A stretch of 64,000 nucleotides of DNA from Solirubrobacteraceae bacterium (GTDB lineage Bacteria > Actinomycetota > Thermoleophilia > Solirubrobacterales > Solirubrobacteraceae). The stretch lies in assembly GCA_035940195.1 (NCBI GenBank), contig DASZFC010000044.1, forward strand, positions 3,267 through 67,266, given 5' to 3'. The position numbers were made by a program, and so were the translations under genes. Within the stretch, counting starts at the first letter, position 1. Each line of letters opens with the position of its first letter. Positions 1 to 64,000 of this stretch are shown here, piece after piece. The notes beneath the pieces were generated by a model. The model was not told where the DNA came from. It made no database searches and saw nothing but the letters and a program-made list of their open reading frames with translations.

Positions 1-395
1 TCGTACTCGTCGAGGCGCTTGCGATGGGTCTCGAGCTGGACCGCTGCCAACTCTCCTATGTCGGCTCCGAAGAAGAGCTTTAGCAGTGCGAGGTCGCGCA
101 GCATGTATAGCTCGGGTGTGAGTGTGCTGAGCCACTCGTTGAAGGCGTCGCGGCCAGGCTCGGTGAGTGTGTAGAGCTTGCGGCGTCTGCCGCTCTTCTC
201 CTGATTCTCGGTGACATAGCCGGCGCGTGCGAGTCGTGTTGGCTCTGCATATAGCTGGGAGTGCGGGAGTGACCAGAAGTGCCCGACGGTGGCGGTGACC
301 ATTTGCTTGAGGTCATAGGGGGTCGCCGGGCCGGAGAACGAGAGGAGTCCGAGGACGATGTAGGAGGTGGGTGTGAGCTCGATCTCGCCGGTCAT
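1..395 (-). CDS. PadR-family transcriptional regulator (3' end runs off window)
   Basis: Manual translation from ATG 395, not in ORF track: MTGEIELTPTSYIVLGLLSFSGPATPYDLKQMVTATVGHFWSLPHSQLYAEPTRLARAGYV..RRRKLYTLTEPGRDAFNEWL, a typical PadR/AphA wHTH. Confidence 0.88.
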   Translation of the reverse strand, partial: MTGEIELTPTSYIVLGLLSFSGPATPYDLKQMVTATVGHFWSLPHSQLYAEPTRLARAGYVTENQEKSGRRRKLYTLTEPGRDAFNEWLSTLTPELYMLRDLALLKLFFGADIGELAAVQLETHRKRLDEY

Positions 396-479
396 CTGCA
401 CGATCCTTGACAATGATCTGTTTCGGATGATATGTTTCGGAGTATAAGGGAAATCGCTGGGTGCTGGAGGCGAGCTTAG

Positions 480-1313
480 ATGACCGCAGTGAGACGTACC
501 TGCGCCGGCTGGGAATCGCACATGCATGGCCGTCAATCCACCAAGTGCGGCCGGTCGTTACGAGGTGCATTCACCTGCTTTGCCCTCCTGGTTCTCGCAC
601 TCGCGTTGCTGGCCCCGGTCGCCGCATCGGCAGCCCCGGCGGTTACGTTCAAATCGACGGCCTTGCCGATTCCCGGATTCCCGGGGACAGGCGACATCCT
701 GGGAGCGGGCACTGAGGTGGAAGTAGAGTCCACCATCACCGGTACTGAATACGGAGGTTTCCCGTCTCCGCTTGTGCTCCTCACGATCGACTCGCCCGCC
801 GGCACCAAGGTGGATTCCAACGGCTTTGCCACCTGCGCGCAGGCGGTGCTCGAAGCCGACGGACCGAGGGGCTGTCCGAAGAAGTCGCGTGCCGGCCCAG
901 TGGGCGAAGGGCTTGGCATTGTCAGCTTCGGGCACGAACAGGTCAGGGAGAAGGTATCGATCCAGGGGTTCTTCGCTCCCGGCAATACCCTGATCTTCTT
1001 CGTCGATGGCACCACCCCAACTTCGCTTGAAATCATCGAAAAAGCTCACTGGGTAAGCGGCCCTGCCCCCTTTGGGCCGGAGGCAATAGTCGAACTCCCA
1101 CTGGTCGAAACCGTGCCGGGCGCCCTCGACGCATCGATCCTGTCCTTCAAAGTCACGGTCGGCGCGGCGTACAAAAAGGGCAAGAAGACGGTCTCTTACA
1201 TCACCCTGCCAAAAAAGTGCCCAAGGGGTGGCTTCCTGCTCAAGTCACAATTCAAGTTCTATAGCGGCGAAAGCACCACGGTTACATACAAACCGCCTTG
1301 CCCCAAGAAGTAG
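480..1313 (+). CDS. Secreted hypothetical protein (signal peptide, beta-rich, several Cys)
   Basis: Hydrophobic signal LLVLALALLAPVAASAA followed by a beta-rich body with C..CP, KCP and CP motifs. True start may be ATG 522. Confidence 0.75.
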   Translation: MTAVRRTCAGWESHMHGRQSTKCGRSLRGAFTCFALLVLALALLAPVAASAAPAVTFKSTALPIPGFPGTGDILGAGTEVEVESTITGTEYGGFPSPLVLLTIDSPAGTKVDSNGFATCAQAVLEADGPRGCPKKSRAGPVGEGLGIVSFGHEQVREKVSIQGFFAPGNTLIFFVDGTTPTSLEIIEKAHWVSGPAPFGPEAIVELPLVETVPGALDASILSFKVTVGAAYKKGKKTVSYITLPKKCPRGGFLLKSQFKFYSGESTTVTYKPPCPKK

Positions 1314-1329
1314 AACAACCCAGAGCTTT

Positions 1330-1629
1330 ATGACGTGGCGCACCAATCGCACGTTGTGCGTGCTGGCGGCGATCGCCGGGTTCGGTGGGCGGGGATGGGG
1401 TGCTTCCAATCGTGAGGTCGCCGAACGTGCGGGGATCGGTGAATTAGAAGCCGACCCGCTCCAGATGTCGCGTTTGCTGTGGTGCCTGGAGATGCTCGAG
1501 CTGATCGAGAACACCACCCGAGGTCAGCTCAGAGGTGGGCCTAACGCTTGGAGGCTAACCACGAAGGGAGTGCAGGTACGGCGAGAACTCGAGGCAGAGG
1601 GCGGGAGCGTATCGGCCGCAGGCCGCTGA
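1330..1629 (+). CDS. Small stand-alone winged-helix (MarR-like) protein
   Basis: MTWRTNRTLCVLAAIA..GASNREVAERAGI..QMSRLLWCLEMLELIEN..PNAWRLTTKG: HTH plus wing. Confidence 0.65.
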   Translation: MTWRTNRTLCVLAAIAGFGGRGWGASNREVAERAGIGELEADPLQMSRLLWCLEMLELIENTTRGQLRGGPNAWRLTTKGVQVRRELEAEGGSVSAAGR

Positions 1630-1686
1630 GGGCTCCTCGGGTTTCGCCGGAGTTGGGTAAGAACGTCCGTAGGTTCCTTTGTTCGC

Positions 1687-1711
1687 GTTTACGCAGCCAC
1701 CGAGTGGGTAT
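1687..1711 (+). promoter_or_regulatory. Candidate SigB/SigF-type stress promoter
   Basis: GTTTA-N14-GGGTAT matches the sigmaB/SigF consensus, upstream of the ORF starting TTG 1829. Confidence 0.5.
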
Positions 1712-1828
1712 CTCCGTCTGACACAGAAAAGTATGCGGTCCTAGACAGGTTCCCGAGACCCACGACTGGACTTGCGTCCGGTGGGAATGCAGGGGTCGGG
1801 ATGGGACTTCGGAGACGGAGGTAAAGCG

Positions 1829-2140
1829 TTGATTTGGCTGGTTGTCATCCTTGCTTTGACCCTAGGCGGCGTCGCCCTGAGCATGGGGGTCGCGATCGCG
1901 ATCGGCCGTGCCGGAGCGGCGACCGACGCCGACCTCGACCGCTTGCTCGACGAGCATCGCCGGGGCCCTGCGGTCACGGTCCTGCGCCAGAGCTACGTTG
2001 GGCTGGCTCGGGCCCAGTCGGTGATCGCGCGCGAGCATTCGATCACCGCATCGCTGCCGAGGAGAAGCGCCGGCCGACGCTCGCCGGCCAGTTCGTGCAC
2101 CTCGCGCCGCCTGCGTCTTCCCGCGCGCACGAGCCTGTGA
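1829..2140 (+). CDS. Small membrane-anchored hypothetical protein
   Basis: GGAGG at 1817-1821 then in-frame TTG 1829. N-terminal TM helix IWLVVILALTLGGVALSMGVAIAIG. Confidence 0.45.
   Translation: MIWLVVILALTLGGVALSMGVAIAIGRAGAATDADLDRLLDEHRRGPAVTVLRQSYVGLARAQSVIAREHSITASLPRRSAGRRSPASSCTSRRLRLPARTSL
1993..2110 (-). pseudogene. Remnant of a glutaredoxin/GST-N domain gene
   Basis: RREVHELAGERRPALLLGSDAVIECSRAITDWARASPT* resembles the Grx/GST-N C-terminal motif VP.L...G..I.(D/E)S.AI..W. No recognisable N-terminal half. Confidence 0.4.
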
Positions 2141-2276
2141 GCGCCATCTAGGAGACCGTGAGCGTGCCTAGTCGCCACACGCGCGGGAGGCCCCGCCCCG
2201 AACCAGCTGGGACCTGCATCGCAAAGACAGTGGCCCAGGCTGACGGCCGGGCGAAAGCTCTACCCGGAGGTGGTAT

Positions 2277-2951
2277 ATGCCCGAGTCTGTTGACTCTCAT
2301 CATCTTCTGCTGATCGGCGCCGGACCTGGAGTCGGCGCCGGTGTGGTTCGGCGCTTCGGCCGCGAGGGCTTCCGCAGCACACTCATCGCGCGCGGCGGAA
2401 CGCTCGACCAGCTGGCTGCTGAACTGCGTGGCGGCGGCCTCGAGATAGAGGCGGTCGTCGCGGATATCGAGGATTTGGATGGCTACCGCGAGGTGCTCGA
2501 ACGGATCTTCGGCGCGCCGGGGGCGCCCGCTGTTGTCGTTTACAACGCTGCCTTGCCAGATCCGGGCGAGATCCTCGACACTACCGTGGAGCGGCTCCGG
2601 ACAGCACATGACGTAGATGTCCTCGGCGCTGTCGTCGCGGCACAGGTAGCCGCGCCCATCCTGCGGGCAGCCGGCGGCGGCACCCTGCTGGTCACCAGCG
2701 GCGGGTTCGCCGACAATCCATTGCCGGCCCTGGCGAGCCTCTCGATTGGGAAGGCCGGCCTGCGCTCGGCGCAGACGCTGATCGCCGCGGGCGTCCGGGA
2801 GGACGGCATCCACGCCGCGACCGTCACGATCGCCGGTGTCGTCAAGCCGGGAACGGACTTCGATCCGGACAACATCGCCGAGCTTTTCTGGACCGCCCAC
2901 ACCGACTCGAAGGACGCCTGGCAGACCGAGTATCGGTTCACAGGCGCATAA
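2277..2951 (+). CDS. Short-chain dehydrogenase/reductase
   Basis: IGAGPGVG Rossmann motif, YNAA, SLSIGKAGLR. GGAGG upstream. Confidence 0.92.
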   Translation: MPESVDSHHLLLIGAGPGVGAGVVRRFGREGFRSTLIARGGTLDQLAAELRGGGLEIEAVVADIEDLDGYREVLERIFGAPGAPAVVVYNAALPDPGEILDTTVERLRTAHDVDVLGAVVAAQVAAPILRAAGGGTLLVTSGGFADNPLPALASLSIGKAGLRSAQTLIAAGVREDGIHAATVTIAGVVKPGTDFDPDNIAELFWTAHTDSKDAWQTEYRFTGA

Positions 2952-3034
2952 GCGGGGCGCCAGCACCGACGCGTAGCGACGATCGGCGAGGTAAACAGAC
3001 GCCGCGGTCGGCTCTGCGGTGTTACCGTCCGGGG

Positions 3035-4626
3035 ATGGCTGAGGTGGATGGTCGCGGCGCTGATCGGAATGCTGCCAGCCCGATACCAGCGGCCTCGAGG
3101 AATCGCGAACCGAATCGATGGGCGGTCCTGGCCCTGCTCAGCGTCGCGCAGCTGATGGTGGTACTGGACGCGACGATCGTGACCATCGCAATTCCTTCGG
3201 CCCAGAACGCGCTACATTTCTCGACCGATAGTCGTCAGTGGATCGTCACTGCCTACGCGCTGGCGTTTGGCAGTCTCCTGCTGCTGGGTGGCAAGCTCGG
3301 TGATCTGTTCGGACGCAAGTGGACCCTGATCGCCGGCCTGGTCGGGTTCTCGATCGCCTCGGCGATCGGCGGTCTGGCGCAGTCCTCGGCGTGCTCGTGG
3401 CCGCCCGAACGCTCCAGGGGGGATTCGGCGCGTTGCTCGCACCCTCGGCGCTCGGGTTGCTGACGGTGACCTTCGAGGGGTCTGGAGACCGGCCCACGGC
3501 GTTCGGGATCTTCGGTGCGATCGCCGGTGGTGGCGCCTCACTCGGGTTGATACTCGGCGGTGCGCTCACGCAAGTCTTGTCCTGGCGCTGGTGCCTGTAT
3601 GTCAACCTCGTGATCGCCGTGCCTACGACGATCGTGGCGTTGCGCCTGCTGGTCAATCGCAGCGCTCCGGAGCGGGATCCGATCGACATACCGGGGGTTC
3701 TCACCTCAGGGCTGGGCCTGTTCGCACTGGTCTACGGGTTCTCCAACGCCGAGACCCACTCCTGGAGTGCAATGGCGACGATCGTGGCGCTCGTCTCAAG
3801 CCCGCTGCTCCTGACGGCTTTCGTGCTGATCGAGCGCCGAGCCAAGCATCCCTTGCTGCCCCTCCACATCATCTGGGACCGGGCCCGCGGCGGCGCCTAC
3901 ACCACGATCGCGCTGGCCGGCGCGGGCGTCTTTGCCGTCTTTCTGTTTCTCACCTACTTCCTGCAGCAGCAACTCGGCCTGTCGCCGCTCACCACCGGAC
4001 TCGCATTCCTCCCTCTCACCGGCGTTCTGGTGGTCACCTCGACTACGGTGCAGACCCGCGTGATCCAACACACCGGGGTCAAGCCGCTGGTACTCGCCGG
4101 CACGACGCTCGGGGCGATCGCGATGTTCCTGTTCACGCACCTGACGCCCAGCTCCAGCTACGCCAGCAATGTCCTTCCCGGTCTGCTCGTCCTCGGCGTC
4201 GGGATGGGATGCATCTTCGCGCCAGCGTTCTCGACGGCGACTCTAGGCGTGGAGGGACGCGAGGCCGGGGTCGCCTCGGCGATGGTCAACACCTCCCAGC
4301 AGGTCGGCGGCTCGGTCGGCACCTCCCTGCTGAGCACGATCTTCGCCACAGCCGTTGCCAGCTACACGGCCGGTCACCTGCGCACCACCCGCCTGGCTAA
4401 CGCCGCGGCAGTTCACGGCTACACAACTGCGTTTTGGTGGGCGGTCGGAATCTTCGCCCTCAGCTTCCTTCTGGCGACCGTGATCCTCCCCGGCCGGGCC
4501 AGGCCTCGCGTGCCCACCCTCAAGGCTGCGCTCGCCCGTCACGCGATCGGCAACTGCCACCACTCCGATGCCGCGGATGGCGCCCGGCAGGTGCTTGACG
4601 CTACGACGAGTGCTGGGGGGCGATGA
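3035..4626 (+). pseudogene. DHA2/EmrB-type MFS transporter split by a 1-nt frameshift
   Basis: Frame A gives QLMVVLDATIV..GGKLGDLFGRK..GLAQS. Frame B continues GVLVAARTLQGGFGALLAP. The junction TCC TC GGC at 3383-3390 lacks one base. Confidence 0.8.
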
Positions 4627-5056
4627 GCAGCGGCCGCTTGGTGTGTGCCGCGAGTGCGTGGGAGACGCTGCCGAGCAGAGCGCTGCTGATAGGGCCCCGG
4701 CCGCGTTGGCCGCAGACAACCAGTCCGGCGTCGATCTCCTGGGCGATCTCATCGATCGTCCTGGCCACAGATTCGTTGGCTTGCGCGATTCGCGCGGAGG
4801 CGTTGTAGCCGCGCTCGCGGGCACCCGCGGCGCCCTCTTCTGCGATTCCTCGCGCGGTAGCCGCCTCCTGCTCGTCGATCTCGCCCTCGTTCGGTACGGC
4901 GACCACGAACGAGCCGGCTCTGGCCAACTGGACCGCTGCCGGCATCCATACAACTAAAACCACGGCATCGGCGGGCTTGATCAGTTCGACTGCGGCGGCC
5001 AGCGCCGTCTTTGAGCCGTCGGATCCGTCGTAGCAAAACAACACCGGCTTATTCAC
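4601..5056 (-). CDS. Universal stress protein (UspA family)
   Basis: VLFCYDGS..VVCGQRGRG..LLGSVS motif. Confidence 0.93.
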   Translation of the reverse strand: MNKPVLFCYDGSDGSKTALAAAVELIKPADAVVLVVWMPAAVQLARAGSFVVAVPNEGEIDEQEAATARGIAEEGAAGARERGYNASARIAQANESVARTIDEIAQEIDAGLVVCGQRGRGPISSALLGSVSHALAAHTKRPLLIAPQHSS

Positions 5057-5164
5057 CGCTCAGCCTCCTTCTCGCAAGCATCAAACAGTCGCGCGACAGG
5101 CTACTTCGCGGCGGGACTCGAGGATGTCACCGTCGTTCGCTCAATCTCGCGCGCCAGATAGGCT

Positions 5165-5896
5165 ATGGCCACCGTGGCTCCCAAGCTCGTCCTCCACGTC
5201 CTGCCCCCGTCGCACCCGTGCATGACTGCCGCCGCGGCCCTACGCTTGAAGGGCCTCGAGTACGAGCGGGTCGAGTTCGTCCCTGGTCAGCACGTCGAGC
5301 CGATGCAGGAGATCTACGGTGAGGGCAACTACACCGTGCCCGGGATGCTCATCGACGGCGAGCCCGTGCACGGTTCGCGCGCGATCCTCGAGCGCTTGGA
5401 GACGCTGGTAGCCGAGCCGGTTCTCTACCCCTCCGAGGAGGTCCGCGAGGCCGAGCGCTGGGGCGACGAGGAGCTCCAGGATCTCGGGCGGCGGATGCCC
5501 TGGGGAGCGCTCTACTTCCGTCCCGAGGCGATGGGCACCTTCGCGGGCGCTGAGCCTTTGGATGGGCCCGGTACCGACTTCGCGATTCGCTTCGTCCGCG
5601 GCACTTGGAAGTACCACAAGATCACCGCAGAGCGCCTTCACGAGGACCTCGCCGGGCTGCCGGGGAAGCTCGCGCATGTCGAGCAGCTCGCCGCTGACGG
5701 TGTGATCGGCGGTGAGCAGCCGAATGCGGCTGACCTGCAGATCGGCGCAACGCTGCGCATGCTGCTCAACCTCGGCGACCTGCGTCCGCTGCTCGAGGGT
5801 AGTGCTGGCGAGCGGATCGCGCGCGACCTGTTTGCGGAGTATCCCGGGGAGATTCCAGCAGGCGCGTTTCCCGCCGGCTGGGTGCCGGCAATCTGA
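5165..5896 (+). CDS. Glutathione S-transferase N-terminal-domain protein
   Basis: SHPC motif, TVPGMLIDGEPVHGSRAI, PNAADLQI. Confidence 0.88.
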   Translation: MATVAPKLVLHVLPPSHPCMTAAAALRLKGLEYERVEFVPGQHVEPMQEIYGEGNYTVPGMLIDGEPVHGSRAILERLETLVAEPVLYPSEEVREAERWGDEELQDLGRRMPWGALYFRPEAMGTFAGAEPLDGPGTDFAIRFVRGTWKYHKITAERLHEDLAGLPGKLAHVEQLAADGVIGGEQPNAADLQIGATLRMLLNLGDLRPLLEGSAGERIARDLFAEYPGEIPAGAFPAGWVPAI

Positions 5897-5921
5897 TCGC
5901 ACGCGGTGAGGACCCCGCGAC

Positions 5922-8900
5922 TCAGGCATGGGCAAGTGCCCTGCCGCTCTCGTCTATTACCCCGGGCTCGCCTCCGGCCTTGATCCACCGGCGGCGCAGG
6001 TGCTTGGCGTCTATCGTATTGGCATGGTTTGAGATCCATCTGCGGATCGGCTCGCGCACCAGATCGAGCTCGCCTCCGGCTTGCAGCCACTCGCTGTAAA
6101 TGAACCTTGCGTTTGCCGTGTCGCTGTAATTTGAAAGCCATTTTTCGATTGGCTCGCGCACAACGTCCATCTCGCCCCCGGACTGCAGCCACTTGCGACA
6201 GATAATGTTGGCTGCGGTGGTTTGGCTGTGACCCCGAAGCCAAGTCCGCAAAGACTCACGGATAATGTCTCTACGGCCCTTTGCGTCTATCCAGTGCTCA
6301 TAGAGGAAATGTGCACGTGGGGTGTTGGCATGGACTGAAAGCCAGCGCTTTAGCCCCTCGGTCAAAAAACCCGTATCGCCTCCGGCCTTCAGCCATGCAG
6401 CGTAGAGGTAGCTCGCGTCTACGTTTTCGGCGTGGACTGAGAGCCACCGGGTGACCGGCTCGCGGAGAAGATGCACCTCATCTTGACAATCAAGCCAAGC
6501 CTCGTAGGGATAGCGGGCGTTCTGCGTCGTGCCATAGCGCCTGAGCCACTCGCATACGTGCTCTCGGGCGAATGAAATATCGCCTTTGGCGCGAATCCAT
6601 GGCACCCAGACAAAGCTTGTGTCCGTTTGGGCGTTAGCATCGAGCCAGACCGCAATCGGCATGCGCACAACCGAAAGCTCGCCTCCTGCTCGCAGCCAGG
6701 CTCTGAAAACAAACTTGGCGTCCTCGAGGTGAGCATACCGGTGAAGCCAACTCGCCAGTGGCTCACCAACCAGTGAAAGCTCGCCACCGGCTGCCAGCCA
6801 CGACGTATAGATAAATCCAGCGCTTTCAGCAGCTTGATACTTACTGAGCCAGCATCGCAAAGGCTCGCGGACCAGCGAAAGCTCTCCCGAGGCTTCCAAC
6901 CATGCCTGACAGACGAACTGGACTGCCTTTGCGTCGTGGTTGGCGGCCAGCCATTTGCCGATGGGCTCACGCACGACATCTGGCTGGCCGCCGGCTTGCA
7001 GCCACTTACGACAGATTATGTTGGCGGGCTGAGTGTCGCCGAAGAGGCCAAGCCAAGCCTGCAGTGACCCGCCAATCACATCCGGCTCGCCGCCTGCTTC
7101 TAGCCAGCGCTCGTAAACGAATTGGGCGCGGTCGCTCTCGCCGTGAATCTCAAGCCAGCGTCTCAGCGGCTCGCGCACCAGGGAAAGCTCGCCGCCGGCT
7201 GCCAGCCATGTGGCATAGAGGAAACTGGCGTCTTCGGTGTTGCCACAAGCCTGTAGCCATGCCCTAACCGGCTCGCGAACCATGGCGAGCTCACCGCCTG
7301 CCCGCAGCCAGGCCTCATAGGCATACCACGTGTGCTGCTCATGGCCATAGCCGGCGATCGTCCTGGAAAGCGGCTCGCGAACCATGGCGAGCTCCCCGGA
7401 GGCCTCCAGCCATGACCGGCATACCGATCCGGTGTCCGCACTGTCCTTGTGAACTTCAAGCCATCCGCGAATGGGTTCGCGCACAAACCCGGCCTCACCG
7501 GTGCTATCCAGCCAGGCTTGGTAGACGAGTTTGGCCGTCAGAGTTCCGCCATGAACTGAAAGCCACTCGCGGACGCCCTCACACACGGTCTCAGGCTCAC
7601 CTTTGGCGCCCAGCCATGCGTCATAAACAAATCCGGCTGTCTCCTGACTACCGTGAATGGCAAGCCAGCGCCCGATCGGCTCACGGACGACCTCGATGTC
7701 ACCTCCAGCTCTCAGCCACGCTGGATAAAGAAAGCTGGCATTCAGCGTATCGCCATTGACCTCGAGCCAATCGCGCAGCGGTTCTAGGATCACCTCAGGC
7801 TCACCGGATGCCTGCAACCACGCCTCGAGCACATATCGTGTGTCCTTGGCTTGCGCGTGCCGCGTCAGCCATCCTGTGAGTGGCTGTGTGATGAACTCGA
7901 GCTCGCCTTCGGATTCCAGCCACGCTCGGTATACAAATCCACCCCACCGGTCACGGCCGTGAGTGCCGATCCACTGGCGGATCGGCTCGCGCACGAACTC
8001 GAGCCCACCGCCGGTGAGTAACCATGCGTCATAGACCGATCGCGCATCTTTGTCGCTTCCGTGCTTTTCGAGCCATTGCCCAAGTGCTTGCGAAATCAGC
8101 CCGGGCTCGCCCTTGGCCTCGAGCCACGCGCAATAGACGAGCCTTGCGTGCGTCGTTAGAGAAAAGCTGACCAGCCATGCGCTGATTCGCTGGCGCACGA
8201 GCTCGAGCTCGCCTTTGGCCTGCAGCCACTTCCAGTAAATGATGCTTGCAATGGTGCTCTGGCCATGAACGTCAAGCCATCTGCGGACCGGCTCACGCAC
8301 GAAATCGAGCTCTCCCCCTGACTCGAGCCATGCCCTGAGAACAAAGCTAGCGTCCTCGTCTTCTCCGTTGACAGCGAGCCAAGCCCTGATCTCCTCGCGC
8401 ACTAGCTCGCGCTCACCGCCCGCATCAAGCCAAGCCCGGTAAAGAAACCGCGCCTCCTTCAGAGTGGCATGCTCTGCCAACCACTGGCTGATCGCCTCAC
8501 AGACAAAGCCGCGCTCACCTTTCGCCTCTAGCCAGGCACAGAAGACATGGTGGGCAGTCGCTTCGCCAGCGTGCTGCCCCAACCAGGCCCTGATCTCCTC
8601 GCGCACTAGCTCGCGCTCACCGCCCGCATCAAGCCAAGCCCGGTAAAGAAACCGCGCCTCTTTCAGAGTGGCGTGCTCTGCCAGCCACTGGCTGATCGCC
8701 TCACGGACAAAGCCCGGCTGACCTGTGGCGTCCAGCCACGCGCTATAGAGGAAACGCGCATCCCTGCTTTGGCGGTGCACTTCGATCCATCGCTTGATGC
8801 TCTCGCGCACGAGTGAGAGCTCGCCACCGCCGCCCAGCCACGCCTTGTACACGAACTCCGCGGCCTCGGCGTCAGCGTGCTCCTGTAGCCAGGCGCGCAT

Positions 8901-9185
8901 CGGCTCACGCACCAGCTCGAGCTCCCCGCCAGCGTCCAGCCAGGCTGGATAGACGTGGCTCGCCTGGATCGCCTGGGCATTGGGTATCAACCAAGCGCGC
9001 AGTGGCTCACGCACCAGATCGAGCCCACCCCCGGCCTCCAGCCAAGCTGGATAGACGTAGCTGGCTCCGATCGCCTGGGCGTTGAGCTTTAGCCAGGCAC
9101 GCAGCGGCTCGCGCACGAGTGCGAGCTCACCGCTATCGAGCAGCTCCGCCAGCGACGGCTCGAAAGCATGGCTCGACAGGTTCAT
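5922..9185 (-). CDS. 1087-aa helical-repeat (alpha-solenoid) protein of unknown function
   Basis: Long uninterrupted ORF with 30 complete 34-aa units (one is 33 aa) plus terminal partial units, consensus AxFVYxAWLEAGGELELVREPIRxWLxxHGxxxD. TAGCGT -10-like hexamer 8 nt before ATG. Confidence 0.9.
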   Translation of the reverse strand: MNLSSHAFEPSLAELLDSGELALVREPLRAWLKLNAQAIGASYVYPAWLEAGGGLDLVREPLRAWLIPNAQAIQASHVYPAWLDAGGELELVREPMRAWLQEHADAEAAEFVYKAWLGGGGELSLVRESIKRWIEVHRQSRDARFLYSAWLDATGQPGFVREAISQWLAEHATLKEARFLYRAWLDAGGERELVREEIRAWLGQHAGEATAHHVFCAWLEAKGERGFVCEAISQWLAEHATLKEARFLYRAWLDAGGERELVREEIRAWLAVNGEDEDASFVLRAWLESGGELDFVREPVRRWLDVHGQSTIASIIYWKWLQAKGELELVRQRISAWLVSFSLTTHARLVYCAWLEAKGEPGLISQALGQWLEKHGSDKDARSVYDAWLLTGGGLEFVREPIRQWIGTHGRDRWGGFVYRAWLESEGELEFITQPLTGWLTRHAQAKDTRYVLEAWLQASGEPEVILEPLRDWLEVNGDTLNASFLYPAWLRAGGDIEVVREPIGRWLAIHGSQETAGFVYDAWLGAKGEPETVCEGVREWLSVHGGTLTAKLVYQAWLDSTGEAGFVREPIRGWLEVHKDSADTGSVCRSWLEASGELAMVREPLSRTIAGYGHEQHTWYAYEAWLRAGGELAMVREPVRAWLQACGNTEDASFLYATWLAAGGELSLVREPLRRWLEIHGESDRAQFVYERWLEAGGEPDVIGGSLQAWLGLFGDTQPANIICRKWLQAGGQPDVVREPIGKWLAANHDAKAVQFVCQAWLEASGELSLVREPLRCWLSKYQAAESAGFIYTSWLAAGGELSLVGEPLASWLHRYAHLEDAKFVFRAWLRAGGELSVVRMPIAVWLDANAQTDTSFVWVPWIRAKGDISFAREHVCEWLRRYGTTQNARYPYEAWLDCQDEVHLLREPVTRWLSVHAENVDASYLYAAWLKAGGDTGFLTEGLKRWLSVHANTPRAHFLYEHWIDAKGRRDIIRESLRTWLRGHSQTTAANIICRKWLQSGGEMDVVREPIEKWLSNYSDTANARFIYSEWLQAGGELDLVREPIRRWISNHANTIDAKHLRRRWIKAGGEPGVIDESGRALAHA
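8383..8714. repeat. Near-identical direct repeat, about 128 bp at 204-bp period, inside the repeat gene
   Basis: 8383-8510 vs 8587-8714, both encoding GFVxEAISQWLAEHATLKEARFLYRAWLDAGGERELVREEIRA. Confidence 0.9.
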
Positions 9186-9304
9186 GCCGAGGGACGCTAC
9201 CCCGGGCTTGGGATAAAACTCTCGTCCGGCCCGGCTGAACCGTTTTGGGCGATAAAGGATGGCATCCCATATCCCACCGGGCCATCAGCTGGCCGGCCCC
9301 CCTG

Positions 9305-9913
9305 CTACGTACGGGGGTCGCGCCACATCGGCCACATCCTCGGACCACGGGGAAGGTCGATCTCGCCCGTCACACGGAATCCGTGACGTGCATAGAAGTC
9401 GATGTTGCGCTCCTTCGAGGACTCCAGGTACGCGCCGATCCCATCCGTGTCGCAGCGCTCGAGCACGGGCTGCAGGACAGCCGAGCCGAGGCCCTGACCC
9501 TGGGCGCTTGGATCGGTGCCGAGCACAGCCAGATACCAGTGGGGTTTCTCGCGGGGGTGCCTGCGCTCCATTCCGAGCAGGCCGGTCGCGATCAGGGGCA
9601 TGCGTCCGATCAGGCGAGGGTGAAGCAGACAGCGAGCGAGCTGCATATCCTCCCGCCCGGTGGTCTTCCAGCGCTTTGGTGGCGCCCACAACGCCACGCA
9701 GCTTCGCTCTGCAGTTGTCCACACCTCATCGTGCACGAGCAACTGACGCAGACGCGCGCCATTGAAACGCTCGAGCATCCCCAAGCGCAGCCCATCGGGC
9801 CGGCATGACCACCTCGCCACCGGATCATCCAAGAACGCCCGCGCCAACACCCCCGCCAGCGCAGACGCATCCTGACCAGTAGCCCTAACCGGGATGTGAG
9901 GCTGGATCCCCAT
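9305..9913 (-). CDS. GNAT-family N-acetyltransferase
   Basis: LARAFLDDP..HWYLAVLGTDPSAQGQGLGSA..AYLESS..NIDFYARHGF. Confidence 0.92.
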   Translation of the reverse strand: MGIQPHIPVRATGQDASALAGVLARAFLDDPVARWSCRPDGLRLGMLERFNGARLRQLLVHDEVWTTAERSCVALWAPPKRWKTTGREDMQLARCLLHPRLIGRMPLIATGLLGMERRHPREKPHWYLAVLGTDPSAQGQGLGSAVLQPVLERCDTDGIGAYLESSKERNIDFYARHGFRVTGEIDLPRGPRMWPMWRDPRT

Positions 9914-10056
9914 CGTCCGCAAGCGTAACGAGTGCGCCTTGGAGCGCAGCCCCAACAACAGCTCGCTCTCTCCAAGAGCTCTACACGCGGGCGGGCTGGT
10001 CCCATGTCCGCGCTCCAGCTACGTGCGGTATCGCGCGTCACGCCCAGCGCCTCGCG

Positions 10057-10095
10057 AAAAGCTGAAGAACCGCCCACTTGCAGGCGGTTCTTCAG
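10057..10095 (-). terminator. Intrinsic terminator after tRNA-Ala(CGC)
   Basis: CTGAAGAACCGCC/GGCGGTTCTTCAG 13-bp stem, followed by CTTTT on the minus strand. Confidence 0.8.
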
Positions 10096-10168
10096 TGGAG
10101 CTAGGGGGACTCGAACCCCCGACCTCCTGGGTGCGATCCAGGCGCTCTCCCAACTGAGCTATAGCCCC
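10096..10168 (-). tRNA. tRNA-Ala (anticodon CGC), CCA not encoded
   Basis: GGGGCTATAGCTCAGTTGGGAGAGCGCCTGGATCGCACCCAGGAGGTCGGGGGTTCGAGTCCCCCTAGCTCCA: cloverleaf with G3:U70. Confidence 0.97.
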
Positions 10169-10254
10169 ATTCGCTTGCACCGCGGAGCGGCACGAGGTCT
10201 TGGAAGTGTAGACGCCGGGCCCGGATGGCATGGCGCAGTATGGTTTGCTGGCGC

Positions 10255-10749
10255 ATGGGATTGCTCGACGACGCCATCCGCGAGCACATGGAGCTCAAGC
10301 GCCTCAGTGGCGCCGATCCGAGCGAGGTCGCCCGGCAGGAGCAGGACGCCCTCGGTCCCGTTCTCCGCGAGGAGAACCCCACCTCGCAGGTGGCTGCGGA
10401 GGATGTCGCCGATCCCGAGGGGATCGCACCCAATGATGTAGCGGTGCCTGCAGAGGATCCGCAGGACGCACCTGCCCCGGATTTCGCGAACGTCGGCCAA
10501 GAGACCGCGGAGCTCGACATGCGGACCGTCCTTGATGACGAGGAGAAGCAGGATGGCGAAATCTGGCTAGACGCCGGGAGTCCTGGGAGTCACACCGGCC
10601 CCGCCCAGGCAGCCAGAGAGACGGGCGGCCCTTCCGAGCCGGCCGCGGATGTCCTGGAGGAGACACCGGACTTCCTGCGAGACACGCCCGAGCAGGAGCG
10701 CCTGTGGTTCGAGCAGCAGCCACCCCGCGACTTCGACTTCGACAAGTAG
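10255..10749 (+). CDS. Acidic hypothetical protein
   Basis: MGLLDDAIREHMELKR..DVLEETPDFLRDTPEQERLWFEQQPPRDFDFDK: ordered ends around a disordered acidic middle. TATGGT upstream. Confidence 0.8.
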   Translation: MGLLDDAIREHMELKRLSGADPSEVARQEQDALGPVLREENPTSQVAAEDVADPEGIAPNDVAVPAEDPQDAPAPDFANVGQETAELDMRTVLDDEEKQDGEIWLDAGSPGSHTGPAQAARETGGPSEPAADVLEETPDFLRDTPEQERLWFEQQPPRDFDFDK

Positions 10750-10801
10750 CGGCTAGCTGTCTCGCCGACGGACGTTGTGAACGCGCCTGACCGGCCGGCG
10801 G

Positions 10802-11575
10802 TCAGGCGGCCGGTTGCATCACCGTGAACGAGGCTCCCTGGGGATCGATCAGGCCGGCGAAGCGTCCGATCGGCATGTCCATCGGCTCATTCGTGACGGT
10901 TGCCCCGAGCTCGCGAGCCTTGGCGACGATGCCATCGCAGTCGGCGACCGCGAAGCACACGCCCCAGTGCGGCGGGATCTCGGCTGGAAAATAGTCATCG
11001 GTCATCTGCATCATGCCGCCGACCTGTTTCCCGTCCAGCTCCCAGACCGTGTACGTCTCCGGCGCGCCCTCGAACGCGGGGGGACGCCCCTCCCAGCCGA
11101 AGACTGCCGGGTAGAACGCCTTGCCCGCGTCGGCGTCACGGGTGAGCACCTCGTTCCAGCACAGTGAGTTGGGCTCGTTGACGAGGTCGGCGCCGGTGAA
11201 GCTCTTCGGCTGCCAGACGCCGAACACCGCACCAGTGGGGTCGGCGAAAAGCGCCATCCTTCCGATGTCCATCACATCCATGGGCTCCATCATCACGGTG
11301 CCCCCGGCCGCCTTGACCTTGGCCGCGGTCTCCTCAGCGTCGGCGACGCTCACATACGTCGCCCATGCAGTGGGCTGACCCTCCTGCATGTGACCCATGA
11401 GGCCCGCAATATTCTTGCCGTCCTGCTGGAACATGCGGTACCCGCCGGTCTCCTCAGCCGGTCCGGACTCCGTCGTGCTCCAGCCCATGAGCTGGTCGTA
11501 GAACTCGGCGGCGGCATCGGTGTCTGGTGAGGAAAGTTCGACCCAGGACGGGGTTCCTGGTGCATACTCGGGCAT
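10802..11575 (-). CDS. VOC/glyoxalase-family two-domain protein (Rv0577/CFP32-like)
   Basis: PGTPSWVEL..FYxxLMGW..DPTGAVFGVWQ, with a duplicated domain ending DPQGASF. Confidence 0.93.
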   Translation of the reverse strand: MPEYAPGTPSWVELSSPDTDAAAEFYDQLMGWSTTESGPAEETGGYRMFQQDGKNIAGLMGHMQEGQPTAWATYVSVADAEETAAKVKAAGGTVMMEPMDVMDIGRMALFADPTGAVFGVWQPKSFTGADLVNEPNSLCWNEVLTRDADAGKAFYPAVFGWEGRPPAFEGAPETYTVWELDGKQVGGMMQMTDDYFPAEIPPHWGVCFAVADCDGIVAKARELGATVTNEPMDMPIGRFAGLIDPQGASFTVMQPAA

Positions 11576-11720
11576 GGTTCTCCTTTTGCGGACGAGGACG
11601 ATCACGATCGTGGCACATCGGCCTGGAGAGTGTGTTACCCGATCGGTTAGGCCGGCACACAGCTAGCTGCCTCGAGGACACCGGACTTCCTGCGCAGGCG
11701 TGCGTATATTGAGGACCCTA

Positions 11721-11793
11721 GGGCCCATAGCTCAGCTGGGAGAGCGCCTGCTTTGCAAGCAGGAGGTCGACGGTTCGATCCCGTCTGGGTCCA
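11721..11793 (+). tRNA. tRNA-Ala (anticodon TGC), CCA not encoded
   Basis: GGGCCCATAGCTCAGCTGGGAGAGCGCCTGCTTTGCAAGCAGGAGGTCGACGGTTCGATCCCGTCTGGGTCCA. TATATT -10 at 11705-11710. Confidence 0.97.
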
Positions 11794-11803
11794 TGAGATC
11801 GGC

Positions 11804-12412
11804 TCAATGCGAACCGTCACTGTCGCGAGCCACACTGCCGCCGCTGCGCTCCCACAGCTCCTGCCCTTGTCGCATCACCGCCGGATAGACGATCAGATGC
11901 CGGAAGGGCCTGATCGCGGCCATATAGGCGTTCCCGAAGCGCCCGTTCGTCTTCACCAGGACCGCCATCTGGGCGCGGAAGGAGCCGTCCTGCTCCTCGA
12001 CCGCGCCGATGTGCATCACCCCGTGCATCGTCTCGTTTGCGATCTCTGCGGCGAACTCGTCGTCGCTCAGATAGAGCGGCCTCATCGGGAGCGCAGCAAA
12101 GCCGGGGCCGTTTCCGCCGCGAACCAGATCGGCAGGTAGCCGGTCGCGCAGCGTTGCGACCCTGGCGTCCAAGCCCCTGTCTGGGTCATCCCAGCCGAGC
12201 AGACTCCCGACCTTCCATCGGGTGGCCCAGAGTGCGCTGGCGATGCGGGAGCCCCGCGCCGGGTCGAAGGATGTGATCAGCTGCACGAGCCAGGGGAAGT
12301 CACCAGGCCCGCCTCGCCCCGGTAGCTCCCACACGTCTTCGAGCTTGAAATCAGGCGCGATCTCGTGGATCCGCCAGGGCCGCGACGTGTGCTCTGTATT
12401 CGGGAGCCTCAT
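11804..12412 (-). CDS. DUF2867-family protein
   Basis: MRLPNTEHTSRPWRIHEIAPDFKLEDVW..AEIANETMHGVMHIG..YMAAIRPFRHLIVYP. Confidence 0.82.
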   Translation of the reverse strand: MRLPNTEHTSRPWRIHEIAPDFKLEDVWELPGRGGPGDFPWLVQLITSFDPARGSRIASALWATRWKVGSLLGWDDPDRGLDARVATLRDRLPADLVRGGNGPGFAALPMRPLYLSDDEFAAEIANETMHGVMHIGAVEEQDGSFRAQMAVLVKTNGRFGNAYMAAIRPFRHLIVYPAVMRQGQELWERSGGSVARDSDGSH

Positions 12413-12423
12413 TTCTGGGCCTC

Positions 12424-12463
12424 CATCCATACGGTTGCGTATCTATACGGTAGTGTATGGATG
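12424..12463. promoter_or_regulatory. Tandem TetR operator candidates
   Basis: Two adjacent ATAC-N6-GTAT palindromes (ATACGGTTGCGTAT, ATACGGTAGTGTAT) inside an outer CATCCATAC/GTATGGATG inverted repeat, between divergent DUF2867 and tetR. Confidence 0.7.
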
Positions 12464-12523
12464 CAGTTCAGTCAACCATCTGCAGCGTGCTCAGTTTCGC
12501 ACGCAATGCGATAGAGATAAGCG

Positions 12524-13078
12524 ATGGCGCCCCCGACCCGAACGCCGCGCAACAGGTGGATCGAAGAGGGGCTGCGCGCTCTTGCCGCCGGCGGCCCGGA
12601 GGCCGTCCGGATCGAGTCCCTGGCCCAGGCGCTGGGTGTCAGCAAGGGCGGGTTCTACTGGCACTTCAAAGACCGCCAGGCGCTGCTCGAGGAGATGCTG
12701 GACGTATGGGAGCGCACCTGGGTCGACGAGGTGATCGAGGCCGTGGAGGCCGAGGTGCAGGACGCAAGGTCGAGATTGAGGCGGCTGTTCGCGCTGGCCG
12801 CCGCCTCAGGCAGCGAGCTTGTGAAGATCGAGCTGGCGATCCGCGACTGGGCCCGGCGCGAGAAGGCTGTCGCCAAGCGGCTGAAGCGGGTCGACAACAG
12901 GCGCATGAACTACATGCGCTCCCTGTTCGGAGCTATCTGCGAGGACGCCGATGATGTCGAGGCTCGCTGCCTGCTGACCTTCTCGCTGTTCATCGGCGGC
13001 CCCTTCATCACCGCCGATCACGGCGAGCGCAGCCGGGCGGAGGTGCTGGAGCTGGCCCTGGAGCGGGTCATCCGATAG
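12524..13078 (+). CDS. TetR/AcrR-family regulator
   Basis: VRIESLAQALGVSKGGFYWHFKDR HTH. Confidence 0.95.
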   Translation: MAPPTRTPRNRWIEEGLRALAAGGPEAVRIESLAQALGVSKGGFYWHFKDRQALLEEMLDVWERTWVDEVIEAVEAEVQDARSRLRRLFALAAASGSELVKIELAIRDWARREKAVAKRLKRVDNRRMNYMRSLFGAICEDADDVEARCLLTFSLFIGGPFITADHGERSRAEVLELALERVIR

Positions 13079-13114
13079 GGCGAGCGAGAGTCAGCGCTTC
13101 CTGGCTGGGTGCAG

Positions 13115-13351
13115 TCAGCCGGGGCAGTCGATCCAGCGGTACACCAGCCCGTCACGAACCTCGTGGAAAGAGGGTGGAGCCGGCGGCGGGTCGGCCGAGA
13201 GCCGCGCGATCACCTCGGGCGGACCGTGCAGATCCTCTTCGGCCGCCGTCGTCCAATGGATCTCCGGGTGCAGCAGCAAAGCCAAGTGCTCCCAACGGCA
13301 ACGCTCGATCGCATCGAGCACATCACAGACCGCGGGAACCTGCTCCGCCAT
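13115..13351 (-). CDS. Small hypothetical protein (SnoaL/NTF2-like start)
   Basis: LDAIERCRWEHLALLLHPEIHWT..LHG, 78 aa. Confidence 0.55.
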   Translation of the reverse strand: MAEQVPAVCDVLDAIERCRWEHLALLLHPEIHWTTAAEEDLHGPPEVIARLSADPPPAPPSFHEVRDGLVYRWIDCPG

Positions 13352-13377
13352 GTGCAGAACGTTAGAGCACGGTCTGG

Positions 13378-13402
13378 GTCACAAACGGATGATCTGGTCG
13401 TA
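13378..13402 (+). promoter_or_regulatory. Candidate autoregulatory ECF promoter
   Basis: GTCACA-N15-CGTA just upstream of GTG 13408, leaderless geometry. Confidence 0.35.
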
Positions 13403-13407
13403 TACCC

Positions 13408-13956
13408 GTGTATATGCCGGCCGATGCGAGCGATGAGGAACTGCTGCTCAGTGGCGGCGCGCCGGGGTTTGGGCTGTTGTATGAGCGCCGCTACCCGCTG
13501 ATCCGGGGTTATCTGCGCCGCCGCCTCGGCCCCCACCCGGACCTGGTGCTCGATCTCGTCGCGGAGACCTTCGCGCGTGCTCTGGAGGGCCGCGATCAGT
13601 TCGACCCGGAACGCGGCACCGCCGCCGGGTGGTTGCTGGGGATAGCCCGTCACCTGCTGCTCGACGCGGTCCGCGAGGGTCGCGTCGCCGACTCCTCGCG
13701 CAGGCGCCTTGGCATGGAGCGGATCGTGGTGGAGAGCGAGCAGCTCGAGCTGCTCGAGCGCGAGAGCAGCTCAGAGCTCGAGCGATCTCTGAGTGGGCTT
13801 CCCTCCGGGCAGCGCGAGGCGATCGAAAGGCGAGTGCTCGAGGAGGAGCCATATGCCGCGATCGCCGCTGGAATCGGTTGCTCGGAGCAGGTTGTTCGCA
13901 AGCGTGTATCGCGTGGCCTGGCGGCCCTGAGACGAGGTTGGAGGGAGAGCGCATGA
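13408..13956 (+). CDS. ECF RNA polymerase sigma factor
   Basis: FGLLYER..DLVAETFARA..WLLGIARH (region 2). LPSGQREAI..YAAIAAGIGCSEQVVRKRVSRG (region 4). Confidence 0.93.
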   Translation: MYMPADASDEELLLSGGAPGFGLLYERRYPLIRGYLRRRLGPHPDLVLDLVAETFARALEGRDQFDPERGTAAGWLLGIARHLLLDAVREGRVADSSRRRLGMERIVVESEQLELLERESSSELERSLSGLPSGQREAIERRVLEEEPYAAIAAGIGCSEQVVRKRVSRGLAALRRGWRESA

Positions 13957-15371
13957 GAGACCCGTACGCATCGCTTGGCCGCGAGCTGGCCAAGGCAGCC
14001 CGCAGGCAGGAGGCACAGAGCGCCGCGCCCGGACGCCTGCGCGCGTGGTTCTCGCACCGGCTGAACGCTGCTGTGGCGGCCGCCGTGCTCTTGCTCTCGG
14101 GCAGCGCCGTCGCACTCGCCGCGAGCGGAGTATTGAACGGTGCGCCCGTCAAACCCGAAAAGCCGCCGAGCCCCGTCGCCGGGAATGGCCTGCCGGTCTC
14201 CGGCGCGGCAGGGCGTCTGGTCCTTCGCACCGCCGATCCGGCGGGCGGCCTGCCCTGGGGCATGCGCGTCTTTCACACGACGCGCGGGCTCCTCTGCGTT
14301 CAGGTCGGCCGCGTTCAGGGCGACCAGCTCGGCGAGCTTGGGCTCGACAGCGCCTTCAACGATGACGGGCTCTTTCACGCGCTCGGAACCAACGTGCTGG
14401 GACCCGGTTATGGGGGGGGCTCCGCGAACATCGAATGCGTTACCCCAGGGCAGACACTGATCTTCGAAGACGCGAACGCCGACCGCAGCGCCGAGCGCCT
14501 TCTGCCGGAGGAGTTCCGCGAGCCGCCTGCCGATGCGCGCCACCGCCAGATACCACCGGTGCGTGACCTGCGCGCCCTGTCCTACGGGCTGCTCGGGCCG
14601 CACGCTGTCAGCGTCACCTACCGCACCCCGGCCGGGATGCGAACGGTCCCCGTGCGCGGTTCCGAGGGTGCGTTTCTGCTCGTCGAGCGGGCTGGCTACA
14701 TCAAGAACTCATCCCTCGTCGGGGGATCAATGTCTGGGCAAGCAGAGGGGAGCTCGGTCGATGTGATCCCGGCCCGACCGCCGGCATTCAACGAAGCGCT
14801 GGTGAGCGCTGCCACCTTCCGCTTTGCCGGCAGGCTGTGCTCGCAGGGAACCGGCGCTCCGGTGCGCACTCGCTGCCCGGCGCGGCGCACGTTCACACCG
14901 CGGAGATGGTTTCAGCCGGCCCGCAACCTTCACGCCCCGGTTCACCTAACGCTGCTGCGCCAGTCACCCGCGGCCTGCAAAGCCGCCTTCCTCATAAACC
15001 CTTGCTTCAAGGGGGAGGTCGAGTTCACTGCGCCCTACGCCATTACGGCAGCCGGCAGCGACTACGACATACAGGGTGCCGCGAAATGCAAGACCGGGGG
15101 TCGCCCCGAAACCGGCTGGGCGCTAGAACGCAACGTCAGACGCCACGAAAAGGTCCGGACCGTCTCCCTCGGGCTGTTCGTTTTCACGCCCGCCTGCGCA
15201 ACGCGCGAGTCCTTCACGGTGCGGTATCTCAACAACCAGGGCCCCTCCCGCGGCGCGCCACACGAATCGATCGTGATCGGCACCGTAGCCTTGAGCCAAG
15301 CCAAGCTCCCCGGCGGAACTCGCCCAGCGGGCGTCACAGTTCAGCCAGGAAGCCCAGCAGCGCGGCGTTGA
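13953..15371 (+). CDS. Putative anti-sigma / single-pass membrane partner with Cys-containing extracellular region
   Basis: ATGA overlap with sigma stop. Short cytoplasmic N-terminus, TM AAVAAAVLLLSGSAVALAA, large C-terminal region. Confidence 0.75.
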   Translation: MRDPYASLGRELAKAARRQEAQSAAPGRLRAWFSHRLNAAVAAAVLLLSGSAVALAASGVLNGAPVKPEKPPSPVAGNGLPVSGAAGRLVLRTADPAGGLPWGMRVFHTTRGLLCVQVGRVQGDQLGELGLDSAFNDDGLFHALGTNVLGPGYGGGSANIECVTPGQTLIFEDANADRSAERLLPEEFREPPADARHRQIPPVRDLRALSYGLLGPHAVSVTYRTPAGMRTVPVRGSEGAFLLVERAGYIKNSSLVGGSMSGQAEGSSVDVIPARPPAFNEALVSAATFRFAGRLCSQGTGAPVRTRCPARRTFTPRRWFQPARNLHAPVHLTLLRQSPAACKAAFLINPCFKGEVEFTAPYAITAAGSDYDIQGAAKCKTGGRPETGWALERNVRRHEKVRTVSLGLFVFTPACATRESFTVRYLNNQGPSRGAPHESIVIGTVALSQAKLPGGTRPAGVTVQPGSPAARR

Positions 15372-16224
15372 CGGCCTCCGGCTCCTCCTGCTGGACCCAG
15401 TGCCCGGCGCCGGGCGCCACGATCTCGCCGCGCAGATCGGTCACCCAGCCGTGCATCGCCTCGGCGGGCATGAAGCGCCGTACCGGGTCGCGCTCGCCGG
15501 TGAGGAACAGGGCGGGCTGCTCCACGCGCCGCTCGGCCACGTCTGCCGTGAGCTCCCAGTTGCGGTCGATGTTTCGGTACCAGTTCAGCCCGCCCGTGAA
15601 TCCCGTCCGCTGGAAGGCCTCGACGTACACTCCCAGCTCTTGCTCTGAGAGCCACGGCGGGGGCTGGAGTGGCGCATCGTCCTTCTCGGCCCACTGCGCC
15701 GTCCACTGGCGTTTGGTCGTGAGCGTCCGGCGCACGTCGCGTGCGAGCGCCTCATCGGCCACTCCCGGCTCTTGGAACCACGCCATGTAGAAGTCCTCAC
15801 CGAGGTGCCTGCGCATGATCGGCATCGGCGGTGCCGGCGCGCGCGGCACGAATGGGACACTCAGCCCGGCCACCGCGCGCACGCGCTCTGGATGCAGAAC
15901 GGCGAGCTGCCACGCCAGGTTCGCACCCCAGTCGTGGCCGACAAAGATCGCCTGCCCCTCGCCCAGAGCATCGAGCAGCCCCGTCATGTCGGCGCACAGC
16001 GTCACCACGTCGTAGGCCTCCACCGCCTGCGGGGCCGAGCTGCGCCCGTACCCGCGCATGTCCGGCGCCACCACGCGGAAGCCGGCACCGGCAAGCGCCA
16101 GCAGCTGGTGGCGCCAGGAGAACGCCAGCTCGGGAAAGCCGTGGCAGAGCACGACCAGTGGACCCGAGCCCTCTTCGAGCACGTTCAGCTCGATCCCGTT
16201 CGCCTCGACCTTTCGCTCGCCCAT
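15334..16224 (-). CDS. Epoxide hydrolase-type alpha/beta hydrolase
   Basis: HGFP, GHDWGA nucleophile elbow, GGLNWYRN, GHWVQQE. Confidence 0.93.
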   Translation of the reverse strand: MGERKVEANGIELNVLEEGSGPLVVLCHGFPELAFSWRHQLLALAGAGFRVVAPDMRGYGRSSAPQAVEAYDVVTLCADMTGLLDALGEGQAIFVGHDWGANLAWQLAVLHPERVRAVAGLSVPFVPRAPAPPMPIMRRHLGEDFYMAWFQEPGVADEALARDVRRTLTTKRQWTAQWAEKDDAPLQPPPWLSEQELGVYVEAFQRTGFTGGLNWYRNIDRNWELTADVAERRVEQPALFLTGERDPVRRFMPAEAMHGWVTDLRGEIVAPGAGHWVQQEEPEAVNAALLGFLAEL

Positions 16225-16263
16225 CACACGCATCATCCCAGTGCACCAGTGCCGGCGCCGGCG

Positions 16264-17190
16264 CTAAGCCACGGGCGGCGGCGTCCCTTCAGCGCTCGCG
16301 GCGAGCGCGGGGTCCCAGTCGCACACCAGACAGGCGTGGCTGAATGCCGAGCTGGCAAAGTCGAGCGCGGCGGAATGCGGATCGGGGCTCGCGCGAACGT
16401 CCTCCCAGTCCAAGATGTACTCGCCGAGGTCCCCGTTCCAGTGGGCGGCAGCGGGAGAGAGCGTCGCGCCGGCGAACCCGTCCGGCGCCGGGAATGCGTA
16501 AGCGTAGAACGCCGCCTTGCCGTAACGAGCATCGCCGGGCCACCAGCCGATCTCCACCTGCTGCGCATCCCCGGCGTTGCGCATGATGAAGTCATCAGAC
16601 GGCGGATCGGCGGGCAGGCCGGAGAAGAGGCTCACCGCGAGGTCGAACGAGCCCCACCACGCGTTGACCGGCGTGGAGCGGCCGCGGTAGGGAGCGCGGA
16701 ATGCCGCCAGCACCAGCGCGGCCCGGGTCGCGGCGGCGAAGTAATCGTTGACTTGCTCAGGGTCATAGCGCGCGTGCTCATCGTCCTCATCCAGCGGCAC
16801 ACTCCATGGGACCTCCTGCGGGGTCGGGTCGATCACGACAGCGCCACCGAGGCTGCTCACTGCCTGCAGCAGCTCGCGCGTAACCTCGCCAACGGGCCGG
16901 TCGGGGGTGAGCGCAACCCGTCGCACGCAGCCGTCGTTGTGCTCGGCGACCGCCTCGTGGGTTCGCAGGTCGAGCGCGACGACAAGCGCCCCCGAGCCAT
17001 CGGGTGCCGGCAGCGGCAGTGTTTCCCAGCCGCGCGCGCTCAGCCGCAGCGCGGCGTGCTGGAGCTGCGGCTCGGGCGGCGCTAGCGCAACCGCCAGCTT
17101 GCCGAGCACCTGGGTGTGCGCATGGAGCGTGTCGCACGTCTGCATCCACTGCTCATAGGAAAGCGTGGGCCATACAGAGGACATAGCCAC
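16264..17190 (-). CDS. DUF5996-family protein
   Basis: WPTLSY..TLHAHTQVLGK..TPVNAWWGSFDLAV..GWWPG..AAFYAYAFPAP. Confidence 0.85.
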   Translation of the reverse strand: MAMSSVWPTLSYEQWMQTCDTLHAHTQVLGKLAVALAPPEPQLQHAALRLSARGWETLPLPAPDGSGALVVALDLRTHEAVAEHNDGCVRRVALTPDRPVGEVTRELLQAVSSLGGAVVIDPTPQEVPWSVPLDEDDEHARYDPEQVNDYFAAATRAALVLAAFRAPYRGRSTPVNAWWGSFDLAVSLFSGLPADPPSDDFIMRNAGDAQQVEIGWWPGDARYGKAAFYAYAFPAPDGFAGATLSPAAAHWNGDLGEYILDWEDVRASPDPHSAALDFASSAFSHACLVCDWDPALAASAEGTPPPVA

Positions 17191-17231
17191 ACGCTAGCGG
17201 AGGATCATCGTGAGCAACCGCTTCGGGCCGG

Positions 17232-18083
17232 TCATTCGCTACGCACGAGGTTGACGAGCGTGCCAAGCCCGTCGATCTCGACCTCCACCGTGTCTCCGTC
17301 TTTCAGGAACCGTCCCTGGGCCGCGCCCACGCCCGCGGGCGTGCCGGTGGCGATGATGTCGCCGGGCAGCAGCGTCATCGTGCGTGACAGCCACGCGAGC
17401 ACCTCGGCTGGGCCGAAGATCAAGTTGGCGGTGCTCCCCTGTTGCAGCTGCTCGCCGTTGACTCGGGTGCGCAGTCCCAGGTCTCGCAGGTCCTCGATCT
17501 CATCGAGCGTGACGAGTGCCGGGCCGCAGGGGGCGAAGCTGTCGATCGCCTTGCCGCTCGTCCACAAGGGATTCTGCAGCTGCAGGTCGCGGGCGCTCAC
17601 GTCGTTGAACGGCATCGCCCCGGCGATATGGGCCAACGCGTCCTTTGCGTCTACGTTTCTCGCCGGCCGGCCGATGACCAGCGCGAGCTCGGCCTCGTAG
17701 TCGACGTACTCGGCGTGTGCGCCCGGAAGCACGATGTCCTGACCGCTGCCTACCAGCGAGTTGGCGAACTTGGCGAACCACATCGGGTTAGCCGGAATGT
17801 CCTGGCCCGTCTCTTCGGCGTGGTCGCGGTAGTTCAGACCGAGGCACACGATCTTCTGCGGGTCCGTCACAGGTGCGTGCAGGGTCACGCCGGCGAGCGC
17901 GATGCGCTCATCCTCCTGTTCGGCGCGCATTTGCAGCTCGCGCAGGGCTGCGGCGTCGCACGCCGCCAGCAGCCCTCGCACGGTCGTGGCGGGGGCACCC
18001 AGCGTGGCGACCGGGACCAGATCCTCTCCGAGCAGCACCGCGGCGGCAGGTCCCTCCTCGGTTTGGTAGCTCACGAGACGCAT
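17232..18083 (-). CDS. Fumarylacetoacetate hydrolase-family protein
   Basis: KIVCLGLNYRDH, DYEAELA, NDVSARD, GDIIATGTPAGVG. Confidence 0.95.
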   Translation of the reverse strand: MRLVSYQTEEGPAAAVLLGEDLVPVATLGAPATTVRGLLAACDAAALRELQMRAEQEDERIALAGVTLHAPVTDPQKIVCLGLNYRDHAEETGQDIPANPMWFAKFANSLVGSGQDIVLPGAHAEYVDYEAELALVIGRPARNVDAKDALAHIAGAMPFNDVSARDLQLQNPLWTSGKAIDSFAPCGPALVTLDEIEDLRDLGLRTRVNGEQLQQGSTANLIFGPAEVLAWLSRTMTLLPGDIIATGTPAGVGAAQGRFLKDGDTVEVEIDGLGTLVNLVRSE

Positions 18084-18126
18084 TTGCTGAGCCTACTTGC
18101 CGTGAACCCTGAACTATCATTGCGCC

Positions 18127-18969
18127 GTGTCCGAGCCGGTCGTGTCGGTGACGTTCGACAACCTCGGCGAGGCTGCCCAGCTCGAGCTGGGCATGTGGCC
18201 GGAGGATGTACCTCAGGGGCAGCACTTCACCGTCGTGGACATCCTTCCGCGCCTGCTCGACCTGCTCGCGACCCACCGTATGCAGGCGACATTCTTCGCC
18301 GAGGGCCTGAACGCGGAGATGTATCCGCAGGCGCTGCACACGATCATCGCCGCCGGCCACGAGGTCGCCGTTCATGCATGGCGCCACGAGGAATGGGCAG
18401 CGCTCGACGCCGGCACCGAGGCCTCGCTGCTGGCGCGGGCGACCAACGCGATGCGCTCGATCGGCATAGACCCGAGCGGCTTCCGACCGCCGGGAGGCGG
18501 CTTGACCGAGCGCACGCACGCTCTGCTCAGCGAGCATGGCTACACCTACGTCTCGCCTGCGGGCGAGCGGGAGGGCGTGCTGGATGGTTTGGCCATCCTG
18601 CCATTTCGCTGGCCGCTGGTGGATGCCTATTCCTACTTGCCTACGTTCGCTGGCCTGCGCGAACGCTATGGCGGCGGACCCGATCCCCATACGCCGGTCC
18701 AGATGCGGGAGGCGATGATCGCCGCGCTGAGGAGCCACGCAGAGCATGACGGGCACCTGACATTGCTCTTCCATCCGTTCTCCGCCGCCTTCACCGGCGA
18801 TCCCGGCTGGGAAGCCCTCGAGAATGTGCTTAGTGAGATGGTGCGGCTCGCACAAGCCGGTAGCGTCACGACGATGCGCATGGACGAGGCTGCCACCTGG
18901 ATGCTCGAGCGCCCCGCGAAGCTCAGCCATCCGCCAGAACTCGACGAGGCCACCTGGATGACACCGTGA
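18127..18969 (+). CDS. Polysaccharide deacetylase (CE4/NodB) family
   Basis: VTFD, ATFF, HEVAVHAWRH, GFRPP, LLFHP. Confidence 0.88.
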   Translation: MSEPVVSVTFDNLGEAAQLELGMWPEDVPQGQHFTVVDILPRLLDLLATHRMQATFFAEGLNAEMYPQALHTIIAAGHEVAVHAWRHEEWAALDAGTEASLLARATNAMRSIGIDPSGFRPPGGGLTERTHALLSEHGYTYVSPAGEREGVLDGLAILPFRWPLVDAYSYLPTFAGLRERYGGGPDPHTPVQMREAMIAALRSHAEHDGHLTLLFHPFSAAFTGDPGWEALENVLSEMVRLAQAGSVTTMRMDEAATWMLERPAKLSHPPELDEATWMTP

Positions 18970-19499
18970 GCTTGCTACCGCGCCGGCCATTCAGCGTTCT
19001 CACCGCGCTCGGCACCGCGGCCCATCACGCCTTCGAGGTGCGCGCGGGTGTCGGCTTGGTCTTCGAGCCGTTCATCGGCAGGCGCGCCGCCGTTGCGATG
19101 TGGGCCGGAGCCCTGCCGGCCTGGGCGCTCACGGGCTGGACGGCCGGGGGCGAGCCGATGGAGAAGTCGATCGCCTTGCAAAACGGAGCCGGGCTCGCGG
19201 GCGGCATCGTGCACTTCGTCGCCTGGCCATGGGAGATCCGTAACGGCATCCCCTATCTCACCGAAGCGGAGGGCATGACCACCGAGCAGCTCACCCCCTA
19301 CAACAGGGTGCTCCACCTGTGGACGCTCGCGGGCCTTTTGGCCGTTGTGCTCGAGACTCCGCGACACGCGCGCAAGTGGGCGCTCCTCGGCCTGCTGCTC
19401 GGTGAGCCCCTGCGCCGGTCCGCCGCCCACCATTTCCGCTGGGCGCGGGAGCAGGCACAGCTCGACCCCGAGAACTGGAGCCCGGTGCTGCGCTCTTAG
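18966..19499 (+). CDS. Hypothetical membrane protein with several His
   Basis: GTGA overlap with upstream stop. Hydrophobic segments, AAHHAFE, IVHF, AAHHF. Confidence 0.75.
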   Translation: MSLLPRRPFSVLTALGTAAHHAFEVRAGVGLVFEPFIGRRAAVAMWAGALPAWALTGWTAGGEPMEKSIALQNGAGLAGGIVHFVAWPWEIRNGIPYLTEAEGMTTEQLTPYNRVLHLWTLAGLLAVVLETPRHARKWALLGLLLGEPLRRSAAHHFRWAREQAQLDPENWSPVLRS

Positions 19500-19594
19500 G
19501 CCAGGCCCTTCAGCCAGCGGACACCGCCAGACCGGCTGCTGCAATCGCCGCTGCTTACTGGCTGAACGCGTCGCTTTGCGCTAAAAACTCTTCT

Positions 19595-20464
19595 ATGCCC
19601 CGCCCGATTTGGAGCGGCACGATCAGTTTTGGCCTGGTCAGCGTGCCCGTCAAGCTCTACAGCGCGCTCGATCGCAAGACGGTGCGCTTTCATCAGCTCT
19701 CTGCCAAGACAGGCACGCGTATAGCCCAGAAGCGCGTCGATCCGCAGACCGGCGAGGAGGTCCCATACGAGGAAATCGTCAAGGGCTATGAGATCGCCCC
19801 TGACCGCTATGTCGTGATCGAGCCCGGAGAGCTGGATGCGCTGGCCCCGGAGAAGACCAAGACGATCGAGATCGAGGATTTCGTCGAGCTGTCTGAGATA
19901 GACCCGATCCTCTTCGACCATCCCTACTACCTGGCTCCCGGCCCCGGAGGCGCAAAGCCCTACCGGCTGCTGCTGGAGGCGATGACACAGACGGGAAAGG
20001 TCGCGATCGCGCGAGTCGTGATCCGCTCCAAGGAGCAGCTCGTCGCGATCCGTCCGCTGGGCGACGTGCTGATGATGGAGACGATGCTGTTCTCAGACGA
20101 AGTCCGCATTCCCGACCGGCTCGAGGAGCTCTCCGATGTGGCCGAGGTCAAAACGACCGAGCGCGAGCGCGAGATCGCCAAGCAGCTCGTCGACTCGCTC
20201 ACCGGCGGCTTCGAGGCCGGCCGCTACCGCGACAGCTACCGCGAGCAGGTGCTCGGGCTGATCGAGCGCAAGGCCCAGGGCGAGGAGATCACCGCACAGG
20301 CACCTAAAGACAAGCCGCAAACGAGCGCACCCGACCTGATGAGCGCGCTCCAGGCCAGCCTGGACGAGGTGCGCAAGCAAGGCAAAGCCGGCACCGGCAA
20401 AAAGCCGCGCACCTCGGCAAAGCCCAAGACCAGCACCCCCCGCGCCAAGAACACCTCGCGCTAG
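19595..20464 (+). CDS. ku: Ku protein (NHEJ)
   Basis: MPRPIWSGTISFGLVSVPVKLY, IVKGYE, DLMSALQASL plus basic tail. Confidence 0.97.
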   Translation: MPRPIWSGTISFGLVSVPVKLYSALDRKTVRFHQLSAKTGTRIAQKRVDPQTGEEVPYEEIVKGYEIAPDRYVVIEPGELDALAPEKTKTIEIEDFVELSEIDPILFDHPYYLAPGPGGAKPYRLLLEAMTQTGKVAIARVVIRSKEQLVAIRPLGDVLMMETMLFSDEVRIPDRLEELSDVAEVKTTEREREIAKQLVDSLTGGFEAGRYRDSYREQVLGLIERKAQGEEITAQAPKDKPQTSAPDLMSALQASLDEVRKQGKAGTGKKPRTSAKPKTSTPRAKNTSR

Positions 20465-20699
20465 CGCGCCCGGCCGGTGCCATCCCACGATTTTCTCCTC
20501 TGGTGGATTTCCAGGCCGTTTTGGGCGGTAAGGACCGTCGGCATATGAAGGATTTAGCTGTATAGGGCCTGCCGTGTAGTGGGCTGGCGAAACCGCGTGT
20601 GGAGCACGGCAGCGTTTACTCTCCCTCTGGACATTTTGGGGAACTTGCGGCCGCTTGCTCGCATCCTCGCCACGGCAACGGGGAGAAGGGGGGAACGCC

Positions 20700-22463
20700 A
20701 TGGGATTCATCACTCCAGCCGATCCGCCGGTCGACATCGAGGAGTGGAAGCGGCTGCCTCACCTGCAGCGGATCAAGCCGCTCGCCCAGGACTGGGCCCT
20801 CAACGGGCTGGGGACGCCCCACTTCGTCTACCTGCTCTACATCGCCAAGCTCGTCGTCTACACGGGTGGCGGACTGCTGCTGATCTCCGCCACGACGAAG
20901 GGGCTCGGCGGGCTTGGGAACCTCGGCAGCTGGTGGACACAGCCGATCGTCTTCGAGAAGGCAGTCGTCTGGACGATGCTGTGGGAGATCCTCGGCCTGG
21001 GCGCCGGCTCGATGCCACTGACGCTGCGGTTCTCCCCGATGATCGGCGGGATTCTCTACTGGCTGCGCCCTGGCACGATCCGCCTGCCGCCATGGCCTGA
21101 GCGGGTGCCGCTCACGCGCGGGACCACGCGCACGCTGCTCGACGTGGCGCTGTACGCAGGTCTGCTCGCCTCGGCGGTGTACCTGCTCCTCTGGGGCGCC
21201 ATCCCCGCTGCCGGCACTGCCGCCGGTCGCCTGGACCCGACTGCGGTGGGAGTGCTTTTGGCGTTTGGGGTCCTGCTCGGCCTGCGCGACAAGGTGCCGT
21301 TCCTGGCGGCCCGCGCGGAGGTCTACGGAAACCTGATGATCATCTTCCTGTTCCCGCTTTCCAACATGATCGTCGCCGCCCAGATCGTGTTCGTGTGCAT
21401 CTGGTGGGGCGCCGCGTCCTCGAAGCTGAACCGCCACTTCCCGTTCGTCGTGACGGTGATGATCGCCAACACACCGTGGAACCGCTCGCACTCGGCCAAG
21501 CGCAGGCTCTGGCGCAAGCACCCCGACGACCTGCTGCCCTCCGCCACCGGCGCCCTGGCGGCACACATGGGCACCGTGCTCGAGCTCACGCTGCCGCTCT
21601 TGCTGCTCGTCTCGCGGGGCGGGACGCTGCTGACGATCGCCGTAGTGGGCATGGTCATCTTCCACATCCACATCTTCTCGACGTTCCCGCTCGCCGTGCC
21701 GCTGGAGTGGAACCTCTTCATGATCTTCGGGATCCTGTTCCTGTTCGGCCACTACGGCGCGGTGCCGTTCTCCACGCTCGACGAACCGCTGCTGATCGCG
21801 ATCCTGGCACTGACGTGCGTGGGGATCCCGGTGCTCGGCAACTTCCGCCCGGATTTGATCTCGTTCCTGCCCTCGATGCGCTACTACGCGGGCAACTGGG
21901 CGACGAGCCAGTGGCTGTTCTCAAAGGAGACCGCCGCCGAGGAGAAGCTCGACCGCGCGATCGTCAAGGCGGCGCCGGTCGTCGGTAAGCAGCTCGAGAA
22001 ACTCTACGATCCCGACACCGTCGAGCTGCTGCTCTACAGAGGCCTCGCGTTCCGCTCGATGCACGCGCACGGCCGCGCGCTGAACGGCTTGCTCTCACGC
22101 GCGGTGGCCGACATCGAGTCCTACGACGTGCGCGAGGGCGAGGTGGTCGCGGGTGTCGTGCTGGGCTACAACTTCGGCGACGGTCACTTCCACAACGAGC
22201 AGCTGCTCGCAGCGGTGCAAGAGCGCTGCAACTTCGCCGAGGGGGAGCTGCGGGTGATCATGATCGAGTCCCAGCCCGCCCACATCCAGCGCCAGCACTA
22301 CCGCATCTACGACGCCGCCTCGGGGCTGATCGAGGAAGGCTATGTCCGGGTCGCGGACATGGTCACCCGCCAGCCGTGGCTTGACGAGGACGGCGCGTTC
22401 CCGGTCGAGGTCACTGGCGAGCGCAGCTCCTCGCGGCCAGTCGGTACGCCGGTGCCCAGTTGA
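20700..22463 (+). CDS. DUF3556-family polytopic membrane protein
   Basis: MGFITP..W..PIVFEKAVVWT..SSKLNRHFP..AVPLEWN..MRYYAGNW..NFGDGHFHNEQL. Confidence 0.88.
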   Translation: MGFITPADPPVDIEEWKRLPHLQRIKPLAQDWALNGLGTPHFVYLLYIAKLVVYTGGGLLLISATTKGLGGLGNLGSWWTQPIVFEKAVVWTMLWEILGLGAGSMPLTLRFSPMIGGILYWLRPGTIRLPPWPERVPLTRGTTRTLLDVALYAGLLASAVYLLLWGAIPAAGTAAGRLDPTAVGVLLAFGVLLGLRDKVPFLAARAEVYGNLMIIFLFPLSNMIVAAQIVFVCIWWGAASSKLNRHFPFVVTVMIANTPWNRSHSAKRRLWRKHPDDLLPSATGALAAHMGTVLELTLPLLLLVSRGGTLLTIAVVGMVIFHIHIFSTFPLAVPLEWNLFMIFGILFLFGHYGAVPFSTLDEPLLIAILALTCVGIPVLGNFRPDLISFLPSMRYYAGNWATSQWLFSKETAAEEKLDRAIVKAAPVVGKQLEKLYDPDTVELLLYRGLAFRSMHAHGRALNGLLSRAVADIESYDVREGEVVAGVVLGYNFGDGHFHNEQLLAAVQERCNFAEGELRVIMIESQPAHIQRQHYRIYDAASGLIEEGYVRVADMVTRQPWLDEDGAFPVEVTGERSSSRPVGTPVPS

Positions 22464-23878
22464 GCGAGGCGATCATCGTCGGGTCTGGGCCGAATGGTCT
22501 GGTGTGCGCCGCGTGGCTGGCTCGCGGCGGCGTGAAAGTGACGGTCCTGGAGGCGCAGGCAAGGATTGGAGGCGGTGCCCGGACGAGCGAACTGACGCTC
22601 CCTGGACTGCTGCACGACGACTGCTCCGCCGTCCACGCGATGGCAGTCGGAGCGCCATCGCTGAACGAGCTCTCCCTCGAGCGCCACGGGCTGGAGTGGT
22701 GCTGGCCGGAGGTGGACCTGGCGCACCCGCTCGATGGCGGCGCCGGCGCGGTGATGGTGCGTTCGATCGCCGGCACAGCAGCCGGGCTTGGCAGGGACGG
22801 GCGTACGTGGGAGCGCGTCTTCTCCTCGCCGTCGCGGGGGTTCGCCGCGCTGAGCGAGGACATCATGCGCCCGCTCCTGCACGTCCCGCGACACCCGCTG
22901 CGCCTTGCCCGCTTCGGGGTGGCCGCGGCGATGCCGGCGACCCTGATCGCCCGTAAGTTCAGAACCCAGGAGGCCCGTGCGCTGTGGGGCGGCTGTGCCG
23001 CGCACGCGTTCAGCCCCCTGTCCCGTCCGATGAGCTCCTCGGTGGGGATGGCGCTGATCTGCGCGGGACACAGCTACGGCTGGCCGGTCGCGCGGGGTGG
23101 CTCCCAAGCCATCAGCGACGCCCTCGCCGCAGTCATCCGCGAACACGGCGGGAAGATCGAGACCGGGCGGCGAGTGACTTCGCTGTCCGAACTCGGATCC
23201 GCCGATGCGGTGGTGCTCGACCTGGCCCCCGGCGCAGTTGCCGAGGTCGCAGGCGAGCGGCTGCCCGCGCGCGTCGCACGTGCCTACCGGCGCTACAAGC
23301 ACGGCCCTGGCGCTTTCAAGGTCGACCTCGCCGTCGCCGAGGGCGTGCCGTGGTGCAACGAGGCAGCCCGCCGGGCGGGCACCGTGCACGCGAGCGGCTC
23401 CTTCGAGGAGATCGCCGGCGGTGAGCGCGCGATCAACCGCGGTCAGATGCCAGAGCGCCCGTTCGTGCTCGTCTGCCAGCAGTCACTCGCCGACCCGTCG
23501 CGCGCCAAGGACGGCGTCCACCCGGTTTGGGCTTACGCGCACGTTCCACATGACTACACCGGCGACGTGAGCGAGGCCCTGCTGGACCAGATCGAACGCT
23601 TCGCACCCGGCCTGCGCGAGCGGATCCTCGCCAAAGCCGTGTGCTCCCCAAGCGAGCTTGCCAGCTACAACAGCAACTACGCCGGTGGCGACATCATCAA
23701 CGGCGCCAACACGCCCTGGCAGACCGTGATCCGCCCGCGGCTCGCACTCGACCCTTACAGCACCGGTATCCCCGGCGTCTTCATCTGCTCCGCGGCGACC
23801 CCCCCAGGCGCCGGCGCGCACGGGATGAACGGCTACAACGCCGCCCGATCGGTGCTTCGAAGCCTAGGCTCAGCGTGA
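22460..23878 (+). CDS. Phytoene dehydrogenase-like FAD-dependent oxidoreductase
   Basis: IVGSGPNGL, IGGGART, HDDCSAVH, CSAATPPGAGAHGMNG. Confidence 0.92.
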   Translation: MSEAIIVGSGPNGLVCAAWLARGGVKVTVLEAQARIGGGARTSELTLPGLLHDDCSAVHAMAVGAPSLNELSLERHGLEWCWPEVDLAHPLDGGAGAVMVRSIAGTAAGLGRDGRTWERVFSSPSRGFAALSEDIMRPLLHVPRHPLRLARFGVAAAMPATLIARKFRTQEARALWGGCAAHAFSPLSRPMSSSVGMALICAGHSYGWPVARGGSQAISDALAAVIREHGGKIETGRRVTSLSELGSADAVVLDLAPGAVAEVAGERLPARVARAYRRYKHGPGAFKVDLAVAEGVPWCNEAARRAGTVHASGSFEEIAGGERAINRGQMPERPFVLVCQQSLADPSRAKDGVHPVWAYAHVPHDYTGDVSEALLDQIERFAPGLRERILAKAVCSPSELASYNSNYAGGDIINGANTPWQTVIRPRLALDPYSTGIPGVFICSAATPPGAGAHGMNGYNAARSVLRSLGSA

Positions 23879-24630
23879 GCGCGGACGGATCGCTGATCCC
23901 GCGCTTTCGCCGCGCGCGCCGCGACCCAAAGCTCGCCGTGCTCGAAGGGTTCCACGCCCTCAAGCACGCGCTGCGCTTCGATGCTCCGCTACTGGAGGTC
24001 GTCTCCTCAGACACCGCTTTACTGGAGCGGCTTGCTGGCACGCTCGCCCCCGACCTCTCCACGCGCCTGCTCGCGCTCGCCCAGCCCGTCGAGCCCTCGG
24101 TCTTTGCCGAGCTAGCTCCGCTCCCTCCATCCACCGGTGTGATCGCGCTGGCGCAGCGGCGCCCCGGCGATCCATCCTCAATGCTCGCCGACGCGCGGCC
24201 GGAGCCTGTAATCCTGCTCGAGGATCCACGCGACCTCGGCAACATGGGCGCCTGCGTTCGCGTCGCCGCCGCCGCCGGCATCGCCGGCGTGCTCACCACC
24301 GGCAGCCACGATCCCTGGCATCCAGACGCACTCCGCGGCGCTGCCGGGCTGCACTACGCGCTACCCGTCGCGCGTCTGGAGCGGCTCGAGGCGCTGCAGG
24401 GGAGCGAGCGCCCCCTGCTCGCCCTCGACCCCGAGGGCGAGCCGCTGGCACCGGGGGAGCTGCCGCCGGGCGCACTGCTCGCGTTCGGCACCGAGCGCTA
24501 CGGCCTCTCAGACGAGCTCACCGCCCAGGCGGATGCACGGATCAGCATCCCCATGACGCCCGGGGTCTCGAGCCTCAACCTGGCGACCTCCGTTGCCGCG
24601 GTCCTGTTCGCCTGGCGGCTCGTTGACTAG
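23875..24630 (+). CDS. TrmH/SpoU-family RNA methyltransferase
   Basis: LEDPRDLGNMGACVR, FGTERYGLS, IPM..VSSLNLATS. GTG 23875 overlaps upstream stop. Confidence 0.92.
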   Translation: MSADGSLIPRFRRARRDPKLAVLEGFHALKHALRFDAPLLEVVSSDTALLERLAGTLAPDLSTRLLALAQPVEPSVFAELAPLPPSTGVIALAQRRPGDPSSMLADARPEPVILLEDPRDLGNMGACVRVAAAAGIAGVLTTGSHDPWHPDALRGAAGLHYALPVARLERLEALQGSERPLLALDPEGEPLAPGELPPGALLAFGTERYGLSDELTAQADARISIPMTPGVSSLNLATSVAAVLFAWRLVD

Positions 24631-24657
24631 GAATAAAGAGGCCCAGCCCGCCAGCCT

Positions 24658-25302
24658 CTAGTGCGCCGCTTCCACGCCGTTGAGCAGCTGCCAGTTCCCG
24701 CGCAGCGCTGCGCTGGCACGCTGCACCATCCGCTCGGCGTGCGCCTCTGAGTCCTCGCACCCGCTCAGGAGCTCCTCGATCAGCTCCCCAGCCTCGCGCG
24801 CGTGCTCCACATCGCGTAGCTCGTGCACCCTGAAGTACTCGACCGCCGGGCCTTCCTCGCTGTAGCCGTAATGCTCCGTCAACCCCTCAAGCTTTGTCTT
24901 GGAGATCTCCGGCTGTCCCGCCTCGATCGCATACAGCACCGCCAGATGCTCCAGCACGTCCTCCCCGGCCGTCCACGCCTGCACGCACTCCTCGGTCTGC
25001 GCCAGCGCCTGCACGCCAGCGGACGGGCGGGCGCCCGCCGCCTGGGCAAAGTCCTCCCATAGCTCCACGTGCGCCGTCTCCTCTTCGGCGTGAGCGCGCA
25101 AGCCCAGCTCGTGAGCGGGCCCGGCCTTCGCCGCCACCTTCTCCGAGGCGTCTGCCAGCGCCATCACGGCGTGGCGATACTCGCCGGCGTAGAGCCCCAG
25201 CTCGGAGGCGCTCAGCTCGCCCGCGCTCCAACGCTGGTAGAAGGGGTGCTCCAGCACGTTCGTCTGACTTCTGGCCTCGTCGAGCCTGGCAAGGATGTCC
25301 AT
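24658..25302 (-). CDS. Heme-oxygenase-like dimetal enzyme, CADD/PqqC/TenA family
   Basis: LEHPFYQRWSAGEL, EE..H..LW, LYAIE, KxKLEGL..HYG, YFRVHELRDVEH. Confidence 0.85.
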   Translation of the reverse strand: MDILARLDEARSQTNVLEHPFYQRWSAGELSASELGLYAGEYRHAVMALADASEKVAAKAGPAHELGLRAHAEEETAHVELWEDFAQAAGARPSAGVQALAQTEECVQAWTAGEDVLEHLAVLYAIEAGQPEISKTKLEGLTEHYGYSEEGPAVEYFRVHELRDVEHAREAGELIEELLSGCEDSEAHAERMVQRASAALRGNWQLLNGVEAAH

Positions 25303-25329
25303 TTAGCTTCCTTCCTCTTGATAGTCCGT

Positions 25330-26001
25330 CTAGGAGATGGTGAGCGTGCCTTCCATCCCAGCTTGCCGGTGGCCGGGGACGGAACAGTAAAAGGTGTATT
25401 TCCCGGGCTTCAGGTTCAGCGTGAGCGTCTTCGATCCCCCCTTGAACGTCGGGGTCGCCCCCAGGACGGTGCTGCCCTGCGCGACCGTCACGTTGTGTTC
25501 CACCGGAGAGGAATTCGCCATCGTGATCGTTACCTTCCCAGCCTTCGCGCTCAGCTGCTTGGGTTCGTAGCTCAACTGGCCTTCTGGGTTCGCCGCGAGC
25601 TTCAGCGGCGCAACTGCCGCGGGCGATGAAGGTGGCGTAGGAGTCCCAGTCGTGGCTATGGGTGCTTTGCTGCCAGCAGCAGCCGGGGCGGTGGGCGTGC
25701 CTTCGCTCACCGGAGCCTGCGCGGCGGGCCCGGCGCCGCCAGCCGCAGACGCCGCGGCCTTCGGCGTACTCCCGCCCGAGGTGAGCACCGCTGTGCTAAC
25801 TGCTGCCAGCACGAGCACGACGGTCACCGCGATGACGCCGCGCTGAGCCGCCGCGCTGCGGGGAAAGCTGGGTATCCGCATGCCCATACCCAACGAAACG
25901 ACCAGCGCCCATGCCACCAGCGCACCGCCCGCCACGTAGAACGGGACTTTGCTCTTCTCGGCGCCCAAAATAGGCGCCAGATGAAGGACTGCGGCGTGCA
26001 T
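25330..26001 (-). CDS. Membrane-anchored cupredoxin (plastocyanin/azurin family)
   Basis: Two TM helices, Ala/Pro linker, HNV..YCSVPGHRQAGM type-1 Cu site. Confidence 0.88.
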   Translation of the reverse strand: MHAAVLHLAPILGAEKSKVPFYVAGGALVAWALVVSLGMGMRIPSFPRSAAAQRGVIAVTVVLVLAAVSTAVLTSGGSTPKAAASAAGGAGPAAQAPVSEGTPTAPAAAGSKAPIATTGTPTPPSSPAAVAPLKLAANPEGQLSYEPKQLSAKAGKVTITMANSSPVEHNVTVAQGSTVLGATPTFKGGSKTLTLNLKPGKYTFYCSVPGHRQAGMEGTLTIS

Positions 26002-26044
26002 CGAGCGCGAGCCTACCGAACAGGCCGGTAGGACGACGGGACGA

Positions 26045-26962
26045 TCAGTCCCCCGCGGCTTGGGTGATCTGCGGCTGCTTCTGATCGGAGCCCGGCGGCA
26101 ACCCTGGCTCGGAGCGGGCCGCGCGCAGCTCATAGTCGTGGCGCACCGTGGCGTCGGCGTCGGCCAGCACGCGATCGGCTTTCATCGCGTGTCCTATGCC
26201 CTCGACGAGCATTCGTGGGAGCAGCGTGCCGAGTTGATAGGTCCGCTTGGTGGACTTCGGCACCCACACTTCGACGGTCCCGTGCTGGAGGGCCTCTACG
26301 ATCGCGTCGGCCACCTCGGAGGGCTCGAGGTTGCGCTGGCCGCGCGCCTCTCCCAGCCCGCCGCCGAGCTCGGTGTTGACCACATAGGGCATGACGTAGC
26401 TGAGATCGATGTGGGCCCCCATCAGGCGCATCTCACCGCGCACCGCCTCAGTTAGGCCGACCACGGCGTGCTTGGTCGCCGAGTAGGTGGCCCCTCCGGG
26501 CGCCCCGTACTTGCCGGCCTGGGAGGCGATGTTGACGATATGCCCCCGGTCGCGCGGGACCATCCGCGCGAGCGCCAGCTTCATCCCACAGATCACACCA
26601 TGGAGGTTGATGTCGATCATCCGCTGCGTCGTCAGATCGTCCTCGTCGACGAACCGGCCGAGGGGCATGATCCCGGCGTTGTTGACGAGCACATCCAGGG
26701 GGCCGAGCTGCTCCTCGGCGCCGTCCAGGAACGCCGCAAACGACTCCCGGCGGGTCACGTCCAGCGGCAGGGCGACCGTGCTCGGGTGGGTGGGGCCTCC
26801 GATTTCTTTTGCCGTCTGCTGCGCCGTCTGCAGGTCCACGTCGCCGATCGCCACCTTCATCCCCTGGCGCAGGAACGCCTGCGCGGTGGCCCGGCCGATG
26901 CCGCGTGCACCTCCGGTGATCGCAGCGGTCTGACCGGCGAGGATGCGCGGCTGCTTGGCCAT
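26045..26962 (-). CDS. Short-chain dehydrogenase/reductase
   Basis: TGGARGIG, NNAG, YSATK. Confidence 0.94.
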   Translation of the reverse strand: MAKQPRILAGQTAAITGGARGIGRATAQAFLRQGMKVAIGDVDLQTAQQTAKEIGGPTHPSTVALPLDVTRRESFAAFLDGAEEQLGPLDVLVNNAGIMPLGRFVDEDDLTTQRMIDINLHGVICGMKLALARMVPRDRGHIVNIASQAGKYGAPGGATYSATKHAVVGLTEAVRGEMRLMGAHIDLSYVMPYVVNTELGGGLGEARGQRNLEPSEVADAIVEALQHGTVEVWVPKSTKRTYQLGTLLPRMLVEGIGHAMKADRVLADADATVRHDYELRAARSEPGLPPGSDQKQPQITQAAGD

Positions 26963-27178
26963 CAACCCGGGACACTAGCGCGACCATCCGGCCAGCGCAC
27001 CTTCCGCACCGCTCGCGGGTTATATGGACGGGTCGGCTGCTGGACGGTTACCTGCCAACCATCCTCAGAAGGCCACTAGGAGAGGGACAGGGGAGGGCAC
27101 CACCGAGCCCGGGCGATCACGGCAGCGCCCGGGCTCGCGTGTGTGGGACCCTCATCGCGAGGGGTAAAGTAAGAGCCT

Positions 27179-28135
27179 GTGCCGGCCTTTCGCTTCCAGA
27201 ACCAGCGCATCGCCTACACCGAATATGGTGGCGGCCCGGCGGCGATCACCGCTGCGGGGGGGCGCGGACGGACCGCAAAGAGCTCGCCGGCTCAGGGCCG
27301 CCCGGTGATCCTCGTCCACGGCCTGCTGCTCTCCCAGGAAATGCACCGGCCGCTCGCCGAAGACCTCGCGGCGCGCGGCAACCGCGTGATCACTGTCGAC
27401 CTGCTCGGCCACGGCGAATCCGATCGCCCACGCGACATGTGGCGCTACTCGATGAGCATCTTTGGTGAGCAGCTGCTCGGGTTGATGGATCATCTGGAGA
27501 TCGAGCAGGCAGTCGTGATGGGGACCTCATTGGGCGCCAACACCGCGCTCGAGGTCGCCTCGGCGGCGCCCGAGCGCCTGCGCGGGATGGTGATCGAGAT
27601 GCCGGTGCTCGACAACGCGCTGCTGTGGAGTGCGCTCGCCTTCACTCCGCCGCTCGTCGCGCTCACGTTCGGCGAGCCGCTGATGAAGTTGCTCGCGCGC
27701 GGAGCACGGGCCGTGCCGCGGCGGCTGCTTCCCCATTACGGCAACGTCCTGCTCGACCTGATCCGCCAAGAGCCAGGTCCCGGCGGCGCACTGATGCAGG
27801 GACTGTTCTTCGGGCGCATCGCGCCTCATCGCAACGAGCGACACACCTTCCAGATGCCCGCGCTCATCCTCGGGCACCACCGCGATCCCGTCCACCCCTT
27901 CTCCGACGCGGGCATGCTTGCAAAGGAGCTGCCAAACGGACGCCTGCTGGAGGCGAATTCGCTCGTCGAGCTGCGCCTGCAGCCAGAGCGGCTCACAAAC
28001 GAGATCGCCTCATTCCTCGACGAGGTCTGGGGCGCGCCGCGTGCAGTCGCCAAACGCCCTGCCGCGAAACGTGCGGTCAAACGGGCGCCAGCTAAACGTG
28101 CGGCGCGCAAAGGCCCGGCAAAGCGCGCAGGCTGA
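27179..28135 (+). CDS. Alpha/beta hydrolase with basic Ala/Lys/Arg tail
   Basis: HGL, DLLGHG, GTSLG. Tail AKRPAAKRAVKRAPAKRAARKGPAKRAG. Confidence 0.88.
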   Translation: MPAFRFQNQRIAYTEYGGGPAAITAAGGRGRTAKSSPAQGRPVILVHGLLLSQEMHRPLAEDLAARGNRVITVDLLGHGESDRPRDMWRYSMSIFGEQLLGLMDHLEIEQAVVMGTSLGANTALEVASAAPERLRGMVIEMPVLDNALLWSALAFTPPLVALTFGEPLMKLLARGARAVPRRLLPHYGNVLLDLIRQEPGPGGALMQGLFFGRIAPHRNERHTFQMPALILGHHRDPVHPFSDAGMLAKELPNGRLLEANSLVELRLQPERLTNEIASFLDEVWGAPRAVAKRPAAKRAVKRAPAKRAARKGPAKRAG

Positions 28136-28141
28136 CCGGAC

Positions 28142-29215
28142 CTATTTCGCCGGGAACAGTTCGAATTCGTTGAGGCTCACGTGGGCCGGCGCTGGGGTGC
28201 CGGCCGATGCAGCCGGAGCCTTGCTGATCCACAGTGTCACGAAGCGAAACGCTTTCGTGGAGTCGCGCAGCTTGATGTGCGTGCTGCGCTTCTTCGTGAC
28301 CACATATGAGCTCAGCTGAACCCAAGCCGGGTCGGTGATCGATGTGGGCAAGGTATGGCCGTTGGCGCCGTATACCTGCACGCTCATCCCGGGGGTGGAG
28401 GTGATGAGCCCAACCGCGGACAATCGCCTTGCCGTCTTCAGGTCGATCACGAGCCCCTCCGCCATCTTCGGGGCCACGGCCGGGTTGACCCGCGCGGTCC
28501 ATGCCGTCGAGGTTTCGCCGTCGATTGCCAGGCTGGGATCGCCGAATTCGCTCGCCGGGTAGCCGTAGGGGTTGTAGGTGGTGGCCGCGTTGGTGTCGGG
28601 CTGGATCGCGGCGGGTGTCTTTTCGGTGCTCGTGCCGCCGCTGGATTCCGGTTCAGGCGCGGTGGTCGTGGGAGAGGATTTCGGTGCCGGCGTCGTGAGC
28701 GGGATTTTCGGGGGTTTGGCCGAGCCTGTGAACAGCGGGTTCGCAGAGGGTGTCGCGGGCGTTTTCGCCGCGGGCGGGAGCGCTCCCGGTGTCGCCGGCG
28801 TAGGTGTGGGTGTGACCGTTCCCGGCGTCGCGGGGACGGGAGGAGTCGCCGGGGCGGGGGCCTGCGCGACCGCGACGGTCACCGGGCGGGGCTTATGGGG
28901 GCCTTCCTTGGTGAGCGCCGCATAGGCCGCGGCGCCGGCGCCGAGTACGAGGATCCCCGTGACGGCGAGAATCGTCGCAGCAGAGCGCCAGCCGGGGGCG
29001 TCCGCATCGAGGCTGCCGGGCGCACCAGCGCCACACTGCAGGCACCAATCCTGGGCACCGGCCATCGGTGCTGAGCAGTTTGCGCACCTCGGCTGCGGTG
29101 CGGAGGGCGCGGAGGAGAACCCGGGCGCAGAGGAGGGCGGTGGGGCACCCGGAGTCTCGGTGGACGGCTGCTCGGAGCTCGCAACAGCCGGCGGATCGGC
29201 GAGCAATGTGTTCAC
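28142..29215 (-). CDS. Zn-ribbon + TM + Pro/Thr linker + discoidin-like (F5/8-type) domain protein
   Basis: CANC..WCLQC, one TM, AIDGETSTAW..LVIDL..FRFVTLWI. Confidence 0.78.
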   Translation of the reverse strand: MNTLLADPPAVASSEQPSTETPGAPPPSSAPGFSSAPSAPQPRCANCSAPMAGAQDWCLQCGAGAPGSLDADAPGWRSAATILAVTGILVLGAGAAAYAALTKEGPHKPRPVTVAVAQAPAPATPPVPATPGTVTPTPTPATPGALPPAAKTPATPSANPLFTGSAKPPKIPLTTPAPKSSPTTTAPEPESSGGTSTEKTPAAIQPDTNAATTYNPYGYPASEFGDPSLAIDGETSTAWTARVNPAVAPKMAEGLVIDLKTARRLSAVGLITSTPGMSVQVYGANGHTLPTSITDPAWVQLSSYVVTKKRSTHIKLRDSTKAFRFVTLWISKAPAASAGTPAPAHVSLNEFELFPAK

Positions 29216-29243
29216 GGGCGTCTAATTCTAGCTCCGGCGCCAG

Positions 29244-30251
29244 CTACCTTGGCGCAGGTGGCCCGCCGGGGGCGATCTCACGGCCGGTTGGAGTGAATTG
29301 GCCCGCGCCCGCCCCGTCGAGCTCCATCTGCCAGTAGTAGCGGGCGAAGGTGATTCCCGCACGCATCTGCCCGACGTGGGGCTCGATGAGCTCACCGCGC
29401 GCCATGCGCACGATGAGCTCCGGATAGGTCTGTCCGGGCAGTGCCCCATACATATGTGAGGGATAGCCACCGCCGAAGCGAACGTTGACGTCGGTCACGC
29501 GCAAACCCAGCTCCGGGTCGCGGAAGGCCTGCACCATGCAGGGCCCGCGCGCACCCACCCCCTCCGCGACGGCGCGTCCGAGCTCGATCAGCTGGGCGTC
29601 GGCGATCACCGTGCCCTTGACCGACTCTCCCCCACGCGACTCGATCATGCTGCGCGGGATCGCGTTCAGGCAACGCCCGTCCAGGTCGCATAGGCAGTCG
29701 ATCGAGAACTCCGGCCCGTTCATGGCGCGCTGCAGGATGACCGGCTCGGATACGTAACCGGTGAAGAAGCGTGCCTGCTCGAGGTCTTTGGCCAGGAAGA
29801 CCGAGCGCGAATTGGAGCCCCGGCGGGGCTTGACGACGACCGGATAGTGCTCCGGCTGGGAGCCTGAGAGCACGGTCGGCGGCGATGGCAAACCGAGGCG
29901 CTCGAGCAGCAGGTGGGTCTCGTACTTGTCGAATGTCGCCGCCGCCATCTCGGGATCCGGTACCAGCGCCGGCAGCAATCCATCGGCTCTGGCTCTGGCC
30001 AGCACCTCGATGTCGGGATCGATCAATGGGATCACCGCGCCAGCGTTGTGCTGCTCGCAGAGGCGGATCAACTCGGGTACGTATCCGGGGTCGTCCAGGC
30101 TGGGCACCAGCGCGCGCACCTGGGCTGCGTACTGGGCCGGCGCCAGCGGCGAGGTCTCGGTCGCGATCACCTTGGTGTGCTGGGCGAAGGAGGCGACGAT
30201 GTCATACCGCCGCCCAACGCCGGTGATCATGATCGCGGGGTTCTCGCTCAC
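29244..30251 (-). CDS. ATP-grasp domain protein
   Basis: ITGVGRR, DKYET, VVVKPRRGSNS, EFSIDCL, DVNVRFGGG. Confidence 0.88.
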   Translation of the reverse strand: MSENPAIMITGVGRRYDIVASFAQHTKVIATETSPLAPAQYAAQVRALVPSLDDPGYVPELIRLCEQHNAGAVIPLIDPDIEVLARARADGLLPALVPDPEMAAATFDKYETHLLLERLGLPSPPTVLSGSQPEHYPVVVKPRRGSNSRSVFLAKDLEQARFFTGYVSEPVILQRAMNGPEFSIDCLCDLDGRCLNAIPRSMIESRGGESVKGTVIADAQLIELGRAVAEGVGARGPCMVQAFRDPELGLRVTDVNVRFGGGYPSHMYGALPGQTYPELIVRMARGELIEPHVGQMRAGITFARYYWQMELDGAGAGQFTPTGREIAPGGPPAPR

Positions 30252-30841
30252 GACCCGTCCCGCTCGCCGGTATCCCAGCCGCCGCTCTGGCCCTTGTAGA
30301 GCCCGCCGCCGTGCAGGACGATCGCGACGGTGCGCGCCAGGATCTTCAAGTCCAGCGCGAGCGAGCGATGCTCGACGTAGAACAGGTCGAGCTCGATCCG
30401 CTCTGGCCACGGCAACGAGGTGCGGCCGTTGACCTGCGCCCAGCCGGTGATGCCCGGCTTGACCAGCAGGCGCCCGCGCTGGCGAGCGGTGTACTGCTCG
30501 ACCTGCCCGGGCAACGTGGGCCGCGGCCCGATCAGCGACATCTCGCCGCGCAGGACGTTGAGCAGGTTCGGCAGCTCGTCGAGCGATGTCCTGCGCAGCC
30601 ACGCGCCCACACGCGTGATGCGCGCATCGTTCTCGTTGACCGCCAGCCCCGCCCCAATGTGCTCGGCACCGTCCACCATCGTGCGCAGCTTCAGCACGTC
30701 AAACGGCCGCCCGTCGCGCCCCGCGCGCCGCTGCCGGTAGATCGGATGCCCAGCCGACTCCAAGCGGATCGCGATCACCGCCACGGCGAGCAGCGGCGAG
30801 GTGAGCAGAAGGACTGCTGCAGAGACAAGGATGTCAACCAC
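30248..30841 (-). CDS. Bacterial sugar transferase (PglC-like phosphoglycosyl transferase)
   Basis: KLRTM, RITRVGAWLRRTSLDELP, GEMSLIGPRP, KPGITGWAQVNGR. Start uncertain (GTG 30841). Confidence 0.92.
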   Translation of the reverse strand: MVDILVSAAVLLLTSPLLAVAVIAIRLESAGHPIYRQRRAGRDGRPFDVLKLRTMVDGAEHIGAGLAVNENDARITRVGAWLRRTSLDELPNLLNVLRGEMSLIGPRPTLPGQVEQYTARQRGRLLVKPGITGWAQVNGRTSLPWPERIELDLFYVEHRSLALDLKILARTVAIVLHGGGLYKGQSGGWDTGERDGS

Positions 30842-30849
30842 GCGACGAA

Positions 30850-32010
30850 TTACCGAGTCCCCTCCGCCACATCCCACGATGCCTCCGTGCCGTGGCGCAG
30901 CCAATCCCACAACCCCAGCGCGGGTGAAGCGGTCGTCAGGACGTAGTAGCGGGCCAGCAGCAGCGGGCGGGTCCGCACCACGCCCCCCACGCCCGCGGCG
31001 ACCAGCAGCGCCCATTGCAGCATCAGCGTGACCGTGTAGAGCGTGCCCGCGCCGTCGAGCACGAGCAGCAGGTTTGCGACCAGCGCGATGGCGTGCAAGG
31101 CCGGGGTGGCGTAGCGGAGGATGCGATGGGAGAGGATCATCAAGCCATAGCCGAGGCCGTAGCCGCGGGGGGAAAGCATGCCACCACGCAGGACGATCGG
31201 CCAGGTGTGGCTCATCATCCGCCGCTTGCGCGCGAACTCCCCCTCGATCGAAGGCACCATCTTCTCGGCGGCGCGTGCGGCCGGAACGTACACGGCGCGC
31301 CAGCCGCGCTTGACCATGTTGAAGGGGAACGACAGGTCGTGGCCCATGATCGGGTCGACCTCGATGTAGGCCTCGCGCCGGGTCGCGTAGATCGCGCCGT
31401 TGCCGGCGGTGATCGACCCTAGCCGCGACTCCAGTGAGCGCACGGCCAGCTCGTAACGCCAATACAGACCCTCCTGGTTGGTGGCGTTCTCGCCCCGGGG
31501 TGGGTGGGGATTCTGAAAAAAGCGGACCTCGCCGCAGGCGTAGCCAACACCGGGATCGGCAAATGCGCTGACCAAGGCACGCAGGGCGTCGGGCTCCCAC
31601 AGGGCATTGGCATCCGAGAAGGCAACGATCTCGCCACCGGCGCTCCGCACCGCGGCGTCCTGGGCGCGGATCTTACCGCCGCGAGAGAGCTCCAGCACGG
31701 CGACGGCGCCGGCCTCACGCGCACGTTGCGCGGTCGCGTCAGTGCAGCCGTCACAGGCGACGATCAACTCGACCAGCTCACGTGGATAGTCGAGTGCGAG
31801 TGCATTGCTGACCTTGGTAGCGATCACCTCTTGCTCATCGTGCGCCGCGACGATCAAGGACACGCTCGGCTGCGCGCCGGCATCCACCGGCGATGACTTA
31901 CGAGCACCCAACAGGGCCGCCAGCGCTGCCAGCGCCAGCGCGTAGCCGAGCTGGGTCCACACGATCAGTGCGATGGACAGCCAGAAGAAGACCTCGAGGA
32001 CCGCGTTCAT
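30850..32010 (-). CDS. GT2 glycosyltransferase (membrane)
   Basis: VSLIVAAHDE, DGCTD, FSDAN, C-terminal TM helices. Confidence 0.92.
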   Translation of the reverse strand: MNAVLEVFFWLSIALIVWTQLGYALALAALAALLGARKSSPVDAGAQPSVSLIVAAHDEQEVIATKVSNALALDYPRELVELIVACDGCTDATAQRAREAGAVAVLELSRGGKIRAQDAAVRSAGGEIVAFSDANALWEPDALRALVSAFADPGVGYACGEVRFFQNPHPPRGENATNQEGLYWRYELAVRSLESRLGSITAGNGAIYATRREAYIEVDPIMGHDLSFPFNMVKRGWRAVYVPAARAAEKMVPSIEGEFARKRRMMSHTWPIVLRGGMLSPRGYGLGYGLMILSHRILRYATPALHAIALVANLLLVLDGAGTLYTVTLMLQWALLVAAGVGGVVRTRPLLLARYYVLTTASPALGLWDWLRHGTEASWDVAEGTR

Positions 32011-33122
32011 CGCCGAGGATTCTCATCCAAGAGCGAGCCGTAGAGCTCGAGGTGCCGCCGGGCCACGTTCTCCCACGAGTACTCACCTTTTGAGGCCATC
32101 CCTGCGCGCAGCGACATCTCCGCGCGCGCGGCCGGGTCGCCAAGCAGCTCGCGTAGGGCCTTGCCAAGGGCGCCGGCGTCACCGGTGGGGAACGTGCGTG
32201 CGGCGCCGCTCCCGGCAATCTCGGGGAACCCCCCGGCGTCGCTCAGCAGCAGCGGCTTGCCGAAGGCCAGCGCCGTGAAAAGCACGCCCGACTGGTCGAT
32301 CTCGCGATAGGGCAACACGACCAGGTCGGCGCGCTGGAAGTACGCGGGCAACTCATCATCTCCAATGAAGCGTGGCACGAAGCGGACGTTCGGCGGGGCC
32401 GCGGCGCGCAGGGCGGAGATGTCCATCCTCGGCATCCCGGCGATCCACAACTCCGCGTTCTCGATTCCCTTCCACGCCTCCACCAGTACGTCGATCCCCT
32501 TGTACGGGCGCATCAGCCCGAAGCACAACACCACCGGCTTCTCGCTCGCAAACGGTGGCGCCCGGCGTGGGCCCGCCGCGAGATGCGTAAACGCGCCGTG
32601 GGGAATCACGTGGACCCGCACCGGGTCGATCCCTAACTCGCCTGTCAGCCTGCGGCGGCCATGCTCGGTGTGCACGACGATCGCATCGAAGCGCTCGTAT
32701 AGGCGCCGCTGGGCCGGCAGCTGGCCTCTGCGGGGCTCACGTGGCATCACGTCGTGGGCTGTGAGAACGAGTCTTGGACCCGACCCACCCCGGCCGCGCG
32801 GCAGCAGGTGACCGTCGAGGTGCTGGACCGTCAGCCACTGAAAGTGCGCGACGTCCGCCGTCCGCGCGGCCCTGCGGTAGCGGAGCATGCCGGGGACGTG
32901 CGCGGCCAGCTTGGTCACGGTCCGCAGGCGCGAGCGCGGCGCGCCGCGGGCAGCTCGGTAGAAGAACTCCCGCCGTTCGTATCCGTCCGTCAGCGCCACA
33001 GGACCGTAGGCAAAGCGGCTCGTGAACAGCTCGACCTCCGCCCCTGCCGCCCCCAGCGCGCGACATAGCGCATGGTCGTACGGAGGCGTATAAGCGGAGG
33101 GATCGACGACGTGGACGCGCAT
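32007..33122 (-). CDS. GT4 glycosyltransferase
   Basis: FGLMRPYKG, ADLVVLPYREIDQSGVLFTALAFGKP. Confidence 0.93.
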   Translation of the reverse strand: MRVHVVDPSAYTPPYDHALCRALGAAGAEVELFTSRFAYGPVALTDGYERREFFYRAARGAPRSRLRTVTKLAAHVPGMLRYRRAARTADVAHFQWLTVQHLDGHLLPRGRGGSGPRLVLTAHDVMPREPRRGQLPAQRRLYERFDAIVVHTEHGRRRLTGELGIDPVRVHVIPHGAFTHLAAGPRRAPPFASEKPVVLCFGLMRPYKGIDVLVEAWKGIENAELWIAGMPRMDISALRAAAPPNVRFVPRFIGDDELPAYFQRADLVVLPYREIDQSGVLFTALAFGKPLLLSDAGGFPEIAGSGAARTFPTGDAGALGKALRELLGDPAARAEMSLRAGMASKGEYSWENVARRHLELYGSLLDENPRR

Positions 33123-33141
33123 CGCAGGAGACAATAGGCGC

Positions 33142-34086
33142 GTGTCCGGTGTCGAGCTGAGCTACTGCGTGGTCAACACCTCCCAGCGCGAGCTGCTCCT
33201 GCGAGGGTTGGATGCGATCGCGCGCGATCGCGATCGGCTGCCGTTCGCCTGCGAGGTACTTGTCCTCGACAACGGCTCACGCGATGGCTCAGCCGAGGCT
33301 GCGCGGATCCATCCCGCCGTGGATGAGGTGATCGCGCTCGAGCACAGACGCGGCAAGGGCGCCAACGACACCGAGCTGCTGCAGCGGGCACGCGGACGCT
33401 TTGCGCTGCTGCTCAACGAGGATTCCGAGCTGCATCCGGGAGCGAGCCTGGCGTTGCACCGGGCGCTCGACGAGCGCCCGGACGCCGCCTGTGCCGGCGC
33501 GCGCCTATTGCGTCCCGATGGTCGCGAGCAAGCCTCAGCGTGGCGCTTTCCCACGCCGCTTACGGCCTTGGCCGGCGCTTTTTTTCTGCACCGCCGGCTG
33601 GTCGTGCAGAGCACCGGCGAGCAAACCCGCGAGGTCGACTGGTGTCAGTCCGCAGCGCTGCTCGTGCGCAGCGAGGCGGCTGTCGCGGTCGGCTATCTGG
33701 ATCCCGCCTTCTTCGTCTACTCCGACGAGGTCGACTTCGCCCGGCGCCTGCGCGACGCCGGCTGGCGCAGCCTGTGGGTGCCGGCGGCCGTGGCGGTGCA
33801 CCACGAGCAGCTCTCGACCGATCTGATCCCCGAGCGCAGGATCATCGAAATGGCGCGCAACCGCGATCTGTACATGCACAAGCACCACGGCGCAGCCGCG
33901 GCGCTGGCGGTGCGGTTGTTGACGGCGTGGGCCTATGCGCTGCGTGCACTGGCGGCGCTAGCGCTACCGGGACACGCGGGCGGGCGGGATTCGAATCGCT
34001 ACTGGCGCCACGTCACGGCTACGCTGCGACCGGGCCGGGGAGAGGGACTGCGCGAGGCGGCGGCGGAGTACAACCGCGGCGCGTGA
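33142..34086 (+). CDS. GT2 glycosyltransferase (WbbL-like)
   Basis: VLDNGSRDGS, LLLNED, FFVYSDEVDF. Confidence 0.92.
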   Translation: MSGVELSYCVVNTSQRELLLRGLDAIARDRDRLPFACEVLVLDNGSRDGSAEAARIHPAVDEVIALEHRRGKGANDTELLQRARGRFALLLNEDSELHPGASLALHRALDERPDAACAGARLLRPDGREQASAWRFPTPLTALAGAFFLHRRLVVQSTGEQTREVDWCQSAALLVRSEAAVAVGYLDPAFFVYSDEVDFARRLRDAGWRSLWVPAAVAVHHEQLSTDLIPERRIIEMARNRDLYMHKHHGAAAALAVRLLTAWAYALRALAALALPGHAGGRDSNRYWRHVTATLRPGRGEGLREAAAEYNRGA

Positions 34087-35269
34087 GCGCTAGCTCCTCC
34101 AGCAGCACCTCCACGACAGCCCCGTCGAGTTGGGAGCCAGCGACGCTCCGCAGCTCGGCGAGCGCCTCTGCGACGCTGAGCGCTTTGCGGTAGGGACGGT
34201 CTGTGACCATCGCCTCGTAGGTGTCACAGGCGGCGATGATGCGCGCCGCGAGCGGGATCTCCTCACCGGCTAGTCCATCGGGGTAGCCGGTGCCATCCCA
34301 GCGCTCGTGGCTGGCGCGCACGGCAGGAGCGAGGTGGGCGAAGGCATCGATGCGTGCCACGAGCTCACCGCCAACGGCCGCGTGGGTCTTCATCGTGATC
34401 CACTCGGCGTCATTCAGCGGTCCCGCCTTGAGCAGGATCTCGCTGGGCACCGCGACCTTGCCGACGTCGTGAAGTAGCGCCGCGTAACGCACGTCGCGGG
34501 CGCGCGAGCCCGGCGCTCCGAGGCGCACGGCGACCCGCTCAGCGAGCTCTGCGACCTCCTGCTCGTGGGAGGCCGTGTACTCGTCCTTCGCCTCGACGGT
34601 GCTCATCAGCGCGGTCAGGGTGGTCGTGAAGGTGCGCTCCAGATCGGCGACGAGTCCCGCCCGGTGCACGGCCGCACCGAGGCTCGCAGCGATTGTCTCG
34701 ACGAGCACCGCGTCGGCCTGGGTGAAGGCGTTCGCCTCGTCCGCCTCGATGTTCAGCACACCCCAGACGGCCTCGTCCACGATGATCGGCACACTCAACT
34801 CCGAGCGCGGGTCCGTCTGCGGGTCACGCACGATGTAGTCGCTGTCCATCCGGGTGTCCACGACCAGCGCCGTCGCTCCCGTGCGCGCTACGCGCCCGTT
34901 GACTCCTTGCTGAACCGGCTGCTCGACGAGCAGGAACTCGGTCATCACCTCGGCCAGCGCACCGCTGCCAGCGACCAGGCGCAGCAAGCCGTCGTCGTCC
35001 AGGCGTTGGATCGCAGCGAGATAGAAGGCGAACGTGCCGTGGAGCTCCTCGACAACCAGCTTGGCCATCGCATCGATCTCGTGCGTTGCCGCCAGCCGCG
35101 CCGTGAGGCTCGCCGCTACCTTTAGCTGTGCGCGCAGGTAGGCGAGCTCGCCCGCCGAGGCCATGCTCTGGGCACGTGCGTCAGCGCGATGCCTGCGCAG
35201 AGCCTCTGCCCGGCGGCGGCGCTCACGGGCGCCTGCAGGGCGCGGTGAAGTAACGGATAGCTCCGGCAT
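34019..35269 (-). CDS. GAF + HD-GYP phosphodiesterase
   Basis: GAF (SELSVPI..GVLNIE), LLHDVGK, HERWDGTGYPDGL. Start uncertain. Confidence 0.92.
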   Translation of the reverse strand: MPELSVTSPRPAGARERRRRAEALRRHRADARAQSMASAGELAYLRAQLKVAASLTARLAATHEIDAMAKLVVEELHGTFAFYLAAIQRLDDDGLLRLVAGSGALAEVMTEFLLVEQPVQQGVNGRVARTGATALVVDTRMDSDYIVRDPQTDPRSELSVPIIVDEAVWGVLNIEADEANAFTQADAVLVETIAASLGAAVHRAGLVADLERTFTTTLTALMSTVEAKDEYTASHEQEVAELAERVAVRLGAPGSRARDVRYAALLHDVGKVAVPSEILLKAGPLNDAEWITMKTHAAVGGELVARIDAFAHLAPAVRASHERWDGTGYPDGLAGEEIPLAARIIAACDTYEAMVTDRPYRKALSVAEALAELRSVAGSQLDGAVVEVLLEELALTRRGCTPPPPRAVPLPGPVAA

Positions 35270-35360
35270 CCGGCGATCGGCATCGGCCTATCCGCTCCAC
35301 GCCTTGAGGTCCGGGGGCCTCATTCGACAGCTCGACGGCAGCGAGCGTGGCGGACGGCTC

Positions 35361-36890
35361 TCAGAGATCGCGGAGCGGGTCCTCCGCGTATGCCTGGACC
35401 TCGCCCCCGCGGGCGCGGAAAGAGACCACGCGGCGCCGGGCCTCTTTCAGGAGAGCGCGCGCCTGCCGAAACTCTTCGGGCGCGAAGAAGCGGGTGCTGA
35501 GGAGCAGCACCGGGGCCAGCGCCAGCCAGGCGACGCGCAGCAGGAGGCCCACCAGCCCGTGGGTGGGCAGCAGCAGCTCGCCCGATACCGCCACACCCGC
35601 GAAGATCGCCGTCAGCTGGGCCAGCCGCCGCCACTGAAAGCCGACTGCAAAAAGTGAGCGTGTGAGCATGTAGAGCACGATCAGCATCACCAGGTAGGCG
35701 CCGCACAGGGCGATGCCAGCGCCGGCTATTCCCAGTCCCGCTCCACTGCCCGGGACCAGCACCAGCAGCAGCACGACGTTGGCCGCCAGGCCAAGTGCGG
35801 TGGCTGGGAAGTTCCGTGTCATCACGCCCGCTCGGCCGGCGATCACCATCAGCACCGGGTAGAGCCCATACAGCGCCCAGCCGAGCGCCAGCCACGGCAG
35901 CGCTTTGTAAGCAGCGAAGAACTCCGGGGCCGCCAGCAGCCGCACCACCCAGCGTCCGAGCAGCGCCACACCACAGACGACCACGCCGGTGGCGAGCGCG
36001 TAGTAGGTGGTGACGAGCGAGTACAGCCGTCCTGCCTGCTCGTCTGACTCGATCGAATATGCCAGTGGGGGCCACGCGTACTGGAAGCCGCGCACCGCCA
36101 CGAACACGACGGTGGCGAGCTTGATCGCCACCGCGTACAGCCCTGCCGCGTGATGGGAGTAGCCGCGGAAGATGTAGAAACGGTCGGCGAACTGCAGCGC
36201 GTACACGCTCGCATCCGCCGGCACAGTCGGCAGCCCGAAGCGCAACATCGCCCCGAGGTCAGCACGGCGCACGCGTAGCGAGAAGCGCTCGCGCAGCAGG
36301 AACCACAGCCCGAGCACGACCAGCGCAGAGGCTCCGAAGTTGCCGAGCAACAGCCCGCGTGCGCCCTGGCCCGCGAACACCACCAGCACCACGGTGAAGG
36401 CGACCGTCATCGCCACGTTCGCGCCCGAGGCGTAGATATACGTGCGCGTGCGTTCGTCCACGCGCAACTGCGCGTAGGCCATCTCCAGGTTCGTAAACGC
36501 CCATAGCCCGAGGACCGCGCAGTCCAGCAGCAGGGGGTCCCTGAAGCCCAACAGCAGCTTCGAGCACTCACCCGCGAACACCAGCGCCACCACCGCGGCC
36601 ACGGTCGTGGTCCATGCCACCGTGGCCGTAGCCGTGCGCGCGATCCGCTCGCGCCTGGCCTCATCAGTGTCGTTGAAGTAGAAGCGGATGAACGCCTCGC
36701 CCACACCGGCGCGAAGCAGAATGCTCGACAGGATTACCGTGGTCAGCAGCGTTTCGGCCGCGCCGTAGGCCGCCGTGCCCAGATGGCGCGTGTACAGCGG
36801 CAGCGTGATCAGCGCCAGGGCCTTCGCGAGGATGTCCCCGAACTGATACGCCGCGCCGGTGCTGACGAGGCGCTTCAGATAGTCACGCAC
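35361..36890 (-). CDS. Polysaccharide flippase (Wzx/MOP family)
   Basis: TLPLYTRHL..YG, about 14 hydrophobic segments, ADRFYI..GLYAVAIK. Confidence 0.88.
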   Translation of the reverse strand: MRDYLKRLVSTGAAYQFGDILAKALALITLPLYTRHLGTAAYGAAETLLTTVILSSILLRAGVGEAFIRFYFNDTDEARRERIARTATATVAWTTTVAAVVALVFAGECSKLLLGFRDPLLLDCAVLGLWAFTNLEMAYAQLRVDERTRTYIYASGANVAMTVAFTVVLVVFAGQGARGLLLGNFGASALVVLGLWFLLRERFSLRVRRADLGAMLRFGLPTVPADASVYALQFADRFYIFRGYSHHAAGLYAVAIKLATVVFVAVRGFQYAWPPLAYSIESDEQAGRLYSLVTTYYALATGVVVCGVALLGRWVVRLLAAPEFFAAYKALPWLALGWALYGLYPVLMVIAGRAGVMTRNFPATALGLAANVVLLLVLVPGSGAGLGIAGAGIALCGAYLVMLIVLYMLTRSLFAVGFQWRRLAQLTAIFAGVAVSGELLLPTHGLVGLLLRVAWLALAPVLLLSTRFFAPEEFRQARALLKEARRRVVSFRARGGEVQAYAEDPLRDL

Positions 36891-36900
36891 GGCTCAGACG

Positions 36901-38415
36901 CTACTGGTGGCGAGGGGCTGCCCGCGGGGCGCCGGCTCGGCCGGCGGCTCCTCCGCCCCACGTCGCGCCCGACGGCTCTGGTGCCGCCGTCCCCACTCCG
37001 GCCCGCGGCGCCGCCGCGGAGGCCGCGGACGCGTCCCCACCGCCGCCCCGCGCGGGCGCCTTCCAGGCCCCGCCCGTACGCGCAAGGGCGACGCCGATCG
37101 CCAGCAGTGCCCACGTAAACGGGTCCTCGAGGAAGTCCGCGTAGGTCCAGGTGTGCAGGACCAGCGCCGCGAAGCAGGCCACCAGGGCGATCCGGGGCGG
37201 AGAACGCCCGGCGCCTCTGAACAGCACCAGGAAGGCGAGCACGAGCAGCGCCAGGTAGACGGCGAGGCCGGGCAGGCCCTGCTCGGCGGCCACCGTGACC
37301 GGGATCGTGTGGGAGGCAGAGGTCGCGTTCTGCTCGGTCGCCTGGCTGGCCTTGCTGTGGCGCTTGTACTCAGTTTCAAACGAGCCCGCGCCGAATCCCT
37401 CGAGCGGTCGCTGCGCGAACAGTTCGAGGCCCCCTTCGATCAGGCTCGTGCGGCCGTTCGAGGCGTTCTCGGCCGAGCCGCCTTTGCCTTTCAGGCCGAA
37501 GTGCAGCGAGCTGGGGGCGAGCACCAGCACCGCTACGCCGAGTACCAGCACCGCCGCCGAGGCGTAAACCGTCCGGCGCAGATCCCATCGCCAGGCAGCG
37601 AGCACCGCCAGCCCCAGCAGCAGCGCGGCGATGCTCGACTGCGAGAAGCTCGTCACCAGCCCCGCCAAAAGCCAAGCCAGCACGAGCGCCCCAGCCTGCG
37701 CCTCGCGGCGTCCTCCCCACAGCACGGCGATGGTGACGGCGATCATCACCAGGATCAGGAAGCGGCCGTAGATGCTGGGGTCGAAGAACACCGAGTTGAC
37801 CCGGAAGTAGTTGTCGTACTGGTTGGCGGCGACCAGCTTCGGGTTCAGGAACAGGCTCTTGCGCGCGTACTCCACGAACCCGACTCCCGCCAGCACGATC
37901 GCGATCGCCACCAGCAGGCCTAGGCAGCGCAGCAGCAAGCGGCTCGTCCAGGGCACGTCGCGCAGCAGCACGAACAGCAGCCCGAAGGGCACGTAGAAGA
38001 ACGCCACGTTCTCGGCCGCCTTGGCGCGGTCGGGGGAGTAGGAGATCTGCAGCACGTAGAGCACGACCGCCCCCAGCAGCACCCACTGCAGCCAGCGGAT
38101 CGCCAGGTCCGCCCCATCGCGCGCGGCTACGCTCCGGGCGGCGGGATCGCCGCCGCGACCGCGGAGGATCGCAAGCAGGCGAACGACGATGCCCGCGGCG
38201 ACGACCACGTACAGGGGTATCAGCAGGTTGACGGTCCGCCCGTCGGCGGAGATCGGCAGACGGAAGGGCAGCGCGGCGGTCACGAGCAGCGGCAGCGCTT
38301 CGGGCCGGCGATGGATCAGCATGGCGAGCAGCACGATGGCGAGCAGCCCCGCCACGGCCAGCGGCACGAGCGTGCCGGCCGAGGGCAGACCGGTAGCGAT
38401 GAGCACCGGGGTCAT
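36901..38415 (-). CDS. O-antigen ligase/polymerase-family membrane protein
   Basis: RVNSVFFDP, SFSQS, PLEGFGAGSF, SHTIPVTVAAEQGLPG. Confidence 0.85.
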   Translation of the reverse strand: MTPVLIATGLPSAGTLVPLAVAGLLAIVLLAMLIHRRPEALPLLVTAALPFRLPISADGRTVNLLIPLYVVVAAGIVVRLLAILRGRGGDPAARSVAARDGADLAIRWLQWVLLGAVVLYVLQISYSPDRAKAAENVAFFYVPFGLLFVLLRDVPWTSRLLLRCLGLLVAIAIVLAGVGFVEYARKSLFLNPKLVAANQYDNYFRVNSVFFDPSIYGRFLILVMIAVTIAVLWGGRREAQAGALVLAWLLAGLVTSFSQSSIAALLLGLAVLAAWRWDLRRTVYASAAVLVLGVAVLVLAPSSLHFGLKGKGGSAENASNGRTSLIEGGLELFAQRPLEGFGAGSFETEYKRHSKASQATEQNATSASHTIPVTVAAEQGLPGLAVYLALLVLAFLVLFRGAGRSPPRIALVACFAALVLHTWTYADFLEDPFTWALLAIGVALARTGGAWKAPARGGGGDASAASAAAPRAGVGTAAPEPSGATWGGGAAGRAGAPRAAPRHQ

Positions 38416-38933
38416 CCGCGCACCAGCGCGAAGCTGCGCGGCGAGAGCACCGGGCTGGACTGGCCGCTGAGGGTCAGGCGCACCCTGTATTCCCCGGCCG
38501 GGGCTGCGGGCCCCTCGGTCTCTGCCACCAGGAACGGGTGCCCGCCGGGGGTGGTGCCGGTCCGGTAGGCGGACGCCGTGCCGCGACGTCCGTTCCAGCG
38601 CAGCGAGAACTGTTTGTAGCGCGGCACGGGATGTTCGCGCAGCAGGGTCGCCACGACGTTCCCCCGCGAGTCGATCACGGCTGCCGTCACCCGTTCGGCG
38701 TGGGAGAGCTTGAAGGAGATCGACTCTTCTTTGTGGCGCCAGCCAGGCGCCGGCGAGAAGTTCGAGGTCAGCTGAAACCTCTGGACGGTGGTCGGGGTGT
38801 GCTTCAGGCGCTGGGTCAAAAAGAAGGCGAGAAAGCAGGCCACGACGAGGGCTCCGAAGACGATCCGTCCCAGCGGATCGCCACCGTCGTTCTCACGAGG
38901 ACCCCGAACCTCCCCCGCGGCGGATGCGGTCAA
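38412..38933 (-). CDS. Membrane-anchored FlgD-like Ig-domain protein
   Basis: One TM. VIDSRGNVVATL..WNGR..APAGEYRVRL. Confidence 0.72.
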   Translation of the reverse strand: MTASAAGEVRGPRENDGGDPLGRIVFGALVVACFLAFFLTQRLKHTPTTVQRFQLTSNFSPAPGWRHKEESISFKLSHAERVTAAVIDSRGNVVATLLREHPVPRYKQFSLRWNGRRGTASAYRTGTTPGGHPFLVAETEGPAAPAGEYRVRLTLSGQSSPVLSPRSFALVRG

Positions 38934-39703
38934 TCGCCGTCGCCCAGTGCGAAGCGCTCGACCGTGTCCGAGCGCAGTCCCAAGCGCAGCGTCTCCAGCG
39001 AGAGCACATCCTCAGGCGCGATGTTGCCGAGGTTGCACTCTGTACCGAAGCGTTCCAGTTGCCACACCTGCTGCTGTTTGAGCGGCGCATCGAAGATCAG
39101 CCGGTCCGTGTCGACGCTGTGGGCGATCTCCTCGATCAATCCGGTCCTCACCTCGCCGTCGGCGCGGTAAATGCCGGCTGTCCCGGACTCCCGCGCCTCG
39201 GCGATCACCTTCCACGCGCCCGCCTCCAGGTCGCCTTCGATCTGCTCCACCCACACGTACGGGGCCATGATGAACTCAGCGTCCTTGCTCCCCACCTCGG
39301 AGAACACCGTGAACTCGCCCGCCAGCCTGCGAATTAGCTCGTGCTTGACCTTTGGCTCGATCGTGACCGTACCGTCGGAGATCTCAACATGGCGCAGCCC
39401 CAGCTCGCGCAGCCAGGTCACGAGGCCCTCGACCCGGCCCTGGCGGATCGCCAGCTCGGTGAGCGTTCCCCCCAGCACCACCGGGACCCCGTGGGCGCCA
39501 TAGCGCTCCAGCTTCGGCCGTAGGTTGGCGCTCACCAGAGCGGTGCCCCAGCCGAGCTTGACCACGTCGATGCAGTTCCCCGCGACCTCCATCAAACCGT
39601 CTACCTCCGCGAGCGAGAGCCCCCGGTCGATCACGTGCGTAATACCCCGCTCGCGCGGCTTCTCAGAGCGCTCCGGGATGTCCAGGAAGTGGGCTATCGG
39701 CAC
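38930..39703 (-). CDS. comA: (2R)-phospho-3-sulfolactate synthase
   Basis: KPRERGITHVIDRG, VKLGWGT, GGTLTE, VEISDG, SEVGSK, EARESG, LETLRLGLRSDT. Confidence 0.92.
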   Translation of the reverse strand: MPIAHFLDIPERSEKPRERGITHVIDRGLSLAEVDGLMEVAGNCIDVVKLGWGTALVSANLRPKLERYGAHGVPVVLGGTLTELAIRQGRVEGLVTWLRELGLRHVEISDGTVTIEPKVKHELIRRLAGEFTVFSEVGSKDAEFIMAPYVWVEQIEGDLEAGAWKVIAEARESGTAGIYRADGEVRTGLIEEIAHSVDTDRLIFDAPLKQQQVWQLERFGTECNLGNIAPEDVLSLETLRLGLRSDTVERFALGDGD

Positions 39704-39766
39704 GGGCGGCGAGAGTTTTCTGAGGTTTCGCGGCGCCAGCGGGCCCGGAGGGAGGCTATGTGGCGA

Positions 39767-41365
39767 TCACCCGCTGGTGGCACTGCTCGCACCGCCGCCT
39801 CCCGGTGTTTCACTCACCGCCGCGGCCTTGTCGGCGCCAGCGATCACTACCACCACCGCAGTGCCGGTGAGCGACGCCACAGCCGCTTCCATCGGCTGCA
39901 CCTGCGTCACGCCAAGCGCGCTCGCCGCACCCTGCGCTTCGGCCCGGTGTCCGCTCGCGTACTCGACGAGCGTCGTGGCATGAGATTCGGGCGGTCTTCC
40001 GCTAAGCGCCGTCGCCTGCGAATAACCGCTTTGGCGGAGATTTTCAGACAACCTACGGGCAAGGCCAGTCGTGTTCGTGCTGTTCAGCACCACCACCGAA
40101 GTGGCCGCTGGGCTCGTCGCAGCCGCTGGGCTTTCGCTGTGGTGCGAGCTTGCCTGCTTGTGGGTGTGGGAGCTAGTCGTGGTGTGTGTGGCGGGTTTTT
40201 CGGTGCTCTGCCCGGCGGCCGCTCCCTGGCTGCCCGCTTTTCCACCGCCCCCCGAGGAGAGAACCAGCACGAGCACCACCACGACGGCAATCACCGCACC
40301 TACGATCAGGGCGGTGGCGCGGGCTGGAGAGCGCCCGTTGCCCGCAGAGTAGATCTTCGCGTCCCCGCGCCGGGTGCGCGACTCGGCGCTCAAGCGCTCT
40401 GCCTGCCGGGCTGCCGCGGCGGTGCGGGCCGTGGTCTCCTCAGGGCTTCGCCGTGGGCCAGTGGGAGCGGGCGGGCGGGAGGACGAGGCGCGGCGCGGCG
40501 GAGGCGCAGCGCCCGCGCGATCTGCAGATCGGGGGGAGGCGGCGGGTGCAGAGACGACTGGGGGCGTGGGAGCGCGGGGGGCTGAGCCGCCCGCCGCACG
40601 CGCGGCAGCGGCCGCAGTGGATGGAACGCCTGAAGCGGGGACCGGCGGAGCCGGTCCTGCTGGTGCTCGCGGGGCACCGGCCGGAGAAGTGCCAGCGCCT
40701 GGAGAGCCAGTCGGGGCGTCCGGCACTCCGCCTTTCACCGGAGCAGTAACGTCCGGGGGCGAAGTGCCAGCGGACGCGGCGGCGGCCGCTGTTGCGGGCA
40801 GGCCAGTCGTTGTGGGTGGCGCCTGGGCAGGGGTTCCCTCGGTTGCGGGAGCTCCCGTCCCACCAGCCGGTGGCGTAGCGGAAGCCACAGTCCCAGCGGT
40901 CCTCGCCGCAGCGACGGCACCGGTCTCTCCAGCCGGAGGAGTGCCGGGAGGCCCGGCGGGGTTAGCCGAGGCCGGGACGCCGGTGGCAGGGTCAGCCTCA
41001 GCCTCACCAGCTGTTCCAGGCGCAACTTGCCCGGGGGCTCCTGGAGGGACAGTCTCTCCGGGGAGGACTCGTGTTGCTACTGCAGTGGCAGCCGCCGCAG
41101 GGCGGGCGACCACGGGCGTGGTACGCGGGACCTGGGGTGCGGCCTGCTGCACGCGAGCAGCCGCTCCAGCGCTCACACGCTGCTCCAACTCGGCGGCTCG
41201 CTCCGGAGCGCGGCCCGCCCACTCGCGCAGACGCTTCAGCTCACGGGCCTGGGAGAAGACGAGCAGCGAAAGGATCGCGATGGCCAGCAGGGCGGCGAAC
41301 GCCGCGACCGCCCCAGCCTGGGTGAACGAATTCGAGAGCGAAAATGCAAGTGGCAAAGGTGTCAT
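39767..41365 (-). CDS. LytR C-terminal-domain membrane protein with long Ala/Pro linker
   Basis: Two TM segments. C-terminal VVVLNST..GLARR..L..GY..VVVIAGAD. Confidence 0.8.
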   Translation of the reverse strand: MTPLPLAFSLSNSFTQAGAVAAFAALLAIAILSLLVFSQARELKRLREWAGRAPERAAELEQRVSAGAAARVQQAAPQVPRTTPVVARPAAAATAVATRVLPGETVPPGAPGQVAPGTAGEAEADPATGVPASANPAGPPGTPPAGETGAVAAARTAGTVASATPPAGGTGAPATEGTPAQAPPTTTGLPATAAAAASAGTSPPDVTAPVKGGVPDAPTGSPGAGTSPAGAPRAPAGPAPPVPASGVPSTAAAAARAAGGSAPRAPTPPVVSAPAASPRSADRAGAAPPPRRASSSRPPAPTGPRRSPEETTARTAAAARQAERLSAESRTRRGDAKIYSAGNGRSPARATALIVGAVIAVVVVLVLVLSSGGGGKAGSQGAAAGQSTEKPATHTTTSSHTHKQASSHHSESPAAATSPAATSVVVLNSTNTTGLARRLSENLRQSGYSQATALSGRPPESHATTLVEYASGHRAEAQGAASALGVTQVQPMEAAVASLTGTAVVVVIAGADKAAAVSETPGGGGASSATSG

Positions 41366-43503
41366 GAATCTCGGGAGTGTATGAGGGGCGCAGGCGCACC
41401 GTGCTCCTCAGTGCCGCTTGGCTGCCGGTCTTCCGGCTCCGCCGCCGCGGGTATACCCCTCACAACCATGGACGGGGGGAGATCCTCGGGCGCGGAGGAG
41501 TCCTTCCCAGCGCGGTGAGCTATAGGGACTTCGCCTGAGCCGCGTGCGGCTGAGAGCTCAGACACCTTCGCCGCCAAGCCTGCCGCGTCGCCCTCGAGCA
41601 CAAGCAGACTGATCTCAGCGAACATCGACTCCACCGCCGCCGCGCCGAGCGGCTCGCGCTCGGCCAGCAGGATCTTCTCGGCGCTCGTCTGCCGCGGGCG
41701 CTCGTATCTGTTGAACAGCTCCTCGTGGAGCTTCTCCCCCGGGCGCCGGCCGACGATCTCGATCTCGATGTCCCGGTCTGGGTCAAGCCCCGAAAGCTCG
41801 ATCATCTCGCGAGCGAGCTCGACGATGCGCACCGGCTCGCCCATATCGAGCACGAACACCTCCGCAACCGCTGAAGCCCCTTCGGCCGGTGGCTGACCGC
41901 CGGTGCCACGGACAACCGCGCGCTCATCCGCCTCCGCGCGGGCGAGCGTGCCGGTGCGGATGATCAGTTGCACGGCCTCTGGGATCGTCATGAAATAGCG
42001 CGTCATGCGCTCGTCGGTCACCGTGACCGGACCGCCACGCTCGATCTGGCGGCGGAAGATCGGCACCACGCTGCCGGAGGAGCCGAGCACGTTGCCGAAC
42101 CGGACCGCCGCGTAGCGGGTGTCGCGAAAGCGCGCCGTAGCGGCCTCCAGCGCGAACTCCGCGAGCGCCTTCGAGGCGCCCATCACGGTCGCCGGGGCGA
42201 CCGCCTTGTCCGTGGAAACGAGCACGAAGCGGCTCACGCCCACCTCGCCGGCGATATGCGCAACGACGCGCGTGGCGATCGCGTTGTTGCGCACCGCCTC
42301 GACCGGATTGGCCTCCATCAGCCCCACGTGCTTGTACGCGGCGGCATGGAATACGACGGCCGGGCGGTGCTCTGAGAAAACCTCACGCATGCGCTCCTCC
42401 TCCTTGCAGTCGGCGAGCACCGCCGAGAGCATCGAGGGAGACACGTGGCGCTCGTCCTCCAGCTCGCGCTGAATCGAGAAGAGGTTGTCCTCGGCGTGGT
42501 CGAGCAGCACGATCCGGTGAGGTTCGACGCGGGCGATCTGACGGCACAGCTCGGCACCGATCGAGCCGCCCGCGCCCGTGACCAGCACCACCTGTCCCGT
42601 GAGATAGGCACCAACGCGCTCCAGCTCCATCTGCACCGGCTCACGCCCGAGCACATCCTCGACGCGCACCTCGCGCATCTGACGCGCGAGCGCGCCGCGC
42701 GTCTGCAGGAGCTCGAACACGGTCGGCAGCGTGCGCACGGGGATCCCCCGCGGGCGACACTCGCGCACGATCCGCGACCGCGTCGACCCCGGGGCCGAAG
42801 GAATCGCGATGATCACTTCATCCGGCTCGACCTGGTCGAGCACGCGTGTCAGGTCGCCTTCAGTGTTGCCGCGCACCCGCACTCCATCGATGCGCAGGCG
42901 CCGCTTGTGTGGATCGTCGTCGAGAAAGCCCACCGGCGTCAGTCCCAGCCCACGGTTGCGCAGGATCTCGCGCAGCACAAGCCTGCCACCGTCGCCCGCA
43001 CCAGCGATCAGCACGCTGCGCTGGTTCTTGCCGGCGCCGCCGAACGCGGCTAGTGGGCGACGCTCGTAGATCGAGTGCGCGAGCGCGCGCACGCCCACGA
43101 GCAATACCAGCGCGAGCAGCGTGAACAGCACGATCACCCCGTTCGGCAAAGCCACCGCCGCCGTGCTGCGGTAGTGGTGAACCGGACGGAACACCTCCAC
43201 TCCGACGACGCTCAGCAGCGCGACCGCAAGCACCGCACGCGCTACAGCCTCGTAGTCGCGCTGGCCGGCGTAGCGCCAGCGTCGCTGATATACACGCGCC
43301 AGCACCAGCACGGGCAGGCTGCCGGCGAGCACCCACCAGATCGTGCGTTCGCGCAGGACCGCGTAGTAGCCAGTCGGGCCGTGCTCGAAGCGCAGCTGGA
43401 AGGCTAGGTAGTACGCGAGCGCGACCAGCGCCCCGTCCACCGCGAGCTGGGGTAGAGAGTGCCGGTGGAGGGGAAGGGCCGCCGCGCGGATCCGTCGGCG
43501 CAT
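41362..43503 (-). CDS. Membrane nucleotide-sugar 4,6-dehydratase (PglF/CapD family)
   Basis: N-terminal TMs, TGAGGSIG, HAAAYKHV, STDKAV, VMGASK, RFGNVLGSSGSV. Confidence 0.95.
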   Translation of the reverse strand: MRRRIRAAALPLHRHSLPQLAVDGALVALAYYLAFQLRFEHGPTGYYAVLRERTIWWVLAGSLPVLVLARVYQRRWRYAGQRDYEAVARAVLAVALLSVVGVEVFRPVHHYRSTAAVALPNGVIVLFTLLALVLLVGVRALAHSIYERRPLAAFGGAGKNQRSVLIAGAGDGGRLVLREILRNRGLGLTPVGFLDDDPHKRRLRIDGVRVRGNTEGDLTRVLDQVEPDEVIIAIPSAPGSTRSRIVRECRPRGIPVRTLPTVFELLQTRGALARQMREVRVEDVLGREPVQMELERVGAYLTGQVVLVTGAGGSIGAELCRQIARVEPHRIVLLDHAEDNLFSIQRELEDERHVSPSMLSAVLADCKEEERMREVFSEHRPAVVFHAAAYKHVGLMEANPVEAVRNNAIATRVVAHIAGEVGVSRFVLVSTDKAVAPATVMGASKALAEFALEAATARFRDTRYAAVRFGNVLGSSGSVVPIFRRQIERGGPVTVTDERMTRYFMTIPEAVQLIIRTGTLARAEADERAVVRGTGGQPPAEGASAVAEVFVLDMGEPVRIVELAREMIELSGLDPDRDIEIEIVGRRPGEKLHEELFNRYERPRQTSAEKILLAEREPLGAAAVESMFAEISLLVLEGDAAGLAAKVSELSAARGSGEVPIAHRAGKDSSAPEDLPPSMVVRGIPAAAEPEDRQPSGTEEHGAPAPLIHSRDS

Positions 43504-43525
43504 TGGCTCAGATTGTACGGGCTAC

Positions 43526-44554
43526 TCAGCCATGCAGTCCGGACAGCAACAGGTCCACCAGAACGCGCGGGTCGCGCCGGATGAGAATCCCACCCGCCCT
43601 CGCGGCAGTGCCCTCGGTGCGCTTGTCCAGGTCCAGCCGCTCAGGCTCCTGGAGTTTGCTCAGACGGCCTTCCTCGATCAAGCGTTCGTCGACCGCACCC
43701 AGGCGCCCCTCAAACGTCGTGTACACCGGCGTCCCCAGCGCAACCGCCTCGCGGTTCATCGTGCCGCCGGCGGAGATCACGAGGTCGGCACACGCGATCA
43801 GCGACTGCGCGTCGATCGCGCTATCGGGAACTACAAAGCCCGGTATCCCGGCGAGCTCGCTGCGCTGAGAGTCCACGCGCGGTAGCACCACTGCCTGCAC
43901 ACCGTCCGCTGCCGCGGCCGTGCGCAGGCGCTCGAGCACCCGCGCAAACAGATCGTTCTCGAAACGGTGGTAAAGCGACACCTCGGGAGGGGTGCGCACG
44001 ACGACGATAGGGCGCTGGCAGTCGAGGCCGAGCTCCGCCGGAACGGCCGGGTCGGGGTCGAAGTCATGGAGGTAGTACTCCTCCTTCAGGCCTTCGTACG
44101 CGCGGATCTTGCCTGCGGCGCCGTACCGCTCCAACCGCTCCGCCGGGATCGCATCGGGCACCACTACCGCGCGCGCCAAACGGCAATTTACGTTGTGCTG
44201 CACCGTCGCCCACTCGTAGTCGAACATCGTCGCGCTCGGGATTCGCAAGAGCGCGGCTGCCACGCTCACATCGTTCGAGCCATGCCCAAGCGCCAGGTCG
44301 AAGCGCTGGCGCCTGGCCCAACGAGTGAGCGCGAGCGAGCGAGCCGCCAACCCTCCCGCCTTCGCCGCAAGGCCACCGCCGCGATGGCGCCCAATCGCCG
44401 TGTGCTCGATCCCAAAACGCTCGCACAGCGCGAGCGTCTGGGCGAAGTCGCGCGCGGTCACCCGAATCTCGTGACCATCCGCACGCAGGCACTCGATCAC
44501 CGGCCGCATCACAAGCACGTGCGGGCTGTTCGTCAGATCGATCCAAACGCGCAT
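43526..44554 (-). CDS. DUF354-family protein (GT-B-like fold)
   Basis: MRVWIDLTNSPHV, GGTMNREAVALGTP. Confidence 0.88.
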   Translation of the reverse strand: MRVWIDLTNSPHVLVMRPVIECLRADGHEIRVTARDFAQTLALCERFGIEHTAIGRHRGGGLAAKAGGLAARSLALTRWARRQRFDLALGHGSNDVSVAAALLRIPSATMFDYEWATVQHNVNCRLARAVVVPDAIPAERLERYGAAGKIRAYEGLKEEYYLHDFDPDPAVPAELGLDCQRPIVVVRTPPEVSLYHRFENDLFARVLERLRTAAAADGVQAVVLPRVDSQRSELAGIPGFVVPDSAIDAQSLIACADLVISAGGTMNREAVALGTPVYTTFEGRLGAVDERLIEEGRLSKLQEPERLDLDKRTEGTAARAGGILIRRDPRVLVDLLLSGLHG

Positions 44555-44614
44555 GCTGGAGCACGGTAACGGCCCGGAGCCCTCCGCTCGCCCCCCAGGT
44601 ATCGTTGCGTCGCG

Positions 44615-45286
44615 ATGCTCGTCCTTGCGTCGGTCTCAGAATCGCTCTTCAACCTGGCCTCCGAATTCGTCGGTGAAACGGGGCTGGCGGCTGTGTTCGT
44701 GCTGATGGTCGCCGAGAGCGCCTGCATTCCCATCCCTTCCGAGGCGACGATGCTCTTCGCCGGCTTCGCTGTGACGAACCCCGGAGCGGCACACAATCAC
44801 CACCTGACGCTTATCGGGATCGTCCTCGCCGGGGTTATCGGCAACCTCGTAGGTTCGTGGATCGCTTACGCCGTAGGGCGCTTCGGGCGTATCGAGCTGA
44901 TCGAACGCCACGGGCACTGGTTGCATCTGAAGCCCAGTCACATCCAGTGGGCAGACCGCTGGTTTGAGCGCTACGGAGCCCCGGCCATCTTCTTCAGCCG
45001 CATGCTGCCGATCATTCGCACGTTCATCTCGCTCCCGGCGGGCGTGGCGAAGATGCCGTTCGCGAAGTTCACCGTGCTCACGCTGGCCGGCTGCGTCCCC
45101 TGGGTGCTCGGGCTGGCGCTTGCCGGAGAAGCGCTCGGCAGCGAATGGAAAGATGCGCGTAGTGCCTTCGAGTACATCGACTATGCGGTGGTCGTCCTCG
45201 TGATTGTCGCGATCGTCAATGCGGTCATACGCCAGAGGCGAAGGCGACGCGACCCAGGCGATCCCGCACCCGATGCTGCGGGATAG
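44615..45286 (+). CDS. DedA-family membrane protein
   Basis: ESACIPIPSE..FAG, SRMLPIIRTFISLPAG. Confidence 0.94.
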   Translation: MLVLASVSESLFNLASEFVGETGLAAVFVLMVAESACIPIPSEATMLFAGFAVTNPGAAHNHHLTLIGIVLAGVIGNLVGSWIAYAVGRFGRIELIERHGHWLHLKPSHIQWADRWFERYGAPAIFFSRMLPIIRTFISLPAGVAKMPFAKFTVLTLAGCVPWVLGLALAGEALGSEWKDARSAFEYIDYAVVVLVIVAIVNAVIRQRRRRRDPGDPAPDAAG

Positions 45287-46157
45287 GGCGCCGCTTCCAC
45301 TTCGCCACGCCATCGTGCTCGGGCTGGCACACGGTCCGACCGAGCTGCTGCCGATCTCCTCCTCGGCCCACACGATTCTGATCCCGTGGCTGGCCGGCTG
45401 GCCCTATGACGAGCTCGACCCGGAGCTGCGAAAGTCCTTCGAGGTCGCGCTCCACGCGGGAACCGCCGTCGCGCTGCTCGCCGATCTGTGCGCGATCGAG
45501 TCTCACCCGGGCCTGGCCGCCGTTCTGCGCCGTGCTACGGGGGCTCAGGGCTTTCCAGCCAGCCAAGCCCTGCTCGTCGCGCTCTCTTTCATTCCGCCAG
45601 CCGTCGTCGGATACACCTTCGAGCAACCCCTGCAACGCCGCCTCAGCGGCCTGCACACAATCGCCGCCGGCCTGCTCCTCGGGGGAGTGGCCATGGCACT
45701 CGCAGACAGGCGTCCGGGCGACGGAGCGCGGGCCCTGGCGCAGGCTGGCTCCTTCGACGGGCTGCTGCTGGGGCTTGCCCAAACATGTGCGCTGGTCCCG
45801 GGCGTTTCGCGCAGCGGCGCCGTGCTCTCCATGGCGCGGGCGCGCGGCTTCAGCCGCATCGATTCAGGCACGCTCGCGCGCCGCACCGGGCTCCCGGTGA
45901 TCCTCGGCGCCGGTGCGCTCAAGACCGCCCGCCTATTCCAGAACGGCGGGGCGGGTGGGACCCCGATCTCCGTCGGGCGGACACTCGCGCTCGGCGGGAC
46001 CGCGTCGTTCATCTCCACGCTGGCCGCCACCCGGCTGCTGAGAGCAGACGGAAATACCCGGCACACCGGATCGCTGTTGCCCTACTCGATCTACCGGGGC
46101 CTGCTCGCGGCGCTCGTGATCAGACGCCTGCGCCGGACGCACAATAGGAGCACATGA
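45273..46157 (+). CDS. uppP: Undecaprenyl-diphosphate phosphatase (BacA/UppP)
   Basis: GPTELLPISSSAH, PGVSRSG. Confidence 0.9.
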   Translation: MLRDRAPLPLRHAIVLGLAHGPTELLPISSSAHTILIPWLAGWPYDELDPELRKSFEVALHAGTAVALLADLCAIESHPGLAAVLRRATGAQGFPASQALLVALSFIPPAVVGYTFEQPLQRRLSGLHTIAAGLLLGGVAMALADRRPGDGARALAQAGSFDGLLLGLAQTCALVPGVSRSGAVLSMARARGFSRIDSGTLARRTGLPVILGAGALKTARLFQNGGAGGTPISVGRTLALGGTASFISTLAATRLLRADGNTRHTGSLLPYSIYRGLLAALVIRRLRRTHNRST

Positions 46158-47704
46158 CGATGCTCGGAACCGTGCTCGGCGGGCGCTACCGCCTCGATGC
46201 TCAGATCGGGCGCGGTGGAATGTCTACGGTGTATCGCGCCTTCGACACGGTGCTCGAACGCCCGGTCGCGATCAAGCTGATGCACCGCGAGATCGCCTCG
46301 GACTCCGATCAGCTGGAGCGCTTTCGCCGCGAGGCGCGGTCGGTCGCGCGGCTCAGCCATCCCCACATCGTCACCGTGATCGACGCCGGCGAGGAGCCAT
46401 CGCCCGAGAGCGAGGCCGGTGAAGGAGGGGTGGGGACTCCATACATCGTGCTCGAGTACGTCGAAGGCGAGACGCTCAAGGCATTGATTCGCCGTGAGGG
46501 CCCGCTCGAGATTCCTCGCGCGATCGCCTACGCAATCGAGCTCACGCGTGCACTCGGCGCCGCCCACGAGCGCCTGATCGTACATCGCGACGTCAAGCCC
46601 CAAAACGTGCTCATCGGGGTCGAAGGCAGCGCCAAGATCACTGACTTCGGGATCGCACGCACGCTCACCGAGGAGGCGCTGACGATGGATGGGCGCGTAC
46701 TGGGCACGACCGACTACGTCTCTCCCGAGCAGGCGCTCGGGCAGTCGGTCACGGGCCAGTCTGACCTCTATTCGCTCGGGATCGTCTTCTACGAGATGCT
46801 CACCGGCTCGGTCCCCTTCAGCGGCGAGACCCCGGTCTCCGTGGCAATGAAGCACGTGCGCGAGAACGTGCCCGACGTGCAGCTGGCACGCCCCGAGGTC
46901 TCCGCCGCGACCGCCTCGGTCATCGATCGTGCGACGGCCAAGGACGTGACTCAGCGCTACCCGGACGCCGCGAGCATGCTCGCCGACCTCGAGGAGGTGC
47001 TTGCGATCGAGGCTTCCCGCACAGGACAGGCAACGGGTGAGGTGACAACCGTGCTGCGCACCCTCCCTGGGAGCACCCGGCGGCGCTTGCCGTGGCGCAT
47101 GCGTCATCCCGTGCGCTGGGTTCTCTCGCTGGCACTGCTCGGAGCACTCGTTGCGCTCGTGCTCGTGCTCCTCGCCAACCACACCCATCGCGGCCTCGCA
47201 CCGGACGCCGAGCCACGAGCAGGGCTGACCGCGGTGCCCCTTGCGCAAACGGCCGCCCACGACTACAACCCATTCGGTACCGGACCGGAAAACCGCGAAA
47301 AGGTCCAAAACGTCGTCGACGGTGACCCGAACACCACTTGGAGCACAGAGCAGTACTACGACGGCACCCTGAAGAAGCCAGGCGGCACCGGCGTGGGACT
47401 GTACGTCGACGCCGCCCCGAACGTGGTGGGCAAGCAGATCGAAATCCAAACGCCCACTCCCGGCTTCTCCGCACAGATCTACCTCGCCAACCACATCGAT
47501 CTGTCGCTGCCCTACGGGAACTCCACCCCACTCGCCGCGCGCGGCTGGCAGGGCCCGGCCGGGGAAGACTCCAACGTTCGTGATGGCGCTCGCATCAAGA
47601 TCACCCCCAGCGGAGGCCGCTATCGCTACTACCTCGTCTGGATCACCACGCTGCCCGCCGGCATGCAGTCCGCCTCGCTCTCCGAAGTCACGCTGTTTCG
47701 CTGA
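46154..47704 (+). CDS. Hanks-type Ser/Thr kinase, TM, extracellular discoidin-like domain
   Basis: GRGGMSTV, VAIK, HRDVKPQN, DFG, SPE. C-terminal VVDGDPNTTW..YRYYLVWI. Confidence 0.93.
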   Translation: MTMLGTVLGGRYRLDAQIGRGGMSTVYRAFDTVLERPVAIKLMHREIASDSDQLERFRREARSVARLSHPHIVTVIDAGEEPSPESEAGEGGVGTPYIVLEYVEGETLKALIRREGPLEIPRAIAYAIELTRALGAAHERLIVHRDVKPQNVLIGVEGSAKITDFGIARTLTEEALTMDGRVLGTTDYVSPEQALGQSVTGQSDLYSLGIVFYEMLTGSVPFSGETPVSVAMKHVRENVPDVQLARPEVSAATASVIDRATAKDVTQRYPDAASMLADLEEVLAIEASRTGQATGEVTTVLRTLPGSTRRRLPWRMRHPVRWVLSLALLGALVALVLVLLANHTHRGLAPDAEPRAGLTAVPLAQTAAHDYNPFGTGPENREKVQNVVDGDPNTTWSTEQYYDGTLKKPGGTGVGLYVDAAPNVVGKQIEIQTPTPGFSAQIYLANHIDLSLPYGNSTPLAARGWQGPAGEDSNVRDGARIKITPSGGRYRYYLVWITTLPAGMQSASLSEVTLFR

Positions 47705-48719
47705 GCTGACGCTGCTCGTGACGCTCTAGCGCCAGCCGGCAGAGGCGGTCCAGCAGCTCTGGGTAGGAGATCCCCGAAGCAGCCATCAGCTTCGGGTACA
47801 CGCTCGTCGGGGTGAAGCCCGGCATCGTGTTCAGCTCGTTCACCAGCACCTCCTCCCCGTCGACGAAGAAGTCCACCCGCGCCAGCCCCTCGCAGCCAGC
47901 GCGTTCAAACGCCTCCACCGCGAGCTCCTTTACCCGCTCGCGCGCGCTCGCGGTAATGCGCGCGGGTATCTTCAGCTCCATCCCTCCCGGGGTGTACTTG
48001 GCCGCGTAGTCGTAGAATTCCCCGGCGAACGTGATCTCGCCTGGCTCTGAGGCCAGCGCCAGCCCGGCGCCCGAAGCCTGTTCGGCACCTGAGTGGCCGA
48101 GCACGCCGCACTCGACCTCGACACCCCGGGCCAGTGCCTCGACGATCACCAATGGGTCGTATGTGAAGGCGACCTCGATTGCTGGGATGAGCTCGTCGCG
48201 CGCGGTCATCTTCGCGATCCCGACCGAGGAGCCGAGATGCGCAGGCTTTACAAATACCGGCAGCCCGAGCGAGTCGATTTCCCGCAGCACCTCCTGCTTG
48301 GCGCTCTGCCAGCGCTGCACTCGCACCCCCAGATAGTCAACCTGGGGCGTGTTGGTGCTGGACATCAGCTGCTTGAAGAGCACCTTGTCGAGGCACACCG
48401 CGGACGCGGCCACGCCAGCCCCCACATAGGGGACATCGAGCATCTCGAGCAGCCCCTGCACCGTACCGTCCTCGCCGAACGGTCCGTGCAGCGCACCGAA
48501 CACAACGTCCGCCCCGAGCAGGCCCTCGCCCGGGCACAGGCTCAACCGCTCCCCCTCGTGCTGCCAGGCGCCGTCGCGTTCGATCTGCACCCACAGCACC
48601 TCGTGCCCGGCCGCCTGCAAGCCCTCGCGCACCGCACACCCCGAGGACAGCGATACCTCGTGCTCGGACGAGCGCCCTCCGGCGAGCACCGCCACCCTCA
48701 GCGGCTGTGTCTCGCTCAC
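47688..48719 (-). CDS. ddl: D-alanine--D-alanine ligase
   Basis: GGRSSEHEVS, LHGPFGEDG, GSSVG, FYDYAAKY, NELNTMPGFT. Confidence 0.96.
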   Translation of the reverse strand: MSETQPLRVAVLAGGRSSEHEVSLSSGCAVREGLQAAGHEVLWVQIERDGAWQHEGERLSLCPGEGLLGADVVFGALHGPFGEDGTVQGLLEMLDVPYVGAGVAASAVCLDKVLFKQLMSSTNTPQVDYLGVRVQRWQSAKQEVLREIDSLGLPVFVKPAHLGSSVGIAKMTARDELIPAIEVAFTYDPLVIVEALARGVEVECGVLGHSGAEQASGAGLALASEPGEITFAGEFYDYAAKYTPGGMELKIPARITASARERVKELAVEAFERAGCEGLARVDFFVDGEEVLVNELNTMPGFTPTSVYPKLMAASGISYPELLDRLCRLALERHEQRQLSETA

Positions 48720-50743
48720 GGGTGGGGGGTGGGGGCCGGTGTAAGGGGCGGTGTGGCGGGGGGTGTCGCTGGCGCAGTGGTGCTCGGGGTCGTCGTGGGT
48801 GTGGTCGTCGGGGTGGTTGGCGTCGTTTCGGCCGTCATGCCGATCGTGATCGTCACCGTGGCGCCCTTGCGAGCGTTGGAGCCAGCGGGCGGGCTCTGCT
48901 TCAGGACATGCCCGACTTTCGCCGCCTCGCTCACCGGTTCGGTAACCGTATTGACGGTGAAGCCCGCTTTTTCAAGCGCGGCCGTGGCGGCCACTTCGGT
49001 CTTGCCTTCGACGTGCGGAACGGCTACTTCCTTTGGCGCCTGTGCCACCACCAGGTTCACCTTCCCGCCTGTAGGCAATGTGCCGGGCGCCGCCGGCGAC
49101 TGTGACAGCACGGTGTCCGCGGTCTGGGAGGCCGAGACCTGATGGGTAACCGTCCCGGCCGTCAGTCCCGCACTCGTGAGCGCCGCTTCGGCGGCCGGAA
49201 GCGACTGGCCGGTCACGTTCGGCACATGCACCTGGGCGGGGCCGCTGGAGACGAACACGGTGACAGGACTGCCCACTCCCAGCACGAGCCCGGCGGACGG
49301 GTCTGTCGAGATCACGTGGCCCTGCGCGATCTTGGCGCTTGACTGTTCCTGCGTGGCCGGCTTGAAGCCAGCCGCTCGCAGCTTGCTCATGGCCTTCGCG
49401 GCAGTGAGGCCTTCAACGGCTGGCAGCTTCGCGGTGCCGGGGCCAGCGGAGACCAAGATGCTCACGCGGGCCCCCTTCCCCACTTCGCGCCCGCCCGGCG
49501 GCGTCTGGCTGACGACCAAACCGCTTGCGACGCTGGTGCTCGCGGTGCTCGTGGCCGCCGGGTTCAGGTTCGCGCCTCTCAGCCGTGTCAGTGCGGCCGC
49601 TTCAGTCTGACCGACAACATTCGGCACCTTCACGCGACCTGGAGAGGAGAGCAGCAGTCCGAGCGCCACCAGCGCAGCGAGCAGCAGCGCAGCGCTTGCC
49701 CACAACAGCCAGCGCCGAAGGCGATCATGCTGCTCGGAGCGCCGCCCACCCCTACCGTTCTCAGCGCCGAAATCTCCGGCCGGTGGCAGCAGTAGCGCAC
49801 CGGACTCCGGCAGCGTCACACCCACGCTGGGGCTCATGGCTGGCGGAGCTCCGTACGGCCCGCCGGTGGCGAGGACCGTGTCGGCAATGGCGCCCGCGAC
49901 GACGCTACCAGCGCCGGCAGGGAGTCCCTGGCGTGCCTGCTGGAGCGCCACGATGAACTCCTCGGCATCGGCGAAACGCCGTGCCGGGTCCTTGGCGAGC
50001 GCGCGCAGGACGACCGCGTCCAACGCTGGCGGCACGGCCGGGTTGAGCTCGCTGGCCGGGCGCGGCTGCGCGGAGACCTGCTTGAACGCGATCGCCACCG
50101 CCGTCTCGCCGTCAAACGGAACGGCGCCCGTCAGCAACTCGTAAAGGATCACACCGATCGAGTAGAGGTCTGATGCGCCGCTGACGATGTGGCCCTGCGC
50201 CTGCTCCGGCGAGAGGTACTGCGCGGTGCCCATGATCGAACCGGTCAGCGTCATATCCGAGGCGCCCGCACGGGCGATGCCAAAGTCCGTCACGCGCGCG
50301 CGTCCCTCCTCGTCGAGAATCACGTTGTGGGGCTTCAAATCGCGGTGGATGACCGCGCGCTTGTGCGCAAAGCGCGCGGCGCGCAGGATCTGCGTGACGA
50401 TGTCGATTGCCGTAGCCGGATCGAGTGCCCCCTGTTCGCGCACGACCGTCTTAAGTGAGCGCCCGGCTACGTACTCCATCGCGATGTAATACGTCCCGTT
50501 CCACTCGCCGCGGTCGAAGATTCCGACGATATTTGGGTGCGACAGCCCGGCGGCGCTCGAGGCCTCGCGGCGGAAGCGCTCGACGAACTCCTGGTCTTCG
50601 GCGAAGTGATGGTGCAGAACCTTCACCGCCAGCTGCCTGCCGAGCAGCTGGTCCTCGGCGAGGTACACGTCGGCCATGCCCCCCGAGCCCAGGCGCGAGA
50701 TCACCCGGTAGCGCCCGTCGATGATCGTCTCTGGCTCAATCAT
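48716..50743 (-). CDS. pknB: PASTA-domain Ser/Thr kinase PknB
   Basis: GSGGMADV, HRDLKPHN, GTAQYLSPEQ, TM, four PASTA repeats. Confidence 0.95.
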   Translation of the reverse strand: MIEPETIIDGRYRVISRLGSGGMADVYLAEDQLLGRQLAVKVLHHHFAEDQEFVERFRREASSAAGLSHPNIVGIFDRGEWNGTYYIAMEYVAGRSLKTVVREQGALDPATAIDIVTQILRAARFAHKRAVIHRDLKPHNVILDEEGRARVTDFGIARAGASDMTLTGSIMGTAQYLSPEQAQGHIVSGASDLYSIGVILYELLTGAVPFDGETAVAIAFKQVSAQPRPASELNPAVPPALDAVVLRALAKDPARRFADAEEFIVALQQARQGLPAGAGSVVAGAIADTVLATGGPYGAPPAMSPSVGVTLPESGALLLPPAGDFGAENGRGGRRSEQHDRLRRWLLWASAALLLAALVALGLLLSSPGRVKVPNVVGQTEAAALTRLRGANLNPAATSTASTSVASGLVVSQTPPGGREVGKGARVSILVSAGPGTAKLPAVEGLTAAKAMSKLRAAGFKPATQEQSSAKIAQGHVISTDPSAGLVLGVGSPVTVFVSSGPAQVHVPNVTGQSLPAAEAALTSAGLTAGTVTHQVSASQTADTVLSQSPAAPGTLPTGGKVNLVVAQAPKEVAVPHVEGKTEVAATAALEKAGFTVNTVTEPVSEAAKVGHVLKQSPPAGSNARKGATVTITIGMTAETTPTTPTTTPTTTPSTTAPATPPATPPLTPAPTPHP

Positions 50744-52197
50744 GGCGCGGACCTCAGCAGCACTTCCATCACCTGTCTGGCGACCGGTGCGGCGAACGAC
50801 GCGCCCTGACCCGGGACATGTTCGAGGGTCACGGCAATCGCCACTCGCGGATTCGTTGCCGGCGCGAACGCGATGAACCACACATTGTTGATCGCGGCGC
50901 CGATCTGTGTCTCGGCTGTGCCGGTCTTGCCCGCCACCTGTACGCCGGGGATCTGTGCCTGGGTACCTGTGCCTTCACTTACCACCGCCTCCATCATGCT
51001 CGTCACGGCAGCCGCGGTCGAGGGCTTCATCACGACCGACTGCACACGCGCGGAGATCTGCTGGACGGTGCGCCCGTCGGGATCGATGATGCGTTCGGTC
51101 AGGTGCGGCACCATCAACCGCCCATGATTGGCCACGGCAGCCGCGACCTCCGCCATCTGCAGCGGGATCACCTCCAGTTTGTCCTGACCGATCCCCAGGC
51201 GCCCTACATCCACGCGCTGGCTGGTGGGGGGCAGGATCTTCCCTTGGCGGTACTCGCCGCTCGAGGACATTTGAGTGGCCGGGTAATCGAGCTGCGGCTT
51301 GTGGCCGAAGCCGAAGCGGTTCATATAGCGCGCCATCGTCTGCTTGCCCAGCTTCACGGCCACCTGCGCCCACACTGTGTTGACCGATTTCGCGAGCGCT
51401 TCGGTGAGGCTGAGCTGGCCGAGGCTCTCGCCGTTGTCATTGCCCAGGGGGACGCCTGAGATGATCACACCGTTGCGCCCGCTCAGCGTGGACTGTGCAG
51501 TGAACTGTCCCGTATCGATCGCCGCGGTGGCCGTCACCACCTTGAAGGTCGAGCCCGGGGCATAGCCGAACTGGGTGGCACGGTTGACCAGCGGCCTGCC
51601 CTGTGTATCGGTGGTGAGCTTTTCATACGCGCCCCGTACAGGCAGCTTGTTCGGGTCAAAGCTGGGCGTCGAGGCCATCACCTTGACCGCACCGTTGCGC
51701 GGATCCAGGGCGACCACCGCCCCGTGATGTTCTCCCAGTGCGCTGATCGCTGCCTGCTGGGCTTTTGGGTCGAGCGTGGTCAGGACTTCGTCGCCCTGCG
51801 GGCGCTTGCCCTGCAGCTGGTCGAGGATGCTCTGCAGGTTCGTGCCGGTCTGGCCGTTCAGCGCGGCGTTGCGGGTGCTCTCGAGCCCGGTCTGGCCCAG
51901 GTCGGGGCTGATGAAGGAGAAGCCGATTGCGTGGGCAAACTCTTCGCCCTTTGGATATGACCGCTGATAGGTCCTCCCCGGGCCTGCCACACTGTGCGCA
52001 AGCACTGTGCCATCCGCGGCGAGGATCCTCCCCCGGGCAATGCGTTCCTGCTGGAGCAGCGCGCGGGCGTTCAGCGGGTTGCTGCGTAACGAGGAGGCTT
52101 CGAAGATCGTCCAGCGCGAGGTGAACGCGACGAGCAGTGCGAACAGCAGGACGACGAGCCCATACAGGCGGACGATCGGACGGTTCACTGCGGCCAC
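50740..52197 (-). CDS. pbpA: Class B penicillin-binding protein PbpA
   Basis: PGSTFK (SxxK), SVN (SxN), KTGT. Confidence 0.93.
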   Translation of the reverse strand: MAAVNRPIVRLYGLVVLLFALLVAFTSRWTIFEASSLRSNPLNARALLQQERIARGRILAADGTVLAHSVAGPGRTYQRSYPKGEEFAHAIGFSFISPDLGQTGLESTRNAALNGQTGTNLQSILDQLQGKRPQGDEVLTTLDPKAQQAAISALGEHHGAVVALDPRNGAVKVMASTPSFDPNKLPVRGAYEKLTTDTQGRPLVNRATQFGYAPGSTFKVVTATAAIDTGQFTAQSTLSGRNGVIISGVPLGNDNGESLGQLSLTEALAKSVNTVWAQVAVKLGKQTMARYMNRFGFGHKPQLDYPATQMSSSGEYRQGKILPPTSQRVDVGRLGIGQDKLEVIPLQMAEVAAAVANHGRLMVPHLTERIIDPDGRTVQQISARVQSVVMKPSTAAAVTSMMEAVVSEGTGTQAQIPGVQVAGKTGTAETQIGAAINNVWFIAFAPATNPRVAIAVTLEHVPGQGASFAAPVARQVMEVLLRSAP

Positions 52198-52198
52198 C

Positions 52199-53425
52199 TC
52201 ATTCGAGCTGTCCCAGTTCGAGGCTGTGCATCAGGCCTCTCGCGTCGCCTTCCGAGCGCAGCGTTTGATCGAGCAACGTCCGTCGCCGCGCGGGACTCAG
52301 CGTCGAAGCGCTCACCCCGGAGACGAAACTCTTGCTGTAAAGCTTCACCCCGCCGGGGAGTTCATAGGGAAAGCCGTTGAACAGCGTCACCAGGCCACGG
52401 CTGTTCGTGCCGATGAAGTAGACCGACTGCGAGGCCACATAGGCCCCCACGCCAAGGACAGCCAGCACCCCGGCCACGACCGCCGCAGTGCCGGCGCGCC
52501 GCAGGCGTCTGGAGCGCCGGGCGACAGGCGGGGTACCCAGCGGCGGGCGGCGTGGCTCCAGGGGACTGATCGCTCTGGGCGTCTCGGTCACGGAGGCGTC
52601 CGCCGGCAGGGCCGGGATGCCAGTCAGCGTGACTGGCCCGTCTTGTAATGGAGACCCGCCCGCCCCGCCGCCCGCCCGCCCGCCCGCCCCGCCGCCCGCC
52701 CCGGCCATCTGCACTTCCTCGACACGCAGCAGCACGACCGTGATGTTGTCCCGGCCTCCCGCCTCGTTTGCCGCAGTGATCAGAGCCTCGCCAGCGTCAC
52801 GCAGGCGCGGGTGAGCGAGCAGGATCCCGGCGAGGCGGTCATCGGGGACCATTGTCGTGAGGCCATCGCTGCACAGCAGGTACACGTCGCCGTCGCGAGC
52901 GCGGTAGGAGCGGGTGTCGATCTCCACCTCCGGCTCGGGCCCTAGCGCGCGCGTGATGACCGAGCGCTGGGGATGCTCGATTGCCTCCTCCGCCGTGAGC
53001 TTGCCCTGGCGTATGAGCTCATCGACGAGCGAGTGGTCGTCGGTCAGACGCAGCAGCTCCCCGCCGCGCAGGCAGTAGGCACGGCTGTCGCCGACATGCG
53101 CGATCGCCACCTCCTCGGTGCCCACATACACGGCCGTGAGCGTCGTACCCATACCGGCGTGCTCGGCGTTTGCCTGGGAGAGCTCGTGGATGCTGACGTT
53201 GGCCTGACGCGCATAAGCGGCGAGACTGCCCTCGGCGTCCACCGTATCGGGCAGGCCATCTTGGAAGGACTCGACAGCGAGCCGGGAGGCGACCTCTCCG
53301 GCCTGTGCACCGCCCATGCCGTCCGCCACCACGAACAGCGGCGGGCGGGCGAGCATCGAGTCCTCGTTTGCCCGCCGCTGGCGCCCCGTGTCGGTCCCGG
53401 TGTACTGCTCGGCCACGCGCAGCAT
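52199..53425 (-). CDS. pstP: PP2C Ser/Thr phosphatase PstP/Stp1 with TM
   Basis: NEDS, VADGMGG, HVGDSR, LLCSDGL, GGRDNIT. Confidence 0.95.
   Translation of the reverse strand: MLRVAEQYTGTDTGRQRRANEDSMLARPPLFVVADGMGGAQAGEVASRLAVESFQDGLPDTVDAEGSLAAYARQANVSIHELSQANAEHAGMGTTLTAVYVGTEEVAIAHVGDSRAYCLRGGELLRLTDDHSLVDELIRQGKLTAEEAIEHPQRSVITRALGPEPEVEIDTRSYRARDGDVYLLCSDGLTTMVPDDRLAGILLAHPRLRDAGEALITAANEAGGRDNITVVLLRVEEVQMAGAGGGAGGRAGGGAGGSPLQDGPVTLTGIPALPADASVTETPRAISPLEPRRPPLGTPPVARRSRRLRRAGTAAVVAGVLAVLGVGAYVASQSVYFIGTNSRGLVTLFNGFPYELPGGVKLYSKSFVSGVSASTLSPARRRTLLDQTLRSEGDARGLMHSLELGQLE
52655..52702. repeat. C/G-only (CCCG)n low-complexity tract
   Basis: CCCGCCCGCCCCGCCGCCCGCCCGCCCGCCCGCCCCGCCGCCCGCCCC, encodes the Gly/Ala linker GAGGGAGGRAGGGAGG. 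Confidence 0.85.
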
Positions 53426-53429
53426 CGAC

Positions 53430-53921
53430 TCAGTCCACCTCGAATGTGAATTCGCTGTCGCCGATGCGCACGCGGTCCCCCGGATGCAGTGGCCGGGCGC
53501 TCTGCAGCAGCTCCTCGTTGAGGTAGGTGCCGTTGGTGGAGTGAAGATCCTCGATAGCCACTATGTTGCCCTGCTCGTACACCCGTGCGTGGCGCGAGGA
53601 GGCGAACGGGTCCTCCAGCCGTATCTCCGCGCGCTCGCCGCGGCCGAGCACGATGTCGCCGTCGAGGTCGTAGATCATCCCCGGGTCGTGCCCGGGCGCA
53701 CGCTCCACCACCAGCCTGGGGGCCCGGTGGGCTACGTCGGCGCTGGCGATGCTCGACGCCGAATAGAGCCCGGTCGCATCGGCCGGAATTGCGCCCGGAG
53801 CTGTGGGAGCTGCACCGCGCAGGTCCTTCAGCGCGCTGCGCGCAACCCACAGCAAGAACAGGTAGAGCACGGCGAGGAAGCCGAACTTCAGCGCCACGGA
53901 TACGGGTTCGAGCGTGGTCAT
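53430..53921 (-). CDS. fhaB: FHA-domain membrane protein FhaB/FipA
   Basis: N-terminal TM, LGR..SSRHA..STNGT. Confidence 0.9.
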   Translation of the reverse strand: MTTLEPVSVALKFGFLAVLYLFLLWVARSALKDLRGAAPTAPGAIPADATGLYSASSIASADVAHRAPRLVVERAPGHDPGMIYDLDGDIVLGRGERAEIRLEDPFASSRHARVYEQGNIVAIEDLHSTNGTYLNEELLQSARPLHPGDRVRIGDSEFTFEVD

Positions 53922-54703
53922 CCGAGCTCGAAGGTGATCTCTGTGGAGCCGATCTCGATGCGATCCCCCGGGCGCAAAGGCTGCAGAGGTGCAACCGGGC
54001 GCCCGTTGACGAGCACGCCATTGGTGGAGCCGAGGTCCTGGAGCGTCCAGCCTTCGTCGTGTGGGCGGATCTCGGCGTGCCGGCGAGAGGCGCCGGCATC
54101 GTCCAGGACGACGTCACAGGCACGGCTGCGCCCGATCGTGGCGCCTCCGGGCGGAACGATCAAGCGCCGCCCGGAGACCGCGAGCAGCGCGCGAGCAGCG
54201 CGCCGCGCATGGACTGGCTCCAAGGCCTCACGGGTACGCGCCGATGTGCTGTAGATCATCGTCTGTCCATGTTCTTCATCTTGGAGAACATCAGCCGGTG
54301 CAGGTGGGTGGGAGCGCTCGTCGCTTTGCTCCTCGTGGCGGATCAGCTGCGCCTGGATACCGAATTCCCCGAGCGCCAGTTGCTCGTCGGTGTGGAACCA
54401 GACCAGTGGCGGTGAGGCGAGAATGAGCTCCTCGCGGCGTGCATGCTCGAGCAGGTAGCCGCAGAGCTCGTCGATCACCTCGTGCTCGACACCCTCGTAA
54501 CGAGCGCGGTCCTGCGGCGAGAGCCACACCGAGTACTCGTTCGGCGCGTACACCCGCGACACCGACGTCGTGCGGTGCTCGTCCATCTCGCGCGCGAGCT
54601 TGCGCGCGAGCTCCATCGGGCGTACCTCGGAGCGAAACAGGCGCCCGAAGGAGCCCTCGACGAGGTTAGCGATGGTGGTCTCGACGTTCTTCAGGAGGCT
54701 CAT
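53918..54703 (-). CDS. fhaA: DUF3662 + FHA protein FhaA
   Basis: VRPMELARKLAREM..APNEY (DUF3662), IGR..SRRHA..STNG. Confidence 0.92.
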   Translation of the reverse strand: MSLLKNVETTIANLVEGSFGRLFRSEVRPMELARKLAREMDEHRTTSVSRVYAPNEYSVWLSPQDRARYEGVEHEVIDELCGYLLEHARREELILASPPLVWFHTDEQLALGEFGIQAQLIRHEEQSDERSHPPAPADVLQDEEHGQTMIYSTSARTREALEPVHARRAARALLAVSGRRLIVPPGGATIGRSRACDVVLDDAGASRRHAEIRPHDEGWTLQDLGSTNGVLVNGRPVAPLQPLRPGDRIEIGSTEITFELG

Positions 54704-54760
54704 GGCAAGGGATGACCGGCGCTCGCAGCGGGCGTGGTCCCCCACTTTAAGGGGCCGCGG

Positions 54761-56458
54761 TCAGACTGGGCCGCGCAGGGCCCGGGCAGCCACGGCCAAC
54801 AGGCCCCCGAGGACCGCTCCGAGTACGGCGCCGCGGGGATTGGGGTACCCAATCCCATGAGCGGACAGGCCGCTGTCAAGCGCAGGCGCAGCGGCGGCGA
54901 TCGCGGCTGACCAGCTGGTGGCCGCCACCACGTCGAGCGCCGCGCTGCGGCCACGCACGATCCAGGGCAACAGCGCAGAGCCCACCGCCCACAACGTTGC
55001 CCCGAGCAGCAAACCAAGGCTCAGCATGGGCGCAATCACGTGCACGGCTGCGCTGCTCAGCGACCCCTCCCACACGGCGCGCGCAGGCGTACCCGGTGAG
55101 GGACCGAGCCATAGATGCCTACCTGCCAGCGGCTCGGCCAGCGTCATCCACCAGTAGCCGAGCGCGCCGAGGGCTGCGCGCTGGAGCCAGCGCGATGCCT
55201 GTCCGGCAACGGCGGGGAACGCCCCGGCCAGGCCGGCCAGGCCGAGCACCGGTGCAAGCGCGCCTGCCAGCCAGCCTAGCCCGCTGCGGCGCGGCAGCAG
55301 CGCCAGCGGAACGGCGCCGGCCAGCAACAACAACGCTGCACCGGGACGCCCGGCCCACACTTGCCAAACGACTGCCGCCAGCGCGCCGCCCACCCATACC
55401 ACCCGCGGCAGCGCGATATGACTCCGCGCCGGCGCTTGCTGAACATCCGGGCTCGCCTCGGGTATCGGATCCGGTCCTACCGTCGCCGTGCGTCGCCGTG
55501 CGGAAAGCCCGCGCCCCAAGCCCTGTTCGAGGGCGTACTCGAACTCGTCGTGCAGTTCAGCCAGGGTGCCGCGGCGGCGCGGATCCGGATCGAGTGCCGC
55601 ATCTAGGGCACGGGTCAACTCGCGGGGAAGATCGCCGCGACGGCGCTCGAGCGGCTCAATCGGAGCACCGATCCGCCGCGCCGTGTCCGCTGGCGTCGAT
55701 CCCCGCACGGGATTTACGCCAGCGAGCGCCTCATACATAACGAGCGCAAGCGCGTACAGGTCGGCGGGCTCGGCGGCCTGCTTTCCCTCGCTCTGCTCGG
55801 GTGCCATGTAGGCGAGCGTGCCAAGCACATCTCCGGTGCGCGTGAGCGCGTCTTCGCCGGTGAGCCTCGCGCCACCGAAATCGGTCAGCTTCGCCACTCC
55901 GCCGCGCTCGCTGGGACTGTGGGGCACAAGCACGTTCTGCGGCTTGACGTCGCGATGGATCACACCGCGCGCATGTGCATGAGCGAGCGCGTCGGTCAGC
56001 GCGAGTCCGATCTGCAGCACCTCCTCGTCCTCGAGCGTGCCAGCGGCGATCAGGCAGGCGAGCGTCTCGCCGTGCACCAGCTCGGAGATCAGGTAGAACT
56101 CATCCTCCGCCGCACACGCCTCATACAGGGCGACGATCGCCGGGTGCGCCAAGCGGGCACTCGCAAGCGCCTCGCGGGTGGCGCGCTCGCTGTCGATCGG
56201 ACCCCCACCCGCCCCTAGGAAGACCCGCTTGAGCGCAACCTCGCGGTGCAGCAGCTCATCGTGCGCGCGCCACACCACCCCGAAGCCACCGGCCCCGAGA
56301 CGCTCCAGTAGGCGGTAGCGGCCGAGCACGAGCTCCTCGTCACCGGACTGCGCAGCGCCGGGACCTGCGGCAGGGGAAACGATACGCCGGCGGGGGCGCT
56401 TGCGCGGGGGAGAATCGCCCCCTGACCGGGCGTGGACGAGGGTGTCGAGCGATTCCAC
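54761..56458 (-). CDS. Hanks-type Ser/Thr kinase with multi-TM C-terminus
   Basis: GAGGFGVV, VALK, HRDVKPQN, DFG, APE, then several hydrophobic helices. Confidence 0.9.
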   Translation of the reverse strand: MESLDTLVHARSGGDSPPRKRPRRRIVSPAAGPGAAQSGDEELVLGRYRLLERLGAGGFGVVWRAHDELLHREVALKRVFLGAGGGPIDSERATREALASARLAHPAIVALYEACAAEDEFYLISELVHGETLACLIAAGTLEDEEVLQIGLALTDALAHAHARGVIHRDVKPQNVLVPHSPSERGGVAKLTDFGGARLTGEDALTRTGDVLGTLAYMAPEQSEGKQAAEPADLYALALVMYEALAGVNPVRGSTPADTARRIGAPIEPLERRRGDLPRELTRALDAALDPDPRRRGTLAELHDEFEYALEQGLGRGLSARRRTATVGPDPIPEASPDVQQAPARSHIALPRVVWVGGALAAVVWQVWAGRPGAALLLLAGAVPLALLPRRSGLGWLAGALAPVLGLAGLAGAFPAVAGQASRWLQRAALGALGYWWMTLAEPLAGRHLWLGPSPGTPARAVWEGSLSSAAVHVIAPMLSLGLLLGATLWAVGSALLPWIVRGRSAALDVVAATSWSAAIAAAAPALDSGLSAHGIGYPNPRGAVLGAVLGGLLAVAARALRGPV

Positions 56459-56612
56459 CGACTCCTGCGTTCGCTGCCTGCAGGCCCCCTCCCTGCCTCC
56501 CTCGGCAGGAAAAACCGCACTGACCGAGAAGTTGCAGGATCACGGGGGGCTGGCCGGCAGTTATCTCGGCAGTCATACTTGAGCCTTCCCGAATCCCCTG
56601 CAAAAGGAGCGG

Positions 56613-57737
56613 TTGGCTTTGTCGTTCTTCGACGATGGCGAGGAGACAGCATCGCGGCCAAAGGCTCGAGTGCCGCGTACGCCGGCGCAACCGCGGCCGC
56701 GCCGTGCCCAGCACAGTGAGGGATCGCTCCCGCTCGACCAGCACACGCTGATGATCCGCCGGCGCGTGGCGGCCGGCGCCGGCGTCGTGCTGCTGATCGT
56801 GATCGTGCTGATCGTGAACGGCTGCTTGAAAAGCCAGCAAAAACAGGCCCTGGAAAGCTACAACCGGGATGTCAGCCGGATCGCACAGGAGTCCGAACAG
56901 CAGGTCTCCCAACCGTTCTTTACGGCGCTCGCCAGCGCCAGCTCGAAGTCAGCGTTAGATGTTGAGGTTCAGCTCGACCAGCTGCATATCCAGGCCCAAG
57001 GCCTCACCGCCAGCGCGAAAAGCCTGAGCGTGCCCGGCGCGATGACCGCCGCCCAGCGTGACCTGCTGCTGGTGCTCGACCTGCGCACCGAAGGTCTCGC
57101 CAAGGTGACGAGCCTCGTGCGCACCGCGCTCGGCGGGCAGGCCAAGCAGGCGAACACGCCCATCGCAGGCGATATGGAGATCTTCCTGGCCTCTGACGTG
57201 ATCTATTCCCAGCGTGTCGTGCCGCTGATCGGACAGACGCTCGCGGCCAACGGCATTCATAGCCTGAGCACCGCCTCCAGCCGCTTCCTCCCCAACACTG
57301 GCTGGCTCGACGCAACGACAGTCCTCGCGCGCCTCACCGGCCAGTCAGCCAGCCAGAGCTCCCAGGCCGTCACCGGCAACCATGGCAGCGCGCTGAAGGG
57401 AGTGGCCGTGGGTACGAACACGCTCGCCCCGGAACCCACACTCAACCACGTCTCGGGCGGCGGCAGTCCGGCCTTCACCGTCCAGGTCGAAAACTCCGGC
57501 GAATCCCCTGAGACGAACGTCAAGGTCGACATAACGATCACCGCCGGAGGCAAACAGTTCAAGGCTTCCAAGGCGATCACGCAGACCGAACCCGGCAAGA
57601 CGGTCCCCGTCGACATCCCCGTCACCGGTGTACCGCTCGCTGTAGCCTCGAAGATCCAGGTGAACATCGAGGGAGTGCCGGGGGAGAACGACCTCGAAAA
57701 CAACAAGGGCACGTTCCTGGCGATCTTTGGAGCGTAG
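56613..57737 (+). CDS. Membrane-anchored protein with C-terminal CARDB-like Ig domain
   Basis: AAAGGAG then TTG. One TM, helical region, VQVENSG..GENDLENN. Confidence 0.8.
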   Translation: MALSFFDDGEETASRPKARVPRTPAQPRPRRAQHSEGSLPLDQHTLMIRRRVAAGAGVVLLIVIVLIVNGCLKSQQKQALESYNRDVSRIAQESEQQVSQPFFTALASASSKSALDVEVQLDQLHIQAQGLTASAKSLSVPGAMTAAQRDLLLVLDLRTEGLAKVTSLVRTALGGQAKQANTPIAGDMEIFLASDVIYSQRVVPLIGQTLAANGIHSLSTASSRFLPNTGWLDATTVLARLTGQSASQSSQAVTGNHGSALKGVAVGTNTLAPEPTLNHVSGGGSPAFTVQVENSGESPETNVKVDITITAGGKQFKASKAITQTEPGKTVPVDIPVTGVPLAVASKIQVNIEGVPGENDLENNKGTFLAIFGA

Positions 57738-57816
57738 GCCAGCCGGAGATCGCCGGCTGGCTCGGGCGGGTGGGGTTTCCATCGAGCGGGTTTCCATACA
57801 TAAGAGCGGCTAAGTT

Positions 57817-58338
57817 GTGCCGGTGGCCAGCACGCTCACCAACACGCAGGGCATCATCGCGATCGCGGCGGTGGCGGTGGCGGTGCTGGCGCTGATGAGT
57901 TGCGTGGCGCTGATGCTCGCGATGCGGCGCCTGCGCCGGGCCCAGCGGATTGTGCTCGGGGAGCATCCTCAGCGTGACCTCGTGGCCCACTCCGCCGCGA
58001 TGCAGGAAGCGTTCGAGACACTGCGCGAGTACGTCGAGGATGCCGCCTCGCGCCTGGACGGGCGGCTCGCCGGAGCCGAGCTCGCCTTGCGCGGCGCGAT
58101 CGCCCACCGGGCGCTCGTGCGCTACGACGCCTACAACGAGCTGTCCGGGAAGCAGTCGATGTCGATCGCCCTGCTCGACGATCAGCAGTCGGGGATCGTC
58201 CTCTCCTGCATTCACCACCGCGATCAAGCACGCGTTTACGCCAAGCAGGTGCATGGCGGACAGGGAGAGCTCGAGCTCTCCCCCGAGGAGGCCGAGGCCG
58301 TGCGCCTCGCGGCGCTCTCCCCACCCGATGGCTCCTAA
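57817..58338 (+). CDS. DUF4446-family protein
   Basis: N-terminal TM, coiled coil, VRYDAY..SG.QS.SIALLD..G. Confidence 0.85.
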   Translation: MPVASTLTNTQGIIAIAAVAVAVLALMSCVALMLAMRRLRRAQRIVLGEHPQRDLVAHSAAMQEAFETLREYVEDAASRLDGRLAGAELALRGAIAHRALVRYDAYNELSGKQSMSIALLDDQQSGIVLSCIHHRDQARVYAKQVHGGQGELELSPEEAEAVRLAALSPPDGS

Positions 58339-59191
58339 GGCCGGCTACCTCGGCCCCGAGGGGACCTTCAGCGAGCAGGCGCTGCTCTCCAGCGCCGTCC
58401 CGGACTCCGTCGAGCCCGTACCGCAGGCGAGCATCTACGACACGATCATGGCACTCCGCCATGGGGACGTCGAGTTCGCACTTGTCCCGATCGAGAACTC
58501 GCTCGACGGCTCCATCAGCATCACGCTCGACCTGCTCGCCGATGAGGCGCCTGGCTTACAGATTGTGGGGGAGACCCTGCTCACTGTCTCCCACTGCCTG
58601 ATTGCGTCGCAGTTGGTCGGATTGGGAGACATAAATACGGTCATCTCCCATCCACAGGTCCCAGGACAATGCATGCGCTTCCTGCGCAACGAGCTCGCAC
58701 ACGCGGACATCCGTCCCGCCAGCTCGACCGCCCAGGCGGTCAGAGAAGTGGTGGCGAGCACCGGGCAGGGGCTTGCCGCGCTGGGCACGAGGCTCGCAGC
58801 AGACATTTACGGCGCCACGGTCATTCGCGACGGCGTGCAGGACCGGGACGACAACGAGACACGCTTCGTCTGGCTCTCGCGCTCAGAGGATCCCTCCCAG
58901 CCACCGCTGCACGCGAGCGAGCGCGGGCAATGGAAGACATCGCTCGTCTTCTGGGGCGCCGGAGCGGACAGTCCCGGCTGGCTGGTGCGCTGCCTGAACG
59001 AGCTCGCCCGGCGGGAGATCAACCTGACCAAGATCGAGTCCCGCCCCCGCCGCGAACGCCTCGGGCACTACATGTTCTTCGTGGACCTCGAGGGCAGCCT
59101 GCCAGACGAGCCGGGGGTTACCGGCGCCGTTGCAGGAATGCGCGAGATCTGCGAGGAGGTACGCGTGCTCGGGTCCTACCCCGCGGCCTAG
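58328..59191 (+). CDS. pheA: Prephenate dehydratase
   Basis: YLGPEGTFSEQA, VPIENS, NETRF, NLTKIESRP. Confidence 0.96.
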   Translation: MAPKAGYLGPEGTFSEQALLSSAVPDSVEPVPQASIYDTIMALRHGDVEFALVPIENSLDGSISITLDLLADEAPGLQIVGETLLTVSHCLIASQLVGLGDINTVISHPQVPGQCMRFLRNELAHADIRPASSTAQAVREVVASTGQGLAALGTRLAADIYGATVIRDGVQDRDDNETRFVWLSRSEDPSQPPLHASERGQWKTSLVFWGAGADSPGWLVRCLNELARREINLTKIESRPRRERLGHYMFFVDLEGSLPDEPGVTGAVAGMREICEEVRVLGSYPAA

Positions 59192-59221
59192 GCTGGGCGG
59201 GTCGATACACTCCGCCACGCA

Positions 59222-59800
59222 GTGGATGCCACCGTTCCACTTCTAACGCGTAGTAGACCCGTGTCGGCACCCGAATACCGGCGACGCGGTCCTGACAGTG
59301 GCCGGGTGCTCGTCCTCAACGCGACGTATGAGCCGATCAACGTGTGCACGGTCCGGCGCGCGGTGGTGCTGTTACTGAAGGACAAGGCCGAGCTGCTCGA
59401 GCGAGGCGGCTGGGAGCTGCACTCCGAGAACGCGACGCTCGCGCGGCCGGTTGTGATCCGCCTCATCAGTTATGTCCATGTCCCCCGCGACGCCCACCGG
59501 CGCAAGATCACCCGCCGGGCTGTGTTTGCCCGGGATGGCTGGACATGCCAGTACTGCGGCTCGCACTCGAACCTCACGGTGGATCACGTGATTCCCCGCT
59601 CCAAGGGCGGATCCTCGAGCTGGGAGAACATCGTCGCCTCCTGCGCCCCTTGCAACCGGCGCAAGGGCGACCGGCTTCCCAAGCAGGCGGGGATGCACCC
59701 GCGGCACGCCCCGCGTACGCCCCGCGCGGAGATCTTTATCCACGTTGCCAGCCCGACGATCCCGACGGCGTGGCTCCAATATCTGCCGCAGGCCGCATAA
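59222..59800 (+). CDS. HNH endonuclease (McrA-like, HNH_5 type)
   Basis: VLVLNATYEP, RDGWTCQYCG, TVDHVIPRSKGG..WEN..C..CN..K. Confidence 0.92.
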   Translation: MDATVPLLTRSRPVSAPEYRRRGPDSGRVLVLNATYEPINVCTVRRAVVLLLKDKAELLERGGWELHSENATLARPVVIRLISYVHVPRDAHRRKITRRAVFARDGWTCQYCGSHSNLTVDHVIPRSKGGSSSWENIVASCAPCNRRKGDRLPKQAGMHPRHAPRTPRAEIFIHVASPTIPTAWLQYLPQAA

Positions 59801-59803
59801 GCA

Positions 59804-59836
59804 GCGGAGGGCGCCTGGGGTACAGGCGCCCTCCGC
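59804..59836. terminator. 14-bp perfect hairpin, likely terminator between convergent units
   Basis: GCGGAGGGCGCCTG-GGGTA-CAGGCGCCCTCCGC. Confidence 0.78.
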
Positions 59837-59999
59837 ACAGCTGCCCTGACTGGACGGCCGAGACGGCCAAAAACGTCTGCCGGGGGGACCAGAACCGGCG
59901 ACCGTCTCGGGGTGTCCCGGTTGGATTCCGCTAAGCGGTCCAGCCTTTGGTCTATCCCGAAAGGACGTGCAGTCCTCGAGGGCTAGACCTTGCTCCGAC

Positions 60000-60044
60000 C
60001 TAGCGGCCGGTCACCTCCAGAGTCCCGCAAAAACTGTCAGCCAA
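60000..60044 (-). CDS. 14-aa micro-ORF MADSFCGTLEVTGR
   Basis: TTG..TAG directly downstream of AGAAAGGAGGTGGTCC. Confidence 0.5.
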   Translation of the reverse strand: MADSFCGTLEVTGR

Positions 60045-60076
60045 CGTTAGGACCACCTCCTTTCTCTGGTCTGGCC

Positions 60077-60106
60077 AGAGTAGCGGACGGGGGTGACGCT
60101 CAGCAA
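60077..60106 (-). promoter_or_regulatory. Housekeeping sigma promoter candidate
   Basis: TTGCTG-N18-TACTCT on the minus strand, just downstream of the gyrA stop. Confidence 0.6.
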
Positions 60107-60119
60107 GTGCTTGGGAGCA

Positions 60120-62684
60120 CTACTCCTCTTCGGTTACGGCGGTGTCATTCTCATCCACGACAGGCGCTCCGCTTGAAAGCCCGTCCGCCTCAGATGAGCC
60201 CGTGAGCTCGTCGCCCTGCTCGACGGCCTCCACGACCAGCGCGACCGCGCTGGCGAGGTCTTCGTCCTTGAGATTCATCAGGCGCACACCCGTCGCCGAG
60301 CGGCCCTGCTGGGAGATTCCGCCGGCCGAAGTCCGCTGCACCATGCCGCCGACGCTGATGAACACGAGCTCCTGGTGCTCGCGCACGACGAGCGCGCCGG
60401 CCAGGCCGCCCTTTTTCTCGGTCAGGCCGATCGTCTTGACGCCTTTGGCGCCGCGATTGGTCTTGCGGTACTGGCTAATCTGCGTCCGCTTGCCATAGCC
60501 GTTCTCTGTGAGGACCAGTAGGTCCATGTCGTCGCGGGCCACGTCCATCGCGATGACCTCGTTGGGGTGGGCGGGATCTCGATCACCGACGTCCATCCCG
60601 CGTACGCCGGTCGTGTCGCGGCCCATCGCGCGGGCATCGGACTCGGCGAAGCGCACGGTAAGACCGGCCTTGGAGACCATGATGATCTCGTCGTTCGGGT
60701 CCACAGCGCGCACCGCCAAGAGCTCGTCGTCGTCGCGGATCTTGATCGCGATGATGCCATCGGCTTTGATCGGCGTGTTGTAGGCGAGGAACTCGGTCTT
60801 CTTGACCGTGCCCGACTTTGTCGCGAACACGAGGTACTTGGTCTCTGTGAAGTCGCGTGTGGAGACGACCGCCTGGATCCGCTCGCCTTCGCGCAGCGGC
60901 AGGATGTTCACCAGCGCACGGCCCTTGGCGGTGCGCGAGGCCTCGGGCAGCTCATACACCTTCGATCGGTAGACCTTGCCGCGATTGGAGAAGAACAGCA
61001 GGTAGTCGTGCGAGGAGCAGACGAACAGGTGCTCGATGAAGTCGCCGTCCTTCATGTCCATCCCCGTCACTCCGCGCCCGCCGCGCTGCTGCTGGCGATA
61101 CGTGGCCAGCGGCAGCGACTTGACATAACCGCTCTGTGTGATCGTGATCACCATCTGCTGGTCGGCGATCAGATCCTCGATGTCGATCTCGTCCTCGGAG
61201 TGGCTGATCTCGGTCCGCCGCTCGTCGCCGAAGCGCTCTCTGATCTCCGCAAGCTCCTCCTTGATCACGGCGAGCACGCGCGTCTCGTCGCCGAGGATTG
61301 CGCGCAGCTCGGCGATCCGCTCGGTCACGTCGGCGTGCTCCTGTTTGATGCTGTCCGCCTCCAGCGCCGTCAGCTGCGACAGGCGCAGATCGAGGATCGC
61401 TGTGGCCTGGATGTGGCTGAGCTCGAAGCGCTCGACGAGCTGCTCGCGAGCGGCGTCGCGATCGCGCGAGGCGCGGATCAGTTCGATGATCGCGTCGAGG
61501 TGCTCGAGCGCGATAAGCAGCCCTTGCAGGATGTGTGCCCGCGCCTCCTTTTCTGAGAGCTCGTGCTTGGTGCGCCGGACGATCACCTCGCGCTGGTGGG
61601 CGACGTAGTTGTGGATCACCGCACGCAGGTTGAGCGTGCGCGGCACGTTGTCGACGAGCGCGACCATGTTCACGCCAAACGTGCTCTGCATCGGCGTGTG
61701 CTTGTAGAGCTTGTTCAGCACGACCTTGGGGATCGCGTCGCGCTTGAGCTCGATTACCAGGCGCATGCCGCGCTTGTCAGACTCGTCGCGCAGGTCGGAG
61801 ATCTCGGAGATTCGTTTCTCGTGCACCAGATCGGCGATCTTCGAGATCAGCCCGCCGTCGCCGCCCTTCTTGACCATGAACGGCAGCTCGGTGACGACGA
61901 TCGCCTCCTTGCCCTGCTTGAGCGGCTCGATGTGTGCGCGCGCCTGGATACGCACACGGCCACGGCCCGTCTCATACGCGTCCCTGATCCCGCCGTGCCC
62001 GAGGATGATCCCGCCCGTAGGGAAGTCAGGTCCCTTGACGTGTGCCATCAGACCGTCGAGGTCGACGTCGCGATCATCGATGTAGGCGATCGTGGCGCCG
62101 ATCACCTCGCGCAGGTTGTGCGGCGGAATGTTCGTGGCCATGCCCACGGCGATGCCCGATGACCCGTTGACGAGCAGGTTCGGGAAGCGTGCCGGCAGCA
62201 CGAGCGGTTCGCGCCGGGAGCCATCGTAATTGGGCGCGAAGTCGACCGTGTCCATGTCCAGATCACGCAGCATCTCGGTCGCGATGCGGGCCAGGCGAGC
62301 CTCTGTGTAGCGCATCGCGGCGGCTGGGTCGTCGTCGACGGAGCCGAAGTTGCCTTGCCCGTCGACCAGCTCGTTACGCATTGAGAACTCCTGCGCCATG
62401 CGCACGAGCGCGTCGTAGATCGCCGAGTCGCCGTGGGGGTGATAGTTGCCCATCACCTCGCCGACGATCTTTGCGCACTTGGCGTAAGAGCGGGTCGGGC
62501 CAAGCCCGAGCTCGTTCATCGCGTAGAGCACGCGGCGGTGGACCGGCTTCAGGCCATCGCGCACGTCCGGCAGCGCGCGGCCGACGATCACGCTCATCGC
62601 GTAGTCGAGATAGGCCGTGCGCATCTCCTCCTCGAGCGCGCGCGGTTCGACGTTGCCGCCGCCTATGACGTCAGTGGCTGCCAT
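60120..62684 (-). CDS. gyrA: DNA gyrase subunit A
   Basis: [15 protein letters not shown], GyrA-box QQRGGRG, beta-pinwheel CTD. Confidence 0.98.
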
Positions 62685-62748
62685 CGCTCACCTCCTCGCC
62701 ATGTGTGACGCCAGCGACCGGGGACGTAGAGATGCGAAGGCCATGGCG

Positions 62749-64000
<1,252 letters not shown>

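Follow-up and report, generated by a model that had tools for sequence, protein, structure and literature searches.

The window analysed here is a 64,000-nucleotide stretch of Solirubrobacteraceae DNA in which a repeat gene of 1087 aa (5922-9185, minus strand) stands alone. Re-counting the protein gave 40 residues, 30 contiguous units (29 of 34 aa; unit 24 has 33 aa) and a 28-aa partial unit, the same layout that an earlier sequence-only reading of this DNA had reported; within the leader, residues 16-40 also form a partial repeat unit. The framework described as conserved in that reading (A1, W8-L9, G13, W25) was also found in the 29 full units, with W8 and L/I9 in 29/29, W25 and G13 in 28/29, and A1 in 23/29. 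The features of the locus are as follows:

5165..5896, plus strand: glutathione S-transferase gene (family match), convergent neighbour, outside the accessory unit
5902..9228, no strand assigned: accessory unit (gene plus ~45 nt promoter) in a variable slot
5922..9185, minus strand: stand-alone repeat gene, predicted all-helical alpha-solenoid (ORF list; AlphaFold2)
5922..6008, minus strand: C-cap, a 28-aa partial unit common to the paralogue and congeners
6009..9065, minus strand: 30-unit array; helix A at unit positions 1-10 (with the 2-3-x-x-6 triad), helix B at 15-29
9066..9185, minus strand: N-cap (residues 1-40), motif F-x-P-S/T-x-x-E/D-L-L, then a partial unit
9194..9215, minus strand: two-part promoter-like site, TATCCC-N10-TAGCGT, with 8 nt between it and the ATG (a leaderless geometry)
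9305..9958, minus strand: GNAT acetyltransferase gene, upstream neighbour

No family of Pfam, NCBIfam or PADLOC matched the window protein above cut-off, and its peak 19-residue hydropathy is 1.03, so that it has no transmembrane segment; the absence of an enzyme domain and of a TM, as first read from the sequence, thus stands. The whole protein is net acidic (D+E 149, K+R 116). The gene is indeed more A/T-rich than its surroundings (GC 0.615 and GC3 0.689, against 0.644-0.683 and 0.78-0.85 in six neighbours), and the acquisition proposed on that basis agrees with the slot being empty of the repeat gene in the close congeners G099 and G276, two genomes with 96-97% identity in the GST gene. These observations support the view that gene and promoter form an acquired accessory unit in a variable slot. 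The gene start is bridged by contigs of runs X1 and X2 (8631-9419, zero differences) and the gene end by contigs of runs X1 and X3, the latter from another strain (109 differences over 3461 nt); the gene is therefore not an assembly artefact. Short contig pieces of the gene at low depth also occur in RNA run X6, which is not proof of transcription.

A repeat shared with STAND immune ATPases

Profile-profile comparison (hhalign) matched the window repeat to the arrays of STAND proteins with probability 100 and E 6e-98, and a Walker A motif preceded the array in 108 of 120 homologues among the matches listed. STAND proteins of nuclease, caspase or protease type carry the same repeat as their central array, with a median of 8 units; they consist of an effector (PD-(D/E)XK-like motif, caspase, trypsin or phosphoesterase), a P-loop near residue 255, the array from about residue 720, and a C-terminal domain of ~195 aa. 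This parent family resembles nSTAND_NTPase5 (PF25199), with matches mostly below cut-off. One member (P0094) carries three S1 domains behind its array, members from cultured bacteria include L122 (Tropicibacter) and L121 (Devosia), truncated pieces exist (P0233), and a 22-unit STAND (L117) with a very similar unit is found in the class of the window organism. Phage and plasmid records gave no match to the repeat, and IMG/VR gave a single locus, where a full STAND lies next to an integrase-like gene.

The window repeat is thus the helical sensor array of Avs STANDs, and the protein around it differs from them: we found no STAND P-loop NTPase (no Walker A) and no N-terminal effector domain in it, and a 28-aa C-cap stands in place of the ~195-aa C-terminal domain. 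It has 31 units as compared to the median of 8, its own promoter and its own caps, the N-cap motif being absent from STAND members. As judged from sequence, these comparisons show the gene to be a STAND repeat sensor array which, having lost the ATPase and effector of these immune proteins, now stands alone. A split STAND gene was rejected, since neither a STAND N-half nor a STAND C-domain was found in the own genome (85% complete); moreover, the gap to the GNAT gene is only 120 nt, leaving no space for a STAND half, and an in-frame stop lies 33 codons upstream.

Stand-alone copies make up 47 frames in 23 congeners (25 genus matches, with G293 and G114 left out as they gave no repeat frame), 0/47 with Walker A. 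Some congener copies are frameshifted or short; intact orthologues of 1087-1088 aa occur in three other species. The dN/dS between orthologues of the window gene is 0.19 (range 0.19-0.35), which rejects positive selection on the window gene, and with it the earlier suggestion that this gene might be a diversifying pattern receptor. The stand-alone form is therefore a genus-wide, capped family under purifying selection. Units within stand-alone genes have diverged (mean 13.5/34 identical, or 40%), and in the paralogue found in the same genome only units 1, 2 and 30 correspond to those of the window gene, with no colinearity in the interior (mean 14.2/34 on the diagonal versus 15.0 off it). McrB-McrC lies directly upstream of the repeat gene in three loci. 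The sequence-only reading had contained neither the STAND (NLR-like) origin nor the paralogue, the genus-wide stand-alone family or the conserved DNA-damage-type promoter. Within the part of the literature that we searched, neither the repeat nor the stand-alone family is described, and no prokaryotic STAND sensor of PUF-like kind is on record.

Predicted fold and the variable positions of helix A

An AlphaFold2 model of the full-length window protein (mean pLDDT 86.5) and a model of eight units (pLDDT 96.1) both have two helices per 34-aa unit, predicting a two-helix solenoid of low twist whose inner helix would be A; the assignment of helix A as the inner helix comes from the starts of alignment ranges (PUM2 740 and importin-alpha 140 versus model residue 1) and from residue numbering of which the domain starts 828 and 706 were confirmed. 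Searching the PDB with Foldseek, 8 of the 11 matches of the 8-unit model at E<=0.001 were PUF domains (TM 0.51, rmsd 8.5 A). The full-length model retrieved generic solenoids only (TM<0.3), the viral fold library held nothing at E<=0.001, and the best ESM Atlas scores (0.80 and 0.76) were uninformative. With VIA the best Z-scores (15-17) went to armadillo/HEAT and organellar RNA-binding solenoids (importin-alpha/beta, RESC, mitoribosome) at rmsd 3-5 A over ~270 residues and 7-13% identity, and PUF domains (10.9-12.5) ranked below armadillo/importin (~14-16). In the wide VIA search 6 of the 8 top matches were mitoribosome or RESC solenoids, and the top 50 rows were mostly ARM/HEAT/PUF/organellar solenoids, with no TPR protein standing out. 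Scores are tied across RNA- and peptide-binding solenoids, and the predicted fold thus names no ligand.

In sequence searches, TPR_14 reached 15.8 bits in a window segment against a cut-off of 23.5 (8/44 segments at E<=0.1), and the HAT matches were weak (Rrp5, E 0.29; HAT_PRP39_C in 1/44 segments, E 0.017). No PF00806 match was seen in the Pfam search of the protein or among the 25 of 40 families listed in the segment search, and with two profiles no PUF chain reached E<=10. TALE and PPR repeats, offered earlier as models, proved less apt than PUF/ARM. In TALE repeats, 34-aa units that are nearly identical to one another, a variable pair of residues sits in the loop between the helices; here G13 of the loop is conserved, the variable sites lie in helix A, and units are only 40% identical. 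PPR repeats have a 35-aa unit with a code at positions 5 and 35; here the unit has 34 aa, its last position is not conserved between orthologues, and a designer PPR came 33rd (Z 12.2).

Positions 2, 3, 6 and the last had been proposed as hypervariable. This holds for 2 and 6, and not for position 3, which is aromatic in 22/29 units of the window gene. Neither does variability single out 2, 6 and 34, since positions 27, 28, 31 and 33 are equally variable between the units of the window protein (entropy 3.1-3.4 bits). What sets positions 2 and 6 apart is how they evolve. Across 54 STAND proteins with near-identical units, position 2 accounts for 13.9% of within-array differences, position 6 for 11.0% and position 3 for 1.0% (uniform share, 2.9% per position), whereas between stand-alone orthologues 2 and 6 together changed in 15/186 codons, as compared to 153/730 at eight equally variable positions. 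Position 34 changed at 15/88 orthologous codons, like other surface sites, and is not supported as a code position. The alignments thus show that positions 2 and 6 are the most often changed in STAND arrays and nearly frozen between orthologues of the window gene: triplets are reshuffled in the former and fixed in the latter. Being unit-specific as well, they support the idea of an undescribed bacterial solenoid with a helix-A face like a ligand-reading surface.

Of 835 internal STAND units, 96% have an aromatic residue at position 3 and 52% have K/R at position 6, and QFR is the second commonest triplet (49/835). The 2-3-x-x-6 spacing with its central aromatic resembles the 1-2-X-X-5 motif by which PUF proteins read bases, with residue 2 stacking (PMC7325665), provided that helix A is the inner helix as the structural register suggests. 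Some triplets (QFR, TFR, SYR-type) are known PUF readers, selection from a PUM1 library having yielded QFR and TFR as readers of cytosine (PMC8384837). PUF repeats, which also supply the top Foldseek matches and whose likeness extends to the STAND parents' median of 8 units, differ in having a 36-aa three-helix unit versus the 34-aa two-helix unit here, in the lack of a sequence match and in the rmsd of 8-9 A; moreover, natural PUF codes do not use G, Q, R or D in position 1, nor K in position 5, all of which occur here.

A predicted DNA-damage-type promoter

The promoter-like site before the window gene has the PafBC-type layout of the Actinobacterial (RecA-NDp) DNA-damage regulon, with a -26 hexamer, N10 spacer and tA-N3-T box. 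It shares its layout with the PafBC consensus and with the recA promoter of the genus, but has ATC instead of the GTC triplet of the -26 element (an A at the near-invariant G) and a lineage-specific AAGC extension. ATC is shared by its five closest relatives and the paralogue, and GTC is present in 19/39 family copies. As the assembly of the own genome lacks recA, the recA motif was taken from 10 congeners, where GTC-N12-TA-N3-T occurred at 11/11 recA loci. An RTC core with leaderless spacing precedes 27/39 family copies versus 36/1441 control ORFs (12/39 copies lack the motif), and 15/16 STAND parents lack even this core. The extended motif, defined after its matches had been inspected, occurs 19 times in the genome versus 0-2 in 10 shuffles, and precedes SRAP, comM (twice), ssb (twice), toxin-type genes and both repeat genes. 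A Sigma-70 scan gave 0 sites. The own genome encodes PafBC as a 715-aa frame with two WYL domains (a fusion, on contig C54). Counted against damage induction were the A at the near-invariant G, the score of 2.8 bits on a recA-trained matrix (p ~0.05 per 150 nt), the copies without the motif, the post hoc definition of the extended motif, and the parents without the core. Taken together, the motif data make it likely that the gene is switched on by DNA damage.

The ligand and its implications

We tentatively favour, from sequence, models and analogy, a damage-induced binder of single-stranded nucleic acid derived from a detached STAND array. The array of a STAND immune ATPase has become a free-standing protein with its own end caps, and would be transcribed via the PafBC-type activator together with ssb, comM, dprA, radA and SRAP. 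Single-stranded nucleic acid would lie along the predicted inner groove at about one base per repeat, the aromatic at 3 stacking on bases and residues 2 and 6 touching base edges in the manner of PUF proteins. Since it lacks a catalytic domain, the window protein might then coat or sequester ssDNA (or RNA) that stems from damaged chromosomes or mobile elements, or pass it on to partners, for example McrBC. A relaxed specificity is more probable than a strict 31-base code. We counted for nucleic acid the S1 domains in P0094, the net basic positions 2+6 of the window protein (+17/-8) and the RNA-related solenoids among the top VIA matches; counted against it were the protein-binding Avs sensors, the missing PUF sequence match, the modest PUF structural match, armadillo/importin (peptide binders) above PUF by Z, the 7/29 units without an aromatic, the acidic protein, and the neutral 2/3/6/10 face (+21/-23).

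A protein ligand is nearly as likely. With the same origin and groove, the array would wrap around part of a phage, mobile-element or host repair protein, either an extended peptide or a long helix, blocking or sequestering that protein as an effector-less restriction factor or sponge. Importin-alpha and designed armadillo proteins, at Z 14-15.6, speak for this, as do the upstream McrB-McrC genes and the arms-race-like variation of close STAND relatives in unit number (6-10) and triplet string; a suicide nuclease fired by any short RNA word would, in addition, be self-destructive. Armadillo repeats bind the peptide backbone through an Asn, and here the structure alignment places Ala at that site. 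In PMC13581612, which covers 589 clades, every characterised Avs helical sensor binds phage protein, and 13/13 newly assigned families sense proteins via TPR-like sensors. Fungal NLR arrays (HET-E/D, TPR/ANK), although of a different repeat type, resemble the STAND parents in their near-identical units, repeat-number variation and few hypervariable concave positions (PMC4986451); the units of the stand-alone genes, in contrast, are diverged and under purifying selection, with a triplet string frozen between orthologues. Also at odds with a protein ligand are the near-invariant exposed aromatic between two variable polar residues, which is the PUF pattern, and the common promoter tying the gene to ssDNA-handling genes.

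The nucleic-acid reading has a bolder form that we consider unlikely, namely a bacterial PUF-like code in which each 34-aa unit reads one base via 2, 3 and 6. The STAND parents would then be NLRs recognising single-stranded nucleic acid by sequence with reshufflable ~8-unit arrays, from which the genus made programmable binders of 6-39 units under DNA-damage control. Far less probable is a decoy or adaptor that would act in trans, alongside a complete STAND of its own family within one cell, as the lack of ATPase and effector and the existence of L117 might suggest: no cognate STAND N-half was found in the own genome or in 401 genus genomes, carriers included (these genomes are incomplete; 3 weak P-loop matches only). 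A decaying STAND remnant or assembly artefact, to which the frameshifted or short congener copies and P0233 might point, is refuted for the window copy by selection, dedicated caps and promoter, intact orthologues and independent bridging contigs.

New here are the behaviour of positions 2, 3 and 6, the PUF-like triad spacing together with a predicted fold of ARM/PUF type, and the recA-like promoter. Positions 2, 3 and 6 are the residues to examine for ligand contact. PUFs are reported to be absent from prokaryotes (PMC7325665); if the groove reads nucleic acid, the family would bring to prokaryotes a modular single-strand reader of this type, thought to be eukaryote-only, and its parents would be, as far as our searches reach, the first bacterial NLR family to sense nucleic acid and not protein. 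A scaffold for programmable binders would then be at hand in the natural arrays, with their 5-39 stackable units and thousands of triplets. Should the ligand prove to be a protein, the family would still be an immune sensor freed from its receptor, recapped and expanded in one genus, on a DNA-damage-type promoter.

The repeat gene and its STAND relatives

Re-examination of the gene at 5922-9185 (reverse strand, 1087 aa) bore out the unit count (30 units of 34 aa, unit 24 having 33) and conserved framework of the sequence-only reading, which had also found no canonical known repeat; no Pfam, NCBIfam or PADLOC family scored above its cut-off. The lower GC ascribed to the gene was likewise confirmed (GC3 of 0.69, as compared to 0.78–0.85 in six neighbours). 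Since independent contigs of three public runs, one from a strain 3% different, span both gene ends, the gene and its stand-alone form are real. For two other genes of the genome, the names found within their clusters indicate Solirubrobacteraceae. Other features of the window are:

10095-10168, tRNA-Ala gene, at most 3 kb upstream of the repeat gene
11721-11793, second tRNA-Ala gene, within the same 3 kb
19595-20464, Ku-like ORF, presumably Ku by its N-terminus

The repeat retrieved 156 matches in a protein search and 470 among cluster representatives. Among the 120 protein matches listed, 108 carry a Walker A motif ahead of the array, and in none does the array come first. The usual layout in the STAND members (bacterial NLR-like immune ATPases) is an N-terminal effector, an nSTAND5-like P-loop, the array and a ~195-aa tail. 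One N-terminal domain type, with D48, D52 and K67 invariant and E65 nearly so, we take to be a PD-(D/E)XK nuclease; caspase, trypsin or phosphoesterase domains are the alternatives. Arrays of 122 complete members hold 4–19 units (median 8), and hosts include Acidobacteria, Alphaproteobacteria, Verrucomicrobia, Gaiellaceae and others, with one case on a viral contig. Profile-profile comparison of the window units with STAND arrays gave a probability of 100. P0094, a trypsin-STAND-repeat protein, ends in three S1 RNA-binding domains. A Gaiellaceae STAND directly behind uvrA (L117:4981-12251) lacks a C-terminal domain, has 22 near-identical units and is plausibly a relative of the donor. No description of this repeat was found in the literature searched; its parent clade may be among those of PMC13581612.

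Predicted fold and candidate ligands

Both structural models are two-helix solenoids (helix A 1–10, helix B 15–29; pLDDT 86.5 and 96.1). PUF domains, which are Pumilio-type RNA-binding repeats, made up 8 of the 11 Foldseek matches of the 8-unit model at E≤0.001 (best: E 2.3e-4, TM 0.51, rmsd 8.5), and a wide VIA search placed mitoribosome repeat proteins, RESC and armadillo proteins at the top (Z 15–17, rmsd 3–5), with PUF-type chains at Z 10.9–12.5. The counterpart of model residue 1 is PUM2 740 and, in several alignments, importin-alpha 140. From these alignments, known domain starts, and the positions assumed for the first triad of PUM1 and for the Trp ladder of importin, unit positions 2, 3 and 6 would coincide with the PUF triad, and F3 would match an exposed Trp. 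The domain starts used were 828 and 706 (10.1101/403006, PMC5393172). PUF base reading uses a 1-2-X-X-5 motif (PMC7325665) and cytosine is preferred by triplets QFR and TFR (PMC8384837); the top internal STAND triplets among 835 were QFK (77), QFR (49), GFR (46) and RFK (37).

Against a PUF-like reading, no sequence match to PUF was found (the best weak match was to Rrp5, in its HAT domain, at E 0.29), the protein is net acidic, and peptide-binding armadillo folds outscore PUF. By analogy, the ligand may instead be a protein, an alternative nearly as probable as nucleic acid; it would agree with the characterised Avs sensors, which as a rule bind proteins (PMC13581612), and with the pattern of fungal NLRs (PMC4986451).

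Specificity sites, selection and distribution

Position 3, earlier called hypervariable, is instead mostly aromatic (22/29 units); positions 2, 6 and 34 do vary, but are not singled out, several outer positions being equally variable between units. In near-identical units within 54 STAND proteins, positions 2 and 6 account for 13.9% and 11.0% of differences, and one or the other is the most-changed site in 36/54. At the DNA level, position 2 shows pN 0.47 vs pS 0.28 and position 6 pN 0.20 vs pS 0.37 (153 non-independent pairs, 72 of them from L117). Unit number and triplet string also vary between close STAND relatives. Between stand-alone orthologues, positions 2 and 6 changed in 15/186 codons vs 153/730 at eight other high-entropy positions (pooled Fisher p = 2e-5; per pair 0.057, 0.004 and 0.010, the pairs sharing sequences). 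Because they change often in STAND arrays and rarely between stand-alone orthologues, positions 2 and 6 behave, at the sequence level, like determinants of specificity: the receptors reshuffle them, and the stand-alone genes keep them fixed.

The genome's paralogue has 30 full units and shares its caps with the window gene; contig C33 ends in the first part of the paralogue and C64 opens with its body, the two contigs probably being adjacent there. Both genes count 31 units and have no interior unit order in common. Matches were found in 25 of 400 congeners, and the loci fetched from 23 genomes hold 47 repeat frames, none with Walker A and 45 with the array beginning within the first 145 residues; 13 genomes hold at least two frames, a count that takes in frameshift pieces. 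The N- and C-cap motifs were not found in STAND members. Outside the genus, one of 400 class genomes matched, via a 1426-codon frame equal in length to the L117 STAND, and none of 400 phylum genomes did. Metagenome loci (58) gave 57 repeat frames, 21 of them STANDs, with capped stand-alone frames on contigs of 62–69% GC. At L046:3421-12082, three tandem repeat genes of 25–28 units lie near a TcpC conjugative-element gene. The repeat gene encodes a conserved sensor array that is detached from its receptor, has caps and bears a specificity face of three residues. A decoy of an own STAND is unlikely; among 401 genus genomes, no STAND N-half turned up apart from three weak P-loop matches. A remnant is also unlikely, dN/dS being 0.19 against orthologues of 94% and 88% identity (0.32–0.35 in the paralogue group).

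The slot between the flanking GST and GNAT genes lacks the repeat gene in congeners G099 and G276; the inserted unit spans about 5902-9228, that is, gene and promoter. In G276 the orthologue has another location, close to comM and to a DRT-like reverse transcriptase. Downstream of the paralogue, an integrative element-like region (C64:5198-15461) encodes two ssb, comM, two ParB-HTH and a TraG/TraD-like gene. Second recA copies occur at L060:5667-8438 and L091; one of them, in G223, is separated from a 7-unit repeat gene by about 0.9 kb that includes an ssb-like gene.

Promoters and putative damage-linked expression

Most family copies carry a site, YRTCSC-N10-NANNNT, 6–8 nt ahead of the start, as do 10/10 metagenome frames (6 distinct) picked up with the N-cap pattern. 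The motif GTC-N12-TA-N3-T, present at 11/11 recA loci examined, fits the PafBC consensus tGTCgg(N10)tA(N3)T (PMC8635444), and the own genome encodes a two-WYL fusion. With leaderless spacing, the GTC core precedes 19/39 family copies vs 21/1441 control ORFs, and the RTC core 27/39 vs 36/1441, although paralogues have promoters in common by descent. Against the PafBC link, the window copy reads ATC, its score with a recA-only matrix is 2.8 bits (paralogue 13.5, two congeners 19.9), and 12/39 copies have no site. Among the copies without one are the three repeat genes behind McrB-McrC operons, two of which were within the 39. In three genomes (L048, L051, L057) a McrB-McrC pair lies directly upstream of a 23–26-unit repeat gene on the same strand. 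The accessible parts of two further PafBC papers (PMC8682763, PMC5656591) list none of the genes found here behind such sites.

An extended motif occurs 19 times in the own genome vs 0–2 in shuffles, ahead of SRAP, two comM, two ssb, Gp49 and DUF7718 genes, a PDC-S06 ATPase and both repeat genes. Less strict versions of it stand before radA, two dprA and a SNF2 helicase. PafBC-like sites with a lineage-specific AAGC extension lie at C3:37961, C5:5593, C12:14028, C18:38446, C30:95097, C64:5198, C64:8203, C72:15615, C88:41565, C88:43182 and C88:45580. The genome's best-scoring site (L103, C54:25356-28218) stands ahead of a gene for an OB+HD (YhaM-like) protein, which is closely followed by the fused two-WYL pafBC gene. 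Since the AAGC promoter is common to duplicate ssb, comM, dprA, SRAP and toxin-antitoxin-type genes (Gp49, DUF7718), these results suggest mobile cassettes that have been wired into the host's response to DNA damage. For the repeat gene, we give not quite an even chance to a joint prediction in which its expression would be tied to DNA damage and the inner groove of its array would hold single-stranded nucleic acid.

Follow-up and report, generated by a model that had tools for sequence, protein, structure and literature searches.

A divergent relative of the Ms_IGR-5 RNA in Solirubrobacteraceae: an extended Shine-Dalgarno sequence, a micro-ORF and a predicted pseudoknot

Two described groups of small bacterial RNAs are close to the locus considered here. 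The first is Ms_IGR-5 (RF02471), filed in Rfam as a non-coding sRNA of Actinobacteria with no function assigned. In Mycobacterium smegmatis, IGR-5 (= ncMSMEG15794c) is placed between MSMEG_5794 and MSMEG_5795; it is NAD-capped, starts at A and is described as 'validated but yet uncharacterized' (bioRxiv 10.1101/2021.12.14.472595). It is reported to be expressed and to be longer than first thought (PMC10454040), and the member from Streptomyces lividans was validated by RNA-seq (PMC8079986). In a literature search that did not extend to subscription papers and bioRxiv supplements, no paper was found that describes an extended Shine-Dalgarno (SD) sequence, an ORF or a pseudoknot in Ms_IGR-5.

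The second group is formed by the rreB/rreR small mRNAs of Alphaproteobacteria, which have a 17-nt SD sequence and a 14-codon ORF (Hahn et al., RNA Biol 14:1353, PMC5711450). The rreB RNA of Bradyrhizobiaceae co-sediments with 30S subunits and is weakly translated, and removal of its start codon stabilised it from 10 to 37 min. Cells overproducing rreB twenty-fold grew no more slowly, and the RNA is vastly outnumbered by ribosomes; for these reasons simple sequestration is doubted by the authors (PMC5711450).

The locus and its relation to Ms_IGR-5

The window, that is, the whole stretch of 64,000 nt that was analysed, comes from a Solirubrobacteraceae bacterium. The predicted RNA lies on the minus strand (59800..60070) and is about 270 nt long; it begins at the A of ACCAG and finishes with a terminator hairpin, both ends being predicted. 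Position 1 of the Rfam model aligns at 60070, and R1, our own family model built from 93 sequences, matches 59868-60070. A promoter-like element (60077..60106, minus strand) consists of the -35 box TTGCTG (60106-60101), an 18-nt spacer and the -10 box TACTCT (60082-60077); this element and the RNA start lie 50 nt after the gyrA stop on the minus strand. The -10 region is kept in all 25 genus members, as TACTCT in 18 of them and as variants in 7, and the -35 hexamer begins with TTG in just 6 of the 25. The triplet CGC occurs directly 5' of the -10 box in 25 of 25 genus loci (L001-L025), often with GTC about 15 nt further up. The kept CGC and -10 box with a mostly lost -35 box may be the mark of a specific sigma factor or activator. 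The sigma-70 scan of the region did not call the promoter-like element.

At the other end, a G+C-rich, terminator-like hairpin of 14 bp with a weak U tract (59804..59836, minus strand; folding z -5.1) abuts the stop codon of the convergent HNH gene. The terminator scan did not call this minus-strand hairpin (59836-59804). The original prediction, which named a promoter, an extended SD sequence, an ORF, five stems and a terminal hairpin, placed all of these features correctly. It also took the RNA to be self-contained and structured, and this is supported: the predicted RNA is stand-alone and conserved, and the 276-nt minus strand folds better than 200 of 200 shuffles (z -4.4).

Contigs from RNA runs that are identical to the window cover the RNA; such contigs cannot show its ends, strand or level. 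One of them, of 446 nt, bridges the gyrA 3' end and the RNA, and read-through from gyrA may be a source of the latter. High expression, suggested by summed contig depth (10- to 100-fold over the flanking genes in runs X1 and X4), was set aside, as contig depth cannot rank genes and contigs of relatives add to it. Runs X5-X22, with small shares, were taken as no evidence on expression. The locus is a real, well-conserved RNA gene.

The Rfam scan gave one meaningful match, Ms_IGR-5, with 24.1 bits and an E-value of 0.0057 in 2 kb. This match is collinear over the whole model (positions 1-184) and lies below the gathering cut-off of 45 bits; a same-genus copy scores 26.9, and the genome-wide run of the Ms_IGR-5 model yielded no match for the genome of the window. 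The joint alignment of 93 sequences includes Ms_IGR-5 members over the cut-off, and P1, the P2 base, P4 and the pseudoknot described below covary across it with these bona fide members. R1 scores 114-116 bits with mycobacterial-type loci (genomes G150 and G109, both in the seed) and 111 bits with a locus from the family of the window (G085, not in the seed), and the homologues grade continuously up to true Ms_IGR-5 members. Judged by these comparisons, the RNA is a divergent relative of Ms_IGR-5. It had been called undescribed, which is not supported in view of the whole-model match, the graded homologues and the published rreB-type small mRNAs. The Infernal/Rfam check suggested at the time returned no match reaching any cut-off. 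The accompanying remark that the RNA is not recognisable as tmRNA, RNase P, SRP, 6S or a riboswitch stands, and 6S/Ms1 is rejected together with the rest, as Rfam gives nothing near the cut-off for any of them.

The RNA shares with Ms_IGR-5 an AC start, the extended SD sequence, GGAC, GAGGUG, the stop codon, the AAUCC bulge, CACC and a hairpin with a GUCC loop. True Ms_IGR-5 members (176-186 bits) have the same frame, of 12 codons, and the same fold. Unlike them, the RNA of the window has 14 codons, an extra P2 hairpin and a second pseudoknot, and it sits between gyrA and an HNH gene. The two best Ms_IGR-5 members are flanked by an aminotransferase class IV gene on one side and a THAP4-like gene on the other, in agreement with the location published for IGR-5, between MSMEG_5794 and MSMEG_5795. 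Identity with Streptomyces scr4389, guessed from map position, was dropped, as streptomycete-type loci match only Ms_IGR-5 in Rfam; no link emerged from passages of PMC2602773, PMC8388888, PMC11133741 and PMC4109619.

Predicted pairing with the 16S tail, the micro-ORF and the fold

The front of the RNA is occupied by SD1, an extended SD sequence of 16 nt (60050..60065, minus strand) that begins 5 nt from the predicted 5' end and is complementary to the 3' tail of 16S rRNA with one G-U pair. The assembly of the window has no assembled 16S 3' end, and the tail was taken from same-genus genomes, with the mature 16S 3' end assumed from the gene sequence. The 16S gene ends in GGATCACCTCCTTTCT in all five same-genus genomes searched, and therefore the originally proposed 16-bp pairing with one G-U holds. 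No 16/16 site other than SD1 exists in the 2.25-Mb assembly. The SD1 duplex with the tail has a calculated energy of -27.8 kcal/mol, compared to -20.8 for the best and -9.25 for the median of the candidate starts of 930 long reading frames. Pairing over 16/16 positions, with G-U allowed, is possible in 57 of 60 homologues and over 15 positions in the other 3, and the distance from SD1 to the start varies from 7 to 13 nt across the family. Thus, by complementarity, the front end of the RNA can pair with the whole 16S tail. A remnant of rRNA was rejected: the bases flanking the SD do not continue as 16S, and true 16S ends look different.

SD1 is followed after 5 nt by the TTG start of an ORF of 14 codons (60000..60044, minus strand; TTG...TAG; MADSFCGTLEVTGR), which was subjected to frame, start and stop tests and to a codon table. 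Of 30 close homologues, 20 share this TTG and 9 have an in-frame ACG (60047-60045) as their sole candidate start. Among 60 homologues collected without a stop constraint, 59 have an in-frame stop exactly 9 nt after GAGGTG (TAG in 48, TAA in 6, TGA in 5). An ATG, GTG or TTG codon in frame at SD distance is present in 143 of 178 loci, compared to 5 and 47 in the other two frames. If near-cognate codons are counted as well, all 178 loci have a start in frame, compared to 34 and 118; six unparsed rows, one chance match and five viral, were dropped from these tests. A canonical in-frame start is absent from all four viral control hits. ATG comes first in just 50 of the 178 loci, the others using TTG, CTG, GTG, ACG, ATA, ATC and ATT, and the ORF length varies from 12 to 19 codons across the family. 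The loci L045, L053 and L057, which come from unpublished genomes, are in the start/stop, codon and SD1 counts and are absent from alignment A1 and the Pfam scan. The GTG inside SD1 was rejected as a start, since the distance from SD1 to GAG is not fixed modulo 3 (79/62/38 of 179). By these counts the micro-ORF is under selection for translation, and the 14-codon frame first noticed in the window is conserved, with the stop in 59/60 and the start in 178/178 homologues.

The ORF is also a part of the predicted fold; all strands given below are on the minus strand. Codons 10-13 pair with a strand ending in CACC to form P1 (60015-60007 with 59920-59911). The 5' strand of P1 overlaps a second SD-like element, SD2 (GGAGGUGA, 60018-60011; the two together occupy 60007..60018), which is situated nine bases before the stop and 8 nt before the last sense codon; its duplex with the 16S tail has a calculated energy of -18.3 kcal/mol. 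P1 by itself may account for the invariance of SD2, and for 120 of the loci GAGGTG belonged to the search pattern. The base of P2 (59928..60006) is formed by the last codon and the stop codon (60006-60001) with 59933-59928. The apical part of P2 is variable and includes a genome-specific hairpin (59989-59949). Between P1 and P2 there is an unpaired bulge AAUCCAA (59927-59921), which together with the 3' strand of P1 occupies 59911..59927; alignment column 146 in the bulge is an invariant A, column 150 is C in 89 of 93 sequences, and the third to fourth bases tolerate change. P3 (59910-59900 with 59868-59858) carries P4 (59899-59895 with 59883-59879), the whole domain being 59858..59910.

The loop of P4 contains GGUCCC (59890-59885), which may pair with GGGACU in codons 7-8 of the ORF (60021..60026), forming the pseudoknot PK1. 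Compensatory changes in PK1 were observed at columns 46-202, 47-201, 50-198 and 51-197, with G-C replaced by U-A, A-U and C-G at one pair and C-G by U-A at another. A further long-range pairing, of 59945-59938 with 59855-59848 (59848..59945), crosses P1/P2 and thus makes a second pseudoknot. It is lineage-limited, being the best helix at that position in 33 of 51 surveyed homologues by an eye count without a shuffle control.

The fold was assessed on a plain MAFFT alignment of 93 of the 184 parsed loci. Left out were the non-Actinomycetota and viral loci, loci with long insertions, loci with no or a wrong anchor, 13 near-identical genus copies and 3 unpublished loci. The named structure is paired in 79.8% of the cells, compared to 69.7% in shuffles and 24-45% with slid partners, and two-sided changes occur at 19 of 23 pairs, the shuffle controls ignoring kinship. 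RNAalifold recovers P1 and the P2 base unaided. The tree-aware covariation test, with too few supported branches, gives only 1-3 supported independent pairs, too few to count as evidence. The predicted fold of P1, P2 and the pseudoknot is supported by the comparison of homologues.

The nested stems of the original prediction are retained in part. P3, P4 and the terminator stand, and the pairings with the best support, namely P1, the P2 base and the pseudoknot, in all of which the ORF takes part, had been missed. The stem 59848-55/59938-45 is present, although it is not nested and is the lineage-limited second pseudoknot. The hairpin GGTCTA/TAGACC (59949-59989) also exists, as a private insertion that most relatives do not have. 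In the Rfam consensus structure of Ms_IGR-5 the SD sequence pairs with the ORF, and neither P1 nor the pseudoknot is included. An alternative hairpin of the SD1 tail with the ORF is possible (84% paired) and was not retained, as it covaries little (2 pairs compared to 1.8 in shuffles). A shrunken copy in Isoptericola (L181:291-400) has P1 closing over the stop codon and no P2 or AAUCC bulge; the GUCC-loop hairpin stays.

Distribution and genomic context

A DNA search found the locus once each in 36 of 41 genomes, and in 24 of 24 same-genus genomes besides that of the window. The Rfam model of Ms_IGR-5 finds it in 35 of 121 Actinomycetota genomes, in 16 of them over the cut-off, and in none of 14 control genomes. 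R1 finds it in 56 of the 121, with one copy each except in one genome; the set includes six unpublished genomes (G041, G058, G088, G108, G128, G159), and without these the count is 50 of 115. Genome G061 has two near-identical copies (G061:C17:3902-4104 and G061:C126:9255-9458), a duplication that may be a binning artefact. Pattern search added a divergent form, which all 8 genomes of family f20 (4 of them examined at full length) and both genomes of family f8 contain. The f20 form resembles locus L070 of Rubrobacteraceae. L070 and the similar loci L308-L311 have 18-20 codons with the start always ATA or ATC; their SD2 is part of an extended anti-SD helix, and their 3' domain differs. Such non-AUG AU(A/C) starts recall the infC-type control by IF3. 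Among 46 genomes under 2.45 Mb the searches gave the RNA in 6, compared to 46 of 52 genomes of 2.95 Mb or more (38 by R1 and 8 with the variant form); this split is a description only, as kin are not independent.

The gene neighbours vary. All 25 genus loci have the RNA flanked by HNH and gyrA, compared to none of 30 phylum-wide loci, and no ribosomal neighbour genes are conserved at the loci. A partner RNA of HNH or a leader of a fixed gene was rejected, as there is no fixed downstream gene and the flanks vary. The convergent HNH endonuclease gene (59222-59800; Pfam HNH, HNH_5) is no farther than about 1.5 kb from the RNA at every one of the 25 genus loci and at 4 of 5 loci from the same order, in one case upstream of it. 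In one same-order genome a PemK/MazF-type gene is directly upstream of the RNA (L028:1861-2301). A mobile element was rejected, as a search of 72,556 plasmids gave no match. A phage RNA was also rejected: ten viral pattern hits score at most 13.3 bits with R1 and do not have the family design. One unverified 'Bacteriophage sp.' record (MT835602.1, L300:1501-1680) contains a complete family member with flanks of high G+C content and is probably a bacterial host contig filed as phage.

A pattern scan of 1/64 of the GTDB collection produced 120 stretches, which corresponds to an estimated 10,000 or so overall, and 17 of the 120 have titles outside Actinomycetota or unclassified. With R1, ten of these 17 match at full length with 35-85 bits, six score 15-22 bits and one is unmatched. 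The ten full-length matches come from Acidobacteriota, Desulfobacterota-type bacteria, Ignavibacteria, Leptospira and one unclassified source. The R1 scores outside Actinomycetota are partly circular, as the search pattern is part of the model. However, the 3' side is independent of the pattern, and there the bulge plus CACC is present in 15 of 20 loci (16 of the 17 and 4 further ones). At these loci the motif pairs better with the ORF strand of its own locus than with that of another, with a mean of 4.0 compared to 3.0 pairs (0 of 5000 shuffles); for seven distinct types the means are 4.1 and 2.5 (5 of 5000 shuffles). P1 also covaries outside Actinomycetota, and the pseudoknot strands are present in two loci of the Acidobacteriota type (L132, L293). 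In these phyla little more than a plain hairpin is often left of the P3/P4 domain. In terms of sequence and predicted pairing, the core of the RNA is shared by loci from Acidobacteriota, Desulfobacterota, Ignavibacteria and Fibrobacteraceae.

R1 finds the RNA in 4 of 41 genomes of the phylum of the Terriglobales locus and in 3 of 41 of the phylum of the Syntrophobacter locus, one of the latter matches being false. This model is trained on Actinomycetota and may miss divergent copies in other phyla. The R1 match L299 was discarded as a false partial match inside a coding sequence. Membership is uncertain for the Leptospira locus L125 (38 bits) and four loci of Terriglobia/Bryobacterales, which have SD1, the frame and SD2, but no bulge plus CACC within 170 nt. 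At three loci of Terriglobia/Bryobacterales (L107, L127, L143) the RNA is located just upstream of a frame, and the N-terminal residues encoded by this frame read like those of ribosomal protein L31. Locus L296 is flanked by the rpsT (S20) gene. The Acidobacteriota locus L293 (1500-1760) has GAGGTG twice in frame within a 19-codon ORF.

The fold with P1 and the pseudoknot corrects the catalogued one, and the range is wider than that of the Rfam family.

Possible function and comparison with known systems

Of the two readings in the original prediction, a ribosome-capturing RNA and a regulated micropeptide mRNA, the former appears to be the better one. The reading we prefer, with a confidence somewhat short of even, is a weakly translated RNA that would hold ribosomes at both ends of its frame, its lifetime being tied to translation. 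It likely acts by holding the ribosome rather than through the peptide. A 30S subunit would dock on SD1 and initiate weakly from the poor start codon. The pseudoknot, 13-19 nt into the frame, would at this stage be at or just beyond the mRNA entrance, as the size of the ribosome footprint implies. Elongation would melt the pseudoknot and P1 and free SD2, which could then re-pair with the tail, slowing termination or recycling. Such re-pairing is suggested by the position of SD2, which at the decoding of the stop codon is 8 nt before the P-site codon, in the same register as at initiation; the 8-nt spacing falls within the range of 7-13 nt that separates SD1 from the start. If rreB is a guide, the lifetime of the RNA would be set by translation: slow initiation might let it accumulate on idle subunits, and renewed translation would remove it. 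Once accumulated, it could park subunits and shield the 16S tail. The ribosome-holding model gives the AAUCC bulge no explanation, and the unslowed growth of rreB overproducers and the large excess of ribosomes over that RNA also speak against it.

A bolder version, which we consider improbable, would be an old multi-phylum class of RNA that captures idle or inactive 30S subunits and flips their tail into the active state, the pseudoknot gating elongation and SD2 parking the ribosome. It would span Actinomycetota, Acidobacteriota, Desulfobacterota, Ignavibacteria and Fibrobacteraceae and, if true, would be an RNA counterpart of protein hibernation and maturation factors.

It is doubtful that the peptide of 12-19 residues is the product, with the long SD, the poor start codon and the fold keeping its synthesis low or conditional, an option that the authors of the rreB study left open for rreB (PMC5711450). 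The start and the stop are in frame across phyla, and within the polar, variable peptide a C-terminal T-x-E-V-x-x-R/C recurs and Ser and Asp are frequent near the N terminus. However, the conserved-looking residues sit exactly on paired or SD-like nucleotides, whereas the N-terminal residues vary freely. Glu-Val is encoded by GAG GTG in 59 of 59 cases with no synonymous change, and in gyrA/gyrB valine is encoded by GTC as commonly as by GTG (53 and 45 codons). In the pseudoknot strand of the ORF the first codon positions vary, and the second and third are fixed. Moreover, three homologues (L058, L286, L287) read the same GGAGGUGG in another frame, as Gly-Gly-Gly. Thus it is probably not the peptide sequence that is the conserved unit.

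Still less probable is a trans-acting RNA, in which its own translation would open P1 and the pseudoknot so that the C-rich bulge or the GUCC loop could bind a protein or the SD sequences of mRNAs. The unpaired AAUCC bulge is conserved across phyla, and GUCC is the end of both the SD1 tail and the P4 loop, which could be competitors for the same ORF strand. On the other hand, the third to fourth bases of the bulge are changeable, and the hairpin of the SD1 tail covaries hardly better than shuffles.

The GGUCC extension of SD1 would pair with 16S bases immediately 5' of the anti-SD, presumably nt 1529-1533 in E. coli numbering. The RNA could thus be a chaperone or test substrate for activation of the 30S subunit, drawing the tail out of an alternative helix with nt 921-923 and into its active form, but we regard this as quite unlikely. 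For 30S subunits that are inactive or immature, re-pairing of nt 1532-1534 with 921-923 is reported (PMC11182017), and nearly every member keeps the part of SD1 that exceeds a normal SD. However, no ribosomal neighbours are conserved, and the RNA was found in only 6 of 46 small actinobacterial genomes (under 2.45 Mb) and, with the Rfam model, in 0 of 14 control genomes, which argues against a general assembly factor.

Finally, SD1 might be a stabiliser only, similar to STAB-SD elements, very strong SD sequences near the 5' end without a reading frame, where the bound 30S subunit blocks 5'-to-3' decay and would here protect a downstream non-coding domain; although SD1 starts 5 nt from the predicted 5' end and the 3' domain is structured and covaries, this is quite improbable, as a stabiliser needs no conserved frame, yet the start and the stop are kept, the P3/P4 domain is often a plain hairpin outside Actinomycetota, and the 3' domain pairs with the ORF and therefore cannot stay folded when the ORF is translated.

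With the ribosome-holding reading, an sRNA catalogued for a decade as non-coding would be built like an RNA that is translated and docks on ribosomes, with two SD elements and a covarying pseudoknot. As members are present in M. smegmatis and Streptomyces, the purpose of small mRNAs with a full SD duplex becomes testable in tractable hosts, and the alignment already names compensatory mutations. To our knowledge, the listed bacterial hibernation and maturation factors are proteins. If the RNA parks or activates subunits, it would add an RNA to these factors.

Of the tested systems, rreB is the closest. Both are stand-alone small RNAs with 16-17 nt of complementarity to the 16S tail, a non-ATG start, a 14-codon ORF whose 3' half is paired with the 3' region, a variable hairpin at the stop codon and a terminator. 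However, among 64 distinct copies of rreB none has an internal GAGGUG and none has the AAUCC bulge plus CACC. The anti-SD of the rreB ORF folds back on the leader, and the complementary region runs into the GTG start, whereas in the RNA of the window the TTG is separated from SD1, and starts vary across the family, unlike the GTG of rre RNAs. The rre pairing with 16S is perfect Watson-Crick, in contrast to the one G-U here. In 10 of 10 rreB loci R1 matches only 33-34 nt at the SD, with 14-20 bits. As the rreB copies have no SD2 and no bulge plus CACC and match R1 at the SD only, rreB is, on sequence grounds, an analogue and not a member of the family, and at most works alike.

Near-perfect SD sequences also characterise the type I toxin mRNAs of Bacillus, which have conserved hydrophobic peptides and an antisense RNA, whereas the peptide of the window is polar and variable. 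The tmRNA (RF00023) of the same genome is on another contig (C49, 169.6 bits). The RNA described here does not match RF00023 and has no tRNA-like domain, and it has its own SD sequence and start codon; however, like tmRNA, it combines a short reading frame with adjacent pseudoknots and would be aimed at the ribosome.
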